This document shows, one piece after another, positions 1 through 18,410 of a stretch of 18,410 nt of DNA (position 1 is the stretch's first letter; each line of letters starts with the position of its first letter). The notes beneath the pieces are model-generated. The model did not search any database. It was not told the origin of the DNA and saw nothing but the letters and a program-made list of their open reading frames with translations. The translations under genes were made by a program, and so were the position numbers. This stretch comes from an archaeon (GTDB lineage Archaea > Nanobdellota > Nanobdellia > Pacearchaeales > GW2011-AR1). The stretch is from assembly GCA_043810775.1 (NCBI GenBank), contig JBDRNU010000024.1, forward strand, positions 1-18,410, read 5' to 3'.

Positions 1-137
1 TGCCCTTCTTTGAGTTCTTTTGTTGCAAGTTCTTCTAAATCAGAAACTAGATTCTTCAGGCCTTCTTCATCTTTTTGCTGGTAGAATTCTATCATTGCAA
101 TTGCAATGTCCTTTGAATTTGTTGGAGGAGCTGCCAT
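1..137 (-). CDS. Partial hypothetical protein (N-terminus only; runs off the left edge)
   Basis: Not in the ORF track. ATG at 137-135, 10 nt after the stop of 148..537. Manual translation MAAPPTNSKDIAIAMIEFYQQKDEEGLKNLVSDLEELATKELKEG stays open to position 1. Confidence 0.7.
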   Translation of the reverse strand, partial: MAAPPTNSKDIAIAMIEFYQQKDEEGLKNLVSDLEELATKELKEG

Positions 138-147
138 TTTAGTTATC

Positions 148-537
148 TCAGATTTCCTCTAAAAGACCCTCTAGTCTTTCTCGCCATCTTGCTACCCAAA
201 CTATCCAGAGTTTAGATTTAGCTTCTAAATAAGGTATATTATCTCTATTAGTAATAGCTCCAAGATAACAATTAATCATATCTTTATAGATTCCAACTGT
301 TGCTTCGTCAGCAGTTTCATTGTATGATTTTTTAAGAGTTTTAGTATTATATTTTTTCAGATCTTCATCAAGAGTCCCACATATATCGGAAAGTTTTTCA
401 TCAAATTCCTCAGGCCTGTTACTTCCAAAGCATTCTGGTCCGCAGTCCATGATATCGTATGCTCTCTGCCTAAGATACCCTAAATTCATTTTCTTAGTTT
501 TCTTTGTTGTTTTTTCCTTAACTTTTTCTTTTACCAT
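148..537 (-). CDS. Hypothetical protein, 129 aa, Lys-rich N-terminus
   Basis: ATG start 3 nt after the upstream stop, SD-like GGTGAGG at 552-546, fits operon tiling; no recognised motif. Confidence 0.75.
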   Translation of the reverse strand: MVKEKVKEKTTKKTKKMNLGYLRQRAYDIMDCGPECFGSNRPEEFDEKLSDICGTLDEDLKKYNTKTLKKSYNETADEATVGIYKDMINCYLGAITNRDNIPYLEAKSKLWIVWVARWRERLEGLLEEI

Positions 538-540
538 TTT

Positions 541-1047
541 TTATTCCTCACCTAATATAGAGACAATTTTACCTAATCTACGACCAAGGTCACTACAATC
601 TCGTATTAATCCTTCATTTTCTTTTTGGAAATCTTCTATTTTGCTCTCTCTATCAATAAGAAGGTTATGGACATCACAATATCCTGACAAAAGATCATTC
701 TTATCTTGAACAAGTTCTTGATAAGGTTTTCTTTTAAGTAATTTTACTCTAAGTGATAATCTAGGCTTGCTCTTTTTCATTATTGAATCATAGGTAAATG
801 TTTGGAGCTCATTTAATAAATATTCAAAACTACTCCCTGTTGATAGGATAATAGGCTCATCTGGGCAACCTTTTTTTATTTCAGCACGATGAGGGATAAT
901 TTTTCCATGATATTTATCTTCTTGCAGATGATATCCTACTAATAAATCGCTTTTATTAATTAGGCTCACTGTACTTCTTACAAAAGAGTTCATTCTTTCC
1001 CATTGCAATTCTTCTAATCCCATTTTATTTTTCGTAACTTTCTCCAT
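541..1047 (-). CDS. Hypothetical protein, 168 aa, probable C-terminal coiled coil
   Basis: Start overlaps the end of the NAPRTase-like gene; heptad-like C-terminus (LLIDRESKIEDFQKENEGLIRDCSDLGRRL). Confidence 0.75.
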   Translation of the reverse strand: MEKVTKNKMGLEELQWERMNSFVRSTVSLINKSDLLVGYHLQEDKYHGKIIPHRAEIKKGCPDEPIILSTGSSFEYLLNELQTFTYDSIMKKSKPRLSLRVKLLKRKPYQELVQDKNDLLSGYCDVHNLLIDRESKIEDFQKENEGLIRDCSDLGRRLGKIVSILGEE

Positions 1048-2410
1048 TTTGGTTTTTTATTTTAACTTGTTCAAAAAGAGCTTGAAGATTATCACTTATT
1101 TTAACTGGGAACACTACTTTTTCAGATATATTGAATATTTCCTGGGGGAATTTGGGTATTTGACTTAGGAAATGCTGTTTTATTTGGTCTGTTGAAGGAA
1201 GTTTCATAAGCAAGTCTCCTTCATCCATTATCTTTATTAGAAGTCCTTGATTATCAGATACTTCTTCGGCGAGAACAATCTGCCTATGAATTATTTTTCC
1301 ATCTTTAATAAAATTGCAGACTTGTTTTTTTCCAGGATAACTTACTTTTTCAGATGCTAGCTTAATTTTATACACAATCTTATTGTTTTTCTCAAGTTCA
1401 ACCATCTTAAATACAACTTCTAGTTTTGGAGCGTCTGTTGAATTTACCACTTCTGTTGCTACTATGTACAAGTCTATTTTTGCACCGGCATTAATCATTT
1501 TCTTGATTTTATATTCGTCATAATTTCCTGCTGCTATAATTTGGATGTAGTTTAATCCTTCCTTATTTAATCTTTCTCTTACTTTGATACTTTGTTCAAC
1601 ATGGTCTCCACTATCTAGGGCAATTGCTCTTAGTTTTCTTCCTGTTTTTTCTGTTTCTTTTGCAACTTGAATAAAATTTTCTAATCCTTTGTCAAAATCA
1701 TAAGTGTCTATTAATATCATGCTTCTTTCTGGATTGTATTTTGTGAATGCCCTAAAGGCTTCAATCTCATTATCAAATGATTGGATGCAGAAATGTGTAG
1801 CTGCCCAGCTTTCTTGTCTTAAATCTCCACTTTTAAATGAGTGAAAAGTCATTGAAGATGAGTCAAGACCTACCATTTTTGCTATTCTAACTGCTTTAAT
1901 TCCTGACTCTATTCCATGAGACCTTACATGAGTCATACCAATCGTACAATTCATTGCAGTAGTTCTCACTCTTGCAAATTTTGATGCAAGCATTGTTTGG
2001 TGCATTATGGTGTTGATTACAAATTGCTCCATTAAAGAAAGCTCTATTACTGTTCCTGTTATTCTCATTACAGGTTCTCCTGGAAAACAGATAGAACCTT
2101 CTGGCATTGCCCAAATATCTCCTCTAAACCTGAATTTTCTTAGATATTGCATGAAGTCGTCATCATATCCATAAACTTTTTTAAAATAGTCTAGGTGGTC
2201 TTCTGTGAATTTCATATCTTTCAAAAAATCAATTATTGAGTGGACTCCCCCCAATACATAGTAATTTCTCTTATCTGAATCTCTTATTGTTACTTCAAAT
2301 GTTGCCTTTGTATCTTGCATACCCTCTTTAAAGTATACATAAGATAGGTTTACCCTTACAGCGCTTGTGAAAAGAGGCAAGTCTTTTTTACCTATTATTT
2401 CTTTATCCAT
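1025..2410 (-). CDS. pncB: Divergent nicotinate phosphoribosyltransferase (PncB/NAPRTase family, type II PRTase) homologue
   Basis: Family motifs ATFEV.IR, FRFRGDIWAMPEG..CFPGEP, LASKFAR, H...QSF..E.EAF, LIDTYD, LDSGD, IIAAGNYDE, VFKMVE, K..SEKVSYPGKKQV. Several substrate motifs are altered, so the symbol denotes family only. Confidence 0.85.
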   Translation of the reverse strand: MDKEIIGKKDLPLFTSAVRVNLSYVYFKEGMQDTKATFEVTIRDSDKRNYYVLGGVHSIIDFLKDMKFTEDHLDYFKKVYGYDDDFMQYLRKFRFRGDIWAMPEGSICFPGEPVMRITGTVIELSLMEQFVINTIMHQTMLASKFARVRTTAMNCTIGMTHVRSHGIESGIKAVRIAKMVGLDSSSMTFHSFKSGDLRQESWAATHFCIQSFDNEIEAFRAFTKYNPERSMILIDTYDFDKGLENFIQVAKETEKTGRKLRAIALDSGDHVEQSIKVRERLNKEGLNYIQIIAAGNYDEYKIKKMINAGAKIDLYIVATEVVNSTDAPKLEVVFKMVELEKNNKIVYKIKLASEKVSYPGKKQVCNFIKDGKIIHRQIVLAEEVSDNQGLLIKIMDEGDLLMKLPSTDQIKQHFLSQIPKFPQEIFNISEKVVFPVKISDNLQALFEQVKIKNQNGESYEK

Positions 2411-2990
2411 TTTTCTCTATTAATTTATTTAATTCACCAAGCAGTTCAATAGGATCATCATAAACTTTAATAGGAGATTTTTCAACTACCTCAAATTCAT
2501 GTTGCAGTTCTTTTCTATTCCCAGGTGTTAACACATAAGTTGGGATTCCTAAGTGAGCACTAATTTGAGTTTCTAGTTTAGTTGTGCATGGTTCTCCAGC
2601 CCTAGTATATGCAATTGTTGCGTCTCCGCTAGAAAGCATCCTATTAATTCTATCCATAGCTTTTGCTCTGATATTTTCTTTAGTAGTTTGCCTTGGCTTT
2701 GGTGTAAAGCTTATGTAATCATATAACTTAATATCTCCGATTCCTAATGCTTTGTATTCATCCCATTCTTCTTTATTTGAAACAGGTGTATACGCTCTTC
2801 TAATAGTAGAAATGTTCCTTTTTCTTGCATGGTAAACAACTTGCTCTGGAAATCCAATAGTGCCTCCTGTTTCAAGAGTTAGAAATTTACTTCCACTTAA
2901 CTCAAGCAACCCTTCTGCAATTATCTTTGCAGCTTCCTTACTAAATTCTTCTTCTGCACTCTTCCTTGTTCCGCATAAATTTATTTCCAT
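2403..2990 (-). CDS. SLOG/LOG (Smf-DprA/lonely-guy, TIGR00725-like) Rossmannoid nucleotide-binding protein
   Basis: N-terminal strand INLCG, LETGGTIGFP glycine loop, R..RM...GDATIAY, T..E helix (TTKLE), LGIPTYVL and C-terminal VYDDPIELL match LOG-family architecture. Confidence 0.65.
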   Translation of the reverse strand: MEINLCGTRKSAEEEFSKEAAKIIAEGLLELSGSKFLTLETGGTIGFPEQVVYHARKRNISTIRRAYTPVSNKEEWDEYKALGIGDIKLYDYISFTPKPRQTTKENIRAKAMDRINRMLSSGDATIAYTRAGEPCTTKLETQISAHLGIPTYVLTPGNRKELQHEFEVVEKSPIKVYDDPIELLGELNKLIEKNG

Positions 2991-3051
2991 TTTTTCTAGT
3001 ACTTTATTTACTCTAAAATAGTAACATTTAAACCACTACTTAAATCTTTGC

Positions 3052-3083
3052 CGTAAAAAATTTACGTCAGATTAGCAAGATTT
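3052..3083. promoter_or_regulatory. Candidate TrmB operator in the divergent promoter region
   Basis: Inverted repeat CGTAAA-AAA-TTTACG (3052-3066) just upstream of a BRE/TATA-like AAGATTTAAAAA that lies about 22 nt before the trmB ATG. Confidence 0.45.
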
Positions 3084-3109
3084 AAAAAGTCTAATTAAAG
3101 ATAAATTAT

Positions 3110-3844
3110 ATGATTCAAGAGCTTCAAAAATTCGGATTAAGTGAAAAACAAGCGAAAGTATATTTAGCAAATCTTGAATTAGGAGAAGCAACAGCCTCTG
3201 ACATCTCAATCAAAAGCAATCTTCCAAGAACTCTTGTTTATGATCTTCTTGAAAGACTAATTGAATTAGGGTTAGAATCCTACTCAATAAAAGCTGGTAA
3301 AAAATATTTTATTCCTTCAGATCCAAAAGAATTATCACGAATTCTTAAAGAAAAGCAGCAGGCAATCACTGAAATAATGCCCAAACTAGAAGAAATCAAC
3401 AAAATAAAAGGCTTCAAACGTCCCAAAGTTGAAATCTATGAAGGACCTGAAGGAATGAAAACAGTAATGAATAAAATGCTGAATTCAGGTGCAAAGGAGC
3501 TTTTCTCATACGGAAGTTCACGTTCATCATTTGAGGTAATACCTTATTTTATGGAAAACTGGCATAGAGAAAGAATAAAAAAGAAAATCAAGGCAAGAAT
3601 GATTTACAATAATACAAAAACAGCAAGGGAAAAAGCAAGAAAATTCAAGCATACTCTCCCTTTGGCACAACATAAGTTTATGCCAATAAATCTAGAATCT
3701 CCCACAGCAACGTTAATATATGGAAATAAAGTCGTTCTTCAGTCATGGACAAAAGAGCCATTTGCAGTAGAAATTGAATCTGAACTAATGGCTCAAAACC
3801 ATAAAGAGTATTTCGAAGCACTCTGGAAAATAGCTGAAAAATGA
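3110..3844 (+). CDS. TrmB-family transcriptional regulator (N-terminal wHTH plus effector-binding domain)
   Basis: LQKFGLSEKQAKVYLANLELGEATASDIS....LPRTLVYDLLERLIELGL wHTH; VEIYEGPEG; IYGNKV; YFEALWKIA. Confidence 0.92.
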   Translation: MIQELQKFGLSEKQAKVYLANLELGEATASDISIKSNLPRTLVYDLLERLIELGLESYSIKAGKKYFIPSDPKELSRILKEKQQAITEIMPKLEEINKIKGFKRPKVEIYEGPEGMKTVMNKMLNSGAKELFSYGSSRSSFEVIPYFMENWHRERIKKKIKARMIYNNTKTAREKARKFKHTLPLAQHKFMPINLESPTATLIYGNKVVLQSWTKEPFAVEIESELMAQNHKEYFEALWKIAEK

Positions 3845-4380
3845 AAATTACAATTACAGGCAAGCATGGAGCAGGGAAAACCTCAGTTGCAAAAATCCTG
3901 GCAGAAAAATTAAATCTTAAATTTTATTATACAGGGCAGATGATGAGAGACCTGGCTAAAGAAAGAAAAAAATCACTGCTTGAACTAAGTGAGATAGCTA
4001 AAAAAGATATTTCAATTGACAAAGAAATTGACGAAAAAGTAATTAAAATAGGGGAAAAAGAAGATAATTTCATATTTGATTCAAAAATAGGATTTTATTT
4101 TATTCCAGACTCGATTAAAATCTTTCTTGACGTTGATTCAAATATTGCTGCTCAAAGAATTTTCTTTCATAAAAGGCATGATGAAAAAGAGAATATAAAT
4201 CTAGAAGAAACAGGGAAAAATATTAAAAAACGTCTGGAGTTAGAAGGAAGGTGGAAAAATATCTACAATATAGATTACCACGACAAGAAGAATTATGATA
4301 TTATTATTAATACCTCTAATCTCACAATCCAAGAAGTTGTGGGAAAAATACTAAAAGAACTGGGAAAAATCAAAAAATGA
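3841..4380 (+). CDS. cmk: Cytidylate kinase, archaeal type
   Basis: ITITGKHGAGKT P-loop, G.MMR.LAKE, IDKEID, IKIFLD, R...YNIDY.D...YDIIINTS; ATGA overlap with trmB. Confidence 0.88.
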   Translation: MKITITGKHGAGKTSVAKILAEKLNLKFYYTGQMMRDLAKERKKSLLELSEIAKKDISIDKEIDEKVIKIGEKEDNFIFDSKIGFYFIPDSIKIFLDVDSNIAAQRIFFHKRHDEKENINLEETGKNIKKRLELEGRWKNIYNIDYHDKKNYDIIINTSNLTIQEVVGKILKELGKIKK

Positions 4381-5009
4381 TTCCTAAAATCTCGCCAATT
4401 TTTGCAGATTATCGCGAAAAAAATTCGCTAGTTATAGCCGAGCTCTTCGAGCTCGGAGCAAAGCCAGAATTCACCAATTTGCTTGTTGCTGACTTTATCA
4501 TCAAAAACACTGCAATTGAGCGAAAAACAGTAAATGATTTTGTCAACAGCATGATAAATAAAAGGCTTATTAGACAGCTGGAAGAAATCAAGCAATATCC
4601 CCACTATCTGCTTGTAATTGAAGGCCTTGACCATCAGGAATTATACGACGACTCTAGTAAAGGAGTGCACGCAAATGCTATTCGTGGTTTCTTATTATCT
4701 ATCTTGCTTGAATACCAGGTTCCAATAATTTTCACAAAAGATTACAGAGACACAGCAAAATTTCTTTATATTCTTGCAAAAAAGCAAGAATCAGAGCTGG
4801 GAATTCGTGCCAAAAAAAGAGTAATGTCCCAAAAAGAACAATTGCAATTTATTCTCGAAGGATTCCCAGGAATAGGCCCAAAAACAGCAAAAAAGCTTCT
4901 TTCCAAATTTAAAACACTAAAAAAAATAATAAATTCTCCTCTAGAAGACCTTAAAAAAGAAATAGGGAAAAAAGCAGAAATCTTTAGTTTAACTGATAAA
5001 TTCTACTAG
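4377..5009 (+). CDS. xpf: Short XPF/ERCC4 structure-specific endonuclease (nuclease plus HhH2, no helicase)
   Basis: ADYRE, ADF, IERKT..DF..S....RL..Q catalytic motif, LVIEG, and HhH motif FPGIGPKTAKKLL. Confidence 0.9.
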   Translation: MIPKISPIFADYREKNSLVIAELFELGAKPEFTNLLVADFIIKNTAIERKTVNDFVNSMINKRLIRQLEEIKQYPHYLLVIEGLDHQELYDDSSKGVHANAIRGFLLSILLEYQVPIIFTKDYRDTAKFLYILAKKQESELGIRAKKRVMSQKEQLQFILEGFPGIGPKTAKKLLSKFKTLKKIINSPLEDLKKEIGKKAEIFSLTDKFY

Positions 5010-5010
5010 A

Positions 5011-5295
5011 CTAAAGGCGCCTGATAAAATAATCAACATCTACACTATAAGTAGCCTCTGAAATATCTCCATTAGTAGTAACTGAATATCTGTCTGAAAC
5101 TCCCCTTTCTCCAAAATAATTAATTACATCTTTTTTCAGACTCTCTAAAATCTCTGGTGTTGCATTGTGTAGTCTTAATACTCTTTTTTCCTGAATCTTA
5201 CCAGCCACCTTTATAAAATCACTGGCTAAATTTTCAGCTAGTTTTTCTAGTGTTTTCCTGTCAATTTCCCTATGGTTAACATCTACCTCACTCAT
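5011..5295 (-). CDS. Hypothetical protein, 94 aa, third gene of the pyrBI operon
   Basis: ATG 2 nt after the pyrI stop; fills the gap exactly to the convergent xpf stop. Confidence 0.7.
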   Translation of the reverse strand: MSEVDVNHREIDRKTLEKLAENLASDFIKVAGKIQEKRVLRLHNATPEILESLKKDVINYFGERGVSDRYSVTTNGDISEATYSVDVDYFIRRL

Positions 5296-5297
5296 TT

Positions 5298-5756
5298 TTA
5301 ATTATGCAAGTTTAATTTTAATTCCTCTCCGCTAAAGCAAGCACTGCAATAGTGGCAATTAAACATGCCCCCTTTATATCTTATTAAAGAATTAACTTTC
5401 TGGCTAGTATCATTAGTTATGCAGTTAGAATTTGCACAATATACAATGTTTCTTAATACAAGAGGAATAACTGCCTGCTTTTTCTCAACTACCTGTCCGC
5501 TCCTAATAATACTGATTGTAGCTTCAGGTGCAATCAGTGCCACTAAATTAAGCTCTTCACTGCTCAATTCTCTAGCCTCAATTTTAATAAATCCTTTTTC
5601 ACCTTTCCTGTTGCTCTTATAATGATCTCCTAAAGAAATTCTCCCAAGCTTCTGGCTGTCTGCACTTAAAATTCTAGCAACTCGCCACACAACATTTGGA
5701 GGTAAGTGATCTATAACAATCCCGTTTTCAATGTATCCTATTATTCTTTTATCCAT
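5298..5756 (-). CDS. pyrI: Aspartate carbamoyltransferase regulatory subunit
   Basis: IENGIVIDHL, K..IKIE, ALIAPEATISIIR, Zn ligands CANSNC and CHYC; adjacent to pyrB. Confidence 0.96.
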   Translation of the reverse strand: MDKRIIGYIENGIVIDHLPPNVVWRVARILSADSQKLGRISLGDHYKSNRKGEKGFIKIEARELSSEELNLVALIAPEATISIIRSGQVVEKKQAVIPLVLRNIVYCANSNCITNDTSQKVNSLIRYKGGMFNCHYCSACFSGEELKLNLHN

Positions 5757-6711
5757 TTTTTAAAGCGCCTGTAACCAAGGCAATTAACGCTTTTCTTACA
5801 TACAGTCCATTTTCAGCCTGCTTAAAATAATGAGCATAAGTCATATCATCTACATCTCTTTCAATTTCATCTACTTTCGGAAGAGGGTGCATAATCTTAA
5901 AACCAGATTTTAAATTCACACTGCCAAGAATTTGCTTTGTAAGGTGGTATTTATTGCTTATTCTTAAATACTCTTCTTCACCTTCCAGCCCTTCAGGAAA
6001 TCTCTCCCTCTGAATCCTAGTCATATATAAAATCTCAGCATCTGGAAGAACTCTCTTCAAGTCATCTAGTGAAAATTCCCGATACTTTAGCCCTAACCTA
6101 GATAATTCATCTAACAAAAAATGAGGCATTCTCAAGCTTTCCGGAGACACAAAAAAAACCTCGCACTCCTTATATTTTGACAAAGCTAAAGCTAAAGAAT
6201 GCACAGTCCTGCCATATTTTAAATCTCCAGCCATTATAATTTTTACACTATCAATTCCTCCTCTGACAGCCCTAATAGTGTACAAATCAAGCAAAGTCTG
6301 AGTAGGATGCTGGTTCTGGCCATCTCCAGCATTAATTACTGGGGAAGTCATTATATCTGCAACTAATCTGGCTGAACCGTCTTTTTTATGCCTCATTACA
6401 ACAACACTTGGCTTATATCCCTCAATCATCTTTGCAGTGTCAGTTAAAGTCTCGCCTTTCTTAATAGAGCTTGCTTCAACATCAAAATCCAGGATACTTC
6501 CACCCATATGGAGCATGGCTGACTGAAAACTTGAGAAAGTCCTTGTGCTTGGCTCAAAAAACAAAGGAGCCATTATTTTTCCTTTCATAATATTATCATA
6601 TTTCGCAGGATTTTTCTCTATATCTCCGGCCAAATCAAGAATAAAATCTATTTCCTCTTTTGTTAACTCATTTATAGATATAATATCTTTCCTAATAAAT
6701 GATTCTTCCAT
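5749..6711 (-). CDS. pyrB: Aspartate carbamoyltransferase catalytic subunit
   Basis: FFEPSTRT, KGETLTDT, VMRH, INAGDG..QHPTQTLLD, GDLKYGRTVHS, YMTRIQRER, MHPLP. Confidence 0.98.
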   Translation of the reverse strand: MEESFIRKDIISINELTKEEIDFILDLAGDIEKNPAKYDNIMKGKIMAPLFFEPSTRTFSSFQSAMLHMGGSILDFDVEASSIKKGETLTDTAKMIEGYKPSVVVMRHKKDGSARLVADIMTSPVINAGDGQNQHPTQTLLDLYTIRAVRGGIDSVKIIMAGDLKYGRTVHSLALALSKYKECEVFFVSPESLRMPHFLLDELSRLGLKYREFSLDDLKRVLPDAEILYMTRIQRERFPEGLEGEEEYLRISNKYHLTKQILGSVNLKSGFKIMHPLPKVDEIERDVDDMTYAHYFKQAENGLYVRKALIALVTGALKNG

Positions 6712-6735
6712 TAAAATTTTAATAAACTTTTAGAA

Positions 6736-6743
6736 TATATAAA
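6736..6743 (-). promoter_or_regulatory. TATA box of pyrB operon
   Basis: Minus-strand TTTATATA ending 24 nt before the pyrB ATG, typical archaeal near-leaderless spacing. Confidence 0.55.
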
Positions 6744-6821
6744 TAAAATTATACTTGAAAGACTATTTTTGATTACCAAAAATATATAAAGACTAAAAGT
6801 CTTTCTTATTTATATTTCTAA

Positions 6822-7358
6822 TTATTTTAGCTTTATTTTTAAAATATCTTCATAAAAAGGTCCTTTCTCAGTTAAGGTAGACTTTCTAAATTTAACTTCG
6901 CTTACCTCAAATTCAATTTCATTCACCTTTAAGTTATTAAAAAAATCTATAAAAGATGGTTTATCTCTGATTTTTTTGACTCTTGCAACAGTTACATGGG
7001 AAGACATTCTTTTTTCTCTGGGAAATATATCTGCAAGAATATTATCTATCTCAATTTGTAATTTTTCAAGTTGCTCCCCTTCCAAACCTATCCACAATAC
7101 TCTTACAAAACTAGGTGAAAAAAAACCAGCACCTTTTAATCTGACTTTAAACTTCTTAAAATTCAATTTTCCTAGGGCTTTTTTAACTTTATCAACTTCA
7201 ATCTCACTTAACTCACCTAAAAACTTAGAGGTTAAATGCAAATTTTCAGGCTCAACAAACTTGCCCCTTATGATATCAGAATCATATATTAGCTTAGAGA
7301 CTCTTTCAACTTCTTTTTTCGCTTTTTCGCTTAATTCAATACTTATGAAAGCCCTCAT
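6822..7358 (-). CDS. thpR: RNA 2',3'-cyclic phosphodiesterase (2'-5' RNA ligase, 2H family)
   Basis: MRAFISI start, two HxT motifs (NLHLTSKFLG, SHVTVARVK), RVLWIG, STLT..GP.Y; TATA-like TTTATATT at 7389-7382. Confidence 0.93.
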   Translation of the reverse strand: MRAFISIELSEKAKKEVERVSKLIYDSDIIRGKFVEPENLHLTSKFLGELSEIEVDKVKKALGKLNFKKFKVRLKGAGFFSPSFVRVLWIGLEGEQLEKLQIEIDNILADIFPREKRMSSHVTVARVKKIRDKPSFIDFFNNLKVNEIEFEVSEVKFRKSTLTEKGPFYEDILKIKLK

Positions 7359-7432
7359 ATGTAAGAATTAGAAGTAACTAAAATATAAAAAACTTTGTAA
7401 TTTTTTGACTGCTTAAAAAATTATATTTTTTA

Positions 7433-8059
7433 TTAATGCTTTACTTTAGCGCCTCTGTGAAGATGAAGTTTTTCTTCTAAATAATTAATCTCTTTAACGC
7501 CTTTTTTGCTTAATAAAAGTAAAATTAAAAATCCTAAAAATGAAAAGCCACCCACTATAAAAAATAATCCCTTAAATCCTATAACATCAACTAACTCAGC
7601 CCCAATATAAGCGGCCAATGCTGTGCCTAGTCCAATACAAGTGCTCCATAAGCCCCATTCAAACCCTCTATGCTTTTTATCAACATGCATGGTAAATAAA
7701 GAAAGCCATGTAGGAACAGCCATTGCAGCCCCTATGGCATAAACTGCCTGCGCTGCATAAATCCAATAAACATTTATCGCAAAAGCATATAAAAAAGGCA
7801 CAGCAATTATTAAAAAAGTGCCAGCATAAAGAAAACCTAATTTTTTTCTTCTTGTATCAAGATATATCGAAAAAGGCAATTGGAGTACAGACTTAGTCCC
7901 CCAGAAAACAGTTGCAGCTGTTCCAACAGCAATTATGCTCCCCCCAGATATGCCTTCCTTTAAAAATATGGCAAATATTGGGCCAATCAGCCCAAAACTT
8001 GAAACTATAAGTATATCTGATAAAATTAACAACCAGATTACCCTATTAATCTTAAACAT
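7433..8059 (-). CDS. Half-size (6-TM) MFS transporter
   Basis: Six hydrophobic segments, motif-A-like LPFSIYLDTRRKK, RG.EWG, G...AAYIGA.L....GF..LF. Confidence 0.8.
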   Translation of the reverse strand: MFKINRVIWLLILSDILIVSSFGLIGPIFAIFLKEGISGGSIIAVGTAATVFWGTKSVLQLPFSIYLDTRRKKLGFLYAGTFLIIAVPFLYAFAINVYWIYAAQAVYAIGAAMAVPTWLSLFTMHVDKKHRGFEWGLWSTCIGLGTALAAYIGAELVDVIGFKGLFFIVGGFSFLGFLILLLLSKKGVKEINYLEEKLHLHRGAKVKH

Positions 8060-8103
8060 TTTTTGCCTCTTTTTTACACTAAATGATTTGCTATTTAAAA
8101 AGT

Positions 8104-8559
8104 TTACTTAATAAGCGCACTTCTCTTAATCCCTAAACTTTCTAAATATAGAATTGTCCCGTCTGATAAATAAGGTAGCTTCTTAATTTCTTCTACACTC
8201 ATAAACCTCTGTTCAGAATGCTTTTCTGGTTCTTTATTTTCAATTTTTCCAGAATATTCCAGCACTTCAAACTGGCACTTCGTATCTCTTACTTTCTTTC
8301 CATCAATAATATAAATATCTTTTCTCTCATTTACTTTTTTCATCCTTATTACCCTTATTCCGCACTCTTCAAGCATCTCTTTTTTAAATCCATCTTCAAC
8401 ATCATCCCCAGGAGTAACTTTTCCCAAAGGTATAGTCCAGAAGCCATACTTAATATGCTTCTGCACAAGGATTTTTCCTTCGCTGTCTTTAATTATAGCA
8501 TGAACTCCGTAGTAATCTTTTTTATCTTCTTGGTTGTAGTCAGGTTTCTTAATTTTCAT
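8104..8559 (-). CDS. NUDIX hydrolase
   Basis: Nudix-box variant GKVTPGDDVEDGFKKEMLEECGI; GVHAII....GKILV; NKEPEKH. Confidence 0.85.
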   Translation of the reverse strand: MKIKKPDYNQEDKKDYYGVHAIIKDSEGKILVQKHIKYGFWTIPLGKVTPGDDVEDGFKKEMLEECGIRVIRMKKVNERKDIYIIDGKKVRDTKCQFEVLEYSGKIENKEPEKHSEQRFMSVEEIKKLPYLSDGTILYLESLGIKRSALIK

Positions 8560-8560
8560 T

Positions 8561-9379
8561 TTACAGCAATTCAGCTAAAATTTTAGCTCCAAGCTTAATA
8601 GTCACACTATTATTTTTCTTGTCTTTTTCAGAGTCAATTTCTGCAATATCCACTGCTTTCAAATTCTTTTTCAAGTTAAGCCTTTTTATTATATAGATTA
8701 TTTCTCTGCTGGTCAATCCTCCTGCTACTGAATAACCTGTGCTTGGAGCATATACCGGATCAACAACATCAATATCTAAACTTACATACAATTTTTTATT
8801 TCCTGCAAACTCCATTATAGAATCAGTAACATCACCTAAATTTTCATTTAGCCACTGAATCTCTATTCTCTTAATATGCTTTTCATTTAAAAAAACTAAC
8901 TCTTCCTGCTCAATGTTTCTTGCCCCGACAAGCAGAATATTTTCAGCAGGAAACCCATACTCAATAAGAGCTCTTAACCATTCTTCATGAGTTGGGTGCT
9001 TAATAGGGGGCATGCAATCAGCATGAGCATCAAAAACAATCAAACACACTTGTTCTCCCTGGTCCTTCCAAAAATCAAAAAAAGCCCTTCCAATAGAATA
9101 AGTTATGCTATGGTCCCCACCCAAGAATATCACCTTATCTTGACCCTCAAAAGCCTCTTTTGAGTTTTTATAAATCAGCTCTTCCTGTTCTTCAAGATTA
9201 TTATTATCAACATGGGCCTCTTCTAAATCAAGTAAGCTTACACTAATAGGCTTGCCTTTTTCATTGCTTTTAATATTCCTAAGCTCAGCTAAAATTGCAT
9301 TGCCGGCATTTCTAGTCCCTTTGGTCTTTCCTAATCCATTTATTCCCGGAACCTTAATAACTTGGAAATTAGTATTCAT
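8561..9379 (-). CDS. Arginase/agmatinase (ureohydrolase) family protein
   Basis: Metal-binding motifs GGDHS, DAHAD, SLDIDVVDP..APSTG, GGLT. ATG at 9379 preferred over TTG at 9400. Confidence 0.9.
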   Translation of the reverse strand: MNTNFQVIKVPGINGLGKTKGTRNAGNAILAELRNIKSNEKGKPISVSLLDLEEAHVDNNNLEEQEELIYKNSKEAFEGQDKVIFLGGDHSITYSIGRAFFDFWKDQGEQVCLIVFDAHADCMPPIKHPTHEEWLRALIEYGFPAENILLVGARNIEQEELVFLNEKHIKRIEIQWLNENLGDVTDSIMEFAGNKKLYVSLDIDVVDPVYAPSTGYSVAGGLTSREIIYIIKRLNLKKNLKAVDIAEIDSEKDKKNNSVTIKLGAKILAELL

Positions 9380-9502
9380 TTTTAAATTTTTATTATTCAA
9401 GAGTGTAAAATAATAAATATTCTTGATATTTGAATAAATCTAAACAGACTAAACATTTTTAAATATATATTTACTTTAAAAAGCAAGAAAAGGAGGCAAA
9501 AA

Positions 9503-9688
9503 ATGGGAAAAATCACTGCATGGCTTGTAACTTTTATAGGATTGCTACTAATAGTAGAACTTGTCCTACCTTTATTTAGTGTAATGGTAGAAGATGTAAT
9601 GCTGGGACAAATTTTTAACTGGCTACTTGCATTAGCAGTTCTTGCAGTAGGTATAAACAAGCTTAGAATAAACTATTCATCAAAGTAA
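9503..9688 (+). CDS. Small 2-TM membrane protein (61 aa)
   Basis: Strong SD AGGAGG at 9491-9496, two hydrophobic helices, basic C-terminal tail. Confidence 0.8.
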   Translation: MGKITAWLVTFIGLLLIVELVLPLFSVMVEDVMLGQIFNWLLALAVLAVGINKLRINYSSK

Positions 9689-9720
9689 TTTTTTACGTCA
9701 AAATCGTAAGATTTCAGAAA

Positions 9721-10167
9721 ATGAAAAAAGTAAAAATAAATTTGGAAAATAAGTTACCTTTGGGAATAAGAATAATCTCAATAATTTATTGCATTGCAGC
9801 ACTGTTTATGATAGTTATGGCAGTCTTGTTGATTTTAACTGCATTTAGTATTTTCAGCGACTCTACCGAATCAACTATTCTCAGTTTAGTTGTAAGCGAA
9901 ACCCAAGCAATCACAACAACAATCTTAGTAGTAATGGCAATAACATTCATAGTAATGGGTGTTCTCGGATTTTTAGTAGGTAAGGGGCTATGGAATACAA
10001 AAAAATGGGCACTAGTGGTTGCCTTAGTATTTTCAGGTCTCGGAATACTAACATCAGTTATTTCTCTTATACAGGGAAAATGGAGAAGCATAACAGGGCT
10101 AGTAATAAATTTGATTATATTTAGCTATCTTTTCTTTAATAAGAAATCTAAGAGAAAATTTAGATAA
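9721..10167 (+). CDS. 4-TM membrane protein (DUF2127-like)
   Basis: PLGIRIISI, GLW..KKWA, IIFSYL...K.K..F pattern; four hydrophobic segments. Confidence 0.75.
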   Translation: MKKVKINLENKLPLGIRIISIIYCIAALFMIVMAVLLILTAFSIFSDSTESTILSLVVSETQAITTTILVVMAITFIVMGVLGFLVGKGLWNTKKWALVVALVFSGLGILTSVISLIQGKWRSITGLVINLIIFSYLFFNKKSKRKFR

Positions 10168-10169
10168 AA

Positions 10170-11369
10170 CTACTCAGGTACTAAACTAAAAGCAGAGTAA
10201 CTCTTTAGCTTAGAGAATTTCCTAACGTCAGCTAGTTTTACCTTATTCATATTTTCTTCATAATTATAATACTTTTCAGCCCTTCCGGCAATTTCTTCCT
10301 GCATTAACATTTCCATTACACTTGAAGAATCCTCACTTGATAGTTTCATCAAACCAATTAGTTGCTCTTTTGTCTCTTCAAAATCACTGCTTTTCAAATT
10401 TCCTACATTCTTTATCTCTCTTAAAATTATTTCTTTGACCTTGCTGACATTTTCTTTAGTAGTGCCAGCATAAATAGTGGAATAACCATAACTTGCTCCA
10501 GTATCAATATCTCCGCATATAGAATAAGCCAAGCCTCTCTTGTCTCTAATTTCATTAAATAAAACAGAGCTCATTCCTCCAGCTAAATGCATTAAAAACA
10601 CTCTAAAAGCATAGCTATCCTTATCAACTCTCCTCGGAGCGTGCATGCCAAATATAAAGTTGGCCTGGTCTATACCTTTTCTTTTCTCAACATTTTGAAG
10701 ATTTATTTTCATAGGATTAATTTTTTTAATACTACCTATTCTTTTCGGAAATATTTTTTCAGCGAGCTCGCATATTTTGCCAAAATCAGCTTTTCCAACT
10801 ACGCATAAAATCATATTATTAGTAAAATAATTTGAATTATAAATTTCAGAAATTTGCCCCCTGGTTAAATTGCTCACACTCTCTTCAGTACCCGCGCCGA
10901 AAACCCCAAAAGGTTTTTTATAAAGCATCTCCTTAATTTTCTCCATCACATAAAATCTTGGATTGTCCTTGTATAATTTTATTTCCTCTAAAACTACTTT
11001 TTTTTCTTTTTCAAATAGCTCTTTGTTAAATAAAGGGTTCAAGATTAAATCTGAAGCCATATCTACACCAATATCTAAATGCTTGGAAGGTAATTTATTA
11101 AAATAAAAAGTATACTCCTCTCCTGTTGAAGCATTAATTATTCCCCCTTTTTTTTCTACCTCTCTCGCAATTTCTTCATGAGTTTTGTTTTTTGTGCCCT
11201 GAAAAGTCATGTGTTCAATTAGATGAGCTGCACCTTTTGTTAGAATAGGTTCATATCCAGAGCCAAACTTTATAGCTGTTGCAATGCTTACTACAGGAAG
11301 GTTTCTTTTTTCAAATAAAACTGTCAGTCCATTTTTCAGCTTCTTTTTGTAAAATTCAGGTTTGTTCAT
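10170..11369 (-). CDS. M16 (pitrilysin/insulinase) family zinc peptidase
   Basis: LKNGLTV, inverted zincin GAAHLIEHMTFQGT, INASTGEEYT, EK.VVLEEI, LFNEIRDKRGLAY. Confidence 0.95.
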   Translation of the reverse strand: MNKPEFYKKKLKNGLTVLFEKRNLPVVSIATAIKFGSGYEPILTKGAAHLIEHMTFQGTKNKTHEEIAREVEKKGGIINASTGEEYTFYFNKLPSKHLDIGVDMASDLILNPLFNKELFEKEKKVVLEEIKLYKDNPRFYVMEKIKEMLYKKPFGVFGAGTEESVSNLTRGQISEIYNSNYFTNNMILCVVGKADFGKICELAEKIFPKRIGSIKKINPMKINLQNVEKRKGIDQANFIFGMHAPRRVDKDSYAFRVFLMHLAGGMSSVLFNEIRDKRGLAYSICGDIDTGASYGYSTIYAGTTKENVSKVKEIILREIKNVGNLKSSDFEETKEQLIGLMKLSSEDSSSVMEMLMQEEIAGRAEKYYNYEENMNKVKLADVRKFSKLKSYSAFSLVPE

Positions 11370-11770
11370 TTTTTTCTTGATACATCAATCCAGTTAGTTC
11401 TTTTTTTAAACTTGCATGAACCATGATAAAATTTTAAATGTTCTAACTTAATTAATGCGACAACCTCTTTTTTATTCCTATTAAAACACTCCTTGCAGAA
11501 AGCACTTACAAGTTTAGTGCCAATTCCTCTTCTTCTGAATCTTTTATCAACTCTTGATTCTGAGATTAAAACATCTTTTCTTGCACAAGGGTCTATATAA
11601 CCTAAAACATAACCAATTATTTTTTTATTATCTTCAGCTACTAAGAAAATGACATCTTTATTTTTAAAAGCACCTCTCAAATCTTCAATTTGAAAAGAGA
11701 TTTTTTTATCTAATTTCTGAATTTCTAAACATCCTTTGATATCCTCTTTTTTAGCTTTTCTTATTTTCAT
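11366..11770 (-). CDS. GNAT family N-acetyltransferase
   Basis: IRKAKKED, FLVAED..KIIGY, acetyl-CoA motif A VDKRFRRRGIGTKL, KFY...KF. Confidence 0.9.
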   Translation of the reverse strand: MKIRKAKKEDIKGCLEIQKLDKKISFQIEDLRGAFKNKDVIFLVAEDNKKIIGYVLGYIDPCARKDVLISESRVDKRFRRRGIGTKLVSAFCKECFNRNKKEVVALIKLEHLKFYHGSCKFKKRTNWIDVSRKK

Positions 11771-12432
11771 TTTACCCCTTTAATATTTAGAAAATGCCTA
11801 TACTCTCCCTCACTCACTATAGTATAATTGATTTTTATACCTTTCTTAAACATAGGCATATTTAAGACAGCAGTCTCAGCTTCACCGCCTTCAAAATCTA
11901 ACCTAAATTTGTATTTCCTGCTTAATCTCTTTAAGTCATCTAGCAATACGCTATCAATTGGCTTTCCTAAATACTCCTGAGGAATTCCCTCGCAAGCAAT
12001 CTTAGTAATTATAACCTCAAATCCTTTATCAAGAAGCTCTCCCCATAATTTATATGCATCATAACCCCACAATGGAGAATATACCTCCAGCCCAAGCTCT
12101 CTAGCTAGCTTTTCTATTTTCTTGCATTGATAATTTGAAGCTAATCCTCCAATCACAATAACATCAATTTTATCCTTAATTTTTAAAACTAAATTTTTCA
12201 AATCACTCATCTCTTTTTCCTTTTCCCCCTTGGTTTTTCCAAGAATAAGATTTATTCCAAGCATCTGAGCCTGTTTCTTCAACAGCTTCAAATCAGGTTT
12301 GTGAAACATATAGCTGTCTTTATTTATGGGAATTATGCTAAGAATATACTCAATCTTAAAATTCTTGCTTGCCCTATACAAAGCCAGAGCTGAATCCTTT
12401 CCTCCAGAAAATAATACGCACGCCTTTTTCAT
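11767..12432 (-). CDS. dph6: Diphthine--ammonia ligase (diphthamide synthase), PP-loop ATPase
   Basis: LFSGGKDS, DSYMFH, EKEKE..DL, G.LASNYQ, LGL....PLW, EGGEAET.V...PMF. Confidence 0.92.
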   Translation of the reverse strand: MKKACVLFSGGKDSALALYRASKNFKIEYILSIIPINKDSYMFHKPDLKLLKKQAQMLGINLILGKTKGEKEKEMSDLKNLVLKIKDKIDVIVIGGLASNYQCKKIEKLARELGLEVYSPLWGYDAYKLWGELLDKGFEVIITKIACEGIPQEYLGKPIDSVLLDDLKRLSRKYKFRLDFEGGEAETAVLNMPMFKKGIKINYTIVSEGEYRHFLNIKGVK

Positions 12433-12491
12433 CTAAAACCTATATATTTTACACTATAAAAGTTTTTATACTTTATTTTGGCTTTTTTAAT

Positions 12492-13100
12492 ATGGGTAAA
12501 GTATCCAGCCAAACAAAATATATAGCAGGAATTGACGAATCCAATCATGGAAAATCCCCTGAATATTTTGTAGCTGTTGTTTCTAGGCGAATAAAGGCTG
12601 ATTCAAAAATATATGATCATATGCAAAGAATAACAGACTGGGAAAAATTAAGAGAAGTACTGAATTGCCCTGATAGAGATTTTAGATATTTGACAGTAGA
12701 AAAAGAAACCCTAGATTCATACAAAAGATGCGACCTAGTAACAGATGTTTACTCTCAGCTTATTGATTCATTTCACCTAGACCCGCACTTCCTAAAAGTT
12801 TGCATTGATGGAGAGCTGAGAAAAAGTCATAAAGTACTTATTGAAGAGGAGATTTCAAGAGGAAGTGGAATTTGCCCTCAAAAAATAGCAGTAATTGGAA
12901 TACAAAAAAATGGAACAGCTTCAACAAATTTTGTTATAAGCCTTGCTGACAGTCTTGCAAGCTACTGCTTTAGAAAAAGGCTTGCTGATAGGGATAATAT
13001 TCTAAAAGAAATTACAAAAGACCCTAAAGGTCAAGGAAGATTCTTAGAAGAAATTCTCCATAATGAAGTGCAATTCATTCCAAAAGCACTTGCCGCATAA
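12492..13100 (+). CDS. Divergent RNase H-fold (RNase HII/DUF3800-like) protein, 202 aa
   Basis: YIAGIDESNHG, VCIDGE, ISLADSLA acidic motifs. Start moved to ATG 12492 (in frame, TATA upstream) to remove the overlap with dph6. Confidence 0.6.
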   Translation: MGKVSSQTKYIAGIDESNHGKSPEYFVAVVSRRIKADSKIYDHMQRITDWEKLREVLNCPDRDFRYLTVEKETLDSYKRCDLVTDVYSQLIDSFHLDPHFLKVCIDGELRKSHKVLIEEEISRGSGICPQKIAVIGIQKNGTASTNFVISLADSLASYCFRKRLADRDNILKEITKDPKGQGRFLEEILHNEVQFIPKALAA

Positions 13101-13140
13101 GCATATTTTTAAATTTACATTTCTATATAACTAAAGGAAA

Positions 13141-14052
13141 ATGGCATCAACAAACCAATCACCACATTTTATTAAAGCTCAAGGAGAATATCTAAATGCA
13201 GAAACAAAAGAGCAAAAAATCAAAGCTCTAAAAAAGATGATATCACTTGCTCCATCGCATAAAGGAGCTGAAAATCTGCGAGCTGACTTAAAAAGAAGAC
13301 TTGCAAAACTTAAGTATGCTTATGAAAAAGAGTCAAAAAAAGCCAAATCCTCAAAAATAGGAATAAAAAAAGCAGAAATGCAGGCAGTTCTTATAGGTTT
13401 GGCAAATTCAGGTAAATCTTCTATACTCAACATCCTAACAAATGCTCATCCAGAAATTGCCCATTATAAATATACAACTAAACAGCCCATACTTGGCACT
13501 TTAAACTACGAAGGCGTAAAAATACAGCTAATAGACATGCCTGCAATTGAAAATGAAATGTTTGACCAGGGCCTTGCAAACACAGCTGACTTACTGCTGA
13601 TAGTAATTGAAAAAATTCCAGATATAGAAAAAATTGAGTCTTTTCTTGAAAAAACAAAAGGGAAAAAAATTTATATATTTGCCAAAATCGATCTCCTAGA
13701 TAATAATGAAATAAGAAAAGCTGAAGCAACCCTCAAATCCAAGAAAAAGGAATTCGTGCTGTTTTCAGCAAAAACACAGGAAAATTTGCTGAATCTAAAA
13801 GAAAAAATATTTCTCTCATTTGGAAAAATAAGAATTTATACAAAAGAGCCGGGCAAGTCTTATGATTCTGAGCCAGTAATAATCCCTATTAATTCGTCAG
13901 TCAAGCAGGTTGCAGATAAAATTTTCCATGGATTATCAAGTCAGATTAAAGAAACACGAGTTACAGGCCCTTCCTCTAAATTTCCAAACCAAAAAGTCGG
14001 GCTCTCCCACATACTCAAAGATAAGGATATAGTTGAGTTTCACAAGAAATAA
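13141..14052 (+). CDS. OBG-family DRG-like GTPase with C-terminal TGS domain
   Basis: HKGAENLRADLKRRLAKL N-terminus, G1 GLANSGKS, G2 YTT, IQLIDMP, KID, SAK, IRIYTKEPG, QKVGLSHILKDKDIVEF. Confidence 0.9.
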   Translation: MASTNQSPHFIKAQGEYLNAETKEQKIKALKKMISLAPSHKGAENLRADLKRRLAKLKYAYEKESKKAKSSKIGIKKAEMQAVLIGLANSGKSSILNILTNAHPEIAHYKYTTKQPILGTLNYEGVKIQLIDMPAIENEMFDQGLANTADLLLIVIEKIPDIEKIESFLEKTKGKKIYIFAKIDLLDNNEIRKAEATLKSKKKEFVLFSAKTQENLLNLKEKIFLSFGKIRIYTKEPGKSYDSEPVIIPINSSVKQVADKIFHGLSSQIKETRVTGPSSKFPNQKVGLSHILKDKDIVEFHKK

Positions 14053-14055
14053 AAT

Positions 14056-15177
14056 TTAAATTAAATTGCTTAGTTCATCTAAATACTGTTTTGGCTTGCC
14101 TTTTGAAAAGTGCTTTCTCGCAGGCTCCAAAATATCAATTAAAGATTCAGCAACAGCATTTTTCAAGTCTAAAGGGTGGAGTTTTCCACTTGCAAAATCT
14201 TCTTCTAATTTAATATAGTTATTATAAACTGAATTTCCTCCAAATTTTTTATCTCTCTTGACTTCAAGATTATTCTTCACTGGAAAAATTAAATGCTTGA
14301 CCCAGTCCAATATGGGATTAAAATCAATTTCTTTTTCAGGGCAGAAAGCTTTAGAAATTTTTCTTTTAATCTCATCTTCTGAATCATGAATAAATATACA
14401 ACTATCTGGCTTGCTTTTGCTCATTTTTAGTTCAGAAAGCAAATCTTTAAGTTTATCCTTAGGAACAGGCCACTGAGATGGCTTGCCTAATCCAAGAGTC
14501 AAATGATGATGAACAGCCACAGGCTTTACTTTTTGCTTTTTTTTGTTTAGCAGAGGTTTAATTTTCAATTTCAAGGCAACATCTCTTGCAATAACATGGG
14601 CTTTTCTCTGGTCCAAACCTGCATGAGCAAGAGTCAACTCTTGAATAAAAATATCTGCAACCTGCATTGGAGGGTACATTAACTTTGCAAAATCCACAGA
14701 TTCCCCTTCCTTCCTACCCATAATAGTTATACTTCTCATCATCCTAGACAAACTAGTATTCTTACTTACATCAATCATAGTGGCCCAATAATCATCATTA
14801 TTATGATACAAGTCAGTTCCTAGCACAAATTTAAGCTTCTTAGGATTGCCCCCTACACATTTCAAGCTGGCTTTTATCCCTTCTTGAAAATAACCAACAG
14901 CAACTTTCTTGATAATATCCCTATTACCCCCAAGCTTGTCATTAATCCAAGTATGCCAATCTGCCAAAAAAATACTGCAATCAACTCCAGCGTCAATAAA
15001 GTCTTTTACTTTTAACATGCTACCAACACCGCTTCCTAAATGAATTTTTCCAGAAATCTCAAAACCAATATAATGTTTTATTTTATCTCCCTCTTTAAGC
15101 ATACTTCTCAAATCATCCTCTCCTAATAATTCTGCAGTATTCCTCTTTATAAGTTCAAATCTCTTTTCTATATCCAT
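14056..15177 (-). CDS. tyrS: Tyrosine--tRNA ligase, archaeal type
   Basis: YIGFEISGKIHLG (HIGH-like), LADWHTWINDK, YPPMQVAD, GLDQRKAH, KMSKS, LHPLDLK. Start may be 15177 or 15192. Confidence 0.96.
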   Translation of the reverse strand: MDIEKRFELIKRNTAELLGEDDLRSMLKEGDKIKHYIGFEISGKIHLGSGVGSMLKVKDFIDAGVDCSIFLADWHTWINDKLGGNRDIIKKVAVGYFQEGIKASLKCVGGNPKKLKFVLGTDLYHNNDDYWATMIDVSKNTSLSRMMRSITIMGRKEGESVDFAKLMYPPMQVADIFIQELTLAHAGLDQRKAHVIARDVALKLKIKPLLNKKKQKVKPVAVHHHLTLGLGKPSQWPVPKDKLKDLLSELKMSKSKPDSCIFIHDSEDEIKRKISKAFCPEKEIDFNPILDWVKHLIFPVKNNLEVKRDKKFGGNSVYNNYIKLEEDFASGKLHPLDLKNAVAESLIDILEPARKHFSKGKPKQYLDELSNLI

Positions 15178-15178
15178 G

Positions 15179-15494
15179 TTACTCTTTATCATTTTCCCTT
15201 ATTAAAGCTTTTTCTTTATCATAATTAACCATAGTTCTCTCAATAATAGCATCTAAATTAGCCATAAAAGACATTACTATATTACAATCTGCTGGCTTCA
15301 ACACTCCATTAGTGCAAAAACAGTAACTTTCAGACTGAATGCAAATATTTTTCACGCTATCATAAAGCCCTGCCGGGCATTCAGAACGTAGGACATATTT
15401 ATCAGAAGCCATCATATCATCAGAAAAAAAATTTATGAAGGCTCTAACTAAAGAAATAATACCAAAAATAAAACTTGTTGGTATTTAGAGCCAT
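15179..15494 (-). CDS. Small Cys-rich, probably membrane-anchored protein; apparently frameshifted near its 5' end (track ORF is 15179..15415)
   Basis: The frame stays open upstream through hydrophobic IPTSFIFGIISLVRAFINFF to 15484. An ATG at 15494 is one base out of frame and has a TATA-like TTAAATA at 15522-15516. Confidence 0.5.
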
Positions 15495-15525
15495 AATAAA
15501 TTTAGAACTAAGAAGTATTTAAGCT

Positions 15526-15957
15526 TTATGCTGCCTGATTTAGCAAGCAGTCCACAGGGCAATTATATTCTGTCTCAATCTCTCCACACTCCCCATCACC
15601 ACAATTTGCAGTGCAAAATCCGCTTATTCCTACCCATTCTTCTTGTTGAGGGGGAATCAAGTCAAGCCCTTCACAGCACTCTGGAGGATTCTCAATTACC
15701 GGAATTGAACCCCCTTCCTGCACACAACTCTCTCCATCAACAACTATAACATCAGGACACTCCTCAAATTCACAGTCAGGAAGAACTCTTCCAACAGCAG
15801 TTCCATCAGGACATATCATAGCCTCCTCAGTGCAGACAATATTTTCAACATCATCACCATACCTAATATAATATTTAATCCCAAAATATGCCCCCACTAA
15901 AAAAGCAAGGACTATAACTCCAATAATAACTATTCCAATAAAACCCCTTTTATTCAT
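15526..15957 (-). CDS. Membrane-anchored Cys-rich extracellular protein
   Basis: MNKRG plus hydrophobic helix (class III signal-like); CTEEAMICPDGTAVGR..PDCEFEECP and CGDGEC...E...NCPVDC disulfide modules; acidic. Confidence 0.8.
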   Translation of the reverse strand: MNKRGFIGIVIIGVIVLAFLVGAYFGIKYYIRYGDDVENIVCTEEAMICPDGTAVGRVLPDCEFEECPDVIVVDGESCVQEGGSIPVIENPPECCEGLDLIPPQQEEWVGISGFCTANCGDGECGEIETEYNCPVDCLLNQAA

Positions 15958-15995
15958 GCTAAAATTAATAAATCTAAATTTATAAATCTATCATA

Positions 15996-16334
15996 ATGAA
16001 AGAAAAAGATTTATTCATGATTTGTATAATTATCTCAATTATAGGTATTTTTATCTTACTTATAATTTCAAATCTTCAGCAGCCAAAACTAACATACTGT
16101 AGTGAAATCACAAGCATTGATATTGGGCAACAAGTTCAAATTATAGGTAATATCTCTCTAGAAAAATCACACAATGACTTTAAAATTTTCATTCTAGAAC
16201 AAGACTCTTGTAAAATAGAGGTAACCTGCTTCTGTAAAGAAAATATCTCGGGTGAAGTTGAAGTTACAGGAACACTAGAAATTTATAACGATAAAATTCA
16301 AATTAAAGCTGAAAAAATAAAAAATATAAAATAA
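15996..16334 (+). CDS. Membrane-anchored OB-fold protein
   Basis: N-terminal TM, then IGQQVQIIGNI, FILEQDS.KIEV, VEVTGTLEIY....QIKAEKI OB-fold strand pattern. Confidence 0.75.
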   Translation: MKEKDLFMICIIISIIGIFILLIISNLQQPKLTYCSEITSIDIGQQVQIIGNISLEKSHNDFKIFILEQDSCKIEVTCFCKENISGEVEVTGTLEIYNDKIQIKAEKIKNIK

Positions 16335-16344
16335 AAGAAAAAAT

Positions 16345-16794
16345 TTACTTGCTCCAAGCAGCAATTCCCCAGAAAATCAAATTAAGTGGAGTTATCAAGC
16401 AAAGTATAGCCCACCATCCTGGTTTCTTTATCTTCTCAAAGGTTTTCCAAGTCCAGATAGTAAAGAACACTGTAAATGCAATTCCAAATAACAAACCAAC
16501 AACTGGTATTATAGCTCCTATTAAAAGAAGTATAGGCCACCAGTGCATTTCAGCTGAACTGCTTAAGATTATAGCAGGGCCCACAATAGGAATCCACGCA
16601 ATCGCTGGAGACTTGTATTTTGCTTTTCTCGCAATTCCTGCAAAAGCTAAAGACATATAGACATACACAGCAATCAATAGAACAAGTAAAAGTAAGAATA
16701 CTAGTATTCCTAAAGCAATAAGAGCTCCCAAAGTACCTGAACTAAGTTCTTCAGTGCCGTACAATGCAGCATCTTGTAAAGCTAACAAATCCAT
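16345..16794 (-). CDS. Membrane protein (DUF5684-like)
   Basis: IARKA.....IAWIPI, F.K..KPGWWAIL; multiple TMs; SD AGGAGGGT at 16805-16798. Confidence 0.75.
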   Translation of the reverse strand: MDLLALQDAALYGTEELSSGTLGALIALGILVFLLLLVLLIAVYVYMSLAFAGIARKAKYKSPAIAWIPIVGPAIILSSSAEMHWWPILLLIGAIIPVVGLLFGIAFTVFFTIWTWKTFEKIKKPGWWAILCLITPLNLIFWGIAAWSK

Positions 16795-16860
16795 ATTACC
16801 CTCCTTTTTTAATTACAGAACAAAATGATTTTTAATATATAAACCTTATGTAATTATAAG

Positions 16861-18069
16861 ATGATTTTAGAAATAACCTTAGCAATTATCCTTGGAATTT
16901 TAGCAGGCACCTTTACAGGCTTAATCCCAGGTATACATATTAATCTAGTAGCCATCTCCTTGCTTGCAATATCTCCATTTCTTCTAATTTATTTTCCTCT
17001 AAACTCATTAATAGTGTTTATTGTAGCCATGGCAATAACCCATACATTTCTGGATTTCATCCCCTCAATATTTTTAGGCGCCCCAGATGAAGACACTGGA
17101 CTCTCAGTCTTACCGGGTCACAAACTGCTAAATAAAGGTCAGGGATATGAAGCAGTCATCTATACACTATATGGTGGCTTGCTTGCAATTCCAATTATCC
17201 TCATTTTTACACCGCTATTTATTTTTATCCTTCCAAGAATTTCAGCCTATCTAACAACCGGAATGTTCTTCTTATTGATATTTGCTTCAATCTATCTTCT
17301 CACTAGAGAAGGGAAAAACATAATATGGGCTTTAATAGTATTTATACTGGCAGGTTTTTTGGGAATATCAACTCTAAATCTTAATATTAATAATCCTCTT
17401 CTCCCGCTTTTAACAGGATTATTCGGCTCATCCTCACTAATCACAAGTATAAGAAAAAAATCAAAAGTTCCAAGACAAAAAATCTTAGCTATAAAAAAAA
17501 TAAAGCTGACTAAACTTGAATTATTTCGAATTTCAATTGCAAGCATATTATCAGCGCCAGTTTGCAGCTTTCTTCCTTCTCTCGGCTCAAGTCAGGCAGC
17601 TGTAATAGGTTCTGATATTTTAGGAGAAACAAATAAAAAAGAATTTTTGTCACTTCTTGGAGCTATAAATACAATAGTTATGGGGCTCTCATTTGTAACC
17701 CTGTTTGTAATTTCCAGGACACGAACAGGAGCTGCACTCACTATTGCCCAGCTTACTGAACTTACTTTAAACCAATTATATCTTATATTAATTACAATTA
17801 TAATCTCAGCACTAGCCTCTTTTTTTCTTGCTATCTATCTTTCAAAAATCTTCGCCAAGAAAATAATCTTATTTAATTACAAAAAGCTCTCAATTTTTAT
17901 TCTTATTCTGCTTGCTCTAATGAGCCTAATATTTTCAGGAATTTTGGGATTGCTGGTTTTTATAGTTGCATCAAGCACTGGCTTAATAGCCATACTAACT
18001 AACATAAGAAGAACTCAACTAATGGGAGCTTTAATGCTTCCTACAATTCTTCTCTATCTGCCACTATAA
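16861..18069 (+). CDS. Tripartite tricarboxylate transporter TctA / DUF112-family permease, archaeal type
   Basis: GTFTGLIPGIHIN, HTFLDFIPSIFLGAPD, SVLPGH.L...G.G.EA, LLTGLFG, RTG, RR..LMG.L..P. Confidence 0.88.
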   Translation: MILEITLAIILGILAGTFTGLIPGIHINLVAISLLAISPFLLIYFPLNSLIVFIVAMAITHTFLDFIPSIFLGAPDEDTGLSVLPGHKLLNKGQGYEAVIYTLYGGLLAIPIILIFTPLFIFILPRISAYLTTGMFFLLIFASIYLLTREGKNIIWALIVFILAGFLGISTLNLNINNPLLPLLTGLFGSSSLITSIRKKSKVPRQKILAIKKIKLTKLELFRISIASILSAPVCSFLPSLGSSQAAVIGSDILGETNKKEFLSLLGAINTIVMGLSFVTLFVISRTRTGAALTIAQLTELTLNQLYLILITIIISALASFFLAIYLSKIFAKKIILFNYKKLSIFILILLALMSLIFSGILGLLVFIVASSTGLIAILTNIRRTQLMGALMLPTILLYLPL

Positions 18070-18112
18070 GTAAATTATAAAGATTTTTATACTTGCTCCT
18101 AGAAATAAAAAT

Positions 18113-18410
18113 ATGGGTAAAGTTCGCGATTACAATCCAAATTATGGAGATTGGAGATTCTGGTTAATAGAAACAGCTCTCCTGCCTCTCTTAAATAGAA
18201 TTAATGTGGAAGTGGAAAGTGAAGGCATAGATAATATAGAAAAACTAATCAAATCCTATGACTATAATCAAGGAGTATTTCTAACTCCAAATCATGTAAG
18301 CTGGGCAGACCATATTCTGATAATGAAAGATGTTAACGGACAAGTCCAAGAGAATAGGGTGTCTTCACATAAGTTCTTTGCTCCAAATGGGCAAATCATG
18401 GCTGCAGCTG
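18113..18410 (+). CDS. Partial PlsC-type (lysophospholipid) glycerolipid acyltransferase; runs off the right edge
   Basis: Not in the ORF track. Manual translation MGKVRDYNPNYGDWRFWLIETALLPLLNRINVEVESEGIDNIEKLIKSYDYNQGVFLTPNHVSWADHILI... contains the V.SEGIDNI and NHxSxxD (HX4D) block I motifs. Confidence 0.75.
   Translation, partial: MGKVRDYNPNYGDWRFWLIETALLPLLNRINVEVESEGIDNIEKLIKSYDYNQGVFLTPNHVSWADHILIMKDVNGQVQENRVSSHKFFAPNGQIMAAA

Follow-up and report, generated by a model that had tools for sequence, protein, structure and literature searches.

The 461-residue protein encoded at positions 1,025 to 2,410 of the window (the whole stretch of archaeal DNA analysed, 18,410 nt) is, as we hold with modest confidence, a repurposed long-type nicotinate phosphoribosyltransferase (NAPRT) paralogue that works with a SLOG partner outside NAD salvage. 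Its clade keeps the two-domain fold, the phospho-acceptor His, DTYD/DSGD and the phosphate-binding Lys/Arg set, and has given up the nicotinate-binding residues and part of the PRPP-binding residues; the variant/SLOG pair often lies under a divergent TrmB-like regulator. The family is conserved and undescribed, and we found no paper describing a pair of a variant NAPRT and a SLOG protein. The genes concerned are as follows.

1025..2410, minus strand: NAPRT-like variant protein, 461 aa (P0001), from family models, alignment to 2F7F and an AF2 model.

2403..2990, minus strand: SLOG-superfamily partner (TIGR00725/SLOG cluster4-like), 195 aa, from predicted structures, hhalign and the homologue at locus L091.

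3110..3844, plus strand: TrmB-family transcription regulator, 244 aa, from Pfam PF01978.

The NAPRT-like ORF is full-length and uninterrupted. Pfam recognizes NAPRTase_N (4e-28) and NAPRTase_C (4e-6) in it, but its model of the catalytic domain, PF04095, has no match at E <= 0.01. Two NCBIfam models exceed their cut-offs, TIGR01513 (335 bits vs 297) and NF009131 (338 vs 330), while five PRK09243 sub-models stay below theirs; the TIGR01513 score counts against the repurposed-paralogue reading. The AF2 model (pLDDT 93.1, pTM 0.91) adopts the two-domain type II PRT fold, matching 4MZY in Foldseek at E 2e-42 and TM 0.92, and human NAPRT 4YUB at TM 0.83. HMMER aligns the protein with E. faecalis NAPRT 2F7F at E 3e-50.

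Motif changes were read in this HMMER alignment and in MAFFT alignments, where every motif replacement listed by the original prediction is seen. TD[LM]Y reads T15 S16 A17 V18; FG.RR.[HQ] reads M159 T160 H161 V162 R163 S164 H165, with the first Arg gone and the second retained; [GA]TSN reads S184 S185 S186 M187; GT.AHS reads W202 A203 A204 T205 H206 F207, with its His retained; VR[LI]DSGD reads I263 A264 L265 D266 S267 G268 D269; and [FW]GVGT reads Y315 I316 V317 A318 T319. The scaffold is intact in a full-length ORF, as had also been claimed: H206, DTYD (235–238), DSGD (266–269) and PGKKQV (359–364) are kept, and a 3-residue insertion lies ahead of the His loop. Since the altered positions are 96–100% invariant among 153 canonical homologues (D in 147, Y in 147, R162 in 153, G202 in 153, T203 in 152, R264 in 153, G318 in 153), the changes are not due to chance.

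Seven active-site residues are named for the E. faecalis/human enzymes in the available part of Marletta et al. 2015 (PMC4442680): Y17/Y21, T162/L170, R163/R171, H205/H213, S206/S214, R262/R318 and K333/K396. They align with V18, H161, V162, H206, F207, A264 and K335, so that just two of the seven, the His and the Lys, remain. The same text, which derives the human roles from docking and mutagenesis, assigns R171, R318 and S214 to PRPP/ATP binding, with R318/R262 contacting the nicotinate carboxylate, the PRPP ribose and the ATP adenine (PMC4442680). Changes had been predicted to concentrate in the base pocket, and this did not hold: these PRPP/ATP-assigned residues have gone as well, and so has the GVGT loop. 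The pyridine-stacking Tyr (Y21/Y17), Y in 147/153 canonical homologues, has become V18, with Q (13), H (7) or S (5) at this position among 47 variants. R318/R262 (R in 153/153) is A264, the PRPP-phosphate Arg R171/R163, conserved in all three type II PRTs (R in 153/153), is V162, and S214/S206 (S in 136/153) is F207. In contrast, the phospho-acceptor His (human H213, E. faecalis H205) is present as H206 in 47/47 variants, and the pyrophosphate-binding Lys (K396/K333), here K335, in 45/47, the other two being gaps. Human R318A and Y21A retain about 50% activity with ATP (PMC4442680, available part), and residual PRT activity is on that account conceivable for the NAPRT-like protein.

The altered state is shared. 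Of 202 homologues, the canonical active-site residues are missing from 47 and present in 153. An 86-row IQ-TREE phylogeny, calculated after deletion of the pocket columns, sets 48/48 pocket variants apart by one branch (SH-aLRT 98), and the window protein clusters with P0002 and P0003 (support 100); carriers are mainly Patescibacteria and DPANN archaea. H206, E215, D235, Y237 and R147 are retained in 47/47 variants, K144, T236, D266 and S267 in 46/47, and R163, like K335, in 45/47. K172, N296, E320 and E331 are conserved residues specific to the variants. Within the clade, change at the former pocket outpaces that at an average site, with pair identity of 10–28% at 20 former pocket sites against a background of 33–49%, and a median entropy of 2.99 against 2.17 across all sites. 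On tree and alignment, the variant clade is single and deep. Of the proposal that the substitutions define a conserved clade, the single clade stood and the conservation of one new pocket did not. We rejected a simple exchange of one substrate for another, with a newly conserved pocket, on the alignment, the tree and the 10–28% identity. So variable an old pocket is as consistent with the loss of any small-molecule site as with diversified substrates.

The same pattern bears on whether catalysis has been lost outright, leaving a structural or regulatory subunit such as a ligand sensor or a SLOG-controlling partner. Loss of R171, R318, S214, Y21 and the GVGT loop, a former pocket that changes faster than the average site, a strongly conserved scaffold and tight coupling to the SLOG gene all point in this direction. 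However, H206, D235, T236, Y237, D266, S267, K335, R163, K144 and R147 are (near-)invariant in 47 sequences, and a pure pseudoenzyme is therefore hard to square with them unless phosphoryl/Mg chemistry or phosphate-ligand binding persists; we regard it as rather unlikely.

The patchy distribution would suit junk, whether a copy in decay or one acquired recently: 8/301 sampled Patescibacteria had variants, and in a first sample any homologue occurred in 2/40 relatives, both canonical. Against it stand the intact ORF, the confident AF2 model, the deep clade with its invariant residues, conserved synteny and a GC content equal to the window's (32.7% vs 32.9%). Compared with its nearest DNA relative (L091, 53% identical), the gene shows pN 0.28 and pS about 0.75 (0.753), a pattern that fits purifying selection; because pS is saturated, no dN/dS ratio is given. 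We give a junk copy next to no credence, and decay of the gene is contradicted by ORF, clade, invariant residues and synteny. The original prediction had likewise argued against decay, and the closest homologues, which share the altered state within one clade, agree with it, as do these substitution values.

On contig C25 the same genome carries a complete nicotinamide-to-NAD operon, comprising a short NAPRT, a PncA-like gene, NadE (162 bits) and NMNAT. This short NAPRT matches PDB 2I14 at E 3e-26 and retains TD.Y, FG.RH, GT.PH and VR.DT. Because the genome has this canonical salvage operon on a separate contig, the NAPRT-like ORF is not its housekeeping NAPRT. Among other carriers, 1/11 genomes had a convincing NadE and 2/11 had a canonical copy matching PF04095; NadD-type matches occurred in 2/18 carrier genomes and NadM-type in 4/18, none above cut-off, though the NMNAT models place this genome's own NMNAT below cut-off as well. 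As the carrier genomes are for the most part incomplete MAGs whose completeness is unknown, NAD enzymes not found there are not shown to be absent. G687, which belongs to the same family, is 92% complete and carries the full module; it yielded no NadM match, no short NAPRT and only weak PP-loop matches. The two carrier genomes with convincing NadE or NMNAT also have their own canonical PRT beside these. Genomic coupling of the variant to NaMN adenylyltransferase and NAD synthetase was not found. Across these carriers, mostly incomplete MAGs, the variant gene is dispensable for Preiss–Handler NAD salvage and distributed independently of it.

These results weigh on a further alternative, in which the protein, its pocket remodelled, would still supply NAD synthesis as a NAPRT- or NAMPT-like pyridine phosphoribosyltransferase. 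The full NAPRT fold (TM 0.92 to 4MZY), the TIGR01513 and NF009131 scores, the name nicotinate phosphoribosyltransferase given to relatives P0013 and P0216 in public records, and the half-active human R318A and Y21A enzymes (PMC4442680, available part) speak for it. Yet all four nicotinate/PRPP-specific residues are jointly missing at positions that vary within the clade, PF04095 is not matched, a canonical NAPRT with a complete salvage operon is already in the genome, and in most other carriers no convincing NadE or NMNAT was seen, the two exceptions having a canonical PRT alongside. We consider this alternative improbable.

In 9/25 variant loci (window included) the gene immediately upstream, in the same orientation, is SLOG/LOG-like; the count is 0/90 for canonical loci, which were checked only with SLOG profiles of 2–5 sequences each. 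No recognisable SLOG neighbour was seen in 16/25 variant loci; flanks span only 1.5 kb in 12 variant loci, and neighbours of ~190 aa in L107 and L103, being without similarity to SLOG proteins, were excluded from the count. True PF18306 or PF03641 members hold the SLOG position in L007, L008, L012, L014, L016, L098 and L108. In the window, the end of the SLOG gene and the start of the NAPRT-like gene share 8 nt, and the two genes are a translationally coupled pair.

The window's SLOG ORF itself has no Pfam (E <= 0.01) or NCBIfam match, PF18306 included, and a word-based homologue search recovered only itself. Its Atlas model (pTM 0.82) lies closest to PF18306/TIGR00725 clusters (TM 0.73), and its AF2 model (pLDDT 68) best matches the Moco-carrier 6Y01/2IZ7, TT1465 1WEK and DprA (TM 0.5–0.6, E 1e-4 to 3e-3), chains that we take to be SLOG-superfamily members. 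A homologue at L091 shares 33% identity (E 8e-20), and a 2-sequence profile of both recovered 3 proteins. Compared by hhalign with PF18306-positive CPR SLOG neighbours, the 3-member family reaches E 9e-4 (probability 22%); smaller inputs gave null or weak results, E 0.45 for the ORF alone and 0.018 with L091 added. In the partner alignment a loop rich in Gly (TGGT.GFP) can be seen, as can a G..T..E motif accompanied by conserved Arg and Glu. The predicted models assign the ORF to the SLOG Rossmannoid fold; the sequence evidence is weak.

The TrmB-family gene has an N-terminal winged-helix domain (PF01978, 2.8e-14, 53 bits vs cut-off 25.6), runs divergently from the SLOG/NAPRT-like pair, and overlaps with its stop the start of a cytidylate-kinase-like gene. 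Its divergent position recurs in L091 (41% identity, E 1e-59), L108 (27%, E 4e-28) and L014, and the triad of TrmB, SLOG and variant genes is found in four loci: the window, L091, L108 and L014. Two further elements flank the pair.

2991..3109, no strand: divergent intergenic region of 119 bp from the SLOG gene to the TrmB-like gene, read directly.

541..1047, minus strand: orphan ORF, 168 aa, with a 23-nt overlap with the NAPRT-like 3' end.

Judging from position only, the intergenic region presumably holds the promoters of both the SLOG and TrmB-like genes; a sigma-70-type promoter and terminator scan, bacterial in type and applied to archaeal DNA, gave nothing above shuffles. The orphan ORF may be co-transcribed with the NAPRT-like gene. 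For positions 541 to 3,844 no RNA data set was listed, and the DNA data sets listed had word shares of at most 0.20. The orphan ORF has no family match in Pfam or NCBIfam and no relatives, does not resemble the gene that lies downstream in L091, and its Atlas model is poor (pTM 0.25) and without a credible neighbour; it does not belong to the conserved module.

If the NAPRT-like protein is a repurposed paralogue, Mg-dependent phosphoryl chemistry would persist in it, either as ATP-driven His phosphorylation or as binding of a ribose-phosphate ligand. Together with its SLOG partner it would act on a nucleotide-like compound whose base part depends on the lineage, and it would make no NaMN for NAD. 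A bolder reading, possible though doubtful, is that variant NAPRT and SLOG protein under a ligand-sensing TrmB-like regulator form an undescribed nucleotide-handling system of ultra-small symbionts (Patescibacteria, DPANN), in which an ATP-charged phospho-His barrel would transfer or capture ribose-phosphate on lineage-specific acceptors and the LOG-like partner would make or break the matching N-glycosidic bond. Acceptors differing by lineage would explain the fast-evolving pocket. With swivel-His modules beside the variant gene in 4/25 loci, the NAPRT-like protein could, in a bolder sub-variant, serve as phosphodonor for these neighbours.

The phage NAD reconstitution pathway has a NAMPT-like transferase, and use of a larger ribosyl-pyrophosphate donor, such as an ADP-ribose derivative, or processing of an NAD/ADP-ribose signal with the SLOG protein, would resemble that transferase. 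The changed parts here are the 5-phosphate loop (GVGT) and R171, Nudix genes lie near variant loci L024 and L105, and SLOG domains are proposed, in the available part of PMC9503650, to process or sense ADP-ribose derivatives. But the pyridine-binding Tyr and Arg are lost too, Nudix adjacency is confined to 2/25 loci, and no PRPP-synthetase-like gene adjoins any scanned locus; we judge a larger donor very improbable.

Public pipelines label the variants nicotinate phosphoribosyltransferase, and metabolic reconstructions of Patescibacteria and DPANN may in this way credit an unsupported niacin-salvage step. A new activity, if true, would add a fourth functional type II phosphoribosyltransferase branch beside the quinolinate, nicotinate and nicotinamide enzymes and offer a first functional handle on uncharacterised SLOG cluster4/TIGR00725 proteins. 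Should the nucleotide-handling reading be true, cells making neither nucleotides nor cofactors could salvage, exchange or neutralise host heterocycles. As the pair is small, soluble-looking and conserved, it is directly testable in vitro.

Among known systems, the partner's predicted fold matches SLOG cluster4/TIGR00725 proteins and LOG phosphoribohydrolases, the window copy being too diverged for Pfam. We know of no SLOG cluster4/TIGR00725 member with a tested function, and the literature searched yielded no description of SLOG cluster4 pairing with a type II PRT homologue. The analysis of YpsA–PRTase pairs reportedly stems from Burroughs et al. 2015. In these, a SLOG-family gene and a PRTase-domain gene likewise form a conserved pair (PMC6459960, available part); YpsA belongs to another SLOG clade, found in bacteria, and the type of PRTase is not stated there. 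With short archaeal NAPRT (P. furiosus 2I14, T. acidophilum 1YTD) the window protein has the type II PRT barrel in common (E 1e-14 to 2I14), whereas the canonical motifs and PncA–NadE–NMNAT operon of the short enzyme on C25 are both lacking. Long-type NAPRT (PncB; TIGR01513/PRK09243; 2F7F/4MZY, human 4YUB) has the same domain order and fold, and shares the phospho-acceptor His, DTYD, DSGD, PG.KQV and the K396-equivalent Lys. In contrast to it, the window protein is without equivalents of Y21, R171, S214, R318 and G209/T210, without the GVGT loop and a PF04095 match, unlinked to NadD/NadE in most carriers, and paired with a SLOG protein.

Nicotinate phosphoribosyltransferase (NAPRT)-like proteins without the nicotinate- and PRPP-specific residues form a monophyletic family, represented in the window by the third of the following ORFs:

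148-537, minus strand, orphan ORF of 129 aa, downstream of the NAPRT-like gene and in its orientation
541-1047, minus strand, orphan ORF of 168 aa, overlapping the NAPRT-like gene by 23 nt
1025..2410, minus strand, NAPRT-like ORF of 461 aa, no interruption
2403..2990, minus strand, SLOG-like ORF of 195 aa
3110..3844, plus strand, TrmB-like ORF

In Pfam, the NAPRT-like ORF matches the N-terminal (4e-28) and C-terminal (4e-6) NAPRT domains, with no match to the catalytic-domain model PF04095 at E ≤ 0.01. It passes the NCBIfam models TIGR01513 (335 bits, cut-off 297) and NF009131 (338, cut-off 330), so a standard pipeline would label it nicotinate phosphoribosyltransferase. The nearest solved structure is E. 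faecalis NAPRT (2F7F/4MZY, E 3e-50). The original prediction of a full-length ORF with intact His, DTYD, DSGD and PG.KQV motifs was borne out, and all six motif replacements it listed were seen in alignments. Gene GC (32.7%) matches that of the window (32.9%). Neither orphan ORF falls into a family or has relatives in related loci, and structure prediction gave nothing credible for the 168-aa ORF.

Published residue roles, derived from docking and earlier mutagenesis, are assigned in E. faecalis/human NAPRT to Y17/Y21 (pyridine ring stacking), T162/L170 (van der Waals contact), R163/R171 (PRPP phosphate binding, structurally conserved across all three human type II PRTs), H205/H213 (the phospho-acceptor His), S206/S214 (pyrophosphate contact and a share in nicotinate specificity), R262/R318 (binding of nicotinate carboxylate, PRPP ribose and ATP adenine; "the major player in catalysis" according to Marletta et al. 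2015) and K333/K396 (pyrophosphate binding) (PMC4442680). Aligned to 2F7F, the window protein has V18, H161, V162, H206, F207, A264 and K335, retaining only the His and Lys. With five of the seven replaced, the loss extends past the base pocket; the changes are not confined there as proposed, since of the three residues credited with PRPP binding two are lost too.

We gathered 212 homologues and aligned the 202 of 300-800 aa. Scoring for Arg162, Arg264, an aromatic side chain at position 18 and G[TS] at 202-203 gave 153 canonical, 47 variant and 2 unclassified proteins; P0138, scored as variant, resembles a degraded canonical protein and was dropped from later work. In canonical proteins, D16, Y18, R162, G202, T203, R264, G316 and G318 are each 96-100% invariant, whereas variants are variable at all eight and carry a 3-residue insertion at 198-200. 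A tree was then built by IQ-TREE quick search (LG+C20, SH-aLRT support only) after deleting 71 alignment columns around the pocket. Its 86 rows comprised 48 variants and 38 canonical proteins, 30 of the latter hand-picked to span the score range; it omits 123 of the 153 canonical proteins, variant fragments below 400 aa, P0013 (a near-duplicate of P0012), P0138 and loci L007 and L024. All 48 variants fell on the same side of one branch (support 98), confirming that the substitutions mark a clade. The window protein clusters with homologues P0002 and P0003 (support 100), and one member of P0002's 90% cluster is annotated as nicotinate phosphoribosyltransferase from a Candidatus Pacearchaeota archaeon. 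By record title, the remaining variant loci belong to Nealsonbacteria, Buchananbacteria, Kerfeldbacteria, Parcubacteria, Moraniibacteria and similar groups.

The old pocket has diverged within the clade. At 20 positions near-invariant in canonical proteins, canonical pairs share 90-97% identity at any background divergence, and variant pairs 10%, 15% and 28% at backgrounds of 33%, 39% and 49%; median site entropy in variants is 2.99 at these sites versus 2.17 over all sites. Inside the window protein's own subclade, pocket sites act like average sites, with pocket versus overall identities of 0.70 and 0.57 (P0002), 0.55 and 0.53 (P0003), 0.45 and 0.40 (P0005), and 0.45 and 0.41 (P0006). H206, E215, D235, Y237 and R147 occur in 47/47 variants, K144, T236, D266 and S267 in 46/47, and R163 and K335 in 45/47. 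A variable pocket around an invariant core indicates that the common nicotinate/PRPP-specific site was dropped while the His, acidic motifs and several basic residues were selectively retained. On the suggested dN/dS check, a pN of 0.28 relative to L091, the closest homologous locus that could be compared as DNA (53% identity), is consistent with purifying selection; pS (0.753) is saturated and yields no ratio. The conserved core suggests that phosphoryl or Mg chemistry has been kept or, failing that, the binding of a phosphorylated ligand. We favor a protein that would retain ATP- or ribose-phosphate-linked chemistry; the main rival is a purely non-catalytic protein.

The source genome (G000) measures 995 kb in 26 contigs and is 80% complete. 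Its single NAPRTase_N match is the window gene, and a tight operon (2023-6525) lies on another contig, C25, excerpted as L090:

5371..6525, minus strand, short archaeal-type NAPRT of 384 aa (PDB 2I14, E 3e-26)
4805..5374, minus strand, PncA-like isochorismatase (nicotinamidase model 62 bits, under cut-off)
3900..4808, minus strand, NadE (TIGR00552, 162 bits, cut-off 64)
within the operon, minus strand, 165-aa protein with a Nudix-box-like motif spotted by eye
2814..3428, minus strand, archaeal-type NMNAT (97 bits, under the cut-off of 127)
last gene of the operon, minus strand, Ser/Thr kinase, its start overlapping the NMNAT stop

The short NAPRT retains TD.Y, FG.RH, GT.PH and VR.DT in the alignment. 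Given this full operon, the nicotinamide-to-NAD route in G000 is complete without the window gene, which is independent of NAD salvage there. A continuing NAPRT or NAMPT activity of the variant protein is unlikely, although human NAPRT mutants R318A and Y21A keep about half of their activity with ATP (PMC4442680). Only 3 of 40 relatives carry an orthologue of the short NAPRT, and a kinase within an NAD operon is, to our knowledge, unusual.

Among 11 GTDB genomes with variant loci, eight matched the NAD_synthase model at E ≤ 0.001. The match in G051 (94 bits) was alone in being both long and strong; the others (18-33 bits, covering no more than about the first 140 positions of the model and mostly just the first 90) probably represent other PP-loop ATPases. 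PF04095 matched in two of the 11 (G046 and G051), both away from the variant gene. In 18 variant-bearing Patescibacteria genomes, NadD matched two at E ≤ 0.001 (none over cut-off, only G051 solid) and NadM four (none over cut-off, best 39 bits), that of G046 adjoining its canonical PRT. In G687, a 92% complete genome from the window organism's own family carrying the full module, neither a NadM match nor a short NAPRT was found, and PP-loop matches were weak only. The variant gene is apparently independent of NAD salvage in most carriers, with NAD-enzyme misses in MAGs counted as 'not found' rather than as absent.

A SLOG partner is recurrent and translationally coupled to the variant gene, with a TrmB-like regulator alongside. 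Of 25 variant loci (the window, L091, L108, 11 from the collection scan and 11 from a Patescibacteria sample), nine have a SLOG/LOG-like gene immediately upstream in the same orientation, flanks being only 1.5 kb for L108 and the Patescibacteria-sample loci. The nine are L007, L008, L012, L014, L016 and L108 (PF18306; 3.6e-14 in L108), L098 (LOG-like, PF03641), and the SLOG-like genes of L091 and the window. The end of the SLOG gene and the start of the NAPRT-like gene share 8 nt in the window and 4 nt in L091 and L108. The window's 195-aa ORF has no Pfam match; its Atlas model (pTM 0.82) is nearest to TIGR00725/PF18306 clusters (TM 0.73), and the best matches of a second model, of lower confidence, are chains of Moco carrier, TT1465 and DprA, proteins of the SLOG superfamily. 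Its 3-member family aligns with CPR SLOG neighbours (hhalign E 9e-4) and the L108 SLOG protein (E 5.8e-4). In 90 canonical loci (71 from the collection scan and first relatives sample, L102 and 18 archaeal), which were profile-searched rather than Pfam-scanned, none of the ORFs matched profiles built from 2-5 of these SLOG sequences, nor did any in L092 and L093, two loci left unclassified.

Four loci, namely the window, L091 (41% identity), L108 (27%) and L014, have a divergent TrmB-family gene ahead of the SLOG/NAPRT-like pair, and in L026 and L039 a TrmB-like protein is encoded next to the variant gene. On the window's plus strand (3110-5009), the TrmB-like gene is followed by cytidylate-kinase-like (3841-4380) and ERCC4/HhH nuclease (4377-5009) genes with 4-nt overlaps each, so the regulator probably shares a transcript with the nucleotide kinase. 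Between the divergent SLOG and TrmB-like genes lies a perfect palindrome, CGTAAA-AAA-TTTACG (3052-3066), which could be an operator; being short and AT-rich, it may plausibly have arisen by chance. Other neighbours of the variant gene are:

L094 3-1307, L097 364-1446 and 2927-4381, L012 8792-10231: proteins 360-490 aa long whose sole domain is a C-terminal PEP-utilizers swivel-His domain, directly beside the variant gene
L010 3535-5961: full PEP-synthase-like gene, directly beside the variant gene

This association, in 4 of 25 loci, is suggestive only; the variant protein and its swivel-His neighbour would both be phospho-His proteins.

In a first sample of relatives, 2 of 40 genomes had a homologue, in both cases canonical by motif. 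An even sample of the class matched in 40 of 351 genomes (G000 included) at E ≤ 1e-30, the best 20 loci comprising 2 variants (window, L108) and 18 canonical. One canonical match, L119 (G352:C2:22752-24089), contains a single in-frame TGA; its genome, also from this class, is 99% complete. In an even sample across the Patescibacteria phylum, 9 of 301 genomes matched; eight carry variants, four of these in 2-3 copies. Variant genes are prone to duplication: a Buchananbacteria locus (L012 6001-8789) holds two tandem copies, and Patescibacteria genomes G163, G204 and G329 have 2-3 dispersed copies from different subclades.

Together, the variant and SLOG proteins may act on a compound resembling a nucleotide, with a base part that would differ among lineages. 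Full-text literature searches gave no account of the variant family or SLOG pair under SLOG with phosphoribosyltransferase/NAPRTase (the primary SLOG survey lay outside this search), no mention of the enzyme name among the papers listed for Patescibacteria and DPANN, and nothing linking it with the Candidate Phyla Radiation or TIGR00725 with phosphoribosyltransferase. PMC6459960 mentions a YpsA-PRTase gene pair. We found no published description, and the SLOG survey of Burroughs et al. 2015 may bear on novelty. In fold, the AlphaFold2 model of the window protein (39 relatives; pLDDT 93.1, pTM 0.91) resembles long NAPRT (TM 0.92 to E. faecalis 4MZY, 0.83 to human 4YUB) more closely than the short archaeal enzymes (0.72 to 2I14, 0.70 to 1YTD).
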